Shown here: positions 1 through 64,000 of the stretch, in pieces
Layout of the letters: each line of letters starts with the position of its first letter
Numbering within the stretch: the stretch's first letter is position 1
NCBI GenBank assembly: GCA_001916065.1
Contig: MNRS01000019.1
Coordinates: 31,948-95,947 of the forward strand
DNA: 64,000 nt
DNA from: Clostridium sp. 28_17
Lineage (GTDB): Bacteria > Bacillota > Clostridia > TANB77 > CAG-508
Direction of reading: 5' to 3'
Translations under genes and position numbers: made by a program
The notes under the pieces: model-generated
What the model saw: the letters and a program-made list of their open reading frames with translations, nothing else
Told to the model about the DNA's origin: nothing
Databases searched by the model: none

Positions 1-97
1 TAAACAAATTCGAAGGCATACATCGTGAAGTATAATATATTAAAATTTAAAAGAAAGGGTTGTCAATAAAAGAATAAAAATAAAAAGCAAGAAGATT

Positions 98-643
98 TTA
101 AGAAGTCTTTAACTCGTATATAGAATTTATTAAGTTAAAGGTTTCTTTTTTCATCAAATCTTTATTATGAGAAGCATTCACTTTGGGAATGAAAGGTTCA
201 CCAAATTTCACAGTCACAGTTGAAAAAAATCGAGGACGTGAAGTTATATAAACAGGTATAATAGGGAGAGAAGTCTTATTTTTATCATGTTTTTTTAATA
301 ACCTTAAAATACGCATAGTAGCTGCAAAGTCCTTGCCATTTCTTTTTATAGGAATGGCATTATAATATGACAAAAAATTCGAAACGAATTTATTTTTAAA
401 AAGTTCAGACTTTGCAACACTATACATATTATCTATTTTGGGATAAAGAAAAACAGGGTCAAAAATCCTAGAGTGATTAGGACAAATTAAACACTTATCA
501 TATTTATTTAAAACATCAAGGTTTTCATATTTTACACGAAATAGAATACGACAAACAAAACCAATTATTACATTTTTAATTAAGTTATACAATAAAATCA
601 CCTTTAAATTACAAAATTTCATCTTTACAAATTTGAGATGCAT
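98..643 (-). CDS. Lysophospholipid (1-acyl-sn-glycerol-3-phosphate) acyltransferase family protein
   Basis: Contains H(X)4D acyltransferase motif (CPNHSRIFDPV); hydrophobic N-terminus; start 7 nt after upstream gene stop. Confidence 0.55.
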   Translation of the reverse strand: MHLKFVKMKFCNLKVILLYNLIKNVIIGFVCRILFRVKYENLDVLNKYDKCLICPNHSRIFDPVFLYPKIDNMYSVAKSELFKNKFVSNFLSYYNAIPIKRNGKDFAATMRILRLLKKHDKNKTSLPIIPVYITSRPRFFSTVTVKFGEPFIPKVNASHNKDLMKKETFNLINSIYELKTS

Positions 644-649
644 ATTTCA

Positions 650-1208
650 TTACAGCATCATATCCACATTTTTCGCAATATTTTTCTTTTCTTGTGTATT
701 GTAATATTTTGGCTCTAATCCAATAACAAAGTTAGAAAATTGTTTAAGTGGAAGTGTTGGAGTATTACTTGTAATACCTCCATCCATCATATAATGAATT
801 TTATTATTAATAGATACTCTATTTGGAGTGAAAATAACTGGGATAGACGAAGAACTTCGAATCGCTTCAGAAATAGGTCTATCATCATAGTATGTAAATT
901 TCTCCATAGGGCTGGAACTATAATAAATAGATTTTCTTTTTGTTATATCTAAAGCAGGAATTATAAATGGTATATCAATGTCTTTCATTATATGTTTGTT
1001 ATGTTTAAGTACTATTTCATCAACACTTTTGCGTATTATTTTAGGGTTTTTTAAACCACCTTTTATCATAAGACTAAAAGACACATGAGCCAATACTTGC
1101 TCCTGAAATTGCCTCAATCTCTACTCCAAGTTCTTTAAGTGCACGGATTGCACCAATATTAATTGCAGCCTTAGCACCTCCTCCAGTACAAGCCAACGCA
1201 ACCTTCAT
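650..1208 (-). pseudogene. Patatin-like phospholipase, frameshifted
   Basis: ATG at 1208 with AGGAGG RBS encodes MKVALACTGGGAKAAINIGA...GASIGS (oxyanion GGG and GxSxG motifs), then stop at 1074-1076; remainder incl. DGG motif (MMDGGITSN) continues in +1 frame as ORF 650-1117. Confidence 0.5.
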
Positions 1209-1414
1209 TTTTAATCCTCCTTTAAACTATAATTGCTAAAATTGATTATAACACAAAATTAGGCAGGTATCTACATTTTGTGCTTAAATAATATTGCATT
1301 TTTATTTGTGCATATGATACAATTAGCAAAAGAATAATGGGATAATTATCATCCAGAAAATGCAAAAAAATATTTGAATTGCAAACATAAAATACGGAAT
1401 GGGGGAAAAATAAA

Positions 1415-2302
1415 ATGAATAACATGTTTTCTATTATTGAAATTGGGAGTAACAATACCAAAATACACATATACAAAGAAGAAAAATTGATATATGAAAA
1501 AACTATTACAATTGAATTTAAGAAAAATTACCAAATAAAAAAGCAAATAAATGAAGAAGACTTAAATAAATTGTATGAAGTAATAAAAAATGCATTAACT
1601 TATACAAACAATGTAAATATATATGGATGTAGTATATTTAGAAACATATCAAATGAAGAATTAGACGAAATTAATAAAAAAATATATGAAAAATTTAAGT
1701 TGGAAATTCAAGTTGTGTCACAAGAAGATGAAGCAAATTATACTGCTCTAGGATGTTATAAAAATATAGAATACAATGAGAATATATGTATTTTTATAGG
1801 AGGTGGAGGTTCAACTGAACTTATATTTGTAAAAAATAAAGAAGTTATAGCCAAAAAATATTATGATTTTGGAGTGGTAGACATTACAAATAAATTTGAA
1901 AGCCTAAAAAATGACATTCCAACATGTTCTTTCAGTGAAGTATACGATTATGTAGATGATATAATTGGAAAAATAGATATTAAAGCAGATATTTTAATAT
2001 TAGCTGGTGGTGACCATTTATATTGGTATAACAATGCAAGATATAATTTAATGGAAAATACTTTATATAAAAATGAAAAACAAAAATATATGCTAACAAT
2101 CGAAATGAGTGATAATTATGATAAAAATGCTTTAGTAACTTCATTAGATAGAATTAGAGCAAATAGTGATAATCCCAAATGGTTTGATGGTTCAAGAGCA
2201 ATGAAAGTGCTAACAAATTTAATATCACATAAAATAGAAAGCAAATATATTGTTCCAACAAAAATAAATATGGAAGATGGATTAAAGATGAAAAATAAGT
2301 AA
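1415..2302 (+). CDS. Ppx/GppA phosphatase family protein (ASKHA N-terminal domains only)
   Basis: IEIGSNNTK, YGCSIFRNISN, VVSQEDEANYTALG, IFIGGGGSTEL motifs typical of Ppx/GppA; paralog of 8314-9198. Confidence 0.7.
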   Translation: MNNMFSIIEIGSNNTKIHIYKEEKLIYEKTITIEFKKNYQIKKQINEEDLNKLYEVIKNALTYTNNVNIYGCSIFRNISNEELDEINKKIYEKFKLEIQVVSQEDEANYTALGCYKNIEYNENICIFIGGGGSTELIFVKNKEVIAKKYYDFGVVDITNKFESLKNDIPTCSFSEVYDYVDDIIGKIDIKADILILAGGDHLYWYNNARYNLMENTLYKNEKQKYMLTIEMSDNYDKNALVTSLDRIRANSDNPKWFDGSRAMKVLTNLISHKIESKYIVPTKINMEDGLKMKNK

Positions 2303-2361
2303 ATCAAGAAGTAAAAAGACATAAAATTAAATTCTTTTTAAAAGTATCAAAAGGAGTAGTA

Positions 2362-3051
2362 ATGAACTTTAAAGACAAAGTATTTTTAATAACAGGGTCA
2401 ACTTCAGGAATAGGTCAAGGAATTGCAAAATCTTTGCTAGAAGAAGGTGCAAAGGTTGTTATTAATTATGGACATGATGAAAAAAAGGCAGAAGAAACAA
2501 GAAGGTTATTTGAAAAATATCAAGATAGGAGCTTGTTTATAAAAGCAGATATATCAAAAGAAAACGATGTCATAAATATGTATAAAAAAATAGAAGAAAA
2601 ATTTAATAGATTAGATGGACTAGTAAATAATGATGTTAATGTTATTGCAAGATGGATGTGCATAAAAAATGCCATTCCGCTTTTGAAAAAATCTAATATG
2701 CCAAGAGTAGTAAACATAGCATCAAGATTAGGAACAAAACCGATTCAAGACTCTGTTGCTTATTGTACAAGTGAAGCTGCTACTATAATTCTAACACAAT
2801 GCTGTGCTTTAGAGTTAACACCAAAATATAATATAAAAGTAAATACTGTTAGTCCATCAATGACATTAACACCACTTGCTAAAAAAAGTTATACAGAAGA
2901 TGAAATAAAACAAACAGCAATGAAAAATCCAAGTGGTAGATTGGGTGAAGTGAAGGATACAGTTAATGCAGTATTATTTTTATTAAGTGAAGAAGCAGAT
3001 TATATAAATGGAGAAAATCTTAATGTCAATGGCGGAATATTATTAGTATAA
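2362..3051 (+). CDS. Short-chain dehydrogenase/reductase family protein, probably degenerate
   Basis: TGSTSGIGQG cofactor motif and NGG C-terminus, but only 229 aa, NNAG replaced by NNDVNV and YxxxK is YCTSE (catalytic Lys absent). Confidence 0.6.
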   Translation: MNFKDKVFLITGSTSGIGQGIAKSLLEEGAKVVINYGHDEKKAEETRRLFEKYQDRSLFIKADISKENDVINMYKKIEEKFNRLDGLVNNDVNVIARWMCIKNAIPLLKKSNMPRVVNIASRLGTKPIQDSVAYCTSEAATIILTQCCALELTPKYNIKVNTVSPSMTLTPLAKKSYTEDEIKQTAMKNPSGRLGEVKDTVNAVLFLLSEEADYINGENLNVNGGILLV

Positions 3052-3095
3052 AAATATTAAAGGGAAACTTTGTATAAGTTGAAAGGTGTAAATGA

Positions 3096-3482
3096 ATGAA
3101 AAATTTAAAGATTGTAAGAACTATAGATTTATGGACTGAACAACATGAAAATCATAATAAATGTTTCAATGGAGCTTTTGTTGATGGATTTGAAAATAAC
3201 CAGATTGCATTTGATGAGTATAAAATAATAAAAAATTGTAATTGTATAATTTCTGTTAGTAACCCAAGTATTAATATAGGCAATAAACATAATGTTATTG
3301 TTTTCTATAAAGATAAAAATCCTGTCAGATTAATGGTTATTAATAAAAATACCGATATTGATAAATGCATTCATATTGCATTAAAACAATATTTTAATAA
3401 TGGTATATTACAAGACTTATATGATAGTCTAGGTGTAAAATCAACAATAATAGATATGAATGAGGAACCTATATATAATTGA
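3096..3482 (+). CDS. Hypothetical protein (same frame as 3534-3797, separated by single TGA)
   Basis: ORF only; no recognisable motifs. Confidence 0.3.
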   Translation: MKNLKIVRTIDLWTEQHENHNKCFNGAFVDGFENNQIAFDEYKIIKNCNCIISVSNPSINIGNKHNVIVFYKDKNPVRLMVINKNTDIDKCIHIALKQYFNNGILQDLYDSLGVKSTIIDMNEEPIYN

Positions 3483-3533
3483 GTTGATAGTACAAAAGAA
3501 ATTGATGTTGGCTCATGTGATAGATGGAATCTT

Positions 3534-3797
3534 TTGTATAATATGTTAAAGGGAAGTTATACGGAGAGCGATACGCAATATGGTAATTATGGAAGCGATA
3601 AATATGAGTTTATTCCAGATTTATGTATAAATTATAAACTAACAACAGATAAGGAGATTTTTAAAATAGAGCATAGATGTATATTTGATTTAATATTATA
3701 CGATATATGCGCCAGAAGATTTTTAAATTATGAAATAAAAATATTTATAGGAGGTAAAAGATTTGAAAGAAGAATTAATATGCCAAATAACAGATAG
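3534..3797 (+). CDS. Hypothetical protein, possible C-terminal part of interrupted gene
   Basis: In frame with 3096-3482. Confidence 0.25.
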   Translation: MYNMLKGSYTESDTQYGNYGSDKYEFIPDLCINYKLTTDKEIFKIEHRCIFDLILYDICARRFLNYEIKIFIGGKRFERRINMPNNR

Positions 3798-4302
3798 AGA
3801 TATAGGAGAAGCACCTGTAGAAATGATAAATCCACAATTAAGAATAGGTGCAAGAGGAATAGTTATAAGAGAAGATGGAAAAATTGCAATATTCAATAAA
3901 AGTAACAAAAATGAGTATAAATTACCTGGTGGAGGATTAGAAGAAGAAGAAAAACCAGAAGAAGCATTTAAAAGAGAGGTATTAGAAGAAACTGGTTGTG
4001 AAATAGAGATTTTAAAATGCTTAGGAACAGCAGAAGAATATAAATCATTAAATAATTTTAAACAGATTTCTTATATTTTTGTAGGAAAAGTTTTAAAAGA
4101 TACTAAGCAATTACATGTGACACAAAAAGAAAAGGAAGAAGGAGCAAAATTACTATGGGAAACTCCTGAAAATGCAATAAAACTTATAACAAAGTCTTAC
4201 AATGAATTAATTGCTTCAAAATATAGTTCTGTATATTCTACAAAATTTGTTGTATTAAGAGATAGAAAAATTTTGGAAAGATGGATCGAAGATTATAAAT
4301 GA
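3763..4302 (+). CDS. NUDIX hydrolase
   Basis: Nudix box GGGLEEEEKPEEAFKREVLEETGCEI; TTG start after AGGAGG. Confidence 0.75.
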   Translation: MKEELICQITDRDIGEAPVEMINPQLRIGARGIVIREDGKIAIFNKSNKNEYKLPGGGLEEEEKPEEAFKREVLEETGCEIEILKCLGTAEEYKSLNNFKQISYIFVGKVLKDTKQLHVTQKEKEEGAKLLWETPENAIKLITKSYNELIASKYSSVYSTKFVVLRDRKILERWIEDYK

Positions 4303-4317
4303 AATTCGAGGTGTAAA

Positions 4318-4614
4318 ATGAACAAAATAACAGATAGATTTTTAAAACTATTTTATAAAATTTCACAAATACCAAGAGAATCTGGACATTAAAAAAGATT
4401 TGCTGATTTTTTAGAAATGTTTGCAAAAGAAAACAATTTAGAATATTATAAAGATAAGAGTAACAATGTTCTAATAAAAAAGAATGGAAAAATATATGGT
4501 GCTTTTTTAGATGAAAAAATGATTGCATGGATATTCTTATCAGTTTCAAATAGGATGAAAAATATTAAAAGATATATTTTATTAAAAAAATTAGGAGAAG
4601 GCGAAAATGAATAA
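4318..4614 (+). pseudogene. pepD: Remnant of aminoacyl-histidine dipeptidase (pepD) N-terminus with nonsense codon
   Basis: MNKITDRFLKLFYKISQIPRESGH*KRFADFLEMFAKENNLEYYKDKSNNVLIKK matches PepD N-terminus (IP..SGHEK..A.E..L....D..NVLIKKPA); GAA to TAA at 4390-4392; downstream diverges. Confidence 0.5.
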
Positions 4615-5218
4615 TACTATAAAACCAATAATATTTGATTTGGATGATGTAAGAAACAAGGCTGAAAACGGTGACAAATTTGCATGCTATATTTTAGGTA
4701 GAAGTTATGATAGTGAGGAAAACGGAGCAGAGCAAAGTTTTGAAAAAGCGATGTACTGGTATGAAAAAGGAAAAGAATTAGGAGATGCTCGTTGTGCATA
4801 CGGAGTTGGTGCTTGTTATTATTTTGGAGATGGAGTAGAACAAGATAAAGGAAAAGCAAAACAGATACATATTGAGGCTTATGAAACACTATTAGAGCTT
4901 ATAAATAAAGAAAAAGAAAATCTAAGAAGACAGGCATTTTCTAAATTTTGTTTAGGTGCTTATTACTATTTTGGATTTGGAAATATCGAAAAAGATGTAA
5001 ATAAAGCATTTGAATTAATACATGACTGTGCAATGCAAGGACATCTTCCAGCAATTTATGATTTAGGAGCAAATTTTTATTATAATGGAATTGGAACAGA
5101 GAAAAATTTGAAATTATCTGAATATTATTTAAAGATGGCAGCAAATGCAGGATTACCAAGAGCAAAAGCTAAATTTGAACAATACAAAAATACATATGAA
5201 AGTGAGATTGAAAAATAG
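4607..5218 (+). CDS. Sel1-like repeat (SLR/TPR-like) protein
   Basis: Repeated A..WY.KG.ELGDA...Y.LG..YY.G.GV..D units. Confidence 0.75.
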   Translation: MNNTIKPIIFDLDDVRNKAENGDKFACYILGRSYDSEENGAEQSFEKAMYWYEKGKELGDARCAYGVGACYYFGDGVEQDKGKAKQIHIEAYETLLELINKEKENLRRQAFSKFCLGAYYYFGFGNIEKDVNKAFELIHDCAMQGHLPAIYDLGANFYYNGIGTEKNLKLSEYYLKMAANAGLPRAKAKFEQYKNTYESEIEK

Positions 5219-5239
5219 TTAATTTAGGAGGTATAATAA

Positions 5240-5791
5240 ATGGAAAATTATTTTATAATACATGGCTCATTTGGGAGCCCTTTTGGAAACTGGTTTAGTT
5301 GGTTACAAGATTTTATATCAACAGACAACAAACAAGTATATGTACCAGATTTTCCAATAGGAGTAGGATATCAAAATTATGAAAATTGGAGTAAGTTATT
5401 AAAATATTATTTAGATTTAGAACTTATAAATGAAAATACAACAATTATAGGTCATAGTATAGCACCAATATTTATATCAAAATTTTTAGTTGAAAATAAA
5501 GTGAAAGTTAAGAAGTTAATATTCGTATGTGGATTTAATAATTATCTAGGAATTAATGAAGAATATGATAATGTTAATAAAACAATGTATTTTGATAACT
5601 TGCAAGATGTACAACAATATGCTAACGAAATTATTTGTTTCTATTCAGATAATGACCCATATGTGAGATATGAAGTAGAAAAAGAATTTGCGGATACAGT
5701 TGCGACAGAACAAGTTTTAATACATAATGGTGGTCATATCAATAGCGAAAGTGGATACGATACATTTGAAGAAATAGTAAGTTATTTATAA
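5240..5791 (+). CDS. Alpha/beta hydrolase, YdeN/RBBP9-like serine hydrolase family
   Basis: N-terminal IIHGSFGSP..NWF and GHSIA nucleophile elbow. Confidence 0.5.
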   Translation: MENYFIIHGSFGSPFGNWFSWLQDFISTDNKQVYVPDFPIGVGYQNYENWSKLLKYYLDLELINENTTIIGHSIAPIFISKFLVENKVKVKKLIFVCGFNNYLGINEEYDNVNKTMYFDNLQDVQQYANEIICFYSDNDPYVRYEVEKEFADTVATEQVLIHNGGHINSESGYDTFEEIVSYL

Positions 5792-5951
5792 GAACTTGTT
5801 AATAAGAAAAATTGAATGTTATTAATAAATATGATAAAAATATATAAGTATTATAATAGGAGGAAAAAATGGAAGGTAATAATATGAGTGGTAATATAGC
5901 TTTTTTAAGAGATACATTTTTAGATGCAGAAAACAATATTTAGAAGAACTA

Positions 5952-6185
5952 ATGAAACAACCTAAATATAAGGCATTTATAGAAAAACTAAACCAATATG
6001 GTTCAGAAGAACTATCTCTTGAGGCTATTAGAAGAATAAGTGATATTGAAACTGGTAAAGTTAATGTAGATGATTTAGAAAGAGTAGAAACAGAAATTAC
6101 ATTGTTATTAGCTTCAATTGAAGATTGTGTTAAAGAAAAAGTAAAAGAAAAAAACAAAGAATCTGATGAAGAACTAGAAATATAA
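5952..6185 (+). CDS. Hypothetical protein
   Basis: ORF only, acidic C-terminus. Confidence 0.25.
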   Translation: MKQPKYKAFIEKLNQYGSEELSLEAIRRISDIETGKVNVDDLERVETEITLLLASIEDCVKEKVKEKNKESDEELEI

Positions 6186-6219
6186 TCGGATTTTTTAAAT
6201 CATTATATTTAATTATAAT

Positions 6220-6414
6220 ATGCTTTATAAAATTAAGTCAAGGAAAATAAAGTTAGGAAAATTAAATTTTTACATTATAGATGATAATTATATTAAATAT
6301 TTAAGTCAATTTGATAAACATATTGCTTATAATAAAAATGAAAAAAGACCATATATAGGAGTTGTAATTATTGTTGAAGAGCATTGTTATTTTGTACTCC
6401 ACTTATCGCAATAA
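6220..6414 (+). pseudogene. Truncated type III toxin ToxN/AbiQ-like N-terminal fragment
   Basis: LNFYIIDDNYIKYLSQFDKHIAYNKNEKRPYIGVVIIVEEHCYFVLHLSQ resembles ToxN/AbiQ N-terminus (KFYTI..YI.YL..FD..V......RPY.G.V......Y.APL.S) but stops after 64 aa; no intact ToxI repeat array upstream. Confidence 0.4.
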
Positions 6415-6422
6415 AATTTAAA

Positions 6423-6453
6423 AGGAAGTGTTTGGAAAAATACTTCCTTTTTT
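6423..6453 (+). terminator. Rho-independent terminator
   Basis: GGAAGTGTTTGGAAAAATACTTCC hairpin followed by T7. Confidence 0.5.
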
Positions 6454-6611
6454 TAACTATTTATGATATAGTTATCATAAATAATCATTATATTAATATA
6501 CAAGAAAAAACTTAATACGAATACAGTTAGTTTTGATAAAAATAAAACTAAAAAATAATGATAATGCATAACAGATAAAATAAAAAAATACTAATAAAAG
6601 AAGGAATATAT

Positions 6612-7691
6612 ATGTTAAAAGACTTATGTTTTGAAATAATACAAACATGCCCTAATAAATGCAAATTTTGTTCTTCAAATTCCTCAAAAGACAAAACAAC
6701 AATAATAACAATAGAAGACTTTAAGAAAACAGTTATGTATTTTATTACTCATGGTGGAATTGGAGAAATATCAATTTCAGGAGGAGAACCTTTTTTACAT
6801 CCAGATTTATTCGAAATGATAAAGTTTTGTAAAGACAATGGAATTAGAACAGTTATATTCACCAGTGGAATAAAAAGAACACCAGCAATACCAGAAAAAA
6901 CAATAGAATATATAAAAAATAAATGTAAAAAAGATTTAGAAGAAATAGAAGAACATGAACCATGGAATGAAAGACTAAAAAGAAATGTGAAGGCGTATTA
7001 TAAAAGAATGATTAATCCAGGAGAATTTACTTCACTAACAAGGCAAGAACTAGAAAAAATAAAAGAATTAGGAGTAGATAAAATCGTATTTGATTGGCAA
7101 GCATTAGATGAAAATATTGATAATGAGTTAATGGGAAGAAAAGCATTAAATACATATCTAATAGATTCTTTGGTTAGAGCAAGCATTGTTGGATTAAATG
7201 TAGATGTTCATTTTATTCCTATGAAACCAAATTATAGACAATTTCCAGATATCATAGAATGTTTAGAAATTTCAAAAGTAAAAAATATAAGTATTTTAAA
7301 TTTTGTACCACAAGGTAGAGGACTAGAAAACAAACAAGACTTGATGTTAAATGAAACAGAGCTAAGAGAATTTAGTGAAATATTAAAAAAAGAAAAAGAA
7401 AAATATAGCGGTAACATAAGAATTGGAATTCCATTAAATGGAAAAATGTCTCATTTATGCACAGCAGGAACTGAAAAATTAGATATAAAATATGATGGAA
7501 CAATACTTCCATGTCCAGCATTTAAAGAAATGACCGTAGAAAAAATGGAAAAATATGGTATAAAATTACATAGTATATATGAGGATTTGGAAAAAGTAGT
7601 TTTACATGAGGGAAAAAGAAAATTACCATTATGTAAGCAAGTTTATGGATTTAATGGAGAATTGACAGAAAGTGAAGAGATAGAGTTTTAA
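6612..7691 (+). CDS. Radical SAM enzyme of unknown function
   Basis: CPNKCKFC (CX3CX2C) at residues 13-20, ISISGGEPFLH glycine-rich SAM motif, C-terminal Cys triad (C-x19-C-x44-C) suggestive of auxiliary cluster. Confidence 0.8.
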   Translation: MLKDLCFEIIQTCPNKCKFCSSNSSKDKTTIITIEDFKKTVMYFITHGGIGEISISGGEPFLHPDLFEMIKFCKDNGIRTVIFTSGIKRTPAIPEKTIEYIKNKCKKDLEEIEEHEPWNERLKRNVKAYYKRMINPGEFTSLTRQELEKIKELGVDKIVFDWQALDENIDNELMGRKALNTYLIDSLVRASIVGLNVDVHFIPMKPNYRQFPDIIECLEISKVKNISILNFVPQGRGLENKQDLMLNETELREFSEILKKEKEKYSGNIRIGIPLNGKMSHLCTAGTEKLDIKYDGTILPCPAFKEMTVEKMEKYGIKLHSIYEDLEKVVLHEGKRKLPLCKQVYGFNGELTESEEIEF

Positions 7692-7703
7692 GGAGGAATA
7701 TTT

Positions 7704-8234
7704 ATGAAAATATTAATAGGAACAAAAAATCCAGGAAAAATAGAAGGAGCAAAACAAGCATTTGAAAAATATTTTGATAAAGTAGAAATAGAAGGAATAC
7801 CAGTAGATTCAAATGTAGGAGACCAACCAATAAATGAAGAAATACTTCAAGGAGCAAAAAATAGAGTGGAAAATCTAAAAGAATATGCTTCAAAAAACAA
7901 TATAAAAGCAGACTTTTATATTTCAAGTGAAGCTGGTATCACAGATTCTTTAGGAGAATGGATTGACATAAATGCAGTAGTGGTGGAGGATTCAAAAGAA
8001 TTCCAAAGTATAGGAACAAGCCAAGGATTTCCAATTCCTGATAAATACATTGATGAAATTAAAGCAACAGAACTTGGAAAAGTTATGGACAAGATATTTG
8101 ATGGACAAGAATTAGGCAAAGGAAAAGGCGGAATAAGTTACTTAACAAAAAATGAAGTATCAAGAATTGATTTAACAAGAACTGCGTTCATTATGGCACT
8201 AACAAAACACATTAATGGAGACATATGGAGATAG
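7704..8234 (+). CDS. Inosine/xanthosine triphosphatase, YjjX (NTPase_I-T) family
   Basis: KILIGTKNPGKIEGAKQAF...SSEAGI...GEW layout resembles YjjX; start 12 nt after radical SAM stop with AGGAGG. Confidence 0.65.
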   Translation: MKILIGTKNPGKIEGAKQAFEKYFDKVEIEGIPVDSNVGDQPINEEILQGAKNRVENLKEYASKNNIKADFYISSEAGITDSLGEWIDINAVVVEDSKEFQSIGTSQGFPIPDKYIDEIKATELGKVMDKIFDGQELGKGKGGISYLTKNEVSRIDLTRTAFIMALTKHINGDIWR

Positions 8235-8313
8235 AAATTACATTTATTTTAATTCTTATAAAAAGAGAATTGAAAGATGTATAAGAGAAAAATATAAAAA
8301 AGGAGATAAATAA

Positions 8314-9198
8314 ATGAATAAAATAATTATAGAAGTAGGGTCAACATGTTTAAAAATAGACAATTATGATGGGAATAAAATAAAAAAATTAGATGGAATT
8401 ACAATACAATTCAAAAAACATTATAACGAAGACAAAAAGTTAAGAGAAAATGATGTGAAAGAACTAATAAAAAAAGTAAATGAATTAAAATCAATTTCTA
8501 AAGACATATATGTATGTGGAACAAGCATTTTCAGAACCTTAAATAAAGAAGAAAGAGAAAAATTCTTAAAAAGATTCAAAAATGAAACAGGATACGATTT
8601 CAACATAATATCTCAAGAAAGTGAAAATGAATTAACTGTATTAGGGGCAACCAGATTTGTAAAAGACAAAGTTTGTGTATTCATTGGTGGAGGAGGTTCT
8701 ACTGAAATTGCAATTTATGATAAGGAAATAAAAGAAAGTGTTAATACAAATATTGGAGTTATAGATGTAATGCAAGAATTTCCTGATTTAGCGGAAAATT
8801 ATGCAACAACTGATTTAGAAGAAGTAAAAGCATTTATTAAGGAAAGACTAAATTTACCAAAACAAAAAGCAGATATATTAATATTGGCAGGTGGTGGACA
8901 TGAAAAGTTTGCCAGAAACTCAGGAATAAAATATGAAGAAAATACTTTATACAAAGATAATTCAGAACCAATTATGATGGACATAGAAACAAGAAGAAAG
9001 GAAACAGAGAGATATTATAAGTCTATTTCTTTAGATGAGATAAGACAAAGAGTTAAAGACCCAGATTGGTGGTATGCTACAAGAGCAATGTCTGCATTTG
9101 CATTAGTGGTTGCAGAAGCAATAGATGCAAAATATATTGTTCCAACAGATATAGCAATGGCATACGGAATTATAAAAGATGGAGACAATAAAAAGTAA
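8314..9198 (+). CDS. Ppx/GppA phosphatase family protein (paralog)
   Basis: IEVGSTCLK, VCGTSIFR, ISQESENELTVLG, VFIGGGGSTEI motifs. Confidence 0.7.
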   Translation: MNKIIIEVGSTCLKIDNYDGNKIKKLDGITIQFKKHYNEDKKLRENDVKELIKKVNELKSISKDIYVCGTSIFRTLNKEEREKFLKRFKNETGYDFNIISQESENELTVLGATRFVKDKVCVFIGGGGSTEIAIYDKEIKESVNTNIGVIDVMQEFPDLAENYATTDLEEVKAFIKERLNLPKQKADILILAGGGHEKFARNSGIKYEENTLYKDNSEPIMMDIETRRKETERYYKSISLDEIRQRVKDPDWWYATRAMSAFALVVAEAIDAKYIVPTDIAMAYGIIKDGDNKK

Positions 9199-9218
9199 AT
9201 TTGAAAAAGGAGATAAAT

Positions 9219-9659
9219 ATGGTTGTTATAGCAGGGTGTTTAATCGTAAAAAATAATAAGATATTAATGGTAAAAGAAGCCAAAAAGAAATGTTATGGAC
9301 AATGGAACTTTCCAGCAGGCCATGTAGAGGAAAATGAATTGGTAACAGATGCAGCAATTAGAGAGGCTTATGAGGAAACAGGTTGCAAAGTAAAATTAAC
9401 AGGAGTATTGCCAATAAGTACAGCGTATTTAAAAGAAAAAGAAACGGCAATAATTATAAAATTCACAGCAGATGTTATTGAAGAAAATATCAAATTTAAT
9501 ACAAAAGAGATATTAGATGTAAAATGGTTAGATTTAGATAAAGTTAGAAATATGACAAAAGATGAACTAAGAGGATATGATACAGCACTTCAAGACATAA
9601 AAGACCTTGAGAATAAAAAAATATATCCATTAGATATTTTTAATAACAAAATATACTAG
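9219..9659 (+). CDS. NUDIX hydrolase
   Basis: Nudix box GHVEENELVTDAAIREAYEETGCKV; ATG at 9219 with AGGAG RBS. Confidence 0.75.
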   Translation: MVVIAGCLIVKNNKILMVKEAKKKCYGQWNFPAGHVEENELVTDAAIREAYEETGCKVKLTGVLPISTAYLKEKETAIIIKFTADVIEENIKFNTKEILDVKWLDLDKVRNMTKDELRGYDTALQDIKDLENKKIYPLDIFNNKIY

Positions 9660-9713
9660 ACAAAAATAATAAAATTATTAAATATAAAAACATAGATAAT
9701 TTGGAGATAAAAA

Positions 9714-10544
9714 ATGATATATCTAAAAACATTTAAATTAAGTGAAAGCAGAAGCACAGACCCCAATATATATCCATTTTGCATATTCAAAAATAAAGAA
9801 CCAAATATATTTGTATTCGACGACATCACAGTACTATATGGAAACAATGGGAGTGGAAAATCAACAATATTAAACATGATTGCACACAAATTAAACTTAA
9901 AAGGCAAAGAACGAAACTATTCTAGAATTGACGGATGGTGGCCATATTTTGAAAACTATTCAAATGAATGTGAATATGAACTAGGAGTAAACGAATATGG
10001 AAGTAGACTAACTAAAATTCCTACAAATAGTAGATATATAAAAAGCGAAGAGATATTATATGAAATTAGGAAAATACAACAAGATGCAGTCTTACAAGAA
10101 AGCATAGAAAGTACTCTAACCAAAGAAAGAGGAAGAAAAAATGCAAAAGATTTTTTAAAAACAAAAGAAGGTGGAAAACAATTTCCAAGATTTGCATTTG
10201 CGCAAGATAAATATTCAAATGGAGAAACAACATTACAAATATTAGAAGAGGATATTGAACCAGATAAATTATATTTATTAGATGAGCCAGAAGTGTCACT
10301 TTCACCACAAAATCAAGTAAAACTTGCAGAAAAAATAAATGAAATGGCAAGATATCTCGGAGTTCAATTCGTTATAGCAACTCATTCTCCATTTATGTTA
10401 GGAATATTAAATGCAAAAATATACAATTTAGACACAAAAGATTATAGAGTAGAAAAATGGAATGAACTTGAAAATGTAAGATATTTTTATAACTTTTTCA
10501 AAAGTAAAAAAGAAGAATTTGAAGATTATTATAAAAAGATATAA
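9714..10544 (+). CDS. Small ABC-type (AAA_21-like) P-loop ATPase
   Basis: Walker A GNNGSGKST, Walker B LYLLDEPE, H-loop ATHSP; 276 aa, no transmembrane or second domain. Confidence 0.7.
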   Translation: MIYLKTFKLSESRSTDPNIYPFCIFKNKEPNIFVFDDITVLYGNNGSGKSTILNMIAHKLNLKGKERNYSRIDGWWPYFENYSNECEYELGVNEYGSRLTKIPTNSRYIKSEEILYEIRKIQQDAVLQESIESTLTKERGRKNAKDFLKTKEGGKQFPRFAFAQDKYSNGETTLQILEEDIEPDKLYLLDEPEVSLSPQNQVKLAEKINEMARYLGVQFVIATHSPFMLGILNAKIYNLDTKDYRVEKWNELENVRYFYNFFKSKKEEFEDYYKKI

Positions 10545-10587
10545 AGAAGAAACAACAAGATAAATAAAAATAGAGGAGGATATATCT

Positions 10588-11166
10588 GTGAAAATAGGAA
10601 TAGATTTAGATGGTGTAGTTATAGATAGTGAAACAACATTCAGGACTTATGAAGAAATCTTTGATATAGATATTTTAAAAGGAAACAATCTAATAAATAA
10701 AAAAGAACCAAAATTTCAAGCTAGATATAATTGGACAAATGAGCAAGAAAAAGAATTTATTGAAAAATATTTCATGACAGTATCAAAAGAAAGTAATTTA
10801 ATGTCAGGATTTGTAGGCATATACAATTTATTAAAAGAACAAGGACACGAATTTGTCGTTATTACTGCAAGAGGTGGTTTTATAAAAGAAATGAAAGATG
10901 ATGCAATAAGATTATTAGAAGAAAATAATATTAAGTTTGATAAATATTATTGGAATGTTGAAGATAAATTAGAAATTTGTAAAAATGAAAAAGTAGACAT
11001 TATGATTGATGATGATTGGAAAATTATAAAAAGACTAGCAGATAATGAAGTAAAAACATTATATTTTAGGGATACAAACTTGATGAAATTAGAAGAAAAT
11101 CAGTACATCAAAGAAGTTAATAATTGGGGAGAAATTTATAGATATATAAAATGTAATAAAACATAG
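10588..11166 (+). CDS. HAD-superfamily 5'(3')-deoxyribonucleotidase-like protein
   Basis: GTG start after AGGAGG; N-terminal KIGIDLDGVV HAD motif I as in NT5C family. Confidence 0.55.
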   Translation: MKIGIDLDGVVIDSETTFRTYEEIFDIDILKGNNLINKKEPKFQARYNWTNEQEKEFIEKYFMTVSKESNLMSGFVGIYNLLKEQGHEFVVITARGGFIKEMKDDAIRLLEENNIKFDKYYWNVEDKLEICKNEKVDIMIDDDWKIIKRLADNEVKTLYFRDTNLMKLEENQYIKEVNNWGEIYRYIKCNKT

Positions 11167-11177
11167 AGGTGAAATAA

Positions 11178-11237
11178 ATGAATAAAATAATTAAAAATTT
11201 AGCAATGGCATATGGAATTATAGAAAATGAAAAATAA
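11178..11237 (+). pseudogene. Internally deleted remnant of a Ppx/GppA paralog (start fused to end)
   Basis: 19-codon ORF MNKIIKNLAMAYGIIENEK; RBS plus first 5 codons match start of 8314 gene and last 12 codons match its end (AMAYGIIKDGDNKK). Confidence 0.55.
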
Positions 11238-11271
11238 ATGACATATTATGAAAAAAAGAGAGGAAATATTC

Positions 11272-11685
11272 ATGTTAAAAATAAATTTAGGTGGAACTTG
11301 CGGTAATAGCAAGTGGAGAAATGAATTAATTGAAAAATTAAATAAAAAAATTGAATATAGAAATCCAGTTGTGAAAAACGGAACATGGAAATATAACAAA
11401 ACGATAAAATTAAAGAAAGAAAATGATATGAGAGAATGTGATTATTTAGTTTATGTAATAACACCAAGACAAAAAGGTTTTAGTTCAATTGCATCAGCCG
11501 TTGATTATAGCAATAAAGTTCCTAAAAAGGTTATATTTTGTATTTTAAAAGAATATGAAAATGAAAAATTTGAAGGTCACCAATTAGAAAGTATTAATTA
11601 TGTTGAAGATATAATAAAAAATAATGGTGGACTAATTCTAGAAAATTTAGATCAAATTGCTGAATTTTTAAATAATAAATGTTAA
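11272..11685 (+). CDS. Nucleoside 2-deoxyribosyltransferase-like (DNPH1/Rcl-like, SLOG-fold) protein
   Basis: Size and CDYLVYVITP....SSIASAVDY region resemble the flavodoxin-like deoxyribosyltransferase family; assignment tentative. Confidence 0.4.
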   Translation: MLKINLGGTCGNSKWRNELIEKLNKKIEYRNPVVKNGTWKYNKTIKLKKENDMRECDYLVYVITPRQKGFSSIASAVDYSNKVPKKVIFCILKEYENEKFEGHQLESINYVEDIIKNNGGLILENLDQIAEFLNNKC

Positions 11686-11705
11686 AAAATTTTAAGAGGA
11701 AAATT

Positions 11706-12311
11706 ATGATAAAAAGATATAAACAAAACGAAACAGATACATTAGCAAAAATACTAAAAAATGATGGAGTAATTAGTGTTCCAACAGACACGGTATATGG
11801 AGTATGTGCCAGAATAAACTCAAAAAAAGCACATGACAATTTAGTAAAAACAAAAAATAGACCAATTACAAAACCATTTCCAGTAATGTGTTCAGATGAA
11901 GAGCAAATAAAAAGTATAGCAATAGTAAATGAAAAGGCAGAAAAACTAATAAAAGAATTTATGCCAGGTCCAATAACACTAATTTTAGAAAAAAGACCAG
12001 AAGCACCAGAATATGTTAACAATGGAAAAACAACCATTGCAATACGAATGGCAACATCAAAAGTTGTAAAAGAATTAATTATAAAAACAGGATGTCCAAT
12101 ATTTATGAGCAGTGCCAATCAAAGTGGAGAGCCAACATGTACTAACCTAGATGAAATAGAAAATGAATGTCCAAATCTAGACGGAATGATGGAAGGTACT
12201 GTCAAATTTGGAAAAGGAAGTACAATAGTTGACTGTGTTTCAAAAGAATTAAAGATTTTAAGAGAGGGACCAATTACAATAGAACAAATTAGAGAAGTTC
12301 TTGAGGAATAA
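11706..12311 (+). CDS. tsaC: L-threonylcarbamoyladenylate synthase TsaC (YrdC/Sua5 family)
   Basis: KILKNDGVISVPTDTVYGVCAR...NRPITKPFPVM...IAIRM...P.FMSSANQSGEP. Confidence 0.8.
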   Translation: MIKRYKQNETDTLAKILKNDGVISVPTDTVYGVCARINSKKAHDNLVKTKNRPITKPFPVMCSDEEQIKSIAIVNEKAEKLIKEFMPGPITLILEKRPEAPEYVNNGKTTIAIRMATSKVVKELIIKTGCPIFMSSANQSGEPTCTNLDEIENECPNLDGMMEGTVKFGKGSTIVDCVSKELKILREGPITIEQIREVLEE

Positions 12312-12395
12312 GAGCCATAAAATTAAATATTAGTCGATAAAAATTTTAAAAGAAATGTTTAGTCAATATTAAGTTGTAGAGGAGATTTTATTATT

Positions 12396-13049
12396 GTGAA
12401 TAAAGAATATATAGAAATTAATAAAAACGCATATGAAATTTTAGCAAATGAGTATAATACTAGAAATTATAAAATTGGCTATGATTTTTGGAATAATATA
12501 TATGATGATTTGAATTTAAAAAATAAAGAGAATATTAAAATATTAGAAATTGGTCCAGGACATGGAAGAAATATTAAATTTTTTAAACAATATAATAATA
12601 AATTTAAAATAACTGCATTAGAAATTTCTAAAAATATGTGTAATATTATAAAAAAAGATCATCCAGACGTACAAATTATAAACGATAACATTTTGAATTA
12701 TAGTTTTGAAAATGACCAATTTGATATTATTCAAATGATAGCTGTTATCCATTTATTTCCAATAGAAGATGCTAAAATTGTATTAAAAAATGTTAAGAAA
12801 TCTTTAAAAGAAGATGGATATTTAATTATAGGAACTACTATTAATGAAAAAGATATGGAAGGTTATTATGAAAAAGAAGATTATAATATTAAAGTAAAAA
12901 GATTTAGACATAAGTATACTAAAGAAACTTATGAGAAATTATTAAATGAATGTGGATTTGAAATATATAAACCATATTTTGTTAATGAAAATGATAGAAA
13001 TAAATTATGGTATGATGCTGTATGTAAAAAAGTTAATAAAAAATATTAA
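12396..13049 (+). CDS. Class I SAM-dependent methyltransferase
   Basis: ILEIGPGHGRN motif I; acidic motif II. Confidence 0.7.
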   Translation: MNKEYIEINKNAYEILANEYNTRNYKIGYDFWNNIYDDLNLKNKENIKILEIGPGHGRNIKFFKQYNNKFKITALEISKNMCNIIKKDHPDVQIINDNILNYSFENDQFDIIQMIAVIHLFPIEDAKIVLKNVKKSLKEDGYLIIGTTINEKDMEGYYEKEDYNIKVKRFRHKYTKETYEKLLNECGFEIYKPYFVNENDRNKLWYDAVCKKVNKKY

Positions 13050-13284
13050 AAGTAGATTTATATGAAACAGTATATTGCTAAAAGAAGTCAGAAAAGTAAT
13101 AAAAAAAGGTGAAGTTGGAGTTACATTTATGAGCAAAAATAAAGTAAACAATAACTGATAGAAAGTACTTTTGAATTAAATCTTATTGGCTGATATCATA
13201 GAAAAATAAGCAATTCTACTAACAGTCGATTGCTAAAAAAGATATAAAGTGATAAGATACAAAAAATTCAAAGGAGGTTTTAAA

Positions 13285-15171
13285 ATGGACAACGAAAAAT
13301 TTGGAAAATTCATAAAAAAATTAAGAAAAGAAAAAGGAATAACACAAAAAGAATTAGGAGAAAAATTAAATATTACAGATAAAGCAATATCCAAATGGGA
13401 AAGAGGATTAAGTTTTCCAGATATAACAATGCTAAATATATTAGCAGAATTTTTTGAAATTGATGTATCAGAATTATTAAATGGAGAAAAAGGAGCAAAA
13501 AAAGATATTGATATAGATAAAGAAATTTCTGAAGCAATAGAAAAATATAAAAATATTGAAGAAAAAAGAAAAAAGAAAATTAACAAAACAAAGAAAACAA
13601 TAGGAGTAATATCAACTATTATATTAATTATTTCATTATTAATACAAATTGCATATTTATTTGTATTGAAAAGACATAATTATGAGTATGTAATTGATAT
13701 TTTAGAATACATAATTAATCAAATAATTATAATTTCAGCTACAATGAGTTTGATTTTATTAACTAAAAAAGAAAAAATTAAGAATATAATTATATATATT
13801 CTCTGTATAATGTTTTCTGTAATTAATATTTCATTTATGTGTAACAATGGATTCAAAAATAAATGTATAATAAGTTTTTCAAATGATTTTTCAAATGAAC
13901 TTGTTGTTAAAACAAATAAAAATACAGGAGCAATAAAAATATATAGAAACCAAAAATTCTTTTTATTTGCAAAAGAAAAAGAGCAACTAGATTACGAATT
14001 AGATGGAAAAATAAAAAAACAATGGCTAACAAATGATGTATGTGGAATAACTTATAAAGATAAAAATGGTATATTACAAGAATATGTTGTTACATATGGA
14101 GATAGAGGCAATGGAATATCATATTATTATGTAACATCAGCATTAATAGGCGATTGGCAAGTATTCACACAATATGGTAATCCGACTCAAATGTTAGTTG
14201 ATAGTAAAGGTATAACAATAAAAAAGAATGAAAAAAGTGAACTTTTTACCTATGAAAATTGCAAACAATATGGAACAACAGCATTGGTATTATATAAAAA
14301 TGATATACCTAAATATATAATTGCATTAGATAAAAATTGTGAAATTGATGAAAAAACATATATTATAAAAAAAGGTGGAACAATAATATTATCTGAAATT
14401 TCAATGGATAAAACAATTTCTGAATCATTATATTGTATGACATTTAAAGATGAAAAAGATTTAGGTAATTATAGTGTTGTAAGTGTTGCAAAAGATAGTT
14501 ATAAAATTCAAGATGGAATAATGTATATAAGTTTTGATGGAAAAAATACAGTAGAAGTACCTGGAGATTTTTCAAAAATGGTAGATAGTTATAATGAATA
14601 CAATTATCAAATATCAAACGAAAAAACAATTTTTTATTATATAAAAGATTCAAAAAGATATTTAGTTTATTCTGATGATATGGGAAATAATTGGACTACT
14701 GTAGAGATAGAAAATGAGTCTTCAATACAAAATATACATTTTATAAATTCAAATATAGGATTTATGCTTAAATTTGAAGATGTTGCAATGGGAATAGCAT
14801 TTGGTAAAATTAGCAAAACTGTTGATGGAGGAAAAACTTGGAAAGATATATATTTTGGAATGGGAGATGAAAAGAAAATATTTAAGACATCTAGTCAAAT
14901 AAAATTTATTAGTGAAAATATTGGCTTTTTAACAATGCCTTCTGCTGGAGGAGAAACTTCTGAAATGTATATTACAAAAGATGGAGGAAATAGTTTTAAT
15001 AAATTAGAAATTATAAATAGTGATATTTATGATTATTATAATTTGCCAACATTTGAAGATGGAGTATTAAGTATAAAAATAACACAAGGTTCAGACGGAG
15101 ATTATAATGGTGGGGATTATAAGGTCTATTATTCAAAAGACTATGGTGATAGTTGGAGCTTGGAAAAATGA
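13285..15171 (+). CDS. Membrane-anchored XRE-family HTH regulator with extracytoplasmic BNR/Asp-box (Ycf48-like) domain
   Basis: N-terminal HTH (GITQKELGEKLNITDKAISKWERG), three TM segments, C-terminal repeats DDMGNNWT, DGGKTW, DGGNSF, DYGDSW. Confidence 0.65.
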   Translation: MDNEKFGKFIKKLRKEKGITQKELGEKLNITDKAISKWERGLSFPDITMLNILAEFFEIDVSELLNGEKGAKKDIDIDKEISEAIEKYKNIEEKRKKKINKTKKTIGVISTIILIISLLIQIAYLFVLKRHNYEYVIDILEYIINQIIIISATMSLILLTKKEKIKNIIIYILCIMFSVINISFMCNNGFKNKCIISFSNDFSNELVVKTNKNTGAIKIYRNQKFFLFAKEKEQLDYELDGKIKKQWLTNDVCGITYKDKNGILQEYVVTYGDRGNGISYYYVTSALIGDWQVFTQYGNPTQMLVDSKGITIKKNEKSELFTYENCKQYGTTALVLYKNDIPKYIIALDKNCEIDEKTYIIKKGGTIILSEISMDKTISESLYCMTFKDEKDLGNYSVVSVAKDSYKIQDGIMYISFDGKNTVEVPGDFSKMVDSYNEYNYQISNEKTIFYYIKDSKRYLVYSDDMGNNWTTVEIENESSIQNIHFINSNIGFMLKFEDVAMGIAFGKISKTVDGGKTWKDIYFGMGDEKKIFKTSSQIKFISENIGFLTMPSAGGETSEMYITKDGGNSFNKLEIINSDIYDYYNLPTFEDGVLSIKITQGSDGDYNGGDYKVYYSKDYGDSWSLEK

Positions 15172-15764
15172 TTGATACAAATATTATTTTGCATTTTTTA
15201 ATTATCCAAGAGATAAACGAAAGTGATTTTGATAATATTTTTGCACAAATTATTGTTATGAAAGATTCTGATAGTTTAATAAAATATTATGATGTAATAA
15301 AAGGAGAAGAATTTATGTCTGACAGTAAAGTAAATTATACTTTGCCTGTATCAAAAGGTGGAATAGTTGATACATCAGAACCTTTTAAATATTCTTGTGT
15401 AATAGCTTATCTTCCAAATTATATGATGAGTAATGGCTATTTTAATGTTATAGTACAAAATGAAAAGATAAAAGTAAATAAAGAAACAGCATTAAACATA
15501 GCAAAATCTTATTTAAAGAATTTGAAATATAAAGGGTGTACTAACTTTTTGGATTTGAATTATATTAGAGTTTCAAAAGCTTATGAAAACAATTTCTTAA
15601 ACATAGAAGATAAAGAAAATCCAAAAGAAGATACTAATAAAAAATATACTGTTTGGAAAGTATTATCATATTCTGAAGAAGATCCTTGTACTTCTGCAAT
15701 TTTATATATTGATGCTAATACAGGGAAAATAATTGGTGGAAAAATAAATTATGCAACAGATTAA
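15168..15764 (+). CDS. Hypothetical protein, PepSY-like C-terminus
   Basis: ATGA overlap with upstream stop; YTVWKV...ILYIDANTGKIIGG. Confidence 0.35.
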   Translation: MIDTNIILHFLIIQEINESDFDNIFAQIIVMKDSDSLIKYYDVIKGEEFMSDSKVNYTLPVSKGGIVDTSEPFKYSCVIAYLPNYMMSNGYFNVIVQNEKIKVNKETALNIAKSYLKNLKYKGCTNFLDLNYIRVSKAYENNFLNIEDKENPKEDTNKKYTVWKVLSYSEEDPCTSAILYIDANTGKIIGGKINYATD

Positions 15765-15808
15765 TTTTTAAATATCAAACATTAGCTAATATTTATGGAG
15801 AAAAAATT

Positions 15809-16378
15809 ATGAAAATAAAACAAATAATAAAAAATATAATTATATCAATAATTATTGGGATAATATTAGGAAGTATTACTGAATTTGCATTAATATTAAA
15901 CATAAGTTGGTTGATAAGAATAACTCAATCTTTCACATTTTGGGGGATTATTATTGGCATATGTGCTTTTATATCTAAAGATTATGCACTATCGCTTATA
16001 AATCCGATTTTAGTTATAACTCTCATGAATGCTACTTATTATATAATTAGGTTAATAATGTCGGGTTATACTAATATTGAAGCGTGGAAATTATTTACTT
16101 TAACAGGTATAGCAGGTTCAATATATATTGGAACTATAATTTCATTTATAAAAATAGGTTATCATAAACAAAAAAATATTTTTATTAAATATAATTTCTT
16201 TCTTATGACTATTATTGGAATATTATGCACAATATATGGATGGTATAATGTTTCTATGTCACATAATTTATTTTATAATATTGATTTAGGAATAATTGTT
16301 GGATTTGCAATTAGTATTATATGGAACAGCAGTATTACTAGAAGAAGTTGGAAAAGTAATAAAAAAAGGTGGAGTTAA
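15809..16378 (+). CDS. Integral membrane protein
   Basis: Six predicted hydrophobic helices. Confidence 0.5.
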   Translation: MKIKQIIKNIIISIIIGIILGSITEFALILNISWLIRITQSFTFWGIIIGICAFISKDYALSLINPILVITLMNATYYIIRLIMSGYTNIEAWKLFTLTGIAGSIYIGTIISFIKIGYHKQKNIFIKYNFFLMTIIGILCTIYGWYNVSMSHNLFYNIDLGIIVGFAISIIWNSSITRRSWKSNKKRWS

Positions 16379-16384
16379 AGAGTA

Positions 16385-16681
16385 ATGTTTGAGGCTTGTA
16401 GATGGGAAGAAAGAGGTGCGAGAGTAAATTCTATATCTCCTGGAATTATAGTAATACCACTTGCAATAGACGAATTTAATGGACCTAGAGGAGATTTTTA
16501 TAAGAATATGTTTGCAAAATGTCCAGCAGGTAGACCAGGTACAGCAGATGAAGTAGCAAATGTTGCAGAACTTATAATGAGTGAAAAAGGAGCATTTATA
16601 ACAGGCTCAGACTTTTTGATAGATGGTGGAGCAACAGCTTCATATTATTATGGAAAATTAAAACCAGAAACAAAGGAGTAA
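16385..16681 (+). pseudogene. C-terminal fragment of a short-chain dehydrogenase
   Basis: RVNSISPGII...GRPGTADEVANVAELIMSEKGAFITGSDFLIDGGATAS matches SDR C-terminus; Rossmann N-terminus absent; locally higher GC. Confidence 0.5.
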
Positions 16682-16839
16682 AATTGATTTTTTAAAGTAG
16701 TGCTTAATTGTAGTAAAACAATTAGCACACATCTCCTTTTATTTTCAAAGAACTACTTGAAATATAGTAGTTCTTTTTGGTATAATCATAACAAAAAATT
16801 ACAAATTTTTGTAGTAACATTCTATTAAAGGAGAAATAC

Positions 16840-17676
16840 ATGGAAAAAACCAAAAAAGTCATTATATTAGATTTAGACGAAACTTTAGAACATGGAATAT
16901 ATCAAAGTAGATATGATGTAGGCAATCAAATGACAATGGTATTAAGACCCAATCTAGATATATTACTTAAAAAATTATATGAAGTAAAAAAACAGGATAT
17001 TGATATTATACTATGCACAACAGCAAGAAATGATTGGATAGATAGATTTTTTAAATTAGCACCAGAATTTAAAAATGTATTTGATAAAATATACTCTCGT
17101 GATAATGAAGGCGAATGGAAATATTATAATAAGGATATATACCCACTTGAAAATAAGGCTCAAAATGAAAATATTAATTTAGAAACTATGAAACCTATAA
17201 CTACTTTTGGATATGATTCTATATTATTTGTAGATGACAACAAAATAGAAGAATTAAGATTGAAGATGTTATTTGAAATGTCAAAAGGAAAACTGCAAAA
17301 AGATGTAACATTTTTTACAGGATTTGGCTTTTACGGTGGTGTTATTGAATGGGATAAAATGCTAATGTATAAAAAGATATCAAATAAAGATTTAAAATTT
17401 TCTAAAAAATTAAATGAATATTTAGAAGCCGAAAGAAGTAATCCAGGTTGTAATATGATTTGTTCAGTAATAGATAAATTTATCAAAAAAGATTTAATAT
17501 ACGGTTTGAATATTGTAGATGATGAATATTCAAAAGAATATGATGTTTTTAATAATAGATTAAAAGCTTTAAAATTAGAATTAGAAGAATTAAGTAATAA
17601 GTTTGAAGAAAAAGATTTCAGATATACTACTGAGGAATTAAAAAAATACATATGTAAGGATAGAAAATACCTTTAA
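16840..17676 (+). CDS. HAD-superfamily phosphatase, FCP1/NIF-like (DLDETL) with coiled-coil C-terminus
   Basis: VIILDLDETLEHG motif I like NLI-interacting-factor phosphatases; LFVDD motif. Confidence 0.5.
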   Translation: MEKTKKVIILDLDETLEHGIYQSRYDVGNQMTMVLRPNLDILLKKLYEVKKQDIDIILCTTARNDWIDRFFKLAPEFKNVFDKIYSRDNEGEWKYYNKDIYPLENKAQNENINLETMKPITTFGYDSILFVDDNKIEELRLKMLFEMSKGKLQKDVTFFTGFGFYGGVIEWDKMLMYKKISNKDLKFSKKLNEYLEAERSNPGCNMICSVIDKFIKKDLIYGLNIVDDEYSKEYDVFNNRLKALKLELEELSNKFEEKDFRYTTEELKKYICKDRKYL

Positions 17677-17715
17677 TAATATATAAAGAAATTATTAGGA
17701 GGAAATTATATAAAA

Positions 17716-18357
17716 ATGAAAGAAAAAATAAAAGAAATTACAAAGAAAAATTTTAAATGGCTTGTGTTATTTATAGCATTAATCGGATTTCTAGCATTAG
17801 CAGAAGATGTATTCAATAAAGAAATAATGAATGGAGATATAATTGGATACAAAATAATATCAACATTTTTAATATCAGATTTTGCAACACCAATAGCCAA
17901 ATTTATCACAAACTTTGGCGGTGCGATATTTTTAATTACATTAACAGTAATATTAGTTATATTAATAAAAAATAAAAAAATAGGGCTATCTATATTTTCA
18001 AATTTGGTAATAATTACGGTATTAAATCAACTATTAAAAAGAATATTACAAAGGCCACGACCTACAGAATTTAGAATAATCGAAGAAACAGGCTACAGTT
18101 TTCCATCAGGTCATTCTATGGTAAGTATGGCGTTTTATGGATATCTAATATATTTAATTTATAAATATGTAGAAAATAGATATGTTAAATGGATTTCAAT
18201 TGTACTTTTGAGCATTTTGATTTGTGCCATCGGTGTAAGTAGAATTTATTTAGGTGTACATTATACAAGTGATGTTTTAGGTGGTTTTTTAGTATCAATT
18301 TCTTATTTGATATTATTTATAAGTACAGTCAATAAATTTTTTATTGAAAAAGATTAA
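17716..18357 (+). CDS. PAP2-family phosphatase (undecaprenyl-diphosphatase-like)
   Basis: KRILQRPRP, PSGHS, SRIYLGVHYTSDVLGG motifs. Confidence 0.75.
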   Translation: MKEKIKEITKKNFKWLVLFIALIGFLALAEDVFNKEIMNGDIIGYKIISTFLISDFATPIAKFITNFGGAIFLITLTVILVILIKNKKIGLSIFSNLVIITVLNQLLKRILQRPRPTEFRIIEETGYSFPSGHSMVSMAFYGYLIYLIYKYVENRYVKWISIVLLSILICAIGVSRIYLGVHYTSDVLGGFLVSISYLILFISTVNKFFIEKD

Positions 18358-18371
18358 AATTATAGGAGAAT

Positions 18372-18626
18372 ATGGTTATGTTGTTAATTTCATTTATACC
18401 ATTTTGTGTAATAATATTTAATTGTATAAAAAGTTATTTTTGGGGATTTAAAATTGTAATGATGAGTGGAATAGATTGTCCATTATATTTTGGATTTGAA
18501 GCAGTTTATAAGTATTTATGGATAATGTTTTCATTTAGATATTTTGGAATAATTACAATTCCAGTAATAATACTTTGTGTTCTATATCAAATATGGTATT
18601 TTAGAAAAAACAGTAATTTATTTTAA
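18372..18626 (+). CDS. Small hydrophobic protein
   Basis: ORF with RBS; hydrophobic. Confidence 0.3.
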   Translation: MVMLLISFIPFCVIIFNCIKSYFWGFKIVMMSGIDCPLYFGFEAVYKYLWIMFSFRYFGIITIPVIILCVLYQIWYFRKNSNLF

Positions 18627-18892
18627 TACATGTATGTTATATGAATAAAGAACAATAGTAGCATGTATTATGAAAATCCTGACTACATATATGAATGTTA
18701 TATAGAAAAAAATAATTTGAAAATAAAAAGGTTAGAAGAATTAAAGAAAAAATAATTTTCGAATAAAAACAGTAACTAGAAACGGCAAATTTATGCAAAT
18801 TAAGAAAGCAAAACGCTTTCTTTTTTTAATTTTTTATGATAAAATGTGAAAACAATAATGTATAATTTAAAATAAAAAAGAAGGTAATAAAA

Positions 18893-19402
18893 ATGAAATT
18901 AAATATAGTAATGGTAGAACCAGAAATACCACAAAATACTGGAAATATAGCAAGAACATGTGCAATAACAGGAGCAAAACTACACTTAGTGCACCCACTA
19001 GGATTCAAAATAGACGAAAAATCAGTAAAAAGAGCAGGGCTAGACTATTGGGACAAGTTAGACATAGAAGAACATAAATCATTGGAAGATTTTTTAAATA
19101 AATACAAACCAGAAGAAAACAATATGTTTTTTGCAACAACAAAAGGAACTACAAAATATACAGACATAGACTATTCAACAATGGACGAAGTATTTGTATT
19201 ATATGGAAAAGAAACAAAAGGATTACCAGAACCTTTACTAGAAAAATATTTAGACGAAAAAACAATAAGAATACCAATGTTACCAACTTTAAGGTCATTG
19301 AATTTGTCAAATTCTGTTGCAATTATTACATATGAAATTTTAAGACAACATAATTTTGAAGATTTACAAGAAACAAGTACATATTTTAGCGATAAAATAT
19401 AA
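18893..19402 (+). CDS. trmL: tRNA (cytidine/uridine-2'-O)-methyltransferase TrmL (SpoU family)
   Basis: MKLNIVMVEPEIPQNTGNIARTCAITGAKLHLVHPLGF. Confidence 0.8.
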   Translation: MKLNIVMVEPEIPQNTGNIARTCAITGAKLHLVHPLGFKIDEKSVKRAGLDYWDKLDIEEHKSLEDFLNKYKPEENNMFFATTKGTTKYTDIDYSTMDEVFVLYGKETKGLPEPLLEKYLDEKTIRIPMLPTLRSLNLSNSVAIITYEILRQHNFEDLQETSTYFSDKI

Positions 19403-19479
19403 AACAAAAGAAAAATATAGAATATGTGCAAAAGGCATTTTCTTAAGTAGAATGAAAATTTTAGCAATGGGAGCAAATT

Positions 19480-19731
19480 ATGGAAAAAATATACAAGGAA
19501 CCAAACAAATCAGAAACAGAAACAACAATAAATGTATTATATAGTGAAAATATGCTATCAATATATACAAACAAAGTGAATTTGCAAAAACAGCTCAACA
19601 AATTATTAGGAGCTCCTACTAAAGAAGACAAAATTAAAAGAAGTATTGCAGGAAGCAGATGGAATATTTCATTAGATGATAAAACAAAAATACAAAAAAT
19701 AATTCTAAAAGCCAATATATATGAATTATAG
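19480..19731 (+). CDS. Hypothetical protein
   Basis: ORF only. Confidence 0.3.
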   Translation: MEKIYKEPNKSETETTINVLYSENMLSIYTNKVNLQKQLNKLLGAPTKEDKIKRSIAGSRWNISLDDKTKIQKIILKANIYEL

Positions 19732-19793
19732 AATAATTATTAAATAAAATGGAAAAATAATATTATCAAAATTAGAAAAGGAAGAAGATCACA

Positions 19794-20582
19794 ATGGACA
19801 AAAAATTGATTGCGATAGATTTAGATGGAACACTATTAAACAGTGACGGAATAGTAAGTGAGGTAACAAAATCACATTTACAAAAATTAAAAGAAAAAGG
19901 ATATATAATAACAATAGCAACAGGAAGAATTTTAAACAGAGCGCTTGTTGGAACAGATGGAGCAGAGTTTACAAATTATATTGTTAGTGACGCAGGAGCA
20001 GCCGTTTTTAAAAATAATGAAATAAACAAAGAGTGGGAAGAAGTATATGCACATGGATTATCAAAAGATATTGCTAAAAATATTTCTTCTTATTATGACA
20101 AAGATAAATTTATAACTATAAATATATGTGATAGAAATAAGATACACCATTATGACCAAACAGTTAATATAACTGAATTTTTAGAGAATATAAACGAAAT
20201 AATACATGTATCAGTATCATTTATTAATAATGAATTTGTAGAAGAATATTTAAAAATATTTACAAAAAAATTTCCAATGTTAAAGGTAGAAATTATGCAA
20301 GATAGTTTTGGTGAAGTTAAATGGTTAGAAATTGCTCAAAATGGTGTTGAAAAATATAAAGGAATAGCTGAAGTTGCAAAATTAGAAGGAATTTTAAATG
20401 AAAATATTATTGCATTTGGCGATGGCTTAAATGATGTTGAAATGCTTAAAAAGTGTGGTGTTGGTGTTGCTATGCAAAATGCTTTGCCAGAAGTTAAAGA
20501 ACAAGCCGATTATATTACTTCCAGAACTAATAATGAAAATGGAGTTGTAGAATTTTTAAAAGAATATTTAGTTGAAATATAA
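19794..20582 (+). CDS. Cof-type HAD-IIB hydrolase
   Basis: LIAIDLDGTLLNSDG; GDGLND motif. Confidence 0.8.
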   Translation: MDKKLIAIDLDGTLLNSDGIVSEVTKSHLQKLKEKGYIITIATGRILNRALVGTDGAEFTNYIVSDAGAAVFKNNEINKEWEEVYAHGLSKDIAKNISSYYDKDKFITINICDRNKIHHYDQTVNITEFLENINEIIHVSVSFINNEFVEEYLKIFTKKFPMLKVEIMQDSFGEVKWLEIAQNGVEKYKGIAEVAKLEGILNENIIAFGDGLNDVEMLKKCGVGVAMQNALPEVKEQADYITSRTNNENGVVEFLKEYLVEI

Positions 20583-20606
20583 ATTATAGAAAAAGGAAGA
20601 AAAACA

Positions 20607-22334
20607 ATGGACGAAAAATATGGATTTTTTAAAGCACTAAAAGATTTGTTTAAATACTCAAAGGAAAATAAAAACAAATATATTTTAGGAACAATATTTA
20701 TGATTATATTTGTAATTACATCAATGTTCTATACAACAATGAATTCAAAATTAATAGCAAATATAATGAGCCTAAACTTAGATAAAGCAATAAGATTAGT
20801 TGTTATATGTGCACTTTTAAGAATATTTTCAATAACATTCTGCCATAATCAATACAGAAGAATTGTAATTAAGGCAGGAGAAGAAATATCAGCTACAATA
20901 CAAAAAAAGATATATTCAAAAGTACTTAATTTATCAATGTCATCATTTGAAAATATGAAATCAGGAAAAATATTTACAACAATAAAAGCAGCAGATAGCG
21001 GAATGATGAGCACAATAAGCCAATTATTACAGGAAAGTGCATATGTGGCAACATCTGTTGTAATGCTATTTGTAATATATTTTATAGATTGGAAAATAGG
21101 GTTAGGGGTAACAGCAATATCAGCAATAAGCCTTCTTTTATTTAAAATACAATTAGATAAATCAAAAAAATATTTAAAATCAGAGTTTGAATATGCAGAT
21201 AATTACTCAACACTAGTAAATGAAACAACTAGAGGATTTAAAGAAATAAAGGCATTAGATTTAAAAGAAAAATGCTTTAATATTTTTGGAAATGATATTG
21301 ATAATTTAAAAGATACAAGAATAACAAGAAGGCTATTAGGGAAAACAGTAAATACATCAAAATGGACAATAAGAATTATTGGAGATGCTATTATTTTACT
21401 ATATATAATAGAACAATTGAGAATTTCAGCAATGGACATAGAAACTGCAATGATGGTAATTACATATATGACAAACATAGTAGATGATGTGTTCCATAGA
21501 ATAATTGAACATGACTTTGGAATTTCAGAATTTACAGCAAATATGAGAAGAGTAAAATCTTTATTAGAAGATGAAGAGCTAGAAAAAGAAAAATTCGGTA
21601 CAAAAGAGTATAAGAATATAAAAGGAAACATTGAATTGAAAAATGTTACATTTGCATATTCTAAGGACAAAATATTAAATGATATTTCATTTGAAATAAA
21701 GGCTAAAAAGAAAAATGCTTTAGTTGGACTGAGTGGAAGTGGAAAATCTACAATATTCAAATTATTATTAAAACAATACGACAATTATGATGGGCAAATA
21801 TTAATTGATGGATATGATATTAGAGATTTTTCAGAGAAAAGTTTACGAAATGCAATTTCTGTTGTTAACCAAGAGCCAATGCTATTTAATATGAGTATAA
21901 AAGAGAATTTATTAATGGTAAAACCAGATGCGACAGATGAACAAATACAACAGGCTTGTAAACTTGCAAGTATTCATGAGTTTATTGAAACTCTACCACA
22001 TAAATATGACGAAATTTTATTAGAAAATAATAATAACATATCTGTAGGACAAAAACAAAGAATTGCAATTGCTAGGTCAATATTAAAAGATACTCCTATT
22101 ATTTTATTTGATGAGGTTACAAGTGCATTAGATAAGGAGAGTAAGAAAAATATTGAAGAAACTATAAATGAAATTGCAAAGGTTAAAACTGTTGTTGTAA
22201 TAGCCCATACTTTAGATAGTATTGATAATTTTGATAATATTGTTTGTTTGAAAAATGGTGTTATTGTTGAAGAGGGGAGTCATAATGATTTGATAAATGA
22301 AAAAGGTATGTATTATAATTTGCTTAATATATAG
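20607..22334 (+). CDS. ABC transporter, fused permease/ATP-binding exporter
   Basis: Six-TM N-terminal domain; Walker A GLSGSGKST, signature ISVGQKQRIAIARS, Walker B ILFDEVTSALD. Confidence 0.85.
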   Translation: MDEKYGFFKALKDLFKYSKENKNKYILGTIFMIIFVITSMFYTTMNSKLIANIMSLNLDKAIRLVVICALLRIFSITFCHNQYRRIVIKAGEEISATIQKKIYSKVLNLSMSSFENMKSGKIFTTIKAADSGMMSTISQLLQESAYVATSVVMLFVIYFIDWKIGLGVTAISAISLLLFKIQLDKSKKYLKSEFEYADNYSTLVNETTRGFKEIKALDLKEKCFNIFGNDIDNLKDTRITRRLLGKTVNTSKWTIRIIGDAIILLYIIEQLRISAMDIETAMMVITYMTNIVDDVFHRIIEHDFGISEFTANMRRVKSLLEDEELEKEKFGTKEYKNIKGNIELKNVTFAYSKDKILNDISFEIKAKKKNALVGLSGSGKSTIFKLLLKQYDNYDGQILIDGYDIRDFSEKSLRNAISVVNQEPMLFNMSIKENLLMVKPDATDEQIQQACKLASIHEFIETLPHKYDEILLENNNNISVGQKQRIAIARSILKDTPIILFDEVTSALDKESKKNIEETINEIAKVKTVVVIAHTLDSIDNFDNIVCLKNGVIVEEGSHNDLINEKGMYYNLLNI

Positions 22335-22340
22335 AATGAA

Positions 22341-22384
22341 AAGAGTAGACTTTGAAATTAATTCTTTAAAATCTACTCTTTATT
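22341..22384 (+). terminator. Rho-independent terminator
   Basis: AAGAGTAGAC...GTCTACTCTT hairpin then TATT. Confidence 0.55.
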
Positions 22385-22515
22385 GGGCTATCACGTTTGC
22401 CTAAGGGCTTTTTGGTATAATTCACACATTTTCCTAACGACCTTTTGAATAAAAAGTACTTTTAATTTCTAAATTTATGTGATAGAATATCAAAAAAACG
22501 GAAGGGAAAATAAAA

Positions 22516-23634
22516 ATGAAAGATATAAGAATAGAAAAATTAGCACACAATTTATTAACATACTCAATAGACTTAAAAGGAAACGACAACATACTAATAG
22601 AGGTATTAGGAGAAGACGGGATACCATTAGCAAAAGAACTTATGAGACAAGCAGAACAAATGAAAGCAAAACCATATTTCAACATAGTAAATTACGAACT
22701 ATTAAGGATAATGTTAGAAAACGCAACAGAAGAACAAATCAAACTATATGGAAAACACGATGAAACAAGAATGAAAGATATGGACGCATATATAGGAATA
22801 AGAGCAACATCAAACACATCAGAATTATCAAAAATAGATAGCAAAATAATGAATATGTACAACAAATATTACACAGTACCCGTACACTTTGAAGAAAGAG
22901 TAAAAAGAACAAAGTGGTGTATATTAAGATATCCAAATAATTCGATGGCACAAATGAGCAAAATGACATTAGAAGAATTTGAAGATTTTTATTTCAATGT
23001 ATGTAATTTAGACTATTCAAAAATGTCAAAAGCAATGGATAATTTAAAAGATTTAATGAATAAAACAGATAAAGTACATATTGTAGGACCTGGTACAGAT
23101 TTAACATTTAGCATAAAAGGAATATCAGCAGAAAAATACATGGGAACATTCAATATTCCAGACGGAGAAGTAGCATCCGCTCCTGTAAAAGAAAGTGTAA
23201 ATGGATTTATCACATACAATACTGAAACAACATATAATGGATATACATTCAATAATATAAGATTTGAATTTGAAAATGGAAAAATAGTAAAAGCAACAGC
23301 AAATAATACGGAAATGATAAATAAAATATTAGACACTGATGATGGTGCACGTTATATTGGCGAATTTGCATTTGGACTAAATCCATATGTAGAAAGACCA
23401 ATTGGAGACACACTATTTGACGAAAAAATAAAAGGAAGTTTTCACTTTACACCAGGAGATGCACTAGAAGAAAGTGACAATGGAAATAGATCAAGTATTC
23501 ATTGGGATATAGTAAATATTCAAAGAAAAGAATATGGCGGAGGAGAAATATATTTTGATGATGCCCTAATCAGAAAAGATGGAATATTTGTATTACCAGA
23601 ATTACAAGCACTAAACCCAGAAAATTTAATATAA
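22516..23634 (+). CDS. Aminopeptidase, M29 (AmpS/PepS) family
   Basis: Length and overall pattern of thermophilic/aminopeptidase T family. Confidence 0.75.
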   Translation: MKDIRIEKLAHNLLTYSIDLKGNDNILIEVLGEDGIPLAKELMRQAEQMKAKPYFNIVNYELLRIMLENATEEQIKLYGKHDETRMKDMDAYIGIRATSNTSELSKIDSKIMNMYNKYYTVPVHFEERVKRTKWCILRYPNNSMAQMSKMTLEEFEDFYFNVCNLDYSKMSKAMDNLKDLMNKTDKVHIVGPGTDLTFSIKGISAEKYMGTFNIPDGEVASAPVKESVNGFITYNTETTYNGYTFNNIRFEFENGKIVKATANNTEMINKILDTDDGARYIGEFAFGLNPYVERPIGDTLFDEKIKGSFHFTPGDALEESDNGNRSSIHWDIVNIQRKEYGGGEIYFDDALIRKDGIFVLPELQALNPENLI

Positions 23635-23650
23635 TACAAGGAGAAAACAA

Positions 23651-24061
23651 ATGATATACGAATTTGAAGTACCAGGAAAAGTAATAGGAAAAGGAAGACC
23701 GAGACTAAACTCATACACAGGAGTAGTCTACACGCCAACAAGAACAAAAGACTACGAAGCATTAGTAGAACAATATTTTTTACTAAAATATCCACGATTT
23801 AAAGCCTTAGAAGGAAGAATAAAAGTAAATATAATAGCATATTTTTCAATACCAAAAACAACCAAAAAATCAGACATAAACGAAATGTTAGAAAACAATA
23901 TAAGTCCAACCAAAAAACCAGATATAGACAACATTGTAAAAGCAATTTTAGACAGTATGAACAAATTTGCCTTTAAGGATGATAATCAAATTACAAAATT
24001 AGAAGTAGAAAAGAAATATGCCATAGAAGATAAAGTTTATGTAAAAATAGAAGAATACTAA
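23651..24061 (+). CDS. rusA: RusA-family Holliday junction resolvase
   Basis: GKGRPR, YTPTRTKDYE, KKPDIDNIVKAILDS, AFKDDNQI motifs. Confidence 0.7.
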   Translation: MIYEFEVPGKVIGKGRPRLNSYTGVVYTPTRTKDYEALVEQYFLLKYPRFKALEGRIKVNIIAYFSIPKTTKKSDINEMLENNISPTKKPDIDNIVKAILDSMNKFAFKDDNQITKLEVEKKYAIEDKVYVKIEEY

Positions 24062-24140
24062 AATACTATTAGTATTCTTTTGGCTTTTTAGAGAGACATT
24101 TGCCATCAAAAAGGACATTTTCAAATAAGAAGGATGCAAT

Positions 24141-24638
24141 ATGAAAGAAATACCTTACAATAGAAATAATGTCATCGAATATGCCAGAAAATGGGCATAT
24201 GGAAGAAACCCACAATATTATAATTTTGATAATGTAGGAGGAGACTGCACAAGTTTTGTGTCACAATGCATATATGCAGGCTCAAAAGTAATGAACTATT
24301 CAAAACAAAATGGATGGTATTATATTAACGGAAACAACAAATCACCATCATGGAGTGGTGTAGAATTCTTACACAATTTTTTGACTAAAAATAAATCAGT
24401 AGGTCCATATGGAAATGAAGTAGGACAGGATAAAATTGCATTAGGAGATATAGCACAACTTTCATTTGATGGAGATAAATTCTCACATAGTTTAGTCATA
24501 GTAAAAATAGAAGATAACACAGATTTAAATCAAGTATTTATTAGTTCACATACATTTGATTCATTTAATAAAAGAATATTAGAATATAATTATGAAAAAA
24601 TAAGATTCATACACATAGAAGGAGTAAGAAAAAATTAA
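24141..24638 (+). CDS. Putative amidase-domain (Amidase_6-like) protein
   Basis: GGDCTSFVSQCIYAGS cysteine motif. Confidence 0.55.
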   Translation: MKEIPYNRNNVIEYARKWAYGRNPQYYNFDNVGGDCTSFVSQCIYAGSKVMNYSKQNGWYYINGNNKSPSWSGVEFLHNFLTKNKSVGPYGNEVGQDKIALGDIAQLSFDGDKFSHSLVIVKIEDNTDLNQVFISSHTFDSFNKRILEYNYEKIRFIHIEGVRKN

Positions 24639-24729
24639 GAAGACCTTTTAAGAACAGTCACCCAAAGGACATAAAATGACATAAAAGACAAACAATACGT
24701 ATAGACATTATATAGAAAGGGGATGTTGT

Positions 24730-25506
24730 ATGAAAATTATTAGTATAAGAAAGAAAACAATATTCAAAATAAGCAGTGCAATATTGTTTGTTATGGTAAT
24801 ATGTATATTTACGCAATCATTTGGAATGCAGCATTACTACAAAGTTGATTTTTCAACGGGATTAGTAACAGCAACAATTTTAAATGTTAGAAGTGGCCCA
24901 GGTGTTAATTACAATATAGTAGCAACAGTCAAGAAAAATGAATACATAAGAGTATTTGCAGGAGTTGGAGATTGGTATATCGTTCAGGTTGAAGGTGATT
25001 ATGTAGGAGCAGTAAGCAAAAAATATGTAAAAGCAATTTATCCAAACTCAAGTGGTGGAACGACATCAGGAAGCACAAGTTCAGGTAGTTCAAGTTCTGG
25101 AAACACAACAAACACAAGTACAATGAGTAGTGATGAAAAGGAAGTTTTTGATTTAATAAACAAGCAAAGAACTAATAATGGATTAACTGCATTAAAAATG
25201 GATTCTGAAGTTTTAAATGTTGCAAGAATAAAAGCAAAAGATATGGTAGACAATAATTACTTCTCACATAATTCACCAACTTACGGTTCTCCATTTGATA
25301 TGTTGAATAGTTTTAAAGTATCATATAAAACTGCCGGAGAAAATATTGCAGGAAATTCAAGTAATAGTGCAGCCGTTACAGCCTGGATGAATTCATCTGG
25401 ACATAAGGCAAATATTTTAAATTCTTCTTTTAACTATACAGGAATAGGTGTTATAAAAAGCAATAAATATGGAAAAGTGTATGTTCAAATATTTATAGGA
25501 AAATAG
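24730..25506 (+). CDS. Secreted SH3b plus CAP (SCP/PR-1, YkwD-like) domain protein
   Basis: Signal/TM, SH3b (ATILNVRSGPGVNYNIV), Ser/Thr linker, CAP motifs HNSPTYGS, GENIA, GHKANIL. Confidence 0.7.
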   Translation: MKIISIRKKTIFKISSAILFVMVICIFTQSFGMQHYYKVDFSTGLVTATILNVRSGPGVNYNIVATVKKNEYIRVFAGVGDWYIVQVEGDYVGAVSKKYVKAIYPNSSGGTTSGSTSSGSSSSGNTTNTSTMSSDEKEVFDLINKQRTNNGLTALKMDSEVLNVARIKAKDMVDNNYFSHNSPTYGSPFDMLNSFKVSYKTAGENIAGNSSNSAAVTAWMNSSGHKANILNSSFNYTGIGVIKSNKYGKVYVQIFIGK

Positions 25507-25596
25507 AAAATGTCCTCTTAAAAGAGGCATTTTTCAATGATGTACGCAAAAGAACAGTCCAAAAACGAACATCATACAATATAATAGGTGATGTAA

Positions 25597-26109
25597 ATGA
25601 AAAATATCATAAAAAGTTTATATGAAGATGCAAAAAATATAAAAGAAAAAGATCCAGCATGTAGAAACGTGTTAGAAGCAATAATTCTGTATCCAGGTTT
25701 TCACGCAATAGTTTTCCATAGAATAGCACATTTTTTATACAATAAGAACCTATATTTTTTAGCAAGATTAATATCACAAATTGCAAGGCATATAACAGGA
25801 ATAGAAATACATCCTGGTGCAAAAATAGGAAGAAGACTATTAATTGACCATGGAATGGGGGTAGTAATCGGAGAAACTGCAACAATAGGAAATGATTGTA
25901 CAATATACCACAATAGTACACTCGGAGGAACCGGAAAAGACAAATACAAAAGACATCCAGATATAGGAAATAATGTAATGGTAGGTTCTGGAGCAAAAGT
26001 TTTGGGCCCAATAAAAATAGGAAACAATGTTAAAATAGGAGCAAATAGCGTAGTATTAAAAAACATACCAGATAATGAAACAGTTGTACGGAGTACCACG
26101 GAAATATAA
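25597..26109 (+). CDS. cysE: Serine O-acetyltransferase
   Basis: Hexapeptide repeats [38 protein letters not shown]. Confidence 0.85.
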
Positions 26110-26198
26110 CCACAACAAAAAAAGCATAAATACACTTGTTTTTTTATTATAAAGGTGATAAAATGTAAAAAAATTGAGATTAGCCGGAGGTACCACAA

Positions 26199-27866
26199 AT
26201 GTATGAAAGAAGTGCAATAGTATTAGAAAAAAATTTTAACACAATATTAGGATTTGACAAAAAACCTAATTTAAAAACAATATATAAAGATTACAAAGAA
26301 ATAACAGAAGAAATACAAAAGTACCAATCTATACTTGAAGAAGAAGATAAAGTAATAAATGAATTTGATGAAATAGCAAACGAAATAAGAAAAATTCAGC
26401 AAGAACAAAAAAAATTATATAAATCTAACATAAAATTAGAAGAAGACAGAAACCAACTATTTGACAACCTAGAAGATGAACCAGAAGTTATAGAAAAAAA
26501 ATTACTAAAAATAGAAACCACTGTTTCAGAAAACAATCAAAAACTAGAAGAAATAAGAGAAAAATATATAAAAACAATAACAGAATTTGAACAAAAACAA
26601 CAAGACAGAAATGCATGCTCAAAAGACAAAAGAGCAGAAGAAAAGAAACATCTACAATTAATTGAAAAAATAACAAATGATTTTAAAGAAATAGATAAAG
26701 AAATGGTTAAAAATATCAAAACATTTATAAGCACAGACGAAGAAGCAGTAAAAACAAATATAATAGAAATAATGATAGAAAATGGTAAAGACGAAAGAAT
26801 ACCATTCAATAAAGCAATAATAGAAAATGCCGTAAACACAAGAATCACAATAGCCAGAAGAGAAGCAGAATGCTATATGGCTATATTTGAAAAAACAAGA
26901 AGGTTATTAACAGAACTAAATAATGACGACATAAAAATGGACAAATACAATAAAACATTACGTGATGTCAGTGCAAAACTAGCATTTTTAAAAGCCATGA
27001 AATTATATATAGTAAGTTTCTTAGACAATGAAAGAATGTCAACAATAAATGGAATCAAGATTCACAATAAATTAATGGAAGAGGCTTGCGAAAATTTCAC
27101 TGCAGATATGGAACAAGTTAGAAAATTATACGAATTAATCATACGTGAAATTACTAATAAATCAAGCAAAAAAGCATACAAAGAATTGTATAACAAAGAA
27201 TATCTAAAAAATATAGAAGACAAAGAAAAAAACTTTGAAGAAGAAGTAAACAATATAAGAGTAAATGCCGGAGCAATAATAAACTCAAACTATTGGAGAA
27301 TCGAAGAAATAAAAAACATTTATGATGTATTTCAAAATGAAGTAACACAAAAATTTGGAAAAGACTTATCAGAATTCCAACCTCAAGAAGAAAACGAAGA
27401 AGAAATAGAGGAAAAAGCAGAAATAGAAGATGACATCTTTAAAACAAAAATTTCAGACGAAGACACAGAATATGTAGAAGAATTTGAATTTGATGACGAC
27501 GATGAATATAACGAAGCAGACAATGAAAAAGAATACTACGAAGATGAAGAAGAATATGAAGATGACGAAGAATACGAAGCTGACTATGAAGAAGACGAAG
27601 AATATGAAGACGAATATGACGACAATTTTGAAGATGATGATCAATATGAAGATGACGGAGAAGAATTTGATGACGAGTACGAGGACGAATATGAAGATGA
27701 TGAAGACGACTATGATGATGAGTATGAAGACGAGTATGATGACGAAGACGAAAATGACGAAGATGATGAAAAAATAGAAAAAACAGATTCAAACAAAAAA
27801 GAAAATACAAAATCAAATAGCAAGAAAGGAATATTTAACAAATTCTTTAAAGACAAAAGAAGTTAA
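26199..27866 (+). CDS. Coiled-coil protein with about 130-aa poly-acidic D/E/Y tail
   Basis: Heptad-rich N-terminal 400 aa; C-terminus EFEFDDDDEYNEADNEKEYYEDEEEYEDDEEYEADYEEDEEYEDEYDD... Confidence 0.6.
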   Translation: MYERSAIVLEKNFNTILGFDKKPNLKTIYKDYKEITEEIQKYQSILEEEDKVINEFDEIANEIRKIQQEQKKLYKSNIKLEEDRNQLFDNLEDEPEVIEKKLLKIETTVSENNQKLEEIREKYIKTITEFEQKQQDRNACSKDKRAEEKKHLQLIEKITNDFKEIDKEMVKNIKTFISTDEEAVKTNIIEIMIENGKDERIPFNKAIIENAVNTRITIARREAECYMAIFEKTRRLLTELNNDDIKMDKYNKTLRDVSAKLAFLKAMKLYIVSFLDNERMSTINGIKIHNKLMEEACENFTADMEQVRKLYELIIREITNKSSKKAYKELYNKEYLKNIEDKEKNFEEEVNNIRVNAGAIINSNYWRIEEIKNIYDVFQNEVTQKFGKDLSEFQPQEENEEEIEEKAEIEDDIFKTKISDEDTEYVEEFEFDDDDEYNEADNEKEYYEDEEEYEDDEEYEADYEEDEEYEDEYDDNFEDDDQYEDDGEEFDDEYEDEYEDDEDDYDDEYEDEYDDEDENDEDDEKIEKTDSNKKENTKSNSKKGIFNKFFKDKRS

Positions 27867-27921
27867 TATAAAAGAAAGGGGTTAATCAATTAAAAAATAG
27901 ACAATTGATTATACAAGAAAA

Positions 27922-28479
27922 ATGTATTTAATAGTTGGATTAGGAAACCCAGAAAACGAATATGCACACACAAGGCACAACATGGGATTTGATACAATAA
28001 ATGAAGTAGCAGAAAAAAACAACATAAATATAACAAAATCAAAATTCAAGGGATTATATGAAACAGGAATAATACAAGGAAAAAAAGTAATATTATTAAA
28101 ACCACAAACATATATGAACTTAAGTGGAGAATCAATAAAAGAAGTGGTAAATTTCTATAATATTGAACCAAAAGAAATTATTGTTATATATGATGACATT
28201 GACATAGAAAAAGGAAAAATAAAATTAAGAAAAAAAGGTGGAGCCGGTTCACACAATGGAATGAAGTCGGTTGTAGAAGAACTAAATACAACAGACTTCG
28301 CACGAATAAGAGTAGGGATAGGACAACCAGAATTCAAAAGTGACATGATTAATTACGTTATAGGGAAAATTCCAGAAGATGAACAAAAAATTTTAAAAGA
28401 AGGAACACACAAAGCAGCAGAAGCAGTAGAAGAAATTCTGAAAAATGGAATAGATATTGCAATGAACAAGTTTAATTAG
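27922..28479 (+). CDS. pth: Peptidyl-tRNA hydrolase
   Basis: MYLIVGLGNPENEYAHTRHNMGF. Confidence 0.9.
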   Translation: MYLIVGLGNPENEYAHTRHNMGFDTINEVAEKNNINITKSKFKGLYETGIIQGKKVILLKPQTYMNLSGESIKEVVNFYNIEPKEIIVIYDDIDIEKGKIKLRKKGGAGSHNGMKSVVEELNTTDFARIRVGIGQPEFKSDMINYVIGKIPEDEQKILKEGTHKAAEAVEEILKNGIDIAMNKFN

Positions 28480-28491
28480 AAGGGAAAAAAT

Positions 28492-29673
28492 ATGCTAGAA
28501 ATAATTATTAACAAAAGTAAAGAACAAAAAGAAATAGCCCTAGTTGAAAATGGAAAATTAGTAGAATACTACTTAGATGAAGAAAGTATTAGAAAAGAAG
28601 GAAATATATATATAGGGATTGTAAAAGACATTGTTAAAGGAATGCAATCAGCATTTGTAAACATTGGAACAGAAAAAAACAGTTTTATACATCTAAAAGA
28701 CATATTAGACAAAGTTGACGAAAGCAAAGAACATAAAGAAATAAAAACAGACATAAGCACAGTTATAAAAAAAGGACAAAAAATCCTTGTACAGGTAAAA
28801 AAAGATAGTAATCAATTAAAAGGAGCAAGAATTTCCACACATATTAATTTACCAGGTAAATACATTGCTATAATGCCAAATACAGATATAATAACAGTAT
28901 CACAAAAAATAGAAGATAAAAAAGAGCAACAAAGACTAAAAAAATTAGTTAAAGAAAATTTAAGTACAGGCAATGGAGCAGTAATAAGAACATCCGCAGC
29001 AGGAAAAGAAAGCGAAATAATAGAAGAAATAAAAAGTATTGAAAAAAAATGGAATGATATAAAAAACAAATTTGACAATTACAAATCAAATAAACCATGC
29101 ATATTATTAAAAGCAAATAATATAGTACAAAAAATGATAATAGATTTACCAGAGGATTCAATAAAAAAAATAACAGTAAATGACAAAAAAGAATATGAAA
29201 AAATAGTAGAAATAAAAAACGACAATAACTATTTAAAAAATATGGTTGTAGAACTAAAAGAAAATGAGGATGTTTTAGATAAATACGACTTAAAAAAAGA
29301 AATAGCAAAACTAGAAAATAGAAAAATTTGGCTAAAATGCGGAGGATTTATCACTATAGATAAAACAGAAGCACTAACAGCAATTGACATAAACACAGGA
29401 AAATATACAGGAACAAAAAATGTAGAACAAACAATTTACAAAGTTAATGAAGAAGCAACAATAGAAATAGCAAGGCAACTACGACTTCATGACATTGGTG
29501 GTATTATAATAATAGATTACATTGACATGAAAAGTGAAAATAATAAAGAAAAAATAGAAAATTTATTAAAAGAATGCCTAAAAAAAGACAGAACAAAAAC
29601 GCAAGTAGAAGGTTTTACAAAACTAGATTTAATGGAATTAACAAGAAAACATATATGTAGTCATAAAGAATAA
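28492..29673 (+). CDS. rng: Ribonuclease G (RNase E/G family)
   Basis: N-terminal S1 domain and RNase E/G catalytic core; 393 aa. Confidence 0.75.
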   Translation: MLEIIINKSKEQKEIALVENGKLVEYYLDEESIRKEGNIYIGIVKDIVKGMQSAFVNIGTEKNSFIHLKDILDKVDESKEHKEIKTDISTVIKKGQKILVQVKKDSNQLKGARISTHINLPGKYIAIMPNTDIITVSQKIEDKKEQQRLKKLVKENLSTGNGAVIRTSAAGKESEIIEEIKSIEKKWNDIKNKFDNYKSNKPCILLKANNIVQKMIIDLPEDSIKKITVNDKKEYEKIVEIKNDNNYLKNMVVELKENEDVLDKYDLKKEIAKLENRKIWLKCGGFITIDKTEALTAIDINTGKYTGTKNVEQTIYKVNEEATIEIARQLRLHDIGGIIIIDYIDMKSENNKEKIENLLKECLKKDRTKTQVEGFTKLDLMELTRKHICSHKE

Positions 29674-29717
29674 TATAAAGATTGACAAATATTAAGAATA
29701 TGAAAATAGTAATATTA

Positions 29718-29796
29718 GGGACTTTAAGGAGTGTCCCTTAATCCCGTTATAAAGGGATTTTAAGGAACGTCCCTAAATCCCTTCCGGGAGGAAAAA
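29718..29796 (+). promoter_or_regulatory. Structured 5' leader of rimO with duplicated 20-nt motif
   Basis: AAGGAGTGTCCCTTAATCCC (29727-29746) and AAGGAACGTCCCTAAATCCC (29762-29781) flank GGGATT; GGGAC at 29718 can pair with either GTCCC; last hairpin overlaps SD. Confidence 0.35.
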
Positions 29797-31167
29797 ATGA
29801 AGGTAGGATTTATATCACTAGGATGTAGCAAAAATTTAATAGATACAGAAGTAGCAATTGGACTATTTAAAGACAACCATTATGAAATAGTAAACAATCC
29901 AAATGATGCAGAAATATTAGTAGTAAACACATGTGGATTTATAGAATCTGCAAAAGAAGAAGCAATAAACACAATTTTAGAAATGGCAGAATATAAAAAG
30001 AAAAAGTGTAAGTATCTAATAGCAATGGGATGCTTGGTACAAAGATATTATGATGACTTAGTAAAACTATTACCAGAAGTAGATTTGTTTATAAAAATAG
30101 ATGAATATAACAAACTATGGGACAAAATAGAAGACTTAATAAAAAGAGACATAGTTGAAAAATCAACAACAAAAACTAGTAAGAAAATATCAGAAATTAA
30201 ACCACTTCCAATGCCAACATATAATGAATTTATGGAAAGAGTTGTTACAACAGGAAAAAACTATGCATATTTAAAAATAGGAGAAGGATGTAGCAACAAA
30301 TGCACATATTGTGCAATTCCATACATAAGAGGACCATTTGTTAGTAGAAAAATGGAAGACATTTTAGACGAAGCGGAAATGCTTGCAAAAAAAGGAATAA
30401 AAGAATTAATTGTAATTGCACAAGACACAACAAAATATGGTGTTGACATATATGGAGAAAGCAAACTTGCAGAATTATTAGAAAAAATAAGTAAGGTCAA
30501 AGGAATAGAATGGATTAGATTCTTATATTCATATCCAGAAGGAATTACAGACAAATTAATAAATGTTGTAGCAACTAATGGCAAAATTGCAAAATATTTT
30601 GATATTCCAATTCAACATATATCAAATCCAATATTGAAAAAAATGAATAGAAGAACAAGCAAAGAAGACGTCACAAAAATAATAGAAAAAATAAGAAAAG
30701 AAGTACCAGACGTAACATTAAGAACAAGTTTAATTGTTGGTTTCCCAGGTGAAACAAAAGAGAATTTTGAAGAACTTTTAGAATTTGTAAAAAACACAAA
30801 ATTCGATAAGTTAGGAACCTTTATGTATTCAAAAGAAGAGGGAACACCTGCTGCAAAACTTCCTGACCAAATACATGGCAATACAAAAAAAGCAAGATAC
30901 AACAAAATTATGGAAGCACAACAAGAGATATCAAAAGAAATATTAACAAATAAAATTGGAAAAAATTATAAAGTTTTAGTAGAAGATATGTCTTTTGATG
31001 GAAAATATTTTATAGGCAGAACTATGCAAGATGTACCTGAAGAAGATGGGCTTGTTTATATCAAAAATAATAAGGATTTAGATGAAAATACAATATTAAA
31101 CAATTTTGTGAACTGCAAAATAATAGAAGTAAGCAATTATGATTTAATTGGAGAAATACAAAAATAA
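29797..31167 (+). CDS. rimO: Ribosomal protein S12 methylthiotransferase RimO (MiaB-family radical SAM)
   Basis: MKVGFISLGCSKNLIDTE MTTase N-domain, CSNKCTYC radical SAM motif, C-terminal TRAM. Confidence 0.8.
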   Translation: MKVGFISLGCSKNLIDTEVAIGLFKDNHYEIVNNPNDAEILVVNTCGFIESAKEEAINTILEMAEYKKKKCKYLIAMGCLVQRYYDDLVKLLPEVDLFIKIDEYNKLWDKIEDLIKRDIVEKSTTKTSKKISEIKPLPMPTYNEFMERVVTTGKNYAYLKIGEGCSNKCTYCAIPYIRGPFVSRKMEDILDEAEMLAKKGIKELIVIAQDTTKYGVDIYGESKLAELLEKISKVKGIEWIRFLYSYPEGITDKLINVVATNGKIAKYFDIPIQHISNPILKKMNRRTSKEDVTKIIEKIRKEVPDVTLRTSLIVGFPGETKENFEELLEFVKNTKFDKLGTFMYSKEEGTPAAKLPDQIHGNTKKARYNKIMEAQQEISKEILTNKIGKNYKVLVEDMSFDGKYFIGRTMQDVPEEDGLVYIKNNKDLDENTILNNFVNCKIIEVSNYDLIGEIQK

Positions 31168-31185
31168 AATTCTAATACAAAAATA

Positions 31186-31232
31186 AAAGAGCCAGTAAAT
31201 AAATTTATTATTTGCTTATAGGCTCTTTTAAA
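31186..31232. terminator. Bidirectional terminator between rimO and smpB
   Basis: AAAGAGCC...GGCTCTTT stem with inner palindrome, A/T runs on both sides. Confidence 0.6.
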
Positions 31233-31240
31233 TATTAAAT

Positions 31241-31696
31241 TTATTGATTTTTCATATGTTGTAACATTCTTCTTTCAGCATCCTTTTTAGCGATATCTTC
31301 ACGTTTATCATAAAGCTTTTTACCTTTACCAATACCAAGTTCAACCTTAACTAAACTACCTTTAAAATACATATTTAAAGGAACAAGACTGTACCCTTTT
31401 TGTTTAGTCATAACAATTAATTTATTAATTTCACGTCTATTCAACAACAACTTTCTATCACGTAAAGGATCTTTATTAAAGATATTTCCATGTTCATAAG
31501 GACTAATATGTAACCCAACAATATAAACTTCATTATTTTTTATAATAGCATAACTATCTTTTAGATTTGCTTTTCCATTTCTTATTGATTTAATTTCTGT
31601 ACCAGAAAGCACAATACCTGTTTCCAATTTGTTTTCTATATTGTAATTATGAAATGCAGTAGGATTCTTTGCAATTAATTTATCATTAGACATCAT
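31241..31696 (-). CDS. smpB: SsrA-binding protein
   Basis: [23 protein letters not shown]...NRREINKL...KGYSLVPL; start MMSNDK. Confidence 0.9.
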
Positions 31697-31816
31697 GTAT
31701 ACCTCAATTCTATATAATAATTTAAAATCAAATCCAGCAACACAAAGGTGTGCTTGATTTATATAATAAGAGTATAACACGAATAAATAAAAACTGCAAA
31801 TAAATCCTACTAAATA

Positions 31817-32239
31817 TTATTCATCATCATCATTATTGTTATTACCTTTACGTCCAGTATTAGTAAACTGCATAGAATAATACCAAACAACTGCAATAAT
31901 AGCAATAGCAGCAACACCTAATATAAGCCAAGTCCAAGCAGTTTGAGACATTCCTGCAACAGTGGTAGTATCTGTACTTGTTCGTGCAGCATTATATCCA
32001 GTACCCATAGTAGAATCAGTACGGACAGCATCCATTTTATTTTCTGCTCCACTTGTAATATTTTTTGATACATTTGAAGCACCAAGTGCAGCATTTTCTA
32101 CAGTATTTTCAACACCACCAACAAAATTACGTATATTATTTGTGGCACTTTTCATTACATCATCTGTTGCTTGACAGATTGTGAATGAAAATATGGTGAA
32201 TAATATAATTGATAAAGATACTAAAATTCTTTTGTTCAT
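31817..32239 (-). CDS. Secreted/membrane-anchored Ala/Thr-rich protein
   Basis: Signal peptide, low-complexity middle, C-terminal TM helix and acidic tail. Confidence 0.45.
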   Translation of the reverse strand: MNKRILVSLSIILFTIFSFTICQATDDVMKSATNNIRNFVGGVENTVENAALGASNVSKNITSGAENKMDAVRTDSTMGTGYNAARTSTDTTTVAGMSQTAWTWLILGVAAIAIIAVVWYYSMQFTNTGRKGNNNNDDDE

Positions 32240-32422
32240 TGTAGTTCCTCCTTTTATTTTTTAATGTAAAATTGATTTTAAAAATCTATTAATATTATTT
32301 TAAAAATTAGACAAAATATACTTACAAAAAATAGCAAAATTTTAATTAAAATCTTAAATATTACAAAAATATTACAGTAATATGACATTTTTGTTAAAAA
32401 ATTGATATCATATCTAAAAGTG

Positions 32423-32451
32423 TTGAACTACAGTTTTGGTTATGGTAAAAT
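32423..32451 (+). promoter_or_regulatory. Sigma-70-like promoter (TTGAAC-17-TAAAAT) with about 190-nt leader
   Basis: Hexamers at 32423-32428 and 32446-32451. Confidence 0.4.
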
Positions 32452-32644
32452 GAAAATATAATACGACAAAATTCGCATTTAATGTTGTATAGACTAAATG
32501 CATATTTAGAAAAAATACAAATGAAAAAATATTTTAAATAACAGTGTTTTAATTTAAAATATTAGAGAGGAGGAAATTATAAGGATTAAAAAATTTTTAA
32601 ATAGAAACAATTAGAAAAATTAAAAGTAGGAGGATTGTATAATA

Positions 32645-34276
32645 ATGTTAAGGAAAAAGAATAAAGGAATAACACTTGTTGCATTAGTAGTGACTATAGT
32701 AGTTTTGCTTATTTTGGCAGGGATTTCAATTGCCGCATTAACAAATACTGGAATATTTCAAAAAGCAAAAGATGCGAAACAAAAAAGTGAAGAAGCAACT
32801 CAAAATGAAGAAAGTCTTTTGGCCGAATATGAGGTAGAAATTGATAAATATACATCTAATGATAGATGGGACGGAAAAGTAAATAAACCGGAATTAATGA
32901 CAGGGATGATGGCAATAAAATTTACAGAACCAACAGGAAATACAGAAGACACAAAAGGAAAAGAAGAAAAAGTAAGTGATAGCAGTAAAAATGATTGGTA
33001 TAATTATAGTGAAAAGAAATGGGCAAATGCAAAAACAAATGATGGAAGTATGTGGGTATGGATACCAAGATATGCATACAAAATAAATAAAAGTAATCAA
33101 ACTTTTGATGTGGTATTTTTAGTAGGAACAACAGATAGTTACTATGATAAAGATGGAAAATTGCAAACAGCAAAAAGACAAACATCAGAAACAGATATCC
33201 CAGATGCAACAAAAGAATATGTAGTACATCCAGCTTTTACAAATGAAAGTAACATTGGCTATGTCAATGGAGGATGGAAAAAAGAATTAACAGGTATTTG
33301 GGTTTCAAAATTTGAAGCAGGATTTGTTGATAAAGATACATTTAATGCAAATAAAGATATATATAATAGTTCAGTAAATTATACACAAGTTACCGGATAT
33401 ACACCGGCAAATAAAGATGAAGATGCAAGAAATTATTTAAATGGAATATATGGTTCTAATGCAACAAAAATAACATATCCAACATTTCAAGGTGGAAAAT
33501 ATTCAATGAATTATATAAATCATAGTGACGCATTCAGTATATCAAGAGCATTAACAGATAGTAATAATATATATAAATTAAGTAATAAAGAAACAGATAG
33601 CCATTTAATAAAAAACAGTGAATGGGGGGCAGTAGTATATTTAGGACAAAGTCAATATGGATTAAATGGAACAAATATATGTATAAATAATTTAAATACA
33701 AATAATAGTGAAGAGTACGTATATGCAAAAACAGGATATGCGTCAAAAAATGGTAATGATTCTGAAGCGACGAATTCAACCAATGGTGTATGGAAATGGA
33801 ATGAAAAAGGTGGAACGGCGGCAAGTTGCACAGGAACAATATATGGCATTTATGACATGTCAGGAGGAACATGGGAAAGATCAGCGGCAATTGTTAATAA
33901 TGGTAATGATAGTGGAAATCTTAATACTTATGGAAAAGCAATAATGAATGCCTTAAATAATGGAAAAAGCTCTGAATATGTAACCGTATATCCAACTGGT
34001 GAATCCAAAGGACAATCTTTAGATGATGCAAGTAAATCTAATTATGCAGCAAATACAAAAATATATGGAGATGCAATACGCGAAACTTCAACAGCTGGCT
34101 TGGGTCAAACATCATGGCATGATGACTACTCTTCCTTCGTTGGAGCTCACGGTCCGTTTTTCGTACGCAGTGGCTTTTGTTGGTATACCAGCGGTGTCGG
34201 TTTGTTCTGTTTCGATCGTTATGTTGGTGATAGCAGTTACTATTATGGGTTCCGCTCAGTGCTGGTCGCTCAGTAA
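32645..34276 (+). CDS. Pilin-like N-terminus fused to FGE-sulfatase (SUMF1/EgtB/PvdO-like) domain protein
   Basis: N-term KGITLVALVVTIVVLLILAGISIAAL resembles prepilin methylation motif (no Glu5); C-term GIYDMSGGTWE, VRSG, GFRSV match FGE-domain motifs (GLYDMSGNVWEW, RGGS, GFRC); last 65 codons GC-rich. Confidence 0.6.
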   Translation: MLRKKNKGITLVALVVTIVVLLILAGISIAALTNTGIFQKAKDAKQKSEEATQNEESLLAEYEVEIDKYTSNDRWDGKVNKPELMTGMMAIKFTEPTGNTEDTKGKEEKVSDSSKNDWYNYSEKKWANAKTNDGSMWVWIPRYAYKINKSNQTFDVVFLVGTTDSYYDKDGKLQTAKRQTSETDIPDATKEYVVHPAFTNESNIGYVNGGWKKELTGIWVSKFEAGFVDKDTFNANKDIYNSSVNYTQVTGYTPANKDEDARNYLNGIYGSNATKITYPTFQGGKYSMNYINHSDAFSISRALTDSNNIYKLSNKETDSHLIKNSEWGAVVYLGQSQYGLNGTNICINNLNTNNSEEYVYAKTGYASKNGNDSEATNSTNGVWKWNEKGGTAASCTGTIYGIYDMSGGTWERSAAIVNNGNDSGNLNTYGKAIMNALNNGKSSEYVTVYPTGESKGQSLDDASKSNYAANTKIYGDAIRETSTAGLGQTSWHDDYSSFVGAHGPFFVRSGFCWYTSGVGLFCFDRYVGDSSYYYGFRSVLVAQ

Positions 34277-34360
34277 TATTTTTTATACTCTACAAATACT
34301 TCGAGTATTTAAATAGAGTGTTAAAAATATAACTAATTAGAATAAAAGTATATAGGAAGA

Positions 34361-35505
34361 TTGTATATAATAATGAAAAAGAAAAGTAAGGGTATAACAC
34401 TTGTAGCACTGGTAATTACAATAATTTTGCTTTTAATTCTTTCAGGAATTTCAATTTCCGCATTAACAAATACTGGAATATTTCAAAAAGCAAAAGATGC
34501 AAAACAAGCAAGCGAAAATGCAGAAAAAAACAAGAAGAAACATTAGATAGTTATGAAAAAGAATTAAATAAATATACATCTGACGAATTAACAATAGACA
34601 ATACAGGAGCAGTATTAAGTAAAAACAACAACATTGAATTACATGATAAAAATGGAAACAAAGTAGTGGTACCAGCTGGATTTAAAGTGGTTAAAACAGA
34701 TAATTTAACAGTTGAAAAAGGAATAGTTGTAGAAGATAAAAAAGGTAACCAATATGTTTGGATACCATGTACTACAGAGGATTCTAAATCACAATTGCAA
34801 TTTAAAAGAAAAGAATGGGATGTTGAAGTAGATGGTACTGATAATAGTAGAGCGTCAAAAGATGAATTGACATTAACATGTGAAGAAAATTATAGCGAAA
34901 ATGGATTAACTTATGCAGTCGTCAATGAGATAGTTGCACAAGTAAAAGCAGAAAAAGAAAGTGTACGCAAAAATGGAGGATATTATATAGGAAGATATGA
35001 AGTTGGTGGAGCTGTTGGAGCCGAAGTTATACAAGCAAATCAAACGCCACTAACAGACATTAACTGGAGCACTGCTTATGGAATAGCAACAGGGATTGGC
35101 GATGGAGTTGGAGCAACAACGCACCTTTGTTCTAGTTACGCTTGGGATACAGCAATTAATTTTATACAAAATAATGGATTTCCAAATTATGCAAAAGTAA
35201 AAGAAGATAGTTACAATGAAAACTGGTATGATAAAAGTGTAAAAGATTTGCTAGGTAATATAATTAAAGTAGCAAATAATGCTACTAGACTTTCAACAGG
35301 AGAAACAACTTCAAAATGCAATATTTATGATATGGGTGGAAATGTTGCAGAATTCACAACAGAAGTAATGCCAAATACTAGTGAACCTGTGGTAGTTCGT
35401 GGCGGCCATTATAATACTAATGGCTTAGCAGGCCGACGCCTTGATTATAGCACTTCAATTGCTTATGACTATGTTGGATTTCGTGTTACTCTATTTCTAA
35501 ATTAG
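34361..35505 (+). pseudogene. Paralogous pilin-like/FGE-domain gene split by frameshift at A7 tract
   Basis: ORF 34361-34546 (pilin-like N-term) and ORF from 34666 (NIYDMGGNVAEF, VVRGGHY, VGFRV) are consecutive pieces; frames differ by one nt at A7 tract 34524-34530. Confidence 0.5.
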
Positions 35506-35512
35506 TAGGAAT

Positions 35513-35537
35513 GTCGACTTTTGTCGAAATTTTTTTC
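35513..35537 (+). terminator. Rho-independent terminator
   Basis: GTCGACTTTTGTCGA hairpin then T7. Confidence 0.45.
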
Positions 35538-35600
35538 TTGACAATTAACATAAAATTATGGTAATATATGGTCATGCAATTAATTAGACAATTGCATGAC
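35538..35600 (+). promoter_or_regulatory. Promoter (TTGACA-18-TAATAT) followed immediately by 11-bp perfect inverted repeat
   Basis: TTGACA 35538-35543, TAATAT 35562-35567, GTCATGCAATT-N8-AATTGCATGAC 35571-35600 then TAATTTT. Confidence 0.35.
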
Positions 35601-35884
35601 TAATTTTAAAAAAAAGATTTAATTCAAGCAACTTAGGGTAGACATAGAAACAGTTTAATCAAAATACTAAAATCAAAGGATTCCATAAAAAATCAAAAAA
35701 AGTAATAAAAAATAGTAAAGATTAAAATTCAAAAATAAATCTAAAAATATTCCAATATCATTAAATAAAACAAGAAGTGTTGATAACCCTAATACACTTA
35801 TATTTGCGTACAAATTTAATATATTAATAGTCTAAAATTGTCTCTTTTAATTGTAAATAATATGTTAAATTATACTAAAAAGTA

Positions 35885-35913
35885 TTGCCAAAGTAAAAAT
35901 AATTTAGTATAAT
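35885..35913 (+). promoter_or_regulatory. Sigma-70-like promoter TTGCCA-17-TATAAT
   Basis: Hexamers 35885-35890 and 35908-35913 upstream of Rpn gene. Confidence 0.4.
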
Positions 35914-35931
35914 TAAGAAAGGAAGAAATAA

Positions 35932-36823
35932 ATGGCACAAAAAACAACAAAAATACCAAGATTACCACTAACAGATGACTATATATTTAAAAGAGTATTT
36001 GCATTTGAAGGTAATGAAAGTGTTTTAAAGGATTTATTGGAGGCAATTTTAAGAAAAAATATTAAAAACGTAACAATAAAAAATCCAGAAATAATTCCAT
36101 ACGAAAGAGAAGATAAAAGAGGCCTTTTAGATATCAAAGCAGAAACAGATGATGGAACTGTTTTAGATATTGAGATGCAAATGGAAGACAAGAAAAATAT
36201 AGAAGAAAGAGGAACACTATATTTAGCAAATATGATAACAAGTCAATTACAAGTAGGAGATGATTATACAACTTTAAAAAAGAGTATTGTAATATTCATA
36301 ACAAATTATAATTTTTTAAAACGAAACAGTTATCATAGTATTGGAAAAATAAAATTTGACAAAACATTAAAAGAAGAATATGTAGATATGGGGTATAAAA
36401 CAGAAGATGAAGAAGCATCAAAATATATAGAATTCCACTACATAGAACTACCAAAATATAAAAAGAAAACTCAATCAGAATTTACAAAACTAGACCAGTG
36501 GATGTGTGTATTCACAAATCGAAAGGGGGAGATGATGTTGGCTGAAAAAGAGAATAAAGAAATAAAAAAAGCAATGAATACATTAGATTATATAAGTTCT
36601 GATCCAAAAGAAAGAGAAAGACATAATTCAGTAATAATGGATGAATATAATAGACTTACAAGTGAACAAAACTTTTTTGAAGCTGGAAAAGAAGAACGGA
36701 AAAAGGAACGGAGTAATAGAAACCGCAAAAGAAATGTTGAAGAAAAAATTATCAATTGATTTAATATGTGAAATTACAAAACTATCAAAAGAAGAAGTCG
36801 AAAAGATAAAAGAATCAATATAA
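35932..36823 (+). pseudogene. Rpn-family recombination-promoting nuclease/putative transposase (YhgA-like), frameshifted near 3' end
   Basis: N-term LTDDYIFKRVFAFEGNESVLKDLLEAIL...LDIEMQ typical of PDDEXK_7/YhgA; C-terminal helix part (ETAKEMLKKKLSIDLICEITKLSKEEVEKI) lies in a different frame (36641-36823). Confidence 0.6.
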
Positions 36824-36883
36824 AAACAAAAAAGAAGCACTTATTTTAAAGCCGCTTCTTTTTATTATTTTCTATTCAAAAAA

Positions 36884-37240
36884 TTAACCCTTTAATCTAA
36901 TCAAAATAGCAATAGCCAAAAGAATCAAAAGAATACCAACACTAATCAAAATAATATTCAAAATATTAGTAATTCCCAAACCTGACTCAGTAGAATTAGT
37001 AGTTTTAACTGTAGCAGAAGAACTTAGACTAGAAGAATTCGTACTAGAAGAACTTCTAGAAGAATTTGACGCAGAAGAAGTTGAATTATCATCATCTTCA
37101 TCATCAGAAGAATTTGTGCTACTAGAAGTATTTTCAGTCAAATTTAAATCAACCGCCTTAACATATAAAAAATTAAAACTAACTAATAATATAGTAACAA
37201 ACATTAAAACCATTGCCAAAATTTTTTCCATTTTTGTCAT
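36884..37240 (-). CDS. Secreted Ser-rich protein with C-terminal membrane anchor
   Basis: Signal peptide, poly-Ser/Asp region, C-terminal TM. Confidence 0.45.
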   Translation of the reverse strand: MTKMEKILAMVLMFVTILLVSFNFLYVKAVDLNLTENTSSSTNSSDDEDDDNSTSSASNSSRSSSSTNSSSLSSSATVKTTNSTESGLGITNILNIILISVGILLILLAIAILIRLKG

Positions 37241-37476
37241 AACTTTACCTCCTAAAAATTTTCATTTGTTCACCTACATAATAATAGCACAAAATATAAA
37301 AACAGTCCAGATTTTTTCAAAAAATTCACAAAAGATTCAATCTAAAAATTACAATTCACACACCAATTATTTCAAAAATCTATAAATCATAGAATCTCAA
37401 ACTGACCGTTCGGACTAATGAAAAAATAAAAAAATTGATATAAAATCACATAAGAAAAATCAAAAGGAACAGAAAA

Positions 37477-37995
37477 ATGAAAATAAAAAAATTTAAAACA
37501 ATAAGTTCAACACACACATATTTAAAAGAAAACAATAGCAAATACACAGAAAACACAGTAATTTTAGCAGAAGAACAAACAGGAGGAATAGGAACAAAAG
37601 GAAGAAATTGGCACACTGGCTCAAACAAAAACATAGCAATGAGTATGCTATTTAGACCACAAAAAAATGTAAAAAACTTAGAAGGACTAACAATAGAAAT
37701 AGCAAAAAGAATCCAGAAAATAATGGAACAAAAATACAATATAAAATTAACAATAAAAGAGCCAAATGACCTAATGCTAAATGGAAAGAAAATATGTGGA
37801 ATATTAACAGAAAGCAACACAATAGGAAATAAAATCAACTATGTAATAATAAGTATAGGCTTTAATGTAAATGAAGACAAATTTCCAAATGAACTAGAAA
37901 ACATAGCAACATCATTGTATAAAGAAACTGGAAAAGAATTCAATAAACAAAAAATTATAGAAGATTTTATAAAAACATTGGAGGATATAATTTAG
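37477..37995 (+). CDS. birA: Biotin--[acetyl-CoA-carboxylase] ligase (no HTH domain)
   Basis: EEQTGGIGTKGRNWHT motif; adjacent to acc genes. Confidence 0.8.
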   Translation: MKIKKFKTISSTHTYLKENNSKYTENTVILAEEQTGGIGTKGRNWHTGSNKNIAMSMLFRPQKNVKNLEGLTIEIAKRIQKIMEQKYNIKLTIKEPNDLMLNGKKICGILTESNTIGNKINYVIISIGFNVNEDKFPNELENIATSLYKETGKEFNKQKIIEDFIKTLEDII

Positions 37996-38035
37996 AAAAA
38001 AATTAGAGTCTAAAAATTAAAAAATATAATTAGAG

Positions 38036-38974
38036 GTGAAAATGAAAAATATAGAAATTATAGCAACAGGAAAGTATTTACCAACAACTAAGATAGATAA
38101 CACATATTTAGCAAAACAATTAAATATAACAGAAGATTTTATATACAAAAGAACAGGAATACAAACAAGACACTATTCAAAAGACGAAAACATAGAACAA
38201 TTAGCAATAAAATGTATAGAAAATTTAATAGAAAAAAACTCACAAATAAATCCGCAAAATATTGATATGATTATAGTGGCAACAACATCAACAAATATGC
38301 TAATGCCAGGTATATCATATAAAATACAAGAACATTTTAATATTGAAAATTGTATGTGTATAGATGTCTTAGCAGGATGTGCAGGATTTGTAAATGCATT
38401 GGATATAGCGCAATGTTATCTTGAAACAGACAAAGCAAAAATGCCATTAGTAGTTGGAGTCGATTTATTATCAAAATGTATAGACCAAAAGGATGTATCA
38501 ACATCAATTTTATTATCAGATGGTGCAGGAGCAGTTATATTGCAAAAAACAGAAGAAAACAGGCTTTATAGCAGTAATATAACAAGTCACGGTCAAAATG
38601 GAAAAATACTAACATATAACGCAAATGAAAAGTTACAAATGGATGGTAAAGAAGTTTATAAATATGCAGTTACAGAGACAGTAAAAAACGTAAAGGAATT
38701 GCTTAAAAAAAACCAAATAAATATTGATGATATTAAATATATAATACCGCATCAATCAAATTTAAAAATAATGAAATCAATTGCAAATAAATTGAAAATT
38801 GACAGCAAAAAAGTATATACAAATATAGAAAATGTAGGAAATACATTTTGTGCAAGTATACCAATAGCATTAGACGAAATGTTTGAAAAACATTTGCTAA
38901 AAAAAGGAGATAAAGTTATTCTTTTAGGCTATGGTGGAGGCTTGAATACAGGAAGTATTTTAATGGAGGTTTAG
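38036..38974 (+). CDS. fabH: 3-oxoacyl-ACP synthase III
   Basis: AGCAGFVNAL active-site Cys, HQSN, GYGGGLN motifs. Confidence 0.9.
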   Translation: MKMKNIEIIATGKYLPTTKIDNTYLAKQLNITEDFIYKRTGIQTRHYSKDENIEQLAIKCIENLIEKNSQINPQNIDMIIVATTSTNMLMPGISYKIQEHFNIENCMCIDVLAGCAGFVNALDIAQCYLETDKAKMPLVVGVDLLSKCIDQKDVSTSILLSDGAGAVILQKTEENRLYSSNITSHGQNGKILTYNANEKLQMDGKEVYKYAVTETVKNVKELLKKNQINIDDIKYIIPHQSNLKIMKSIANKLKIDSKKVYTNIENVGNTFCASIPIALDEMFEKHLLKKGDKVILLGYGGGLNTGSILMEV

Positions 38975-38975
38975 G

Positions 38976-40001
38976 ATGAAATTAGCATTTTTATTTCCCG
39001 GCCAAGGAAGTCAAAAGGTAGGAATGGGAAAAGATTTATATGATAAATATGAAGAAGTAAGAGAAGTATTTAAAAAAGCGTCTGAAATCACAGAAATAGA
39101 TGTTGCAAAATTATGCTTTGAAGGTACAAGAAAAGAATATAATGGAACAGAATATTGTAAAGAAGAAAACACTACTAACAAAGAAAATGTGCAAGACGAT
39201 TTAAATAAAACAGAAAATACTCAAATAGCAATTGCTACAATAAGTTTGGCAATATTAGCAATTCTAGAAAAAAATGGAATACATGCAGGCATATCAGTTG
39301 GATTAAGTTTAGGAGAATATCCTGCATTAATATATAGTGGAAAACTAAAATTTGAAGATGGAATAAGACTGTTAAAACAAAGAGGATATTTGATGCAACA
39401 TAAATTACCAGAAGGCGAATACTCAATGCTTGCAATAATTGGATTAGATTCAAAAAAAATAGAAGAAATATGCAAGGACTTGCAAAATAAAGGAATGTTT
39501 ATAGTACCTGCAAATTACAATTATTCAAATCAAACTGTAGTTTCTGGGAGTAAAGATGCAATTGAATTAGCAAGTAATTTATTTAAAGAAAATGGAGCAA
39601 AAAAAGTTGTTACATTAAAAACAAGTGGTCCATTTCATACAAAAGCATTAGAAGATGCAAAAAATGAATATATACAAGATTTAGAAAAAGTTCATTTTCA
39701 AAAAGGCACAACAAATGTTATAAAAAATATTGATGGAACTTTTTATAAAGACACAGATGACATGGTAGAGATACTATCAAAGCATATTGTTAGCCCAGTT
39801 AGATTTGATAAAGCAATTAAATTAATGAATGACGAAAAAGTAGATACATTTGTAGAAATTGGACCGGGAAAAGCATTAACAGGTTTTATTAGAAAAGAAC
39901 TAAGTGATGTAAATACAATAAATATATATGATGTAGAAACTTTAGAAAAAGCAATACAAGAATTAAGTCCAAACATAGGAGGAAGAAAAAATGGAAGATA
40001 A
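38976..40001 (+). CDS. fabD: Malonyl CoA-ACP transacylase (with about 35-aa low-complexity insertion)
   Basis: FLFPGQGSQ, G(L)SLGEY (His of GHSLG replaced by Leu), VSGP.HT; insertion KEYNGTEYCKEENTTNKENVQDDLNKTEN. Confidence 0.85.
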   Translation: MKLAFLFPGQGSQKVGMGKDLYDKYEEVREVFKKASEITEIDVAKLCFEGTRKEYNGTEYCKEENTTNKENVQDDLNKTENTQIAIATISLAILAILEKNGIHAGISVGLSLGEYPALIYSGKLKFEDGIRLLKQRGYLMQHKLPEGEYSMLAIIGLDSKKIEEICKDLQNKGMFIVPANYNYSNQTVVSGSKDAIELASNLFKENGAKKVVTLKTSGPFHTKALEDAKNEYIQDLEKVHFQKGTTNVIKNIDGTFYKDTDDMVEILSKHIVSPVRFDKAIKLMNDEKVDTFVEIGPGKALTGFIRKELSDVNTINIYDVETLEKAIQELSPNIGGRKNGR

Positions 40002-40731
40002 GAAAGTGGCTTTAATAACAGGCGGAACAAGAGGAATAGGAAAAGCAATAGCAATTAAATTTGCCAAAAACGGATATAATCTAGTTTTAAATTATGTATC
40101 AGATAGAACAAATTTAGAAGAATTAGAAAATGAATTTAAAGAATATAATATTGAAGTTTTATTCATAAAAACAGATGTATCAAATTTTGAGGATTGCGAA
40201 AACATGGCTAAACAGGCTATAGCAAGATTTGAAAAAATAGATGTTTTGGTAAATAATGCTGGAATTACAAAAGATAGTTTATTACTTAGAATGACTCCAG
40301 AGGATTTTGATAAAGTAATAAATATCAATTTAAAAGGCACATTTAATGTTACAAAAAGCATCGTACCTTATATGATGAAAAAAAGAACAGGTAAAATAGT
40401 AAATATCAGTTCAGTAGTTGGAGTATCTGGAAATGCAGGTCAATGCAATTATGCCGCTTCTAAAGCTGGTATTATAGGATTTACAAAAAGTATTGCTAAA
40501 GAATTAGCAAGTAGAAATATATTAGCAAATTGTGTAGCACCTGGTTTTATTGATACAGATATGACATCTGTTTTAAGTGATAGTGTTAAGGAAAATATAA
40601 ATGCTCAAATACCATTAAAAAGAATGGGAAGTAGTGAAGAAATTGCAAATTCAGTTTATTTCTTGGCTGGTGAAGAAAATACATATATAACAGGGCAAGT
40701 TTTAAATGTTGATGGTGGTATGTTGATGTAA
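39991..40731 (+). CDS. fabG: 3-oxoacyl-ACP reductase
   Basis: TGGTRGIGKA, NNAGI, YAASKAG, canonical SDR. Confidence 0.9.
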   Translation: MEDKKVALITGGTRGIGKAIAIKFAKNGYNLVLNYVSDRTNLEELENEFKEYNIEVLFIKTDVSNFEDCENMAKQAIARFEKIDVLVNNAGITKDSLLLRMTPEDFDKVININLKGTFNVTKSIVPYMMKKRTGKIVNISSVVGVSGNAGQCNYAASKAGIIGFTKSIAKELASRNILANCVAPGFIDTDMTSVLSDSVKENINAQIPLKRMGSSEEIANSVYFLAGEENTYITGQVLNVDGGMLM

Positions 40732-40780
40732 AAAAATAAAAGAAAAAGGGGAGATATACCTCTCCCCGGTGAGTGAAACT

Positions 40781-41038
40781 TTAAAAACAAAAATGAAATG
40801 TAATCATCATTGTTGATTGTTTCAAAATTGTTACTTCTTGATAAAAAAGAATTTCAGGACTATACCCTAATGTTAATTCTAAAATCTTCAAAACCTCGGT
40901 TTTATTAACATATGGTACCTTTAAAACAGAAATTGTAACATCCTGATCATTTTTACCATTAAGTTTGAAAATTTTAATCTGATTTTTTATAATATCAGTT
41001 ACAATTTTCCGTTGTCTTTCAAGATCTTTTTCACTCAT
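40781..41038 (-). CDS. Small hypothetical protein antisense to the fab operon
   Basis: 85-aa ORF with strong AGGAGG RBS; followed by GGGGAGATATACCTCTCCCC hairpin plus T-run on the minus strand. Confidence 0.4.
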   Translation of the reverse strand: MSEKDLERQRKIVTDIIKNQIKIFKLNGKNDQDVTISVLKVPYVNKTEVLKILELTLGYSPEILFYQEVTILKQSTMMITFHFCF

Positions 41039-41155
41039 TAAAATTACCTCCTAGGTGTTAAATATTTACAAAATTAATTATACTATAAAAATTGAAAAAA
41101 AGCAAATTTTACATAAACTTAAAAGATTATATTTTGATAGAAAGGAAAATTAAAA

Positions 41156-42388
41156 ATGGAAAGAAGAGTTGTAGTAACAGGATTAGGAGCCATAACTCCT
41201 ATAGGAAACAATGTAGAAGAATTCTGGAAAGGAATAAAAGAAAACAAATGTGGTATAGCACAAATAACAGAATTTGACACAGAAAAATTCAAAGTAAAAT
41301 TAGCAGGAGAAGTAAAAGGATACAATCCTGAAGAACACTTTGACAAAAGAAGTTGCAAAAGACTAGACAAATTTTCACAATTTGCAATCATAGCATCAAG
41401 AGAAGCAATGAAAGACAGTGGAATTACACCAGAAAATACAGACATGAACAGAGTTGGAGTTGTAATCAGTTCAGGTATAGGTGGACTTTCTACAATAGAA
41501 AAAGAAAATGAACATTATATAGAAAAAGGTCCAGACAGAGTATCACCAATGTACATACCTATGAGTATATGCAATATGGCTGCAGGAAATGTAGCAATCG
41601 AATTAGGAACAAAAGGTGAATCTATATCTGTTGTAACAGCATGTGCAGGTGGAACTCATTCAATAGGTGAAGCGTACAGAATGATAAAAAACGGATATGA
41701 AGATGCAATTTTAGCAGGAGGAACAGAAGCATCAATTACACCTACAGGTATAGCAGGGTTCACAAATATAAAAGCTTTAACCCAAGCAACAGACGCAAAT
41801 AGAGCAAGTATTCCATTTGACAAAGAAAGAAGCGGATTTGTAATGGGAGAAGGAGCGGGTGTTATTGTTCTAGAAGAATTAGAACATGCTAAAGCAAGAA
41901 ATGCAAAAATATATGCAGAAATAGTAGGATATGGAGCAACATCAGATGCATATCATATAACATCACCTGCACCAGACGGAGAAGGTGCTGCCAGAGCCAT
42001 GAAAAGAGCCCTAGAAGAGAATAATACAAAACCAGAAGATATTACATATATAAATGCTCATGGAACATCTACACACCTAAATGATGCAGGAGAAACATCT
42101 GCAATAAAACTAGCATTTGGAGAAGCAAGTAGAAAAGTAATGGTAAGTTCAACAAAAGGAAATACAGGACATTTATTAGGTGCCGCAGGTGGAGTAGAAG
42201 CAGTTGTTTGTATAAAAGCAATAGAAGACAACTTTGTACCACCTACAATAAATTACAAAGTACCAGATGAAGAATGTGATTTAGATATAGTACCAAATGA
42301 AGGTAGAAATATAGAAGTGAAATATGCAATGTCAAATTCATTAGGATTTGGAGGACATAATAGTTCTATAATATTCAAAAAAATTTAG
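41156..42388 (+). CDS. fabF: 3-oxoacyl-ACP synthase II
   Basis: KAS II motifs incl. active Cys (VTACAGG), HGTST, GHLLGAAG. Confidence 0.9.
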   Translation: MERRVVVTGLGAITPIGNNVEEFWKGIKENKCGIAQITEFDTEKFKVKLAGEVKGYNPEEHFDKRSCKRLDKFSQFAIIASREAMKDSGITPENTDMNRVGVVISSGIGGLSTIEKENEHYIEKGPDRVSPMYIPMSICNMAAGNVAIELGTKGESISVVTACAGGTHSIGEAYRMIKNGYEDAILAGGTEASITPTGIAGFTNIKALTQATDANRASIPFDKERSGFVMGEGAGVIVLEELEHAKARNAKIYAEIVGYGATSDAYHITSPAPDGEGAARAMKRALEENNTKPEDITYINAHGTSTHLNDAGETSAIKLAFGEASRKVMVSSTKGNTGHLLGAAGGVEAVVCIKAIEDNFVPPTINYKVPDEECDLDIVPNEGRNIEVKYAMSNSLGFGGHNSSIIFKKI

Positions 42389-42397
42389 GAGGAAAAT

Positions 42398-42892
42398 ATG
42401 GATTACGAAGAAATCAAAAAATTAATTGATGATATGGGAAATGCCAAAATAGACGAACTAGAAATAGAATTTCCTGAAGGCATGAAAATAAGTATGAAGA
42501 AAAATACGGAAAAAGAAATTGTAGTAACAAATGGTGCGCAAATGCAAGCAAATGCAATATCAACAACACCTACAACAAATGTTGTTTTGAATAATCAAAA
42601 TAACGCAGAAGTACCAATAAACGAAACAACAGGTAATAAAAATGCACAAGAAGAAAATTACAAAATTATAAAATCACCTATGGTAGGAACATTTTATTCA
42701 AGACCTGCACCAAATAAAGAGGCATTTGCAAAAACAGGTGATACAGTAAAAAAAGGTCAAGTTATATGCATAGTAGAAGCAATGAAACTAATGAATGAAA
42801 TAGAATCAGAATTTGACGGAGAAATAGCAGAAATATGTGTAAAAGACGGAGACGTGGTAGAATATGGAACACCATTATTTAAAATAAAATAA
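42398..42892 (+). CDS. accB: Biotin carboxyl carrier protein
   Basis: EAMKLMNEIE biotinylation motif. Confidence 0.85.
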   Translation: MDYEEIKKLIDDMGNAKIDELEIEFPEGMKISMKKNTEKEIVVTNGAQMQANAISTTPTTNVVLNNQNNAEVPINETTGNKNAQEENYKIIKSPMVGTFYSRPAPNKEAFAKTGDTVKKGQVICIVEAMKLMNEIESEFDGEIAEICVKDGDVVEYGTPLFKIK

Positions 42893-42894
42893 AT

Positions 42895-42975
42895 AAAAAA
42901 ATTGGATGACGATGAGTGAACATCTCAAGATTTGGCAGACAAATTTTGAAAAAATTTGGATGACGATGAGTGAAC
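42895..42975 (+). repeat. Two 26-27-bp direct repeats in accB-fabZ spacer
   Basis: AAAAAATTGGATGACGATGAGTGAAC at 42895-42921 and AAAAAATTTGGATGACGATGAGTGAAC at 42949-42975. Confidence 0.55.
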
Positions 42976-43002
42976 GAAGTGAACGAAAGGCGGAAAATTA
43001 AA

Positions 43003-43434
43003 ATGTTAAATAAAGAAGAAATCAAAAAAATAATACCACAAAGAGAACCATTTTTAATGATAGACGAAGTAGAAGAATACAAACCAGGAGAAAGTTGTAC
43101 AGCATACAAAAATGTATCAGAAGAAGAATATTACTTCAAAGGTCATTTTCCAGGCAACCCAATTATGCCAGGAGTATTAATGGTAGAAGCACTAGCACAA
43201 ACAGGTGCAGTTGCAATACTATCACTAGAAGAAAACAAAAACAAAAACGCACTATTTGGAGGAATAAATAATTTAAAATTCAAAAAACAAGTAGTGCCAG
43301 GAGACAGATTAAAATTAGAGGTAAAAATCATTAAACAAAAAGGTCCAGTTGGTATTGGAGAAGCAATTGCAACAGTAGATGGAAAAGTTGCAGTAAAAGG
43401 AGAATTAACATTTGCAATTGTAAACAATAAATAA
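43003..43434 (+). CDS. fabZ: 3-hydroxyacyl-ACP dehydratase
   Basis: FKGHFPGNPIMPGVL; start MLNKEEIKKIIP. Confidence 0.9.
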   Translation: MLNKEEIKKIIPQREPFLMIDEVEEYKPGESCTAYKNVSEEEYYFKGHFPGNPIMPGVLMVEALAQTGAVAILSLEENKNKNALFGGINNLKFKKQVVPGDRLKLEVKIIKQKGPVGIGEAIATVDGKVAVKGELTFAIVNNK

Positions 43435-43437
43435 AAA

Positions 43438-43706
43438 TTCGGGATTAGGGGCCACTACATAAAATCCCTATTTTATAATATAGTTTTTAATTTATAGTTA
43501 TATATATTAAAAAGCCGTTCCTTACTGGTCGGAATAATCATATAAGATACGACAGATACATATCAAAGTAATATAAGTTAATCTGGCTAATCTGTATGAA
43601 TATGTTTCCTCCCAAACTGCGCGTCACTTTATTTTAATATATATAACTATAAAAAATAATTAATTAAATAAAAACGGGATTTTGTGTAGTGGCCCCTAAT
43701 CCCGAA
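43438..43706. mobile_element. MITE-like element: about 75-bp inverted arms with perfect 22-bp termini around about 120-bp core
   Basis: TTCGGGATTAGGGGCCACTACA 43438-43459 is exact reverse complement of 43685-43706; inner arms 43491-43513 vs 43633-43654 also inverted. Confidence 0.5.
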
Positions 43707-43733
43707 TTTTTAAGAATATGAAAGGAAAAGAAA

Positions 43734-45089
43734 ATGCTAAAAAAAATATTAATAGCAAATCGAGGAGAAATTGCAGTAAGAATAATAAGAGCCTGTAGAG
43801 AATTAGGAATAAGAACAGTAGCAGTATATTCAGAAATAGACAAAAACTCATTACACAAAGAACTAGCAGATGAGGCGGTATGCATAGGGCCTGCACCATC
43901 TAACAAAAGTTATTTAAATGTAAAAGCAATAATCGAAGCAGCATGTTTAACGGGATGTGATGGAATACACCCAGGATATGGCTTTTTATCTGAAAATAGT
44001 AGTTTTGCTAAAATGTGTGATGAAATCGGAATAAAATTCATTGGGCCTACTTATAAAATGATAGAACTAATGGGCAACAAGTCAAAAGCAAAGGAAACAA
44101 TGAAAAATGCAGGTGTGCCAGTTGTTCCAGGTTCAGATGGATTAGTTGATAATGTATTAGAAGCAATAAAAGTAGCATTGAGGATTGGATATCCTGTTAT
44201 TTTAAAAGCATCAAGTGGTGGTGGAGGCAAAGGTATACGAATTGCCTACAACGAAAAAGAACTTGTAAAATTTTATGATTTAGTAAGGCAAGAGGCCAAA
44301 ATTTCTTTTAATGATGACTCTATTTATATTGAGAAATTCATAGAAAATCCAAGACATATAGAAGTTCAAGTAATGGCAGACGAACATGGAAATGTAATAC
44401 ATTTAGGAGAAAGAGATTGTACTGTGCAAAGAAATAATCAAAAAATGTTAGAAGAAACACCTTCAGGAGTAATAACAGACAAATTAAGACAAAAAATGGG
44501 AAAAATTACTGTAAATGCCTTAAAAGAAATTGGATATAGCAATGTTGGAACAATTGAATATTTGCTAGATAAAAACAAAGATTTTTACTTTATGGAAATG
44601 AATACAAGAGTTCAAGTTGAACACCCTATAACAGAAACAATTACAGGTGTAGATATTATAAAAGAGCAACTAAGAATTGCGTCAGGAGAAAAGTTGCAAT
44701 ATAAGCAAGATGATATCAAATTTACAGGACATAGTTTAGAGGCCAGAATAAATGCAGAAAATCCATATAAAAACTTTATGCCATGTCCAGGGGAAATAAA
44801 AGAATTACATATACCCGGTGGAAATGGTGTAAGAATAGACACTGCAATTTATCCAGGCTATAAGATACCTCCTACATATGACTCTATGATAGCAAAGATT
44901 ATTGTACATGGAAAAGATAGAAATGAATCAATTGCGAAAATGAAAAGTGCATTAGGTGAATTTGTTATTGATGGTATTAGTACAAATATAGATTTTCTAT
45001 ATAAGATATTAGAAGACGAAGATTTTATTAATAACAATTATGATACATCTTTTATTGCTAAGAAATTTGCTAATAAGCTTCAAAGTTAA
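43734..45089 (+). CDS. accC: Biotin carboxylase
   Basis: MLKKILIANRGEIAVRIIRACRELGI; ATP-grasp. Confidence 0.9.
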   Translation: MLKKILIANRGEIAVRIIRACRELGIRTVAVYSEIDKNSLHKELADEAVCIGPAPSNKSYLNVKAIIEAACLTGCDGIHPGYGFLSENSSFAKMCDEIGIKFIGPTYKMIELMGNKSKAKETMKNAGVPVVPGSDGLVDNVLEAIKVALRIGYPVILKASSGGGGKGIRIAYNEKELVKFYDLVRQEAKISFNDDSIYIEKFIENPRHIEVQVMADEHGNVIHLGERDCTVQRNNQKMLEETPSGVITDKLRQKMGKITVNALKEIGYSNVGTIEYLLDKNKDFYFMEMNTRVQVEHPITETITGVDIIKEQLRIASGEKLQYKQDDIKFTGHSLEARINAENPYKNFMPCPGEIKELHIPGGNGVRIDTAIYPGYKIPPTYDSMIAKIIVHGKDRNESIAKMKSALGEFVIDGISTNIDFLYKILEDEDFINNNYDTSFIAKKFANKLQS

Positions 45090-45109
45090 TTATAAGATTT
45101 TTATAATTT

Positions 45110-45142
45110 TTCGGGATTGAAGACCCGTCCCCCAATCCCGAA
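45110..45142. repeat. REP-like hairpin of the TCGGGATT family
   Basis: TTCGGGATTG-N13-CAATCCCGAA perfect 10-bp stem; loop contains GTCCCCCAATCCC. Confidence 0.5.
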
Positions 45143-45187
45143 AAAATAAGCAAAAAAATATAAAAACTAGATACAAGGAGAAAAGCG

Positions 45188-46036
45188 ATGGTAATAGATA
45201 AAATCAAAAAAATAAATCCAAAAGAACCAGATATGAAAAACGAAAAAGCATCAGACATGTTAGTTGGAAAATGGGTAAAATGCAATAATTGTAAAGAGAT
45301 ACTATACAAAGAAGATTTAAAAAGCAATTATAGCATATGCCCAAATTGTGGTAAATATTTTAGACTATCTGCCAGAAGAAGAATAAAGCAAATAATTGAT
45401 GAAGGAACATTTGAAGAAATAGATGCAGATATGCGAACAAGTGATTTGTTAAAATTTGAAGGATACAAAGAAAAAATTCAAGCCCTACAAGAAAAGACAA
45501 AAATACAAGAGGCAATACAAACTGGAACAGGAAATATAAATGGTTTAAAAGTTGCAATAGGAGTTATGGATAGTAATTTTATGATGGGAAGTATGGGAAG
45601 TGTTGTTGGTGAGAAGATAACACGACTTGTAGAAAAAGCAATACAAGAAAAATTGCCAGTTATTTTGTTTTGTGTATCAGGTGGTGCGAGAATGCAAGAA
45701 GGAATTATATCATTAATGCAAATGGCCAAAACATCATCTGCAATAGCCAAACTAGATGAAGCGGGTTTATTATATATATCTGTATTAACAGACCCTACTA
45801 CAGGAGGGGTAACTGCAAGTTTTGCAAGTTTAGGTGACATTATTTTAGCAGAACCAGGCGCTTTAATAGGCTTTGCAGGTCCAAGGGTTATAGAACAAAC
45901 AATAAAGCAAAAATTACCAGAAGGATTTCAAAGTGCAGAGTTTTTATTAGAACATGGTTTTATTGATAAAATAGTTGAAAGAAAAGATATGAAAAATACA
46001 TTATATAATATTGTAAAAATGCATCAAAAACATTAA
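45188..46036 (+). CDS. accD: Acetyl-CoA carboxylase carboxyltransferase beta subunit
   Basis: Zn-ribbon CNNC...CPNC then CT domain. Confidence 0.9.
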
Positions 46037-46116
46037 ACCGAACAATGTTCGCTAAAAGATTTTATAAAATAAAATTTGGGGACATGACTTTTAATCCCAG
46101 TGAAAGGAAAATAAAA

Positions 46117-46920
46117 ATGAAAGAAAAAACAATATCTGCATGGGAGCGAGTAGTACTTGCAAGAAAAGCAGAAAGACCAAAATCATTAGATTATATAAAT
46201 AACATATTTACAAATTTTATAGAATTACATGGAGATAGAAACTTTGGAGATGATAAATCTATTATAGGTGGAATTGCGGAATTAGATGAAATGCCAGTAA
46301 CTGTTATAGGTGAGCAAAAAGGGAAAAATGCAAAAGAAAATATAGATAGGAACTTTGGTATGCCTAATCCGGAAGGATACAGAAAAGCATTAAGACTAAT
46401 GAAACAAGCAGAAAAATTTAATAGACCTATAATAACATTTATAGATACACCAGGTGCATATCCAGGAATGGGAGCAGAAGAAAGAGGACAAGGAGAAGCA
46501 ATTGCTAAAAATCTTTTTGAAATGTCAAAGTTAAAAGTTCCAACAATATCAATTGTAATAGGTGAAGGTTCTAGTGGTGGAGCATTGGCATTAGGTGTAA
46601 CAGATGTTATAATAATGTTAGAAAATGCAGTTTATTCTATTTTATCGCCAGAGGGATTTGCAAGTATTTTATATAAAGATGCAAGTAAATCACAAGAAGC
46701 GGCAGAAAAAATGAAGATTACATCAACAGAATTAAAAAGATTAGGTGTTATTGATAGTATAGTAAAAGAGCCAGAAGGTGGAGCACAAGAAGATTTTAAA
46801 AAAGTTTGCAATGATTTAAAAAATATGATATTAAAAGACATAAATGGATTATCAAAAAAATCACAAGAAGAATTAGTAGAACAAAGATATGAAAAGTATA
46901 GAAAAATTGGAGGTATTTAG
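46117..46920 (+). CDS. accA: Acetyl-CoA carboxylase carboxyltransferase alpha subunit
   Basis: AccA motifs; start chosen at [12 protein letters not shown] with GAAAGGA RBS. Confidence 0.85.
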
Positions 46921-46923
46921 ATA

Positions 46924-47694
46924 ATGTTATTACAAGGAAAGAAAATCTTAATAATGGGAATAAGAAATAAATGGAGTATAGCATGGGGAGCAGCAGTATC
47001 TGCTTATGAGCAAGGTGCACAGATTATTTTTACATATAATTCAGAAGCAAATAAACCAAAAGTAGAAAAGTTAATGGAAGAAATTCCAGGTTCAAAGGCA
47101 TATACTTGTGATGCTTCAAGTGACGAGTCTATAAAAACATGTTTTGAAACAATTTTGAAAGAGAATGGAAAAATAGACGGTATATTACATGCAATTGCTC
47201 ACGCTAATACAGATGATTTAAGAAATGATTTTATAAACACATCAAGAGATGGTTTTGCACATGCATGTGATGTTAGTAGTTATTCTCTAATTGCTGTTTC
47301 AAAAATTGCTACAGAGTTAGAGTTATTAAATGATAATTCAAGCATTGTTACTTTAACATATTATGGTGCAGAAAAAGCAATTGATGGTTATAATGTTATG
47401 GGTGTTGCAAAAGCGGCTTTGGAATCAAGTGTTAGATATTTGACAAAGGATTTAGGTAGAAGCGGTACACGTATAAATGCTATTTCTGCAGGACCTATAA
47501 AAACTCTTTCTGCAAAAGGAATAAAAGATTTTGGAACTATTTTAGATGTTGTTGAAGAAAAGTCTCCTTTACATAGAAATGTTACTGCTAAAGAAGTGGG
47601 TGATTGTTGTACATTTTTGTTTAGTGATATGTCTAAGGCTATTACTGGTGAAGTGATTCATGTTGATAATGGTTTTTCAGTTGTGGGAGTATAA
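46924..47694 (+). CDS. fabI: Enoyl-ACP reductase (FabI type)
   Basis: ILIMGI.N..SIAWG, ISAGPIKTLSAKGI. Confidence 0.85.
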   Translation: MLLQGKKILIMGIRNKWSIAWGAAVSAYEQGAQIIFTYNSEANKPKVEKLMEEIPGSKAYTCDASSDESIKTCFETILKENGKIDGILHAIAHANTDDLRNDFINTSRDGFAHACDVSSYSLIAVSKIATELELLNDNSSIVTLTYYGAEKAIDGYNVMGVAKAALESSVRYLTKDLGRSGTRINAISAGPIKTLSAKGIKDFGTILDVVEEKSPLHRNVTAKEVGDCCTFLFSDMSKAITGEVIHVDNGFSVVGV

Positions 47695-47711
47695 AGAAAA
47701 TAACAATAAAA

Positions 47712-47738
47712 AAGGGGTACTAATTTACAGTACCCCTT
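47712..47738. terminator. Bidirectional terminator
   Basis: AAGGGGTAC-N9-GTACCCCTT. Confidence 0.6.
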
Positions 47739-47745
47739 CAATAAT

Positions 47746-48498
47746 TTAATAACTAATTAGTTCATTGTAAATATTTTCAAGCTTTGTTGCAAAAAAATGT
47801 AAATTTTTTTCTAAATCCTCTTTGGGAGTTTTATAAAAAATTTCCATAATACTTGCAATATAGTCCGAATATGGTAAAATTGCTTCTTTAGTTACAGAAT
47901 TAATATCATAAATTCCGCACATTTTCATAGCAGTATATAAAGCAAAACTAGCATTATAATTAGCGGTACATGTACAACTATCAATTAAATTTACGGAATA
48001 AATAAAAAATGTACCAACTGATTCAAGTAATGCAACTGATAAACACGCTGCTTTATGATAAGCATCTATACCATATGAAGATATAATTTGCAAATTCTTA
48101 TCATATTCTAATAAATACTGATTATTCATATTGATTATAATTGTTGACTTTTCAATATGTTTTAGATTTGTTAAAAATTCTTCTTGGCATTTATCAATAA
48201 AGTCAAGAATTTCAGGATTTGCTATTTCCAAAAGATGAATTTTAGAAAAATCTATCTCTTGAATTATTTCTTTTTGTTTTTTTTGCATATCTTTATTTTT
48301 ATAATATCTTTGTATACAAAGTAGCCCATTAAGTACAAATAATAACCGTATTATATTATAAAGTAGACTATTTGGCATAGGGTTTATGAAACATATATAT
48401 ATTAGTGCCCCCATCCATATAAAGCATATTATTAAATTTAAAAAGTTAAGTTTTTTTGTAGTGTTTTTTTTCATAATGTTTTTCCTTTCTTTTTTCAA
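47746..48498 (-). CDS. Hypothetical membrane protein
   Basis: Two N-terminal TM helices, no motifs. Confidence 0.4.
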   Translation of the reverse strand: MKKERKNIMKKNTTKKLNFLNLIICFIWMGALIYICFINPMPNSLLYNIIRLLFVLNGLLCIQRYYKNKDMQKKQKEIIQEIDFSKIHLLEIANPEILDFIDKCQEEFLTNLKHIEKSTIIINMNNQYLLEYDKNLQIISSYGIDAYHKAACLSVALLESVGTFFIYSVNLIDSCTCTANYNASFALYTAMKMCGIYDINSVTKEAILPYSDYIASIMEIFYKTPKEDLEKNLHFFATKLENIYNELISY

Positions 48499-48562
48499 AT
48501 AATAGTTATTAAATTTTCAATGTTCATTTTGTAAATATTTAATTGTAAAATAGAAGGGAAAA

Positions 48563-48841
48563 TTATTTCCCCTCTTGAGCAGAAATATCTATCAAAGATA
48601 TTTCATGGCTTTTTATGTTTAAAAAGCCAAGAATTCCATTATGGTTATACTCTTGATAATCATAGATCTTAAAATTATTTTTTTCGACTACATCCAATAT
48701 TACATCTTTTGAAATGTAAAATGGAATAAAGATTTTATTTGGGTGAAATAATTTTCCATTATTCGCCCTGTCAATTAGAATTTCTTCTAAGATCATTTTC
48801 TGCTTCTTTCTGCTCTTAAAACTTGTTAAAATTTTTTTCAT
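48563..48841 (-). CDS. Hypothetical protein
   Basis: ORF only. Confidence 0.35.
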   Translation of the reverse strand: MKKILTSFKSRKKQKMILEEILIDRANNGKLFHPNKIFIPFYISKDVILDVVEKNNFKIYDYQEYNHNGILGFLNIKSHEISLIDISAQEGK

Positions 48842-48971
48842 GTTAATTCCTCCTTATGCTATAAAAACAAATTTATTATTACTAAAATCTATTTAAATTA
48901 TAGCATCAATTAACATAAATGTCAAAAAAATAACTCCCATTTGGGAGTCACAAAAACAAAGGTATAAAAAA

Positions 48972-49055
48972 CTATTTACAATCTTTACTATTTTGTCTAT
49001 CTGTATTAGGCTCTTGGTCTCTATTTTTATTATTTTTCTTGTTTGATTTTGACAT
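48972..49055 (-). CDS. Very small basic protein (27 aa) MSKSNKKNNKNRDQEPNTDRQNSKDCK
   Basis: GGAGG RBS 6 nt upstream; followed by ACTCCCATTTGGGAGT terminator hairpin 48934-48949; below ORF-track length cutoff. Confidence 0.3.
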   Translation of the reverse strand: MSKSNKKNNKNRDQEPNTDRQNSKDCK

Positions 49056-49204
49056 AAAAATGCACCTCCAATCGATTTCTAAAAATATTTTAACCTAAAA
49101 GCAAAAAAATATTCTAATAAAATTGTTTTTTTGAAAAAAAAGAGATATAATAAAAAACGAAAATTGACATTGATACATATCATAAAAAGAAAGAAGGAAT
49201 AAAA

Positions 49205-50605
49205 ATGAGTTATGAAAACAAAAAATTAAAAGAATTCAACGAATATATAAGATTTAGAAAAGTAGCAGTAATAGGCTTAGGAGTAAGCAATTTACCACTA
49301 TTAGAATACTTACATAACAAAAAAGCACAAGTAACAGTATTTGACGAAAGAACAGAAGAAGAAATACCAATGGATACAATAGCAAAAATAAAAACATATG
49401 AATTTGAAGCATCATTTGGAAAAAATTGTCTTGAAAAATTAAAAGGATTTAACGTAATTTTTAGGTCACCAAGTTGTTTGCCAACAAGACCAGAATTAAA
49501 GCAAGAAGCAGACAGGGGAGCAATTGTTACAACAGAAGTAGAAATGCTTATGGAAATGTGCCCATGTAAAATAATTGGTGTAACAGGAAGTGACGGAAAA
49601 ACAACTACAACAAGTTTAATAAATGCAATTTTACAACATGCAGGATATAAAACATTTTTAGGTGGAAATATTGGAACACCATTATTCACAAAATTACCAG
49701 AAATGGAACCAAATGATATAGTAGTTTTAGAATTAAGCAGTTTTCAATTAATGAATATGCATGTAAGCCCAGATATAGCAGTTATTACTAATATAACACC
49801 AAATCATTTAAATATACACAAAGATTATCAAGAATATATTGATGCAAAAAAATGTATATTCAAAAATCAAAATGAAAATGGAATATTAATATTAAATTAT
49901 GATAATGATATAACAAGAGAATGTAGCAAAGAAGCAAAAGGAAAAGTAATATTCTTTAGTAGCAAAGAAAAATTAGATAATGGATTCATAGTTGATGAAG
50001 ATATAATAAAAGAATGCAATGATGGAGTTAGAAAGCACATTTTAAACACCGATGAAGTTATTTTAAGAGGAAATCACAATTTCCAAAATATAGCAACTGC
50101 TCTTGCAGCAACAAAAACATTAGTTGATACAGATGTTGCAGTTGAAGCAATAAAAAAATTTAAGCCAGTTGAACACAGAATTGAATTTGTAAGAGAAATA
50201 GATGGAGTAAAATGGTACAATGACTCTGCAAGTTCTTCGCCTACAAGAACAATTTCAGGACTAAATGCATTTAAAGAAAACATCATTTTAATTGCAGGTG
50301 GATATGACAAAAACTTAGAATATCAACCACTTGCAAAACCAGTAGTAGATAAAGTTTCAACACTTATTTTAATTGGTCAAACAGCAGAAAAGATATATGA
50401 TGTTGTAAAAAATGAAGCAGAAAAAGAAAATAAAAAAATTAATATAAATATGTGTGATACATTAGAACAAACAATAGAAATTGCAAAAAAATCAGCTAAA
50501 AAAGGTGATATTGTACTATTCTCACCAGCAAGTGCAAGTTTTGATATGTTTAAAAATTTTGCCGACAGAGGCAATCAATTTAAAGATTTAGTAAATAAAA
50601 TTTAG
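49205..50605 (+). CDS. murD: UDP-N-acetylmuramoylalanine--D-glutamate ligase
   Basis: VIGVTGSDGKTTTTSLI; Mur ligase layout. Confidence 0.9.
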   Translation: MSYENKKLKEFNEYIRFRKVAVIGLGVSNLPLLEYLHNKKAQVTVFDERTEEEIPMDTIAKIKTYEFEASFGKNCLEKLKGFNVIFRSPSCLPTRPELKQEADRGAIVTTEVEMLMEMCPCKIIGVTGSDGKTTTTSLINAILQHAGYKTFLGGNIGTPLFTKLPEMEPNDIVVLELSSFQLMNMHVSPDIAVITNITPNHLNIHKDYQEYIDAKKCIFKNQNENGILILNYDNDITRECSKEAKGKVIFFSSKEKLDNGFIVDEDIIKECNDGVRKHILNTDEVILRGNHNFQNIATALAATKTLVDTDVAVEAIKKFKPVEHRIEFVREIDGVKWYNDSASSSPTRTISGLNAFKENIILIAGGYDKNLEYQPLAKPVVDKVSTLILIGQTAEKIYDVVKNEAEKENKKININMCDTLEQTIEIAKKSAKKGDIVLFSPASASFDMFKNFADRGNQFKDLVNKI

Positions 50606-50671
50606 TTTAATAAAAAAATTAAAGAGACTATCCAAAAAAAATTATTAAACAAATTTTTAACAAAAACAAAA

Positions 50672-50730
50672 CCTTCCTCATACGATATATAAAACTAATT
50701 TGCAAAAACAAATTAGAAAGATGAGGGAGG
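50672..50730 (+). promoter_or_regulatory. Two-tier stem-loop sequestering the SD of the downstream gene
   Basis: CCTTCCTCAT 50672-50681 pairs with ATGAGGGAGG 50721-50730 (covers GAGGGAGG SD); inner perfect stem CTAATTTG/CAAATTAG. Confidence 0.35.
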
Positions 50731-50736
50731 TTTGTT

Positions 50737-51420
50737 ATGTATAACGAAACATATGATGACTACATAAGAAGTATTTTAGGATATCCAGTAAGAAACCAAT
50801 TTGACCAGTTTAATCAAGGACAACAAGAATATCAGGGTTACCAAGAATATAGAAATCCAACATTTAATACAAATATAAATATATCTGGAAATAATGTTGA
50901 ATTAGAAAATAGTTACCCTGAAATATACAAAATTGTTTATCCTATGATTACTAAAAAATGTGAAAATGTTAGAGAAAGCAACATCACAAAAGATGATATT
51001 GAAAATATGACAGACGAGATTTATTATGCGTTAGAATCAAGAAACGAAACACAGATAAATATCAACCTAAGAAATGACGTAAATGGGTTAAAAAAGGTAA
51101 ATACTTCAAGTACTTTAGCAAGTAAAAATAATATCTCAACTATAAATAATGTAAGAACAGAATATAAAAAGCCTGAAGTGAAAGTATCAGAAACCACAGG
51201 AGAGAAAAGACAATTGAATGGAGGGTTAAGAGATTTAATTCAAATTCTATTAATACGTGAATTATTAAATAGACGTAGACCACCATTTAGACCACCAATG
51301 CCAAATCCACCCGGACCAGGGCCTCGTCCACCAATGAGACCACCGTTTGGACCTGGACCAGGAAGACCACCATTTAATAGAGATTTTGATAGTTTTAATG
51401 ATTTGTATGAACAGTCTTAA
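50737..51420 (+). CDS. Hypothetical protein with Pro/Gly-rich basic C-terminal tail
   Basis: C-terminus RRRPPFRPPMPNPPGPGPRPPMRPPFGPGPGRPPF. Confidence 0.45.
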   Translation: MYNETYDDYIRSILGYPVRNQFDQFNQGQQEYQGYQEYRNPTFNTNINISGNNVELENSYPEIYKIVYPMITKKCENVRESNITKDDIENMTDEIYYALESRNETQININLRNDVNGLKKVNTSSTLASKNNISTINNVRTEYKKPEVKVSETTGEKRQLNGGLRDLIQILLIRELLNRRRPPFRPPMPNPPGPGPRPPMRPPFGPGPGRPPFNRDFDSFNDLYEQS

Positions 51421-51469
51421 AAAAACAATTGACATAATACAATTCTGTTGAATTGGCACTCAACATATT

Positions 51470-51511
51470 GCGGTGGAATATTTTTAATAGGTTTCCACCG
51501 CAAGGTTTTTT
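51470..51511 (+). terminator. Rho-independent terminator
   Basis: GCGGTGGAA-N14-TTCCACCGC then T6. Confidence 0.6.
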
Positions 51512-51785
51512 AAAATTGGGAAAAAATAGCAAATATGCAAATTAAATTTTGCATATTTTTTTTATTTTCACAAATAATAATAAATGAAAAAATTTAAAAC
51601 AAAGCAATAAAAAACCAGAATTAAGATTTTGTACGCAGTGCAAACTGCTACAAAATCTAATTTCTGCCATATTTATATTCTACAGAAAGTTATCATACTA
51701 TGATAACTTTCCTAGAATATAAAAAACTTCAAAAGTAAATAATCTAAATTTTTTCAAACTTATTATTTGAAAGGAGAATTACAAA

Positions 51786-52232
51786 ATGAAAGTAAAAGAC
51801 TGTATGTGTGACGATGTATGTTGCGTAAAACCAGAAACTAAAATAACTGAGGTTGCAAAATTAATGAGTGAAAACCATATAGGATGTATACCAGTATGTG
51901 ACAGTAACAATTGTATATGTGGAATACTAACAGATAGAGACATTTTATTAAGAACAGTTGCATGTGATAAAGACTGCTCACAAACAACGGCAAGCGATAT
52001 AATGTCTACAGATTTATGTACTTGTAATCAAGATGACGATATAACAAACGCAGAAAGCAAAATGGCAAATAATCAAATAAGAAGATTACCAGTGTGCGAT
52101 GAAGAAAATCATGTAATAGGAATTTTAACTTTAGGAGATTTAGCACAAAACGAAATTCAATTAGGAAGTCAACAAGTTTGCAATACCATAAGCGATATTT
52201 GTAGTTGCAATTCAAGTAAAAATAATTCTTAA
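51786..52232 (+). CDS. Cys-rich CBS-domain pair protein
   Basis: Two CBS-like units (GCIPV...GILTDRDIL; RRLPVCDEENHVIGILTLGDL), 14 Cys. Confidence 0.65.
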   Translation: MKVKDCMCDDVCCVKPETKITEVAKLMSENHIGCIPVCDSNNCICGILTDRDILLRTVACDKDCSQTTASDIMSTDLCTCNQDDDITNAESKMANNQIRRLPVCDEENHVIGILTLGDLAQNEIQLGSQQVCNTISDICSCNSSKNNS

Positions 52233-52328
52233 AAATTATATTATTATTAAAAAAGTCCGAGCGCAGGACTTTTTTAGTGAATATAAACCACAAATTCACA
52301 TATAATAATTACATAGGAGAAGAAAAAA

Positions 52329-53426
52329 ATGATAATTGACATGTCATATTGGACAAGAGTTCTTAAGAAATTTTTATATGTTATACTAATATTAGTTGGT
52401 TTATTTTTTGCATTCAAACTAGCAATATTTTACACACCATTTTTAATAGCATTTATAATATCATTAATGGTAGAACCAGCAATAAGATTTATAATGAAAA
52501 AAATGAAATTTACAAGAAAAACAAGTTCAATAATAATATTTATAATTGTATCTGCAATAATAATAGGAGCAGTAGCGTGGGGGATAGTAGCACTTATTTC
52601 AGAGGCATCAAACTTATTGCAAGATTTAAATGGATATGTAGAAAAAGCATACATATTATTTCAAAATTTTACAAGTAAGTTTGATTTTAATAAAATTCAT
52701 TTACCAACCGAATTAACATCAATAATCCAAAACTCAACAGGTGATGTACTAACTTCAGCTTCAGGGTGGGTTAGAAATTTTTTGACAGGCTTATTAAATA
52801 TTATTACATCTATGCCATCTATTATAATATATTTTGTGGTAACAATTATGGCTTTATATTTAATATGTGTTGATAAAGTATATATTTTAGACCAAATAGA
52901 GCACCATTTTCCACAAAGATGGGTTTTTAAAGTTGGGACACACATAAAAGATTTAACAAAAACATTAGGTGGATATTTAAAAGCAGAAGCAACACTTATT
53001 TTAGTGTCTTTTATAATTTCTTTAATAGGATTATCTATATTAAAATTTGCAAATTTCAACATAGAATTCCCGTTATTAATGGCTTTATTTATAGGTTTTG
53101 TTGATGCATTACCAATTTTAGGTTCTGGAACAGTTATGATTCCCTGGGCTATTATTTCTGGTTTAAATGGAGATTTAAAATTAGGTATAGCAATTATTAT
53201 TTTGTTAATTATAATGTCAACAGTAAGACAATTTTTAGAACCTAAGTTAGTTAGTAAGCATATTGGTACGCATCCGATTTTTACACTAATTGCTATGTAT
53301 ACAGGTTTTAAGTTTATTGGCATTTTAGGTATGCTTGTTGGTCCTATTATTTTGATTATAATAAAAAATGTTTTTGCAACTTTGATAGATGAGGGAGTCG
53401 TAAAAAGTATTTTTGATAGAAATTAA
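52329..53426 (+). CDS. AI-2E family transporter (UPF0118/YtvI-like)
   Basis: Eight TM, conserved PWAII, FLEPKLV segment. Confidence 0.75.
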   Translation: MIIDMSYWTRVLKKFLYVILILVGLFFAFKLAIFYTPFLIAFIISLMVEPAIRFIMKKMKFTRKTSSIIIFIIVSAIIIGAVAWGIVALISEASNLLQDLNGYVEKAYILFQNFTSKFDFNKIHLPTELTSIIQNSTGDVLTSASGWVRNFLTGLLNIITSMPSIIIYFVVTIMALYLICVDKVYILDQIEHHFPQRWVFKVGTHIKDLTKTLGGYLKAEATLILVSFIISLIGLSILKFANFNIEFPLLMALFIGFVDALPILGSGTVMIPWAIISGLNGDLKLGIAIIILLIIMSTVRQFLEPKLVSKHIGTHPIFTLIAMYTGFKFIGILGMLVGPIILIIIKNVFATLIDEGVVKSIFDRN

Positions 53427-53428
53427 AA

Positions 53429-53463
53429 AATCGGGATTGAAGATTTGACTTCAAATTCCGATT
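53429..53463. repeat. REP-like hairpin, TCGGGATTGAAG family
   Basis: Shares 12-mer TCGGGATTGAAG with 45111; imperfect inverted partner CTTCAAATTCCGATT. Confidence 0.4.
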
Positions 53464-53478
53464 TTTATTATACTATAA

Positions 53479-55014
53479 TTATTCCCATTCAATTGTTGCA
53501 GGTGGTTTAGAAGTTATATCATACACAACACGGTTTACATGGTCAACTTCGTTTACAATTCTTGATGAAACTTTTTCTAAAACTTCATAAGGAATTCTGC
53601 TCCAAACACCTGTCATAAAATCTGTTGTTTCAACTGCTCTTAATGCAACAGTATAGTCATAAGTTCTTTCGTCACCCATAACACCAACTGATTTTAAATT
53701 TGTTAATACTGCAAAATATTGATTAATATTTTTGTGTAATCCTGCATTTGCAATTTCTTCTCTGAAGATATAATCTGCATCTTTTAAGATATTTAATTTA
53801 TCTTCAGTAATATCTCCAATAACTCTTATTGCAAGACCTGGACCGGGGAATGGTTGTCTAAATACTAAGTTTTCTGGCATTCCTAATTCTAATCCTGTTT
53901 TTCTAACTTCATCTTTAAATAAATCTCTTAAAGGTTCAATTATTTCTTTGAAGTCAACATAGTCAGGTAAACCACCAACATTATGATGACTTTTTATAAC
54001 AGAACTTTTTCCAAGACCACTTTCGATAACGTCAGGATAAATAGTTCCTTGTACTAAGAAATCAACAGTACCAATTTTTTTTGCTTCTTCTTCAAAAACT
54101 CTTATAAATTCTTCACCAATAATTTTTCTCTTTGTTTCTGGGTCACTAACACCTGCAAGTTTTGCTAAAAATCTATCTTTAGCATTAACTCTAATAAAGT
54201 TAATATCTTGATTTTTGAAAACTTCCTCAACTTCGTCACCTTCGTTTTTACGAAGCAAACCATGGTCAACAAAAATACAAGTTAAGTTTTTACCAATAGC
54301 TCTTGAAAGTAAAACTGCAGCAACAGATGAATCAACACCTCCAGATAGGGCACATAATGCTTTTTTATCACCAATTTTTTCTTTTAATTTTGCAATACTT
54401 TCTTCAACAAAAGAAGATATAATCCAGTCTCCTGAACATTTACAAATATTAAATAAGAAGTTTTTAATTACTTGTGTTCCATTTATAGAACTATTAACTT
54501 CTGGATGGAATTGGATACCGTATAAATTTTTTTCTTTGTTTTCCATTGCGGCATTTGGACAAGATGAAGTATGTCCAATGTTTTTAAATCCTTCTGGAAC
54601 TTTTTCAACAAAATCTGTATGGCTCATTAAGAAACCATTTGTATTTTCAAAGCCTTCAAAAAGTAGGGAAGAATTGTCAATAGATACATCTGTTGTACCA
54701 TATTCTCTTTTATCTGCTCTTGCAACATTACCACCTAATGTATATGTCATAAGTTGCATTCCATAGCATATTCCAAGTACAGGAATTCCAAGTTCAAAAA
54801 TTCCTTCTGCACATCTTGGAGAATCTTCTCCATATACACTTGCAGGTCCTCCTGTAAAAATGATTCCTTTTGGATTTTTTTCTTTGATTTTTTCAATAGA
54901 AATGTCAAAAGGGACAACTTCTGAATAAACATTACATTCTCTTACACGTCTTGCTATTAATTGATTATATTGTCCACCGAAGTCTAAAATTAAAATTAAT
55001 TCATTGTTTTTCAC
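53479..55014 (-). CDS. guaA: GMP synthase (glutamine-hydrolysing)
   Basis: GATase (ILDFGGQY..., CYGMQ) plus ATP-PPase SGGVDSSV. Confidence 0.9.
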
Positions 55015-55073
55015 GATATATCCTCCTAAACAAATATTTTGTAATATTTTATCATATTTTGTAAAAAAAGTAA

Positions 55074-55105
55074 AGGAAAAGCAGAAGATTAATCTTCTGC
55101 TTTTC
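55074..55105. terminator. Bidirectional terminator
   Basis: GGAAAAGCAGAAGATTAATCTTCTGCTTTTCC perfect palindrome. Confidence 0.6.
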
Positions 55106-55496
55106 CAATAGCAAGGAACATTGGCTTTATTCCTATTTTTGCATATTCAGAAATCATGTTGTCAATATCAACATCTTGAATCTCTGTATATACAGAAGGA
55201 CGTTCTGTCCATGTTCCATTGCTTTCGCGCCGGGCAAAATGATAGTCATAATATTCTGGTCTTCCTTCATAGTCGAATTTTATGGCAATAAATCCAAAAA
55301 ATACAACTAACCATTCACCATCAAGTAAATCATCTACGCTATTTACTTTCCGGCAAGTCCGGTGATAGGTATCTTGACATTTTGTTGAAATTTCAACAAA
55401 TGGATCTAAAGAATACCATAACTTTAATTCAGAATTTAAGAGATCATATCCCTCGATGTCTAATGCATATGTCATGCAATTAATAAATTTCTTCAT
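55089..55496 (-). CDS. Hypothetical protein (GC slightly elevated)
   Basis: ORF only. Confidence 0.4.
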
Positions 55497-55564
55497 GTCA
55501 ATTCCTCTCTTTCAACAGTTAATTACATATATTATAACATAATTTAAAAAATTTTTCAAAATTA

Positions 55565-55593
55565 TTGCAAAAGAAAACTTAAATTGTTATAAT
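55565..55593 (+). promoter_or_regulatory. Sigma-70-like promoter TTGCAA-17-TATAAT for guaB
   Basis: Hexamers 55565-55570 and 55588-55593. Confidence 0.4.
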
Positions 55594-55624
55594 TTTTATA
55601 TTAAGAAATAAGGAGGAAACAAAA

Positions 55625-57136
55625 ATGGCAAAAATTGTTGAAGGAATATCAAGAACATTTAACGAATTCTTATTATTACCAAACTTAACAACAGAAGAAT
55701 GTATACCAAACAACGTATCATTAAAAACACCACTAGTAAAATTCAAAAAAGGAGAAGAACCAAAATACTCTGCAAACATACCAATGGTATCTGCAATAAT
55801 GCAATCAGTATCAGGAGAAGAAATGGGAATAGCACTAGCAAGAGAAGGAGGAGTAGCCTTCATTTATGGTGCACAATCAATAGAAAGTCAAGCTAACATG
55901 GTTAGACATGTAAAAAAACACAAAGCAGGATTTGTAGTAAGTGACTCTAATGTAAAAAGTGGAACACCACTAAGAGATGTTATGGAACTTACAAAAGAAA
56001 CAGGTCATTCAACAGTAATGATAACAGAAGACGGAACAGAAAACGGAAAATTTTTAGGATTAGTTACAGATAAAGACTATAGAATATCAAGAGATGATTT
56101 AGACGCTCCAATTGATAATTATATGACACCAAAAGAAAAAGTTATTTGGGCAGAAGAAGGAATAACTCTAGTAGAAGCAAATGATATAATTTGGGAAAAG
56201 AAAAAAGAATGTTTACCAATATTAACAAAAGAAGGTAATCTAAAATATTTAGTATTTAGAAAAGACTATGAAGAAAGAAAAAATAACCCAAACTCATTAT
56301 TAGACGAAAATAAAAGATATATTGTAGGAGCAGGAATAAACACAAGAGACTATGAAGAAAGAATACCTGCATTAGTAGAAGCCGGAGCAGATTTATTATG
56401 TATGGACTCTTCAGATGGATATTCAGTATGGCAAAAAAATACTATAGATTATGTAAGAAAAACATATGGAGATAGTGTAAAAATAGGAGCAGGAAATGTT
56501 GTAGATGCAGAAGGATTTAAATATCTAGCAGAAGCTGGAGCAGATTTTATAAAAGTCGGTGTAGGTGGAGGATCTATCTGTATAACACGTGAAACAAAAG
56601 GAATTGGTAGAGGACAAGCAAGTGCATTAATCGACGTAGTAAAAGCACGTGACGAATATTACGAAGAAACAGGAATTTATATTCCAATATGTTCAGACGG
56701 AGGAATTGTACATGACCATCATATAACAATAGCATTATCATTAGGAGCAGACTTTGTTATGATGGGAAGATATTTTGCAAGATTTGACGAAAGCCCTACA
56801 AGAGTATTAAAAATAGGAAATAACTATGTAAAAGAATACTGGGGAGAAGGATCTAACCGTGCTAGAAACTGGCAAAGATATGACATGGGAGGAGAAAAAA
56901 ACAAATTATCTTTTGAAGAAGGTGTTGATTCTTACATTCCTTATGCAGGACCATTAAAAGACAATTTAAATGTAACAGTAACAAAAATAAAATCAACAAT
57001 GTGCAACTGTGGAGCAATAACAATTAAAGAATTACACGAAAAAGCAAGATTAACTTTAGTTTCTAATGTAAGTATTGCAGAAGGTAGTGCACATGATGTT
57101 ATGCTAAAAGAAGTAGATAAAAATTATAATAATTAA
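55625..57136 (+). CDS. guaB: IMP dehydrogenase
   Basis: [12 protein letters not shown] active-site loop, CBS subdomain, GADFVMMG. Confidence 0.9.
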
Positions 57137-57168
57137 TAACAAAAATGTCCTTTTAACAAAGGGCATTT

Positions 57169-57720
57169 TTATAATATCCCAGCCGTAGGAATATAACTAT
57201 CATCAGGAGGATAAACATACTCATCAGAAGAAGGTTTGTCAACACTTTTTATATCAGTAACTTTAACAATAGGCATATCACCATGATAATCACCTTTCAC
57301 AATAGTACCAGTAACTTTAACCCACGAATTATCAGTAAAATTCTTAGCATTATCGCACTCACACAAAAAGCCAACAACAACAGACTGGGAATTAGAACTA
57401 ACAATCATGTCACGAGCCAGAACAAATTGATTATCTTGCAAATCTAAAACCCTATAAACATAGCCTGTAAAGCAAATCTTTTTACCAACATAAGAATCAA
57501 TATTTTCATGAACAGTCTTTAAAATATTTGTATAATTTCTTGGTTGAATTTCGGAAACACCATTTTGAGGAAAGCAACTTTGGGATTTAGAAGCATTATT
57601 AGCACCACCAAAAACTCTACACATAACAATTCCCAAAATAACAACTAAAAACGCAATTATCCCCATAAAAAAATATTTAAAAATTTTACTCCCATTAACT
57701 TTAACATTAAAAATAAACAT
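57169..57720 (-). CDS. Hypothetical membrane-anchored protein
   Basis: N-terminal TM; start set at MFIFNV with AAAGGGG RBS. Confidence 0.4.
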   Translation of the reverse strand: MFIFNVKVNGSKIFKYFFMGIIAFLVVILGIVMCRVFGGANNASKSQSCFPQNGVSEIQPRNYTNILKTVHENIDSYVGKKICFTGYVYRVLDLQDNQFVLARDMIVSSNSQSVVVGFLCECDNAKNFTDNSWVKVTGTIVKGDYHGDMPIVKVTDIKSVDKPSSDEYVYPPDDSYIPTAGIL

Positions 57721-57951
57721 ACAAAAACCCCTTTTCAATTCTCAATTTACAATCTATTTAATACATAAATAACAAAATTCTTATTGTACATACTAAAATG
57801 TATTTAATAGCAAAAAAAATATGCTTATTTTTTTATTAAAAATACTTGCTAAAAACCAATTTTAGTGATATAGTAACAAAGTACAAAAGGGAAAGTTAGT
57901 AACAAAAAATTTTCCACAATATCAAAAATAAACTTAGGAGGAATGTACCAA

Positions 57952-60699
57952 ATGAAATTTTTCAAAACATACAGCGAAAAAGAAGTAAAAAGGGTAATGC
58001 CAATAGTAAAGAAAATTAATGAATTAGAACCAGAAATGGAAAAATTAACAGACCACGAATTAAGAGGAAAAACAGAATATTTCAAAAAGCAATTAGCAGA
58101 TGGAAAAACATTAGATGATATATTACCAGAAGCATTTGCAGTTGTAAGAGAAGCCTCAAAAAGAGCATTAGGAATGAGACACTTTGATGTTCAATTAATA
58201 GGTGGAATTATATTACACCAAGGAAGAATTGCCGAAATGAAAACTGGTGAAGGAAAAACATTAGTTGCAACATTACCAGTATACTTAAATGCACTAGAAG
58301 GAAAAGGAGTTCATGTAATTACAGTAAACGACTACCTAGCAAAAAGAGATAGTGAATGGATGGGAAAATTATATAAATTTTTAGGACTTTCAGTAGGACT
58401 AGTAATTGCAGGAATGGACCCACAAGCAAAACAAAAAGCATATGCAGCAGATATCACATATGGTACAAACAACGAATTTGGATTTGATTATTTAAGAGAT
58501 AATATGGTAATCTATCAAAATCAATTGGTACAAAGAGGATTACATTATGCAATTGTCGATGAAATTGATAGTATTTTAATAGATGAAGCAAGAACACCAC
58601 TTATCATATCTGGTAGAGCAAACGAATCTTCAGATTTATATAAAAGAGCAGATAACTTCGTAAAAAAATTAGAAGCAAAAGTTATTGTAGAAGAAGATGT
58701 AAAAGATTTTGAACAAGCAGAAGACAACGAAAAATATGATTACATTGTAGACCTAAAAGCAAAATCTGCATCATTAACACAAAAAGGTATTAAAAAAGCA
58801 GAAGAATTCTTTAACCTAGAAAACTTCAACGACCTAGAAAATTCAACAATAGTACACCATGTAAACCAAGCACTAAGAGCAAATGGTGTAATGAAAAAAG
58901 ATATAGATTACATCGTAAAAGATGGAGAAGTTCTAATTGTAGATGAATTTACAGGACGTATCATGTATGGAAGAAGATACAACAATGGATTACATCAAGC
59001 AATTGAAGCAAAAGAAAAAGTCAAAATTGCAGACGAATCAAAAACACTTGCAACAATAACATTCCAAAACTTCTTTAGAATGTATGATAAATTATCTGGT
59101 ATGACTGGTACAGCCATGACAGAAGAGGCAGAATTTGAAGAAATATATAACTTAGACGTTGTTGAAATACCAACAAATAAACCTATGGTTAGAAAAGACG
59201 AAAATGATGTTATATACAAAAATGAAAGAGCAAAATTTAAAGCTGTTGTTGAAAGTGTTAAAGAAAGCCATGAAAAAGGACAACCAGTTCTAATTGGTAC
59301 AGTATCAATTGAAAAATCAGAAAAATTAAGCAAATTACTTGATAAAGAAAGAATACCACATGAAGTATTAAACGCAAAATCACATGAAAAAGAAGCTATG
59401 ATAGTTGCCCAAGCAGGTAAATTTGGTGCAGTTACAATTGCTACAAACATGGCAGGACGTGGTACTGACATTATGCTAGGTGGAAATAGCGAATACTTAG
59501 CAAAAGAAGAAATGAGAAAAAATAAAGTACCAGAAAACTTAATAGAAGAAGCAAACACATATTATGAAACAGACGACCAAGACATATTAAGAGCAAGAGA
59601 ACAATTCAATAAATTAGTTGAAAAATATGACGAAAAAATAAAAGAAGAAAAACAAAAAGTTATAGATGCAGGAGGTCTAAAAATAATTGGTACAGAAAGA
59701 CACGAATCAAGAAGAATTGACAACCAATTAAGAGGACGTTCTGGACGTCAAGGCGATGTCGGAGAATCAAGATTCTTTATCGGACTAGATGATGACTTAA
59801 TGAAAATCTTTGGCGGAGACGCAATAACAAAAGTTTACAATACATTAGGTGCAGACGAAGACATGCCAATTACTGCAAAATTAATATCAAAAACAGTTGC
59901 AAATGCTCAAAAGAAAGTTGAAGGTAGAAACTTCAGTATCCGTAAAAATGTATTAAAATATGATGATGTTATGAACGCACAAAGAGAAATTATTTACAAA
60001 CAAAGAAGAGAAGTTCTTGACGGAGAAGATATCCATAGCAACATATTAAATATGATAAATTCAATAGCAGAAGAAACAGTTGCAATGTTTGTTGAAGGTG
60101 AAGACGGAAAATCAATTAATGTAGAAGCTTTAAATACAGAAATAACAAACGAATTTGGTTTAGAAATGTATGACTTCATTAAAGAACATGAAAATGATTC
60201 AAATGCAATTATAGAAGAATTAGAAAAACAAGCATTAAACAAATATCAAGCAAAAGAAGAAGAAATTACTTCTGAAAAAATGAGAGAACTTGAAAGAGTT
60301 GTAATGCTTAAAGTTGTTGACGAAAAATGGATGAACCATATTGATAATATGGACGAATTAAAAAATGGTATCGGATTAAGAGCTTACGGACAACAAGATC
60401 CAGTTGTTAAATACAGAATGGAAGGTATGGATATGTTTGAAGAAATGATTGCAAACATAAAAGTAGATGTTGTTAAAATTCTTATGAATATCAGAAGACA
60501 AAATGGTGAAGTTAAAAGACAAGAAGCAGTAAAAATTACAGGTGCAGCATTAGAAGCTATCAATAGTGTTGATGGTGGTAAAAAAATAAATACTCCTGAA
60601 TATAGTCAGACAGTTGTAAATGAAGGACCAAAAGTTGGTAGAAATGACCCATGTCCATGTGGAAGCGGCAAAAAGTATAAAAACTGTTGTGGAAAGTAA
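57952..60699 (+). CDS. secA: Preprotein translocase ATPase SecA
   Basis: DEAD-like motor motifs ([28 protein letters not shown]), C-terminal Zn finger [15 protein letters not shown]. Confidence 0.9.
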
Positions 60700-60790
60700 C
60701 ATAAAATAAGTGAAGGATTTAAATTTTAAAAAAGAGAAATAGGTTTGAGTTTTATAACTTGTCTACGAAATATTAAAAAAATAAGTGAAA

Positions 60791-60831
60791 AAGGATGGGG
60801 AAAACATTTTAAATGTAGACATCCTTTTTTT
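60791..60831 (+). terminator. Rho-independent terminator after secA
   Basis: AAGGATG-N21-CATCCTT then T7. Confidence 0.6.
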
Positions 60832-60867
60832 GATAATTAATATAAAATATATTTAGGAGTTGATAAT

Positions 60868-61392
60868 ATGCTAAGTCCAAAATTAGAAACAGAAAGATTA
60901 ATATTAAGAAGATATGAAGAAACCGATATAGATATGCAATATGAAGTATTAACAGATAACAGATTAGCAGAATATATAAAGTTTCCTAACTTAACAAAAG
61001 AAGAAGAACTAGAATGCATTAAAGATTGGATTAAAAATGCAGATGATTCAAAATATGAAAAATGGGTAATTACTTTAAAAAGTGATAATACTCCTATTGG
61101 GAATATATCTGTAAATGGAATTGAAAAAAGACATAACTATTGTAACGTTGGTTATGTAATATTGTATGCTTATTGGGGAAAAGGTTATGCATCAGAAGCA
61201 TTAAAGGTTGTATCGGATTATTTGTTAGAAAGTGGATATTATTTAGTTGAGTGTTCTTGCAATGAATTAAATAAACAATCATCTAGAGTAATGGAAAAAG
61301 CTGGTTTTAAAAAAGATGGTTATATTGCTAATAGAAGACTTAATAAAGATGGAACATATTCTGGAGTAGAATATTATAGTAAGACAAAATAG
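60868..61392 (+). CDS. GNAT family N-acetyltransferase (RimJ/RimL-like)
   Basis: TERLILRRYEETD N-term; acetyl-CoA motif YWGKGYASEAL. Confidence 0.75.
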   Translation: MLSPKLETERLILRRYEETDIDMQYEVLTDNRLAEYIKFPNLTKEEELECIKDWIKNADDSKYEKWVITLKSDNTPIGNISVNGIEKRHNYCNVGYVILYAYWGKGYASEALKVVSDYLLESGYYLVECSCNELNKQSSRVMEKAGFKKDGYIANRRLNKDGTYSGVEYYSKTK

Positions 61393-61923
61393 TAAAAATA
61401 TATTTGCTGAATGTTCTATTGATTATGATAAAAATAGTGATACTGCAATAACTTTTTATAAAACTATTCAAAATAAATTTCATTATGCAATTATTGGAAA
61501 CACTGCTGCTGAAATAGTTTATAAAAGAGTGGATTTTAAAAAAGAAAATATGGGACTTACTACCTGAGAAAATTCACCTGATGGGAAGATTTTAAAATCT
61601 GATGTAATTATTTCCAAGAACTATTTAAATGAACAAGAAATTAAAAATTTAAATAATTTAGTAAACTTATTTTTGGATATCGCTGAAAATAATGTAGAAA
61701 GAAGTATAACAATGTATATGGAAGATTGGAAAAATGAAGTAGATAATGCCCTAAAAGTTTTCCATTATGAAGTTTTATAAGGAAAAGGGAAAATCTCACA
61801 TAAACAAGCAGTAGAAAGAGCGGAAAATGAATATGAAAAATATAAAGCTATACAGGATAAGAATTATGTGTCAGATTTTGATAGACTATTAAGTGAAACA
61901 AAGCAAATTGAAAATAAATAAAT
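61393..61923 (+). pseudogene. RhuM-family virulence-protein gene remnant (N-terminus missing, internal TGA and TAA)
   Basis: Three reading segments TAAEIVYKRVDFKKENMGLTT*ENSPDGKILKSDVIISKNYLNEQEIKNLNNLVNLFLDIAENN...FHYEVL*GKGKISHKQAVERAENEYEKYKAIQDKNYVSDFDRL match RhuM C-terminal half. Confidence 0.5.
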
Positions 61924-62130
61924 TGCACATTTGATAAAAAAATTGATCTAATCATATTAGATGAACGGATGTGGACAATGTCCACAATATGTCCACGTTG
62001 GAAAAATACTTATAGTACAGGTAATATCATAAATACAAATAATATAGATGTTACCTAGTCTGACAAATAAGGAAATACGAATAATACTATAAGTATAGAT
62101 AGTATTAATAATATGGGAGAATCAACTACA

Positions 62131-62215
62131 TGTGGTTCAGGGAAGAAATACAAAAATTGTTGTGGAAAGTAGCTTAAAATAAGGGAAAAGTTGAATTTAA
62201 GAAAGATAACAAATT
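62131..62215 (+). other. Degenerate duplicate of the secA 3' end and downstream flank
   Basis: TGTGGTTCAGGGAAGAAATACAAAAATTGTTGTGGAAAGTAG encodes [13 protein letters not shown]; next 40 bp resemble flank after genuine secA stop. Confidence 0.5.
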
Positions 62216-62269
62216 TGTTGTTTGTCACCCATCAAATAAAAATGTGGACAAAATCCATTGAAATTAAAA

Positions 62270-62350
62270 GATGTCAGCAAAAAGTAATTTGTTGACATCT
62301 TTTTTGGATTTATGAAAACCCCGCGTAAAACACGGGGTTTTCATAAATCC
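62270..62350. terminator. Two consecutive hairpin terminators
   Basis: GATGTCAG-N14-TTGACATC plus T6; then perfect GGATTTATGAAAACCCCGCG...CGGGGTTTTCATAAATCC. Confidence 0.55.
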
Positions 62351-62405
62351 AAAAACATCATGGCAGAAATGCTCCTACCATGATGTCCGTACTTCAGAAC
62401 AAATA

Positions 62406-63470
62406 TTACTCTTCCTCGGTACTCCAGTCGAATTCTCCTGTAACTTTTTCATTGAACAGGTCGAAAGGCCAGTTATGCAGATATTCCTTTGATACTTCTC
62501 CAGATTCTCTGTCATAAACATAGCGCTGTTTCAACAGCTTGTCGTCCAAATCATAAGCCTCGAGGACGACTTTTTTTGCAGATGCAATCAGTTCAGCAGA
62601 GATACCATCATTGTCAGAATTGTCGAACATTCCTAACCAACAAGAACATTCTCTAACTTCTGTTGCAAGCTTTGGATTCGGCATAAGGTAAGCAGTGTAT
62701 TCATGCCAACCCTGGGAATAAATCTTCTTAAGTCTGCTATGTTTTCTCGGATCGAGATGTCCTGCAGACAAACCAGAAAGATATTCAATTCCCGTTTCAG
62801 GAGCAGTACACAGTACCTTTGCGACATTGCAGCAACCACTAGGCCAAATCAGATTCGTGTTCCCATCTTGGTACATAACAGAAAATTCTGAATCATCATC
62901 TGCAACCAGAGTGATTTTCTTGAATTCTCCTCCGAAACTCATACCGCCTGAATACCAAAGTTTATCACCAATACGATTGGCAATGCACTTTGGATCATGT
63001 GCCTGACGATAAGCCTCTGCCGCTGCTTCAGCTTCTTTTCTTGCAACATCTTCTGCACGAGCTTTACCAGCATCATCTAAAGGCAACATATCAAGATATT
63101 TGCTAATATCAGAACGCTTGATGATAAAGTAGTGTGCTCCAGACATAGAATAGTCAGGAATTACAATTTCATCGCGATAGTGAATCGGATAATCTCCTCC
63201 GGGAATATTGACCGGCTCCAATCCTGCCTCATGCAGTGCTCTCCGAAGGCGAGGCCAAAACTTAACATTGTTTCCAAGCTTTTTGCCCGAAATAACTTCT
63301 CTAGCTTGCCGAAGATGTAAAAAACCACCTTTGCAATACTCTCCAACGACATAAGCATCGCAGTTGAACTGATACTTCCCATTGTCTAACCGAGTTACAA
63401 GGACCTCAGCTGTTTCGCCAAGGATGTGCTTAATCGTTACCTGTGTGTTCTTTTTTATAGTCTTCATCAT
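62406..63470 (-). CDS. Hypothetical protein on a GC-rich (about 43-45%) island, likely horizontally acquired
   Basis: Sharp compositional shift vs about 27% background; AGGAGG RBS; start MMKTIKKNTQ; no motif recognised. Confidence 0.5.
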   Translation of the reverse strand: MMKTIKKNTQVTIKHILGETAEVLVTRLDNGKYQFNCDAYVVGEYCKGGFLHLRQAREVISGKKLGNNVKFWPRLRRALHEAGLEPVNIPGGDYPIHYRDEIVIPDYSMSGAHYFIIKRSDISKYLDMLPLDDAGKARAEDVARKEAEAAAEAYRQAHDPKCIANRIGDKLWYSGGMSFGGEFKKITLVADDDSEFSVMYQDGNTNLIWPSGCCNVAKVLCTAPETGIEYLSGLSAGHLDPRKHSRLKKIYSQGWHEYTAYLMPNPKLATEVRECSCWLGMFDNSDNDGISAELIASAKKVVLEAYDLDDKLLKQRYVYDRESGEVSKEYLHNWPFDLFNEKVTGEFDWSTEEE

Positions 63471-63937
63471 ATTGAAGTCCTCCTTATAAAATAGTATTTT
63501 ATTTGCCCAATGAAGTAACATTAAACTTAATCAAAGTTGTTAATAAACAAAATTTAATCAATGATAAGCTTAATTTTACAACACTTTGCATACTTTAATT
63601 ATACCAGATTTTATGTAAAATTTCAACAATATCATTCATTTATTTTTTTAATATAACCTATAAGAATTACTTATGACAAATTCTTTACAAATTGTTGCAC
63701 AAAATTTAATAAAACGATATAATAATATTGAATTATTGTAGATTAAAATAAGTTTCAAAGAAATGAGGGAATAAACATGGCTAATAATAAACCTTTAAAG
63801 GGCTTTCAAGGAATATTTTTAGAAAAAGAGATAGAACAGCAGTTGATAGCTTTACAAAAAAATAGATAATAATGAAATGAAAAAGGTAATGAAATTTGGT
63901 TCTGAAAATTTTAAATATATAAAATTATATATAAAAA

Positions 63938-63962
63938 TGCAGTCGAATGACTGCATTTTTTG
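63938..63962 (+). terminator. Rho-independent terminator
   Basis: TGCAGTCGAATGACTGCA then T7. Confidence 0.5.
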
Positions 63963-64000
63963 TTACAATTTTAATATCCTAAATTTTTTTAATTTCCAAA

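Follow-up and report, generated by a model that had tools for sequence, protein, structure and literature searches.

The type V pilus tip adhesins of Bacteroides are diversified by diversity-generating retroelements (DGRs) (PMC11601372). Non-adjacent DGR targets are already a known arrangement, and remote targets are also used by the Treponema DGR (PMC5758913). Modular pilins comprise more than 1,200 proteins in 264 architectures, a tip-exposed position has been proposed for PilB and PilC of Streptococcus sanguinis, and the GspK-type minor pseudopilins are large, lack Glu5 and cap the filament tip (PMC8179133). The locus analyzed here lies in a 64-kb stretch of DNA from Clostridium sp. 28_17 (the window), and its two genes, ORF1 and ORF2, very probably encode variable proteins of a chromosomal DGR. 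The initial annotation, which had missed that both genes are DGR targets, described them as functional tandem paralogs that fuse a pilin-like segment to an FGE-sulfatase domain.

ORF1 shares with Mtd of the Bordetella phage BPP-1 (PDB 1YU0) a C-type-lectin (CLec) fold, a C-terminal variable region (VR) and adenine-specific mutagenic homing. However, Mtd is the tip of a phage tail fibre with an adjacent cassette, whereas ORF1 and ORF2 are chromosomal: their context is of housekeeping type, no phage genes were found near them, and scans of viral contigs found no match. Like TaqVP/TvpA, ORF1 has its VR at the extreme C-terminus, ending in ...GFR, together with an AAY-rich template and no FGE catalytic residues. 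The DGR variable protein TaqVP of Thermus (5VF4) is also the best Foldseek match of the ORF1 model (E 1.7e-6), yet the sequence identity is about 13-15%. Compared with TaqVP/TvpA, the globular part of ORF1 is larger (465 aa), the cassette has a MutS-like accessory gene, and the RT is encoded on the other strand from the template repeat (TR) and the adjacent target. TvpA is a lipoprotein, while ORF1 and ORF2 carry a prepilin-like helix instead.

The proteins resemble the Bacteroides adhesins in that the host is a gut bacterium, the DGR is chromosomal or ICE-borne, and a variable CLec domain is joined, here putatively, to a pilus subunit or a relative of one. In contrast, the Bacteroides adhesins belong to type V pili of diderm Bacteroidota, with lipoprotein precursors and assembly by strand exchange (PMC11601372). 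The leader of ORF1 and ORF2 is type IV prepilin-like, and their host belongs to the Clostridia. PilB and PilC likewise combine a class III-type N-terminus with a bulky binding module (vWA/lectin) in a monoderm, but they contain Glu5 and a small pilin module that is complete and includes a beta-sheet, and their genes lie in a pil operon (PMC8179133). ORF1 and ORF2 have neither Glu5, nor a pilin head, nor a pil operon, and their module is diversified by a DGR. In GspK, an alpha-domain is inserted while the pilin beta-sheet is kept, and the protein works with GspI and GspJ; no such partners were identified here. The 'bindosome' of Sulfolobus consists of large globular sugar-binding proteins with class III signal peptides, which a prepilin peptidase cleaves so that the proteins can assemble at the surface. 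A faint NCBIfam BasB match was obtained (E 0.002), but the bindosome is archaeal and static and has a dedicated Bas assembly system. Finally, SUMF1 and EgtB/OvoA fall into one fold subclass with the proteins (Foldseek matches of E 2.5e-3 or weaker) and share the YDMxGN, RGG and GFR motifs, whereas the Pfam score of ORF1 and ORF2 is sub-threshold or absent and conservation does not extend to the copper-binding Cys pair.

The ORF1 variable region and its template repeat

ORF1 (32645-34276, + strand) is an intact frame of 543 aa equal to OKZ62462.1 of Clostridium sp. 28_17, and its N-terminal sequence, read directly, is MLRKKNKGITLVALVVTIVVLLILAGISIAALTNTGIFQKAKDAKQ. Its family is large: of 8000 scored candidates, 7772 reach E <= 1e-3, and clustering at 50% identity gives 17,936 representatives. 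An N-terminal module (aa 1-73; 32645-32863, +), delimited by sequence, the N_methyl match and the AlphaFold helices, precedes a globular region (aa 78-543; 32876-34273, +) with an FGE-type CLec fold according to AlphaFold2 and Foldseek. The 3' end of the gene carries a VR homologous to a TR (34125-34275, +), recognized by its composition, its hypervariable columns and comparison with the TR. It is divided into a mutable part (34134-34245, +) and a constant, IMH-like 3' end (34246-34275, +). The fraction of A at 34145-34264 is 0.10-0.15 and that of GC 0.43-0.53, compared with an A fraction of 0.33-0.58, mostly above 0.4, in the remainder of ORF1. When 47 homologs of 74-93% identity were aligned, columns with at least seven residue types were concentrated at aa 502-534. 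Invariant columns are interspersed among these hypervariable ones, and the scaffold residues held fixed in the VR read PFF.RGG..W..S.AGLF.F.R..G.S.Y..GFR.

The TRs were located by their adenine-filled pattern in the metagenome contigs L010-L013. The TR of L013, which comes from a contig of the same species and not from the window's own assembly, mismatches the ORF1 VR at 19 of 38 A sites and at 3 of 113 non-A sites (p = 5.5e-11). As a control, the cognate adjacent TR/VR pair of L026 differs at 14/39 A sites and 0/112 non-A sites. The 30 nt of the IMH-like end of the ORF1 VR (34246-34275) match the L013 TR exactly, and the homology stops just past the ORF1 stop codon. These comparisons demonstrate the VR/TR relationship. 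Additionally, the 2.1 kb at 33787-35950 are identical in the window and the same-species loci L002/L003 except for one indel and nine substitutions. All nine fall on TR adenines in the 3' half of the VR (34214-34245). Judged from sequence, the ORF1 VR has been rewritten after divergence from this near-identical strain.

Right after the VR lies an imperfect inverted repeat with 21-nt arms and an inner 7-bp stem (34272-34334), which folds at -11 kcal/mol (z = -4.1 against shuffles). It is kept in the L001 locus and is AT-rich rather than GC-rich. The DGR-adjacent target has another hairpin at the equivalent spot, and L004 has none. The repeat is a candidate homing-enhancing hairpin or cruciform.

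The cassette beside the TRs of L010-L013 is demonstrated by an RVT_1 protein (67 bits), a bAvd protein (81 bits) and a MutS_I protein, accompanied by an adjacent 541-aa target that shares the ORF1-type N-terminus. An equivalent cassette occurs in six further loci (L024-L029). L013 encodes an Avd protein and a MutS-like protein that are exactly OKZ63547.1 and OKZ63548.1 of the MAG Clostridium sp. 28_17, and they also equal MEI3435406/7, which share a 1.69-Mb contig with the ORF1 ortholog MEI3435454. The same-MAG evidence for the cassette consists of these two proteins, while the RT was read on the same-species metagenome contigs. Within the window, neither a TR-like repeat nor an RT, Avd or MutS-like homolog was found. 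Therefore, ORF1 is a non-adjacent DGR target and departs from the classical arrangement, where the TR and RT adjoin the target.

Decay of ORF2 and the flanking elements

The N-terminal sequences quoted in the initial annotation are real (ORF1 from 32645, the second gene from 34373), and both RBS strings match the quotation. Our reading did not confirm that the second protein is encoded by one ORF: the frame from 34373, with the N-terminal sequence MKKKSKGITLVALVITIILLLILSGISISALTNTGIFQKAKDAKQ, ends at 34546, and the C-terminal domain lies in the -1 frame. The frameshift occurs at an A7 run (34524-34530) and splits ORF2 into 57 and 279 codons. The 5' fragment (34373-34546, +) contains 57 codons and a stop, i.e., a pilin-like N-module cut short, and the 3' part (34531-35505, +) contains the remainder of the stalk and an FGE-type CLec domain. 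At the A7 site, orthologs have 8 A or GAAAAAGAAC, and insertion of one A into ORF2 gives AEKKQEETLDSYEKELNKYTS, the exact reading of P0313 and L021/L022. The A7 frameshift is common to the window, L002 and L003. The A8-containing ORF2 of L021/L022 has two nonsense codons and a ~190-nt deletion, and that of L001 is interrupted by a stop and has lost a large segment. ORF2 does not look like a programmed -1 frameshift gene, as the site and the two-frame layout are not conserved and A8 or GAAAAAGAAC replaces A7 elsewhere.

Intact ORF2 orthologs are single ORFs of 373-391 aa (~377) with hypervariable C-termini, and the VR of the family follows the pattern RGGxYxxxxPAGxRxDxxTSxAxSxxGLRATLFLK. By this pattern and by comparison with a TR2-like sequence from L023, a relic VR of a second type was placed at 35398-35493 (+) in the window. 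It differs from the TR2-like sequence at 17/37 A sites and 15/59 non-A sites (p = 0.047); the corresponding numbers for the L004 ortholog are 23/37 and 2/59 (p = 1.4e-10). The window ORF2 thus has neither an intact frame nor a VR that equals the TR save at adenines, and its VR is identical across all five same-lineage loci. Because intact orthologs have a VR of their own, ORF2 is a decayed second DGR target, and since the ORF2 family as a whole is diversified, the window gene is a decayed member of it. The lesions demonstrate that ORF2 is a pseudogene in the window lineage, where its VR, to go by these alignments, is frozen and drifting. The two genes are therefore not a functional pair. They are tandem paralogs in a restricted sense as well: the first 72 residues of ORF1 and ORF2 are 68% identical, and hhalign aligns columns 1-73 only. 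As only short motifs are common past residue ~72 (BLASTP E 0.25-0.29), the paralogy is limited to the N-module and, distantly, the fold.

Upstream of ORF1, a consensus scan (9/12) gave a candidate sigma-70-type promoter, TTGAAC-17-TAAAAT with a TG-n extended -10 (32423-32451, +). It is followed by an untranslated leader of ~190 nt (32452-32644, +) with the RBS AGGAGGATTGTATAATAATG at its 3' end. This part of the initial annotation stands with a reservation. Promoter-like sites are not enriched in the region (27 vs 24.4 +/- 5 in shuffles), but the call is plausible because the paralog array in L004, located elsewhere on the chromosome, is preceded by conserved copies of both hexamers and the TG. 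The leader matches no Rfam family at E <= 1 and, the promoter and RBS excepted, is conserved within the species only. Downstream, a terminator-like hairpin, TCGACTTTTGTCGA, and a T run (35514-35537, +) close the gene pair. A gene of the PD-(D/E)XK (PDDEXK_2, Rpn-like) transposase family follows (35932-36759, +; Pfam 152.9 bits). It recurs after the array in L004/L005, which is another locus, and in L021/L022, and a deletion in L001 joins it to the ORF2 remnant.

Protein fold and the pilin-like N-terminus

The AlphaFold2 model of ORF1, built from a diverse alignment, has a pLDDT of 89.1 and a pTM of 0.86. Further Foldseek matches of the model were FGEs (E 2.5e-3 to 1e-2), PorK and Mtd (E 7e-3), and a viral library returned FGE-like and tail-fibre proteins. 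The FGE-type fold proposed initially is demonstrated by these matches, and in the model the VR is carried on the predicted CLec fold. At profile level the picture is mixed: FGE-sulfatase (PF03781) does not match ORF1 and gives 20.2-21.9 bits for ORF2 (cut-off 23.3), while N_methyl (PF07963) gives 20.1 bits for ORF1 and 16.4 bits for ORF2 (cut-off 21.2). All matches of the two proteins are thus below the Pfam cut-offs, but relatives do match. FGE-sulfatase is hit by 48/121 ORF2-family members and by 10 of the 69 diverse ORF1-family members, and N_methyl, at E <= 0.01, by 103/121 and 20/69, respectively. The reported hallmark motifs are present as GIYDMSGG, FVRSG and GFR in ORF1 and as VVRGG and GFR in ORF2, but the remaining ORF2 motif is NIYDMGG, with N first. 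These 'FGE hallmarks' are found because they form the constant scaffold of a CLec-type VR in DGR targets.

The suggestion of an enzyme was not borne out. No Cys or His is conserved at aa 495-543 of ORF1, so that the FGE metal-binding residues are not retained, and the catalytic cysteines of FGE are absent from a region that is hypervariable. We take this hypervariable region to be the copper-binding Cys-pair region of FGE, on the known residue positions of FGE rather than structural superposition. Cys512 and Cys522 of ORF1 are DGR-variable codons that read TAT (Tyr) in the template. An FGE/SUMF1/EgtB/PvdO-type enzyme is not supported on these grounds, i.e., hypervariable residues in the catalytic region and template Tyr where ORF1 has Cys.

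The N-terminus of ORF1 has a class III-type leader, the basic MLRKKNKG ahead of ITLVALVVTIVVLLILAGISIAAL. A hydrophobic helix of 22 residues starts from ITLVA and is followed by an amphipathic helix to about residue 70. AlphaFold places helices at 11-31 and 37-70 (pLDDT 57-75), which run directly into the FGE-type domain, and the ORF1 model contains no pilin head domain. G8, I9, T10 and L11 are invariant in an alignment of 48 sequences; with 119 sequences I9-L11 are still invariant and G8 is at least 90% conserved. ORF1 and ORF2 have the only two such N-termini in the window. Among PDB sequences, the Geobacter PilA-N 9egp was the top match of both family profiles (ORF1 family, E 0.12; ORF2 family, E 0.018). 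Glu5 is required in type IV pilins that polymerise. Position +5 is Ala in both window proteins, and in 90 diverse representatives it is A in 62, V in 12, S in 7, I in 4, T in 3, M in 1 and E in 1. Our results agree with the earlier description of a prepilin-like N-terminus without Glu5.

A search for a prepilin peptidase, which had been proposed as a check, found one in the same genome. The A24 peptidase of L004 (Peptidase_A24, 65.8 bits), which is identical to OKZ61629.1 of Clostridium sp. 28_17, has both Asp motifs and lies 4-5 kb from a second array of such genes. No Peptidase_A24 was found in the window, and no pilus ATPase among the 10 largest unassigned window ORFs scanned, the scans covering about half of the window ORFs. 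No pilus assembly genes (ATPase, platform protein or Glu5-bearing major pilin) were found among these 10 ORFs or in the array neighbourhoods. The ORF1 protein would be exported and held at the cell surface through its N-terminal helix, and it may act there as a variable adhesin or receptor. Whether it would be cleaved by the A24 peptidase and take up a tip position in a type IV filament or pseudopilus, or would simply be membrane-anchored, is finely balanced, and we give each of the two nearly an even chance.

Proposed mechanism and alternative readings

In the mechanism we propose, the protein would consist of a prepilin-type segment (basic leader to Gly, hydrophobic and amphipathic helices) without a pilin head and a large FGE-sulfatase-type CLec domain, whose last ~45 residues form a putative ligand-binding surface. 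The MutS-like/bAvd/RT/TR cassette would lie outside the window, probably ~50 kb away in the same-species assembly. The TR would be transcribed and then reverse-transcribed with random misincorporation opposite adenines, and the cDNA would replace the 3' VR of ORF1 (34125-34275), leaving the scaffold unchanged. Up to 22 ORF1 codons could be recoded in this way, giving ~10^19.7 possible proteins. ORF2 would come from a second family of targets, served by a separate TR.

A reading without a retroelement, in which both tandem paralogs are functional and a type IV pilus displays them as a static FGE-fold enzyme or lectin, would fit the FGE-type fold, the sub-threshold FGE-sulfatase and N_methyl matches and the prepilin peptidase in the genome. 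This reading is already contradicted as to the enzyme and the absence of a DGR, and we consider it highly improbable: the FGE Cys-pair region is hypervariable with no conserved Cys or His and TR Tyr for Cys, the TR/VR differences are adenine-specific, and ORF2 carries a frameshift and has decayed separately in its sister strains. A living ORF2, expressed by programmed -1 frameshifting on A_AAA_AAC or switched by A7/A8 slipped-strand phase variation, is suggested by the homopolymer, which fits the X_XXY_YYZ heptamer, by the A7 and A8 alleles that both occur in the population, and by a paralog in L018 that is split at the module boundary into a 73-aa and then a 242-aa ORF. However, most orthologs are single in-frame ORFs, the A8 strains and L001 carry the additional lesions given above, and the ORF2 VR shows drift at non-A sites and does not vary among the five same-lineage loci, which makes this very unlikely. 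The ORF1 VR could also be a fossil that was diversified formerly and is now addressed by no TR in the genome, given its three non-adenine differences from the best TR and the origin of that TR outside the window's own assembly. A paralog that sits on one assembly scaffold with a DGR (L017, compared with L026) has 24 non-A differences and looks decoupled. We consider this unlikely for ORF1, as the nine A-site-only differences from an otherwise identical strain, the exact match of the IMH-like end to the L013 TR and the identical Avd and MutS-like genes in the same MAG all argue against it.

The N-terminus is a closer question. The DGR targets might have a non-pilin N-terminus, either a signal-anchor that stays uncleaved or a Sec signal peptide with an SPase I site near ISIA/AL, so that the binding protein is membrane-anchored or released and has no relation to a type IV filament. 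This agrees with the Ala at +5 and the non-acidic residue in 89/90 family representatives, the N_methyl scores below cut-off and the model without a pilin head. It also agrees with the lack of pilus assembly genes in the scanned part of the window and beside the arrays, and with the small -3/-1 residues (S-I-A, S-I-S) after the hydrophobic stretch. However, the first ~70 residues are the best conserved part of two otherwise unalignable paralogs, and such strong N-terminal conservation is typical for pilin alpha-1 helices and untypical for signal peptides. The invariant G-(I/V)-T-L motif, the hydrophobic stretch of at least 22 residues, the pilin as nearest solved sequence and the A24 peptidase that adjoins one array likewise speak against a non-pilin N-terminus. 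We regard it as a serious possibility, somewhat short of an even chance.

Within the preferred reading of ORF1 and ORF2 as DGR targets, the proteins could represent a new class of filament subunit in uncultured gut Clostridia, though we hold this to be doubtful. Such 'modular pilins' would be without head and Glu5, would join an alpha-1 helix to a DGR lectin, and would be cleaved by an A24 peptidase and displayed as the tip subunit of a short filament or pseudopilus. If this is true, it would be the first link between DGRs and type IV filaments, and such proteins would act as pilus-tip adhesins that are hypervariable and programmable, with multi-copy arrays of their genes served by a single retroelement.

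The gene pair and the variable region of ORF1

The two genes with a pilin-like N-terminus, ORF1 and ORF2, lie in AT-rich chromosomal DNA (27.7% GC) amid housekeeping genes, with RNase G, a MiaB-like radical-SAM enzyme and SmpB encoded upstream and a PDDEXK_2 transposase-family gene, BirA and FabH/D/G downstream. That this pair are targets of a diversity-generating retroelement (DGR) is in our view a real and well supported finding. ORF1 (32645-34276) is intact, and its 543 aa are found exactly as OKZ62462.1 in the human-gut MAG Clostridium sp. 28_17. ORF2, which the initial annotation took for one intact protein, is read in two frames: the 5' frame opens at 34373 and stops at 34546 after 57 codons, the remainder up to 35505 lies in the -1 frame, and a run of seven A (34524-34530) marks the break. 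The N-termini, motifs and both RBS strings quoted in that annotation were all found in the sequence, save one motif letter in ORF2, where G(I/L)YDMxG begins with N and reads NIYDMGG. The proposed paralogy holds for the first 72 residues (68% identity), but only short motifs are shared further on, and a profile-profile comparison of the two aligned columns 1-73 and no others. All Pfam/NCBIfam matches were sub-threshold: N_methyl (cut-off 21.2) scored 20.1 and 16.4, and FGE-sulfatase (cut-off 23.3) scored 20.2-21.9 for ORF2 and had no match in ORF1.

The proposed promoter (32423-32451) does not stand out by sequence alone, since this AT-rich DNA has 27 such consensus matches against 24.4 expected; its -35, TG and -10 elements are, however, conserved upstream of the paralog array at another locus. 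Rfam gave no match for the leader of about 190 nt or for the whole region, and a riboswitch or attenuator in the leader was rejected, as there is no family match and conservation is confined to the promoter and RBS. A terminator-like hairpin lies downstream of ORF2 at 35514-35537. Two small minus-strand proteins flank the pair (31817-32239, 140 aa; 36884-37240, 118 aa); read by eye, both begin with a signal-like segment, are rich in Ser/Thr/Asn in the middle and end in a hydrophobic segment, and neither has a significant family match. The PDDEXK_2 (Rpn-like) gene is found downstream of the array at two separate chromosomal sites (window 35932-36759; L004 15169-15519, at the second site; L021 7373-8251; L001 12080-12364), and may be co-travelling with the array or promoting its rearrangement.

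The coding strand of ORF1 is mostly 40-55% A, while 34145-34264 has only 10-15% A and a raised GC content of 43-53%. When ORF1 was aligned with 47 database homologs (74-93% identity), nearly all columns with at least seven residue types fell at aa 502-534, interleaved with invariant ones in the pattern GAxxPFFxRGGxxWxxSxAGLFxFxRxxGxSxYxxGFRSVLVAQ. Such interleaving is the typical look of a DGR variable region (VR) on a C-type-lectin scaffold. Ungapped scans of the window with VR segments of 157, 136 and 50 nt, on both strands, gave no template repeat (TR) match of at least 50-60% identity. An expected template was then built with A at each variable position, and five loci matched among public metagenome contigs. 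Over 151 nt, the TR of one of these (L013) differs from the VR of ORF1 at 19/38 A sites and 3/113 non-A sites (p = 5.5e-11), and the 30 nt at the 3' end of the VR (34246-34275) are identical to that TR, as expected at an IMH-like boundary. The template holds 22 mutable codons, ten of which are AAY, from which about 10^19.7 protein variants were computed to be possible. In a control locus (L026), the TR and its adjacent VR differ at 14/39 A and 0/112 non-A sites (p = 7.6e-10). The same TR differs from a paralog VR on the same scaffold at 23/39 A and 24/112 non-A sites (p = 3.5e-5); that ORF1-type paralog (L017 6342-7955) lies about 180 kb from the L026 cassette. To judge from this case, current DGR targeting is not common to all paralogs. 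One target VR (L014 2327-2480, minus strand) is identical to the TR, i.e., in the unmutated state.

In DGR targets a homing-enhancing hairpin is often found directly after the VR. An imperfect inverted repeat of 63 nt (34272-34334, z = -4.1) stands directly 3' of the VR of ORF1 and is a candidate for this element, although this is only a suggestion; the repeat is AT-rich and absent from some paralogs.

The retroelement cassette and its activity

In four of the five matching loci (L010-L013), the matched stretch is non-coding, starts exactly where VR homology starts and is followed by different sequence. Its neighbours are the genes of a MutS domain I protein (142 aa), bAvd (119 aa, 81 bits) and a reverse transcriptase (370 aa; RVT_1, 67 bits), and a 541-aa target gene with the same N-terminus as ORF1. 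Six more loci (L024-L029) hold the same chromosomal cassette, flanked by class A PBP and XerC-like integrase genes. The MutS-like, avd and reverse transcriptase genes share one strand (L013 6627-8870; L024-L029 9586-12090), and the TR and adjacent target lie on the opposite strand, converging on the 3' end of the reverse transcriptase gene, so that at least two transcription units are needed. Cellular DGRs with a MutS-like accessory gene, with a split-strand cassette or with non-adjacent and remote targets have been described before (PMC5758913). Scans of viral contigs with two patterns gave no match, and thus no sign of a cassette carried by phage. Genome contigs scanned with an N-masked VR/TR pattern gave four matches only, all VRs of other species and none with a reverse transcriptase nearby.

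No homolog of the reverse transcriptase, Avd or MutS-like protein was found inside the 64-kb window. Exact copies of the L013 Avd and MutS-like proteins are present in the MAG that holds ORF1 (OKZ63547.1, OKZ63548.1), and the same proteins occur in GCA_037069425.1 as MEI3435406/7, where the ORF1 ortholog is MEI3435454 and the contigs are 1.69 Mb each. From these accession numbers we infer a distance of about 48 genes between cassette and ORF1 in that genome, i.e., just outside the window, which is consistent with the lack of such homologs within it. The window's most GC-rich 2-kb bin (0.34 vs about 0.27) holds a 371-aa ORF without Pfam match (62406-63521, minus strand) that is unrelated to the DGR reverse transcriptase.

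Comparison with a same-species genome (L002/L003) shows, at the level of sequence, that the DGR has acted on ORF1. Between 33787 and 35950, one indel and nine substitutions (34214-34245) are the only differences; all nine substitutions fall on TR adenines in the 3' half of the VR, the outcome expected from a homing event with an internal 5' crossover. Beyond the VR, ORF1 differs from L002/L003 in three blocks (32792-32926, 33215-33430 and 33601-33640) with identical flanks, which suggests mosaic recombination of alleles or paralogs. The ORF1 ortholog there (L002/L003 10001-11633, GCA_037069425.1) is split into 443 + 105 aa by one additional T, equivalent to about 33970 in the window, and the 443-aa piece is named 'type II secretion system protein' at NCBI. 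A second array at another chromosomal site (L004/L005) has genes of 549, 391 and 550 aa with additional VR variants, and OKZ61808.1, a paralog in the window's MAG, has half of its VR in common with one of these. One retroelement thus serves several loci.

Fold and possible display of the target proteins

A shallow alignment (119 sequences, 74-93% identity) gave an AlphaFold model with a pLDDT of only 32.6, which was useless. A more diverse set of 68 homologs (35-93% identity), which included 60 representatives of 50% clusters at 35-53%, brought the model of ORF1 to a pLDDT of 89.1 and a pTM of 0.86. In a Foldseek search of the PDB the best match was TaqVP, a DGR variable protein of Thermus aquaticus (E 1.7e-6, probability 1.00), followed by formylglycine-generating enzymes, PorK and Bordetella phage Mtd, and a structure search of a viral library returned FGE-like and tail-fibre proteins. 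These matches confirm the FGE-type fold. Sequence profiles against the PDB matched the pilin-like N-terminus alone and left the CLec domain undetected, and a PHROGs search gave nothing informative. The suggestion that the domain could be an enzyme fails, as the C-terminal 50 residues hold no conserved Cys or His and the two Cys of this ORF1 copy sit in variable codons for which the template has TAT.

The N-terminal module consists of a basic eight-residue leader ending in Gly, at least 22 hydrophobic residues and an amphipathic helix to about residue 70; AlphaFold places helices at 11-31 and 37-70. Several results count for a pilin-type signal: the module is the best-conserved part of otherwise unalignable paralogs, among solved sequences it comes nearest to the Geobacter PilA-N pilin (E 0.018), and N_methyl is matched by 103/121 ORF2-family and 20/69 diverse ORF1-family members. 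The search for a prepilin peptidase, proposed in the initial annotation, found an A24 protein encoded 4-5 kb away from the second array; in the window's MAG the identical protein is OKZ61629.1. Against a canonical pilin count position +5, which is Ala here and non-acidic in 89/90 diverse representatives, the absence of a pilin head domain, and the lack of any assembly ATPase or platform gene in the array neighbourhoods and scanned window ORFs. We therefore consider display on a filament or pseudopilus and simple membrane anchoring about equally likely; in both cases a helical stalk of about 40 residues would present the variable lectin domain to the outside. Tip pseudopilins without Glu5, e.g., GspK, and archaeal binding proteins with class III signals offer analogies, as do the modular pilins PilB/PilC of S. 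sanguinis (PMC8179133).

Two further proteins of the window are unusual in composition or architecture. A 555-aa protein without Pfam match (26199-27866, syntenic in L001-L003) has an extremely acidic Asp/Glu/Tyr-rich tail and a Lys/Glu-rich N-terminal part that, read by eye, looks like a coiled coil, and a 640-aa protein (13249-15171) has the unusual pairing of an N-terminal HTH_3 with a C-terminal Sortilin/Vps10-type repeat region.

Decay of ORF2 and significance of the family

ORF2 belongs to a large family in which a single ORF of 373-391 aa is the usual form, with interleaved hypervariability at the C-terminus (RGGxYxxxxPAGxRxDxxTSxAxSxxGLRATLFLK). An all-Asn, template-like version of the ORF2-type VR occurs on the L023 contig and differs from the L004 ortholog at 23/37 A and 2/59 other bases, with one inserted base (p = 1.4e-10), and from window ORF2 at 17/37 A and 15/59 other bases (p = 0.047). 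On this short contig an ORF2-type gene is joined to the template-like sequence with a different 3' flank (1180-1299), and the contig probably arose by chimeric assembly of a VR with a TR.

The VR of ORF2 is identical across all five same-lineage loci. A sequencing error behind the frameshift was rejected, since the A7 allele is present in three independent assemblies (window, L002 and L003). L021/L022 have A8, but two nonsense codons and a deletion of about 190 nt, and L001 has a stop codon and a deletion reaching into the adjoining PDDEXK_2 gene, the middle of which is there fused to the ORF2 remnant. Judged from these alleles, ORF2 is decaying in several independent ways within the window's lineage, and we read it as a decayed second DGR target. 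There is a small chance that it is instead expressed by programmed frameshifting on A_AAA_AAC or is phase-variable. ORFs of 72-79 aa with the N-terminal module alone occur on more than 100 contigs each (P0330, P0294, P0274, P0277; L018 8001-9036, L015 8001-8240). In L018 a 73-aa module ORF is followed by a 242-aa CLec-like domain one frame off, a split at the module boundary of the same kind as that of ORF2. Such splits could stem from repeated decay or from phase variation, or the two ORFs could form a two-gene pilin of the Geobacter PilA-N/PilA-C kind.

The human gut is where DGRs reach their highest abundance, and to our knowledge cellular (non-phage) DGR products are known in detail mainly from Bacteroides type V pili. 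The ORF1 family is very large: at E <= 1e-3 it takes in 7772 of the 8000 candidates scored, and a library of 1.8 billion proteins has 17,936 cluster representatives of it. The only annotations its members bear are 'hypothetical' and 'type II secretion system protein'. The index of the assembly collection lists the Avd gene in 2460 blocks. DGR variable proteins of FGE/CLec type are already known (PMC5758913), as are DGR-diversified pilus tip adhesins from Bacteroides type V pili (PMC11601372), and in a 2024 survey a GspG-type pilin domain is one of the rare domains that carry a VR (PMC11661182). Our literature search found no work combining DGRs with 'prepilin', none with the N-terminal motif strings, and no description of this Glu5-less prepilin-like family.

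The identity as DGR targets accounts for the odd composition and hypervariable tails of ORF1- and ORF2-type proteins and corrects the enzyme-like interpretation of their FGE motifs. With several dispersed target loci and one retroelement, it offers a testable example of how monoderm gut Clostridia may display variable binding proteins, and ORF2 illustrates the turnover of DGR targets, which arise and are lost. Should the prepilin-like module indeed place the protein on a filament, DGR variation of adhesins would reach type IV filaments.

Follow-up and report, generated by a model that had tools for sequence, protein, structure and literature searches.

The spacer between fabZ and accC, within a fatty acid biosynthesis gene cluster of an uncultured human-gut Clostridium, contains a 207-bp segment that occurs in both orientations among natural strains. 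In three of the 21 contigs carrying the long form of the spacer the segment is reverse-complemented, while fabZ, accC and the two 31-bp inverted repeats flanking the segment are found unmoved. We hold with high confidence that this inversion polymorphism is real. The element is interpreted as an inverton-like, conservative DNA-inversion switch; that the inversion is programmed and driven by an enzyme is the explanation favoured here, with chances somewhat better than even. The stretch of DNA analysed, 64,000 nucleotides long, is referred to as the window, and all positions are numbered within it.

Organization of the fabZ-accC element

The genes of the cluster are arranged in the order fabH-fabD-fabG-fabF-accB-fabZ-accC-accD-accA-fabI, and all are encoded on the + strand. 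As reported in the initial annotation, the element lies between fabZ (43003-43434, +; PF07977) and accC (43734-45089, +; domains Biotin_carb_N, CPSase_L_D2 and Biotin_carb_C). The spacer is presumably transcribed; the accC ribosome-binding site, GAAAGGAAAAG, is located 13-23 nt 3' of the right repeat.

The same annotation described termini of 22 bp, exactly reverse-complementary, and a long inverted symmetry surrounding a unique core: both descriptions are borne out. The 22-mer TTCGGGATTAGGGGCCACTACA is found at 43438-43459 (+) and at 43685-43706 (-), exact reverse complements of each other and its only copies in the 64-kb window (no match in 100 shuffles). A repeat search extends the symmetry to arms of 81 nt (43432-43512 and 43632-43712), 85% complementary and separated by 119 nt, which make up, by a wide margin, the longest and strongest inverted repeat of the 64 kb. 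When the whole region is folded, energies of -107 kcal/mol (+ strand) and -112 kcal/mol (- strand) are obtained, with z scores of -12.5 and -13.

At the ends of the element are the left inverted repeat, IR-L (43438-43468), and the right one, IR-R (43676-43706), each 31 nt long and fixed in both orientations. IR-L is a REP-like unit of the form TTC-GGGATT-AGGGGCCACTACATAA-AATCCC; IR-R is its reverse complement save for a single position, where a T at 43460 is matched against a G at 43684. This lone mismatch is referred to below as the T/C marker. Between the repeats lies the invertible interior (43469-43675, 207 bp), which the window carries in what is defined as orientation A. It is composed of an AT-rich inner left arm (43469-43512), a core of 119 nt located between the arms (43513-43631) and an inner right arm (43632-43675). 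A perfect inner repeat of 20 nt, TATAGTTATATATATTAAAA, is present at 43493-43512, in the inner left arm, and at 43632-43651; an asymmetric 16-nt patch, which is conserved, follows the outer repeats on their inner side and precedes the inner repeat.

The core, in turn, is divided into block 1 (43513-43545), a variable patch of 32 nt (43546-43577) and block 2 (43578-43631), the latter featuring a direct repeat, TAATCTG-NN-TAATCTG, and the tract TTTCCTCCC. Folded alone, the core is unstructured (z of -0.2 and -0.9). A scan of both strands of the element against Rfam 15 produced two matches only, both at chance level (E = 8-10). Use of the TAATCTG direct repeat as an operator elsewhere finds no sign in the window, where the motif is not enriched and block 2 has no second copy; to our knowledge, no likeness to FapR or FabT operators is evident. 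Two short reading frames in the core were considered and rejected: on the + strand, a frame of 13 codons that opens with ATG, MNMFPPKLRVTLF, lacks a Shine-Dalgarno sequence and carries nonsynonymous variants in contigs L011 and L036; on the - strand, a 21-codon frame following GGGAGG is without a usable start codon.

Orientation of the segment in natural strains

Independent contigs were gathered by searching for the exact FabZ, AccB and AccC proteins and by scanning a metagenome collection for the junction pattern. Over 1,000 blocks of the assembly collection list the exact FabZ protein; the contigs examined are gut metagenome assemblies. For this species 23 sequences were tallied, window included: 18 feature orientation A, three feature orientation B (L010, L016 and L017) and two carry a short allele, described below.

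The interior of L010 (ERZ28617794) is the exact reverse complement of window positions 43469-43675, with no differences. Its spacer still measures 299 bp: the inversion is conservative, no base being gained or lost. The L016 and L017 interiors each show one difference, private to that contig, from the reverse-complemented window interior. In both L010 and L017 the T/C marker is unmoved (T left, G right), so that the exchange took place inside AAAATCCC/GGGATTTT, the inner 8 bp of the repeats. The left crossover interval, AAAATCCC, corresponds to 43461-43468, where the static marker at 43460 sets the outer bound and the first moving base, 43469, the inner one; the right interval, GGGATTTT, corresponds to 43676-43683. 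These are the only two inversions in which the crossover position is informative, and both map to the inner 8 bp. In these two cases, reciprocal exchange within AAAATCCC/GGGATTTT, along the inner margin of the repeats, flipped the segment without adding or removing bases.

Contigs in orientation B do not form a clade: L010 lies nearest to orientation-A contigs, to which it is 99.6% identical, and the three B contigs are not each other's closest relatives, which indicates that inversion recurred, at least two or three times. Less weight is placed on L017 because this contig is chimeric downstream of the switch, passing to the accC of another organism about 65 nt into the gene.

Predicted consequences of orientation and proposed switch

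The ability of either orientation to influence transcription was evaluated by promoter, terminator and folding predictions. A single sigma-70-like site scoring 10/12, TTGATA-18-TATGAT, is found in the element (43537-43566, - strand); its direction is toward fabZ in A and toward accC in B. This site is not conserved in the sister species, where it reads TTGAAA..CATGAC and has lost its -10 element, and the counts from the promoter scan of the region are at or below those of shuffled sequence. A weak, split promoter-like site (TACACA-17-TATAGT, 9/12) is formed across the repeat-interior junction of L010, and is not relied on here.

The terminator scan revealed no site meeting its criteria in either orientation. 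The hairpin formed at the junction of IR-L with the interior is predicted to change with orientation: in A a 6-bp stem (-6.6 kcal/mol) is followed by UAUUUUAU; in B a C-G pair is added to the IR-L hairpin, giving a 7-bp stem with 4 G-C pairs (-8.3 kcal/mol), directly followed by UUUUUAUUU, a run of U5. The loop of the junction hairpin, 16 nt long, fails the usual terminator criteria. With orientation A the sense RNA is rich in C (C>G) around CCUCCC, and with orientation B it is rich in G, so that an orientation-specific effect of Rho is conceivable. Folds of the sense transcript predict the same giant hairpin, and an equally accessible accC ribosome-binding site, for A and B; occlusion at the RNA level is therefore rejected as a mechanism.

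These elements may be assembled into a working scheme, in which orientation would set how transcription passes from fabH...fabZ into accC-accD-accA-fabI. In orientation A, carried by the majority, read-through from the fab promoter would be unimpeded and would supply accC-accD-accA-fabI, the promoter within the segment facing fabZ. In orientation B, carried by the minority, read-through would be attenuated at the left junction, where the hairpin followed by UUUUUAUUU resembles the cwpV terminator; at the same time the sole good sigma-70-like site would point at accC, and the acc genes would be uncoupled from the upstream fab promoter. An effect of orientation on acc expression is a possibility to which we give somewhat less than even chances, and the specific combination of terminator and promoter is less probable still. 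The initial annotation had suggested that the element could modulate accC expression: such a role is plausible, through DNA inversion, a mode it had not considered.

No tyrosine or serine recombinase is encoded in the 43 kb that precede the element or in the 20 kb that follow it. The exchange would be catalysed by a site-specific recombinase encoded outside the window, as RecV does for the Clostridioides difficile switches. The only gene of the recombinase or transposase sort in the window is a PD-(D/E)XK 'transposase' at 35932-36759.

A family of REP-like hairpin repeats

By its sequence, each of the 31-bp inverted repeats is a copy of a small family of REP-like hairpins, GGGATT-N15/16-AATCCC. 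The broader pattern GGGATT-N8-30-AATCCC has 4 matches in the window, against 0.01 expected. A further copy is located in the accC-accD spacer (45113-45139), where TTCGGGATT-GAAGACCCGTCCCCC-AATCCCGAA shares an identical stem, and a related loop, with the fabZ-accC repeats. Two direct units (29720-29781, the first at 29720-29750) are found in the spacer following an RNase E/G-family gene (PF10150), a degenerate copy in the accD-accA spacer (46074-46099), and a terminator-like variant at 53430-53462. Family copies are therefore present in three consecutive acc spacers and in other places; a RAYT-type transposase gene is absent from the 64-kb window.

Hairpins of the GGGATT/AATCCC type had been anticipated at each terminus of the element: they exist but are weak, with energies of -6.6 to -10.2 kcal/mol and z scores of -0.4 to -1.9, not clearly better than shuffled sequences.

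Members of the family differ in their behavior among strains. The accC-accD spacer holds one copy, as in the window, or an inverted pair about 20-24 nt apart, or, in one strain, none; at the pair located at 29.7 kb no length polymorphism was observed in 7 other contigs. None of the other family copies bracket invertible DNA, and recombination between the fabZ-accC repeats could, for this reason, be incidental.

Sister species and short allele

The age of the element was evaluated by comparison with a sister species, whose FabZ protein is 92% identical and whose flanking genes are about 90% identical at the DNA level. At the same site the sister species carries a homologous spacer of 300 bp, which indicates that the long form was present before the two species diverged. 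The four sister-species contigs all show orientation A, the right repeat being decayed in two of them. In more distant relatives the same slot is occupied by unrelated spacers of 54, 95 or 105 bp, or by a ToxN toxin gene with a repeat array.

Conservation between the two species is uneven along the element. Third codon positions of the flanking genes, taken as a neutral yardstick, are 75-83% identical (about 78%). Compared to this, IR-L is 84-91% identical, the inner left arm 73%, near the neutral rate, and core block 1 91-94%; in the 32-nt variable patch identity drops to 41%, the sequence having effectively been replaced. Core block 2 is 98% identical, the inner right arm 91% and IR-R 81-91%. 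Block 2 and the inner right arm together form a module of 98 nt (43578-43675), in which 93 of the 98 positions are conserved (~95%; P ~4e-6 against 78%). The two arms, as judged from their sequences, have evolved in concert: an extra A on the left is matched, in the sister species, by an extra T on the right, and a T:A -> C:G change is present on both arms.

The short allele, found in L001=L012 and in L002, lacks 200 bp, corresponding to 43511-43710, and has a spacer of 99 bp. Its junction, TATATATTAA/TAAGAATATG, shows no microhomology. The whole left arm is kept; what is missing is the core together with the right arm, which is an inverted, diverged copy of the left one. The retained arm is identical to the left arm of this species and the flanking genes fall within its diversity: the allele is therefore most simply explained by a later deletion. 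The opposite possibility, that it represents an ancestral empty site, is rejected on phylogenetic grounds, the long form being present in the sister species. Both ends of the 200-bp deletion lie at most 2 nt from the top of the left arm and from the base of the right arm; this coincidence with the arm boundaries could reflect either a structure-directed deletion or an origin of the long form by insertion. The two genomes with the short allele are not nearest neighbours of one another.

Alternative explanations

A doublet of REP-like units might have a structural role only, at the RNA or DNA level, with inversion arising as a neutral by-product of recombination or template switching; in the polycistronic mRNA the long stem between the two genes could then act as a site for RNase III or other processing, or as a stability element. 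This explanation is rather unlikely, but a good deal of evidence is in agreement with it. The family is represented in the three acc spacers and elsewhere, and the accC-accD spacer is itself polymorphic, for a single copy or an inverted pair; A and B do not differ in the stability of the giant hairpin or in access to the accC ribosome-binding site; paired changes preserve the complementarity of the arms; no recombinase gene is nearby; and the core, as the short allele indicates, is dispensable. Inversion, on the other hand, occurred independently at least two or three times among about 21 strains, yet the repeats offer 22 + 8 perfect bases only. Matching stretches of this length are approximately at, or below, the minimum for an efficient RecA substrate. 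Moreover, both informative crossovers fall in the inner 8 bp, not in the outer 22 bp, and neither the conserved asymmetric 16-nt patch nor block 2, unstructured and 98% conserved, is needed to form a stem. These observations argue against a structural role alone.

The initial annotation had proposed a MITE-like mobile element, that is, a non-autonomous transposon inserted between fabZ and accC. Its perfect terminal inverted repeats, the existence of a shorter allele and the resemblance of its termini to a dispersed repeat family are features that a MITE could display, and the repeat idea is right in a limited sense, because the end units do belong to a dispersed, REP-like hairpin family. The element as a whole does not behave as a mobile one. 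An 18-mer from the terminus, searched in one genome for each of 185,579 species, was found in two places, both fabZ-accC spacers: the two genomes are MAGs of uncultured Clostridium/Clostridia, and both carry the short allele, with the left arm only. Matches to the junction pattern in the metagenome collection are likewise confined to the fabZ-accC locus. No further copies of the element or of its core are present in the window, the core is absent from viral contigs, and searches of plasmids, phages and viral contigs gave no match. A target-site duplication is lacking: TAAAAA and TTTTTA, which flank the element, are inverted rather than direct. The short allele keeps the left arm, unlike the product of MITE excision or an uninserted site. 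Finally, the sister species carries the orthologous element at the same site, and the interior inverts in place. The MITE interpretation, which also fails by the refuting conditions named in the initial annotation, is, on these grounds, very improbable.

Least probable of all is that orientation B is an artefact of assembly caused by the inverted repeats: such repeats are able to mislead assemblers, and L017 is in fact chimeric about 65 nt into accC, but B is seen in three contigs that stem from separate samples and projects, each of L016 and L017 has a private difference, L010 is a 564-kb scaffold collinear on either side of the switch, and, with repeats of 31 bp and arms 15% different, k-mers of at least 55 should span them unambiguously, so that in contigs assembled at a final k of 119, 127 or 141 (k119, k127, k141), all longer than the repeats, orientation should have been read from spanning k-mers.

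Possible significance

The more ambitious proposal is that of a phase-variable switch placed within an essential fab/acc operon, in which the 207-bp flip would couple accC-accD-accA-fabI to the fab promoter, or uncouple them from it, and thereby hedge subpopulations. We regard this proposal as tentative, and rather unlikely as it stands. If true, it would allow a population to hedge between making fatty acids and scavenging those of host or dietary origin, or to tolerate stress directed at FASII. The invertons known to date act mostly on surface structures (capsules, fimbriae, flagella) and restriction systems; phase variation by DNA inversion would be extended from surface structures to core lipid metabolism, with recombination sites drawn from a REP-like repeat family. 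With a recurrent switch at fabZ-accC, the supply of malonyl-CoA, and through it the synthesis of membrane lipids, would become subject to heritable heterogeneity of the on/off type. The host being a prevalent commensal of the human gut, the question bears on the balance, in Firmicutes, between de novo synthesis and the use of fatty acids taken up from outside, and on how well FASII inhibitors are tolerated.

Two further points concern the repeats themselves. REP-like hairpin repeats can act as the inverted repeats of an invertible segment, which suggests a possible route for the origin of new switches. Even if the inversion should prove functionless, the case calls for caution: a MITE cannot be called from perfect terminal inverted repeats and a unique core alone, and here it was strain comparison that decided.

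Comparison with known systems

The cwpV switch of Clostridioides difficile consists of 195 bp between 21-bp repeats, with a terminator at the left-repeat junction, and is RecV-dependent (PMC2784873). The two systems are alike in many respects: both are clostridial and feature a segment of about 200 bp (195 there, 207 here) between short inverted repeats, located downstream of a promoter and upstream of the regulated ORF, and transcribed, as is presumed for the element described here. In neither is a recombinase gene adjacent, and in both orientation changes, here by prediction, a hairpin and U-tract at the junction of left repeat and interior. They differ in the repeats, which measure 31 bp here and contain hairpin-forming REP-like units inside 81-nt arms, and in location, between two genes of a housekeeping cluster here, in the leader of a surface-protein gene there. 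The junction hairpin of the present element, with its 16-nt loop, fails terminator criteria; the likeness drawn here is one of size and layout.

A second switch of C. difficile, flgB, is 154 bp long, lies in an mRNA leader and contains no functional promoter; it acts after transcription start, Rho terminating one of the two orientations (PMC7446863, PMC5386303). The fabZ-accC element shares with it the small size of the invertible segment; an effect of Rho is here only conceivable, from the C-rich RNA of orientation A and the G-rich RNA of orientation B, and the target, unlike that of flgB, is a metabolic operon.

In fimS of E. coli and in the invertible promoters of gut Bacteroides, as here, inverted repeats flank a short segment of variable orientation. 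One candidate promoter of the present element also reverses direction, although the call is weak and the site unconserved, and no recombinase is found near the fabZ-accC element. Catalogues of invertons (PhaseFinder, DeepInverton) list nearby genes mostly for surface structures (PMC11602134, PMC11892184); fatty-acid genes are not mentioned in either (PMC11602134, PMC11892184). Among the papers searched, none describes an inverton within a fab or acc operon.

The REP, BIME and REPIN sequences of Proteobacteria are short palindromic hairpins, intergenic or intercistronic, often arranged as inverted pairs, and strains may vary in holding one unit or a pair. By this general description the repeats reported here are similar, being dispersed spacer hairpins of which strains hold one unit or a pair. 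They are different in sequence, no RAYT is encoded in the window, and the pair at fabZ-accC is set 207 bp apart around a conserved interior that inverts. MITEs such as Correia and RUP also feature terminal inverted repeats, a small size and an intergenic location; the element described here, unlike them, is confined to a single locus, has no target duplication, is orthologous across species and inverts in place. In kind, the fabZ-accC element is best read as an inverton: its closest analogues are the cwpV and flgB switches, each in the transcribed leader of its target and served by a recombinase encoded elsewhere, and it differs from them in its place between two genes of a housekeeping lipid-synthesis operon, in its REP-like repeats and in its long, partly symmetric arms.

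The fabZ-accC interval in related species

The spacer between fabZ and accC, which in the window (43435-43733) holds the 207-bp invertible segment, a probable switch, between its 31-bp inverted repeats, is differently occupied in related species. In contigs L019-L026, from a relative whose FabZ is 93% identical, the two genes are separated by an unrelated spacer of 95 bp; in half of these contigs the spacer measures 105 bp, the difference being accounted for by a 10-bp tandem duplication (GACAAAATAT). In a further group of relatives (L027-L034; FabZ 89% identical), the gene next after fabZ encodes a ToxN toxin (PF13958, 186 aa), and the equivalent of window 43435-43733 is found, for example, at 1324-2188 of L029. 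The 304-bp spacer upstream of the ToxN gene contains a strong promoter-like TTGACA..TATAAT sequence and about three tandem repeats of ~36 nt, one fewer being present in L030 (265 bp). These repeats look like a ToxI-type RNA antitoxin array: the slot of the window's spacer would therefore house, in these relatives, a type III toxin-antitoxin system.

L017, one of the contigs with the switch in the inverted orientation, is a chimera: after roughly the first 65 nt of accC it continues as a higher-GC accC from another organism (about 65-71% identity). This foreign part (1258-1656, - strand) is truncated at 132 aa and is followed by unrelated genes.

Other members of the hairpin family

The ends of the switch are copies of a REP-like hairpin family (GGGATT-N15/16-AATCCC), members of which are also found in nearby spacers. 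The accC-accD spacer (window 45090-45187, with equivalents in L003-L012) varies in length from 79 to 153 bp across strains. The window has one family unit there, whereas L009-L012 carry two 33-bp units in inverted orientation with about 20-24 nt between them, and L007 has a different sequence and no unit. The one-unit form can be derived from the paired one by deletion between copies of a 10-bp direct repeat, TTCGGGATTG.

Two direct copies, GGGACTTTAAGGAGTGTCCCTTAATCCC and GGGATTTTAAGGAACGTCCCTAAATCCC, lie at 29714-29787, just 5' of the GGGAGG ribosome-binding site of a gene that comes after an RNase E/G-family gene (PF10150). In each unit, GGGAY is able to pair either with GTCCC or with AATCCC. 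The spacer holding them, 123 bp long, shows no length change in seven other contigs.

A further hairpin, AAAAAATCGGGATTGAAGATTTGACTTCAAATTCCGATTTTT, preceded by an A-run and followed by a T-run, is located between two convergent genes (53425-53466). Its first 13 nt (TCGGGATTGAAGA) are the same as the start of the accC-accD unit, and it may be a family member turned bidirectional terminator.

Neighbouring genes

Recombination-related genes noticed in the 64-kb window are limited to a PD-(D/E)XK nuclease-family "transposase" (PF12784, E = 1.5e-44; 35932-36759), which precedes the switch by about 7 kb, and a RusA resolvase (23651-24061).

In clostridial fab clusters, the position between fabG and fabF is usually occupied by acpP. 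Here it features an 85-aa ORF on the - strand, opposite to the fab genes (40781-41038), called by gene callers in all strains compared (84-87 aa) and matching no significant Pfam family; an ACP-like ORF was not seen on the + strand of this gap.

Repeats of the probable switch

In L037 and L038, from the sister species with a homologous spacer, the right repeat differs from the left by several mismatches (GGAATTTTGTATGATGGTCCC vs GGGATTTTGTGTGGTGGCCCC in L035), and this lineage may have a switch that is decaying or locked. At 43447-43455, the repeat in the window includes TAGGGGCCA, a sequence similar to TTGGGGCCA, the 9-bp repeat found in the fim switch of E. coli; since the crossover in the window's switch maps elsewhere, this likeness is probably a coincidence.

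Follow-up and report, generated by a model that had tools for sequence, protein, structure and literature searches.

Probable decayed tandem products of integration at the secA tail, including a CIME-like relic, in Clostridium sp. 28_17

The definition of a CIME and the model of accretion that belongs to it have been set out for the ICESt1/ICESt3 family of Streptococcus thermophilus, which inserts at the 3' end of fda (PMC5704250, section 2.3, summarising Pavlovic 2004 and Bellanger 2011). The fda CIMEs keep attL and attR and have lost the integrase (PMC5704250); tandem arrays of ICEs and IMEs arise there from repeated integration at the att site of a conserved gene end, deletions fuse neighbouring elements, and mobilisation in cis or in trans by the integrase of a neighbour is possible. 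The locus described here, which lies in a stretch of 64,000 nucleotides from Clostridium sp. 28_17 that we call the window, resembles the fda system in each of these respects. It differs in its target, which is the zinc-finger tail of SecA, in the size of its intact relatives, which are tiny (3-4 kb, an integrase with one or two genes of cargo) and lack any module for conjugation or relaxase, and in that the mobility of the integrase-less unit is deduced here from its distribution only.

SCCmec and pseudo-SCC islands occupy the 3' end of rlmH (orfX) in staphylococci, where Ccr serine recombinases act at repeats of 15-18 bp that have no long arms. With these islands the secA locus shares the use of a housekeeping-gene 3' end as a landing pad, the separation of units by direct repeats of the target end, the presence of recombinase-less units beside recombinase-bearing ones, and cargo of an accessory, resistance or defence kind, whereas here a tyrosine integrase, with an arm of 170 nt, takes the place of the Ccr enzymes. 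The likeness to integron cassette arrays, with their one- to three-gene units that lack a recombinase of their own, a repeated site and a fixed platform, is one of layout only. Membership of the integron family was rejected because there is no attC or IntI; the attC hairpin and the attI/Pc platform are missing, the repeats are copies of a coding-gene end with long asymmetric arms, and the associated recombinases are lambda/Tn916-like Int proteins, IntI having been looked for through Pfam only. In Firmicutes, the targets of IMEs and ICEs include rpsI, rplL, lysS and tRNA genes. As in the Firmicutes elements that use tyrosine integrases (PMC5357655, PMC4701971), the integrase is built of an arm-binding, a SAM-like and a catalytic domain and attP carries the replaced gene end, so that the target gene stays intact; unlike them, the window copy is without an integrase or mobilisation gene. 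A full-text literature search found no paper on secA as an att site, the apparent matches concerning SecA2-SecY2 or Helicobacter, which is not proof of absence. The island is of a known kind, with a CIME-like structure, at a target gene for which we found no description.

The secA gene, identified as an open reading frame with a Pfam match, occupies positions 57943-60699 of the forward strand. Its 3' end and flank are repeated at 62129-62209 with 76% identity over 83 nt, and the similarity of the two copies runs about 37 nt beyond the stop codon. A repeat search paired 60656-60725 with 62129-62198 (70 nt, 76% identity, spacing 1473), blastn of 60640-60760 against the whole window returned 62129-62209 at E 4e-11 with the next match at E 0.02, and the local alignment score was 41 against 12.5 +/- 2.0 (maximum 25) in 2000 shuffles (z ~14). 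The first-pass annotation had read a second secA end here and had proposed comparing 60640-60760 with the 62100-62220 region; that comparison, run by alignment, finds the repeat at 62129-62209, and the copy is real. The repeated unit contains two cores in direct orientation on the forward strand, each encoding 13 residues. Core copy 1 (60658-60699), which runs from TGTGG to GGAAAGTAA, matched the degenerate core pattern with 0 mismatches, and core copy 2 (62131-62172) was recovered by repeat search, pattern scan and alignment. The TGTGG consists of the second Cys codon and the following GG of the CPCG zinc-finger motif of SecA. These direct repeats of the target end flank a first element as att cores do, copy 1 being the core of its attL and copy 2 serving both as its attR and as the attL of a second element. 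A candidate third core at 63738-63752 (GTAGATTAAAATAAG) was rejected because its local score of 13 lies below that of background matches (16-17).

Comparison with a set of about 150 related loci, cited below by L numbers, indicates that the present end of secA was itself brought in by an element. Position 60658 is where the identity to L089 and to L092 switches, the host-derived part of the gene extending to about 60657 and the last 14 codons being element-supplied. L089 is 98.5% identical to window positions 60629-61489, although its SecA is only 48% identical, and in L092 an identity of 98.3% over 1171 nt begins exactly at 60658, at the second core of that locus, with a right arm in front. 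From TGTGG onwards the secA tail shares 98-100% identity with the element copy of hosts that have a SecA of 48% identity. Judged from these alignments, the current tail and terminator come from the element, and secA is reconstituted by element-borne sequence. The first-pass annotation, which had called this end the genuine one, needs refining in that respect. The 918-aa form of SecA had no database record that we could find.

The segment from 60658 to 62172 resembles a CIME, being on its sequence an integrase-less derivative of such an element. Its left arm (P'), of a type that we call Y, occupies 60700-60867 on the forward strand (TGTGG with AAGCGGCAAAAAG labels its side of a junction) and matches, at 98-100% identity, what comes after the core in L089, L090, L092 and L096. 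A terminator-like hairpin (60788-60796 with 60820-60828) followed by a T run was read from the sequence, and two degenerate motif sites, TGTCTAC (60760-66) and TGTAGACA (60814-21), are both mutated in the window; canonical Y arms in L080, L101, L109, L117 and L127 have TGTCCAC, and that of L109 also has TGTGGACA. The cargo begins with an intact GNAT acetyltransferase gene on the same strand (60868-61392; PF13302, E 2e-27; no specific NCBIfam assignment), and a protein identical to its product is found in other hosts, either 3' of secA or inside arrays of secA tails. Behind it lies the 3' half of a rhuM pseudogene (61394-61921, forward strand), which matches positions 100-250 of the 252 of PF13310 at E 8e-57 when its stops are read through. 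Both in-frame stops, TGA at 61565-67 and TAA at 61778-80, are lineage-specific. The earlier description of decayed cargo without an integrase thus fits the rhuM pseudogene and the lack of an integrase in the window, and needs refining for the GNAT gene, which is intact.

The right arm (P arm; 61962-62130, forward strand; 170 nt) carries TGTGGACA at 61970-77, TGTCCACA at 61979-86 and TGTCCAC at 61989-95, and ends with GGGAGAATCAACTACA before the core. In the whole 64 kb TGTGGACA occurs only three times, always within 61970-62250 (at 61970 and 62243 on the forward strand and at 61979 on the reverse), the TGTCCAC at 61989-61995 being a fourth motif site. The rhuM remnant and the right arm together are 91-93% identical in DNA to a full-length rhuM with its right arm in L100, L105, L110 and L140, the remnant being what survives of the gene that intact elements have next to their right arm. 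The point at which GNAT and rhuM sequences are fused is common to the window, L089, L092, L093 and L127, and the fused GNAT unit, with a DNA identity of 91-98%, turns up again in no fewer than three further settings: behind a secA of 48% identity (L089/L090/L096), in arrays (L092, L093) and in L127.

No integrase was found in the 64-kb window by tblastn with four integrase queries; homologous elements elsewhere do encode one. Excisionase and circular form are likewise absent from the window. The stretch 61962-62303 has the order right arm, core, left arm and is attP-like for that reason. Such junctions, seen in the window, L092 and L097, are all parts of chromosomal contigs, and tandem arrays account for them equally well. 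With attL and attR kept, the integration and transfer genes lost and an apparent origin by deletion, the unit has the features by which a CIME is recognised, and in the window it is a relic, probably inert.

Beyond copy 2 the sequence belongs, in our reading, to a second element. An X-type left arm (P'; 62173-62303, forward strand; TGTGG with TTCAGGGAAG labels its side of a junction), whose element body is lost, carries TGTGGACA at 62243-50 and ends in a terminator (62266-62303, terminator scan). Taken by itself, the order secA, cargo, second tail would also be predicted by a single insertion, in which one element bearing GNAT and rhuM entered secA and pushed the original gene end, now copy 2 with its flank, to its far side; the terminator after copy 2, like that of a native gene end, agrees with this, and it is the simplest model behind the first-pass annotation, which had called copy 2 a degenerate copy of the secA end. 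However, copy 2 and 62173-62303 are 89% identical to the attL flank of L044, that is, to sequence that stands there after the first core, and the X-type arm follows four different secA genes (L136, L138, L143, L044), where as an element-specific left arm it lies beside u266-integrase-u407 cargo. Moreover, the closest relatives (L001-L005) have secA genes that end in CCG[KR]N[QK]*, not in CCGK*LKI, and the entire composite of 60652-62303 recurs, with 91% identity, in a different context in L127. A single insertion is for these reasons unlikely, and we read copy 2 and its flank from the sequence as a second element's left arm, which would make at least two integration events recorded here.

The X arm is followed by material of other origin. 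A near-perfect palindrome of 55 nt (62301-62355, no strand assigned) lies between two convergent terminators and gave only sub-threshold chance matches in Rfam. The next 1.34 kb (62344-63683, reverse strand, about 41% GC) form a foreign module by their composition and by 90% identical DNA in an unrelated context. The module contains an orphan ORF of 354 aa with its own promoter and terminator (62406-63470, reverse strand), which had no match in Pfam, NCBIfam or PADLOC; its AlphaFold model is confident and had no match in PDB or BFVD. AT-rich filler (63684-63900, unstranded) leads to the right boundary of the island at about 63900/63901, as placed by L005, whose SecA is 98% identical and in which the secA flank is joined to sequence 100% identical to 63901-64000. 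Insertions after secA had been proposed before and are upheld; the extent then given was too short, as the island reaches about 63900 and an unrelated gene of foreign origin lies inside it. This right end shows no core and no right arm, and because of this element 2 and the right boundary are reconstructed here by assumed deletions.

Among 80 related genomes, the interval between secA and prfB may be as short as 137 nt or exceed 9.9 kb, with synteny conserved on both sides, and in 15 of the 80 loci a tyrosine integrase (Arm-DNA-bind_4, SAM_3 and Phage_integrase) begins 107-270 nt past the secA stop. The comparison of secA downstream regions that had been advised thus bears out a hotspot: the region is variable among relatives, where L005 is empty, and no presence/absence polymorphism was seen within the species, where all 24 contigs read with identical SecA have the same island layout. 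Extra copies of the secA tail lie on the secA strand only, downstream of secA only, and always begin at TGTGG, as duplication of the target end by site-specific integrative elements, the origin first suggested for the copy in the window, would have it. Extra cores are present in the window and in eight loci of the genome set (L020, L029, L043, L044, L046, L049, L062, L063); an array may hold up to four (L092), and 687 kb of shuffled sequence held none. Intact elements bounded by two cores occur in L043 and L062 (integrase with NUDIX and other cargo), in L136/L138/L143 (3.76 kb) and in L100/L105 (4.2 kb, integrase-rhuM-right arm). When the crossover was mapped for one element in four hosts, the sequence left of TG(T/C)GG at attL went with the host and that on the right with the element, and attR showed the reverse, the exact region of overlap resting on very few informative polymorphisms.

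The right arm is conserved in 40 distinct sequences (the window and 39 metagenome loci) and is kept in three different upstream contexts. A core stands about 132 nt past it in 45 of 48 metagenome loci, the sequence left of the core being conserved and that on the right divergent. As the TGTGGACA cluster of the right arm was the search pattern for the metagenome loci, its conservation there is partly circular; the remainder of the arm and the left-arm sites give support that does not depend on this pattern. The block that bears these motifs is the conserved 170-nt right end of the elements, in agreement with their first interpretation as recombinase sites. Some elements next to secA (L001, L019, L072) also encode a MobV-type relaxase (Pfam Mob_Pre) along with an AAA_25 ATPase, and have a small helix-turn-helix ORF that we take to be a candidate excisionase. 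No phage with such an attP was found by blastn among 50,697 phage records, and the nearest phage integrases, of C. difficile phages, are 33-34% identical. The intact integrases, all outside the window, share what reads as a conserved -1 frameshift, placed at an A8 run that does not vary, TTTGAACTAAAAAAAACAAT.

These distributions bear on whether a site-specific recombinase was needed at all. Replication slippage or unequal homologous recombination could have duplicated the secA end locally, with the cargo arriving later by other routes; the window has no integrase, and the neighbouring 1.34-kb module clearly came by another route. Such an origin is nevertheless very improbable given that the TGTGG boundary is identical across unrelated hosts and cargo, that a conserved 170-nt right arm always precedes the extra copies, that integrases adjoin the first copy, and that the same element occupies the same site in hosts with 48%-identical SecA. 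The SEC-C motif (PF02810) is also C-terminal in proteins other than SecA, and the 20-aa peptide of copy 2 alone matches it, but it is hardly credible that copy 2 is a piece of an unrelated SEC-C (zinc-finger) gene, which the first-pass annotation already called unlikely, or that it arose by chance in AT-rich DNA, since the similarity extends beyond the coding motif into the non-coding flank, no ORF of at least 30 aa reads into copy 2, and the same truncated copy recurs with the same start nucleotide and strand 3' of secA in dozens of loci and never in shuffles.

We therefore regard the island as, very probably, the decayed tandem products of at least two integrations of 3-4 kb elements at an attachment-site hotspot, the interval between secA and prfB in this gut Clostridia lineage. 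From the anatomy, homologies, breakpoints and distribution set out above, the recombination chemistry and the order of events may be reconstructed as follows. Elements of a family of about 3-4 kb would encode a tyrosine integrase with an N-terminal arm-binding domain, which would recombine attP with the last 42 nt of secA, with strand exchange at or adjoining TGTGG. The attP would consist of the 170-nt right arm with its TGTGGACA/TGTCCACA sites, the core and the left arm, the last bringing codons that replace those of secA, followed by a stop codon and a terminator; as the left arm carries a secA end, integration would rebuild secA and leave a second tail at the far end of the element. Element 1 would be a deletion fusion in which a Y arm and GNAT cassette were joined to the rhuM 3' half and right arm of an integrase-rhuM element, both att sites being kept and the integrase lost to give the CIME-like form, and such an integrase-less unit may have spread by mobilisation in trans or by co-excision. 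Of element 2 only the X-type left arm with its core (62131-62303) would survive, followed by the independently acquired foreign gene module and then filler to about 63900.

A broader reading is offered more tentatively. The zinc-finger tail of SecA could be a broad-host-range landing pad for undescribed miniature integrative elements in gut Firmicutes, which would line up cargo units of one to three genes (GNATs, NUDIX, Septu, PDC-S61, rhuM) in integron-like arrays, with integrase-less units such as the GNAT unit of the window still being moved in trans between distant hosts. The integrase would then be made by conserved -1 recoding at the A8 run, giving a truncated arm- and core-binding protein, the 173-aa ORF-A product, as well as the full-length enzyme, in which ELKKNNIGH would be the trans-frame peptide; as no xis gene is evident, the truncated product might be a built-in directionality or regulatory factor. 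If real, the frameshift would give a tyrosine recombinase a regulatory design that is unusual.

The secA tail is a recurrent integration site, and the relic in the window is mainly an entry point to it. The near-invariant codons of the 14-residue tail offer the same attB at 48% SecA identity, which would explain how an identical GNAT comes to lie 3' of secA in distant gut bacteria. For annotation, this means that the last 14 codons of secA, its stop and its terminator can be element-derived. The att arms and compact integrases are candidate tools for site-specific integration, and the interval between secA and prfB is a place in which to seek accessory and anti-phage genes in uncultured Clostridia.

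Downstream of secA, the window preserves what is left of integrations, in tandem, into the tail of that gene; the relic has no integrase and appears fixed. The gene itself (57943-60699, forward strand, ORF call), with SecA_SW and SEC-C domains at its C-terminus, ends in a 42-nt core that begins with TGTGG (60658-60699), and a second copy on the same strand at 62131-62172 encodes a diverged secA C-terminal peptide. A repeat search of the window pairs 60656-60725 with 62129-62198 over 70 nt at 76% identity, and blastn of 60640-60760 against the whole window recovers 62129-62209 with an E value of 4e-11, the runner-up having an E value of 0.02. Local alignment of the two copies scores 41 against 12.5 +/- 2.0 (maximum 25) in 2000 shuffles, and an ORF scan of the window found no frame of at least 30 aa running into copy 2. 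The copies enclose an intact GNAT gene (60868-61392; PF13302) and what remains of a RhuM-family gene, its C-terminal 60% (61394-61921; PF13310 positions 100-250 of 252), interrupted by in-frame TGA and TAA stops. The motif TGTGGACA is present three times in the 64 kb, every instance within 61970-62250, while no integrase, tRNA gene or Rfam family was found in the window. The first-pass annotation had described a second secA 3′ end with a similar flank, a GNAT gene and a RhuM remnant with internal stops but no integrase between the copies, and a motif cluster near copy 2; the repeat statistics, gene content, motif confinement and lack of integrase or tRNA therefore uphold this observation in every detail.

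Judging from sequence comparison, the present secA tail of the window is itself element-supplied. From position 60658 the window shares 98.5% identity, across 861 nt, with three related loci (L089, L090, L096) whose 828-aa SecA is only 48% identical to that of the window, and 98.3% identity (1171 nt) with a fourth, L092, where the match starts exactly at 60658 and an element right arm lies directly 5′. In the closest relatives of the host (L001-L005), SecA terminates in CCG[KR]N[QK] and a stop, unlike CCGK and a stop. The GNAT protein of the window recurs, identical at 174/174 residues, 3′ of secA in L089, L090, L092, L093 and L096, from bacteria with a SecA just 48% identical to the window's; this exact protein is listed in 360 blocks of the collection index, and the pattern points to very recent, wide horizontal spread of the GNAT cassette.

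Within element 1 (60658-62172), 61385-62167 is 91-93% identical to elements of L100, L105, L110 and L140 that carry a full-length rhuM immediately 5′ of the right arm, with an integrase just 5′ of rhuM in L100 and L105. The point at which the GNAT stop abuts mid-rhuM is common to the window, L089, L092, L093 and L127, and the rhuM stops of the window are not shared, L092 having TGG and GAA at those positions. A shared junction with unshared stops implies a single deletion, then spread, then independent decay in each lineage: one deletion would have joined a unit of GNAT and Y-type left arm, the element-specific sequence 3′ of the core, to the right end of an integrase-rhuM element, and the fused unit would have spread afterwards and now be decaying separately.

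The right arm of element 1, the 170 nt 5′ of copy 2 (61962-62130), is 89% identical to the stretch 5′ of two cores in L044 and 81% identical to that 5′ of core 2 in L092, and is preceded by a different gene in each of the three contexts. When metagenomes were scanned for the TGTGGACA cluster, 48 loci came up, 45 of which have a core ~132 nt downstream; among 40 distinct sequences the whole arm is conserved through ...ATAATATGGGAGCATCCACTACA up to TGTGG and diverges freely past the core, the pattern expected for an element right end. One 3.76-kb element (X-type left arm, ORF cluster u266, integrase, ORF cluster u407, right arm) lies 3′ of four different secA genes (L136, L138, L143, L044). In its attL the sequence left of TG(T/C)GG is host-specific and that to the right element-specific, attR being the converse, which places strand exchange at or adjoining TGTGG; L136 offers one informative difference, TGCGG versus TGTGG, which suggests exchange 3′ of the third base. 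Left arms supply replacement secA codons, a stop, a terminator and 1-2 TGTCCAC/TGTGGACA-like sites. The secA codons TGTCCA-TGTGGA resemble both orientations of the arm motif, so that the “arm” repeats may be related to core-type sites.

Copy 2 and its flank (62173-62303) match the X-type left arm of both the u266-integrase-u407 and the integrase-rhuM elements, and a reading of this stretch as a displaced native secA end was rejected on that identity. Since the flank is an X-type left arm, 61962-62303 has the attP-like order right arm-core-left arm, as do junctions in L097 and L092 and as is expected between tandem elements. The body of element 2 is lost past 62303. A near-perfect 55-nt palindrome at 62301-62355 (26-nt arms, 96% complementary), unique in the window, sits exactly between two convergent terminators, with the same TTGGATTTAT tail after each. 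It is followed by a foreign module (62344-63683; 1.34 kb, ~41% GC in a genome of 28% GC) encoding a 354-aa ORF on the reverse strand (62406-63470) with its own promoter and terminator, and DNA 90% identical to the module occurs in unrelated chromosomal surroundings, with an rve fragment and a Bro-N gene as neighbours. Pfam, NCBIfam and PADLOC gave no match to the protein; AlphaFold models it with confidence (pLDDT 93, pTM 0.67), and no structural neighbour was found in the PDB or BFVD (best E 0.017, TM <=0.14). Many homologues lie on tiny contigs, a pattern of repeated or mobile DNA. In L005, where SecA is 98% identical to that of the window and synteny upstream of the gene is conserved, the secA flank is joined to sequence 100% identical to 63901-64000, delimiting the island to ~60658-63900. 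No core or right arm was found at its right edge, and a candidate copy at 63738 was dropped as not significant. The proposal of site-specific integrative elements inserting at the secA end is thus supported and refined: the tail is element-supplied, copy 2 belongs to the left arm of a second element, and the island extends to ~63900.

Within the host species the island appears fixed, being present in 24/24 contigs read that encode the identical 915-aa SecA, and the same layout recurs at 99.4-99.9% identity in L091, L094, L095 (GCA_037069425.1), L116 and L137. The interval varies among 80 related loci from uncultured gut Clostridia, which were gathered by scanning a genome collection with SecA and compared by clustering their ORFs. 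In these 80 loci synteny is kept upstream of secA, and the downstream anchor is formed by prfB, an aspartate-kinase-like gene and four further clusters. Eight loci have a secA-prfB gap of 137-326 nt and 28 have one of 564-9609 nt, and in another 22 loci there is no prfB within the 8.9-10 kb available 3′ of secA. The first gene 3′ of secA is most often a tyrosine integrase (Arm-DNA-bind_4, Phage_int_SAM_3 and Phage_integrase domains); in 15 loci it starts 107-270 nt past the secA stop. A MobV-type relaxase (Pfam Mob_Pre), an AAA_25 ATPase and a small helix-turn-helix ORF, the last a putative excisionase, are encoded as well by some of these elements. The locus is a hotspot.

A degenerate pattern for 35 nt of the secA tail (12 residues) finds second or third copies on the secA strand, 3′ of the gene, in the window, L020, L029, L043, L044, L046, L049, L062 and L063, and none in 687 kb of shuffled sequence; arrays reach three copies in L093 and four in L092. 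All extra copies start exactly at TGTGG with unrelated sequence 5′ of each, and they are a recurrent, polar signature. Two copies flank intact elements in L043 (4.5 kb; integrase, NUDIX, DUF3800) and L062 (3.1 kb; integrase, NUDIX, HAD), and integrase-less or decayed ones in L049 (1.1 kb), L046 (Septu PtuA/PtuB) and L020 (YhcG nuclease). The cores of L029 (2810-2921) are just 77 nt apart with 42 nt of left arm between, which looks like a near-complete element deletion leaving a solo arm. Cargo in L046 (12652-14598), L044 (16632-17684) and the L092 and L093 arrays includes Septu PtuA/PtuB, the PADLOC candidate defence gene PDC-S61, several GNATs, APH/choline-kinase-like and bile-salt-hydrolase-like CBAH genes, NUDIX, HAD, radical-SAM and YhcG nuclease, and the interval resembles a small island of accessory and defence genes. 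A one-base insertion in three species-level relatives (SecA 97-98% identical), L003 (~2902), L004 (~12717) and L005 (9061-9065), converts TGTGG to GCCGG and shifts the SecA zinc-finger frame to a predicted end of ...DPCICRFRKKI and a stop; none of the three has an integrase cluster 3′ of secA. This may reflect a lost attB site or else an error common to the assemblies.

An invariant A8 run (TTTGAA[CT]TAAAAAAAAC[AG]AT) marks a split in the integrase of X-arm elements in 17 loci, namely L044, L070 and 15 from metagenomes (L097, L098, L100, L101, L105, L115, L124, L125, L130, L134, L136, L138, L139, L142, L143); in L044 (13744-14990, run at ~14249-14256) there is an additional nonsense codon. ORF-A (~173 aa; arm-binding and SAM-like domains) stops two codons past the run, and ORF-B (~240 aa; catalytic domain) lies in the -1 frame relative to it. 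Both are open across 13 full sequences at 76-100% amino-acid identity, and dN/dS values of 0.02-0.16 for ORF-A and 0.17-0.36 for ORF-B (dS up to 1.2; one nearly identical pair excepted) indicate that both are under purifying selection. Unsplit phage integrases align with 97% of the -1 fusion in a single stretch, and the unsplit secA-adjacent integrase of L009 is colinear with it. The split looks like programmed -1 frameshifting or transcriptional slippage, for which a limited literature search found no precedent in tyrosine integrases.

The structure of the window matches all three steps of the model set out in section 2.3 of PMC5704250, namely integration, decay to a CIME that keeps its att sites and has lost its integrase, and accretion at the att site. 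Having no integrase, the feature is not a self-sufficient integrative element, and its sequence is that of a CIME-like relic. SCCmec and pseudo-SCC arrays sit at rlmH and are a functional analogue, although their recombinase class differs from that of the secA elements; integrons resemble the locus in layout only. In a literature search no paper turned up that describes an attachment site at the secA 3′ end, and no phage in the collection searched carried this attP. The main value of the window relic lies in what it shows of its element family.
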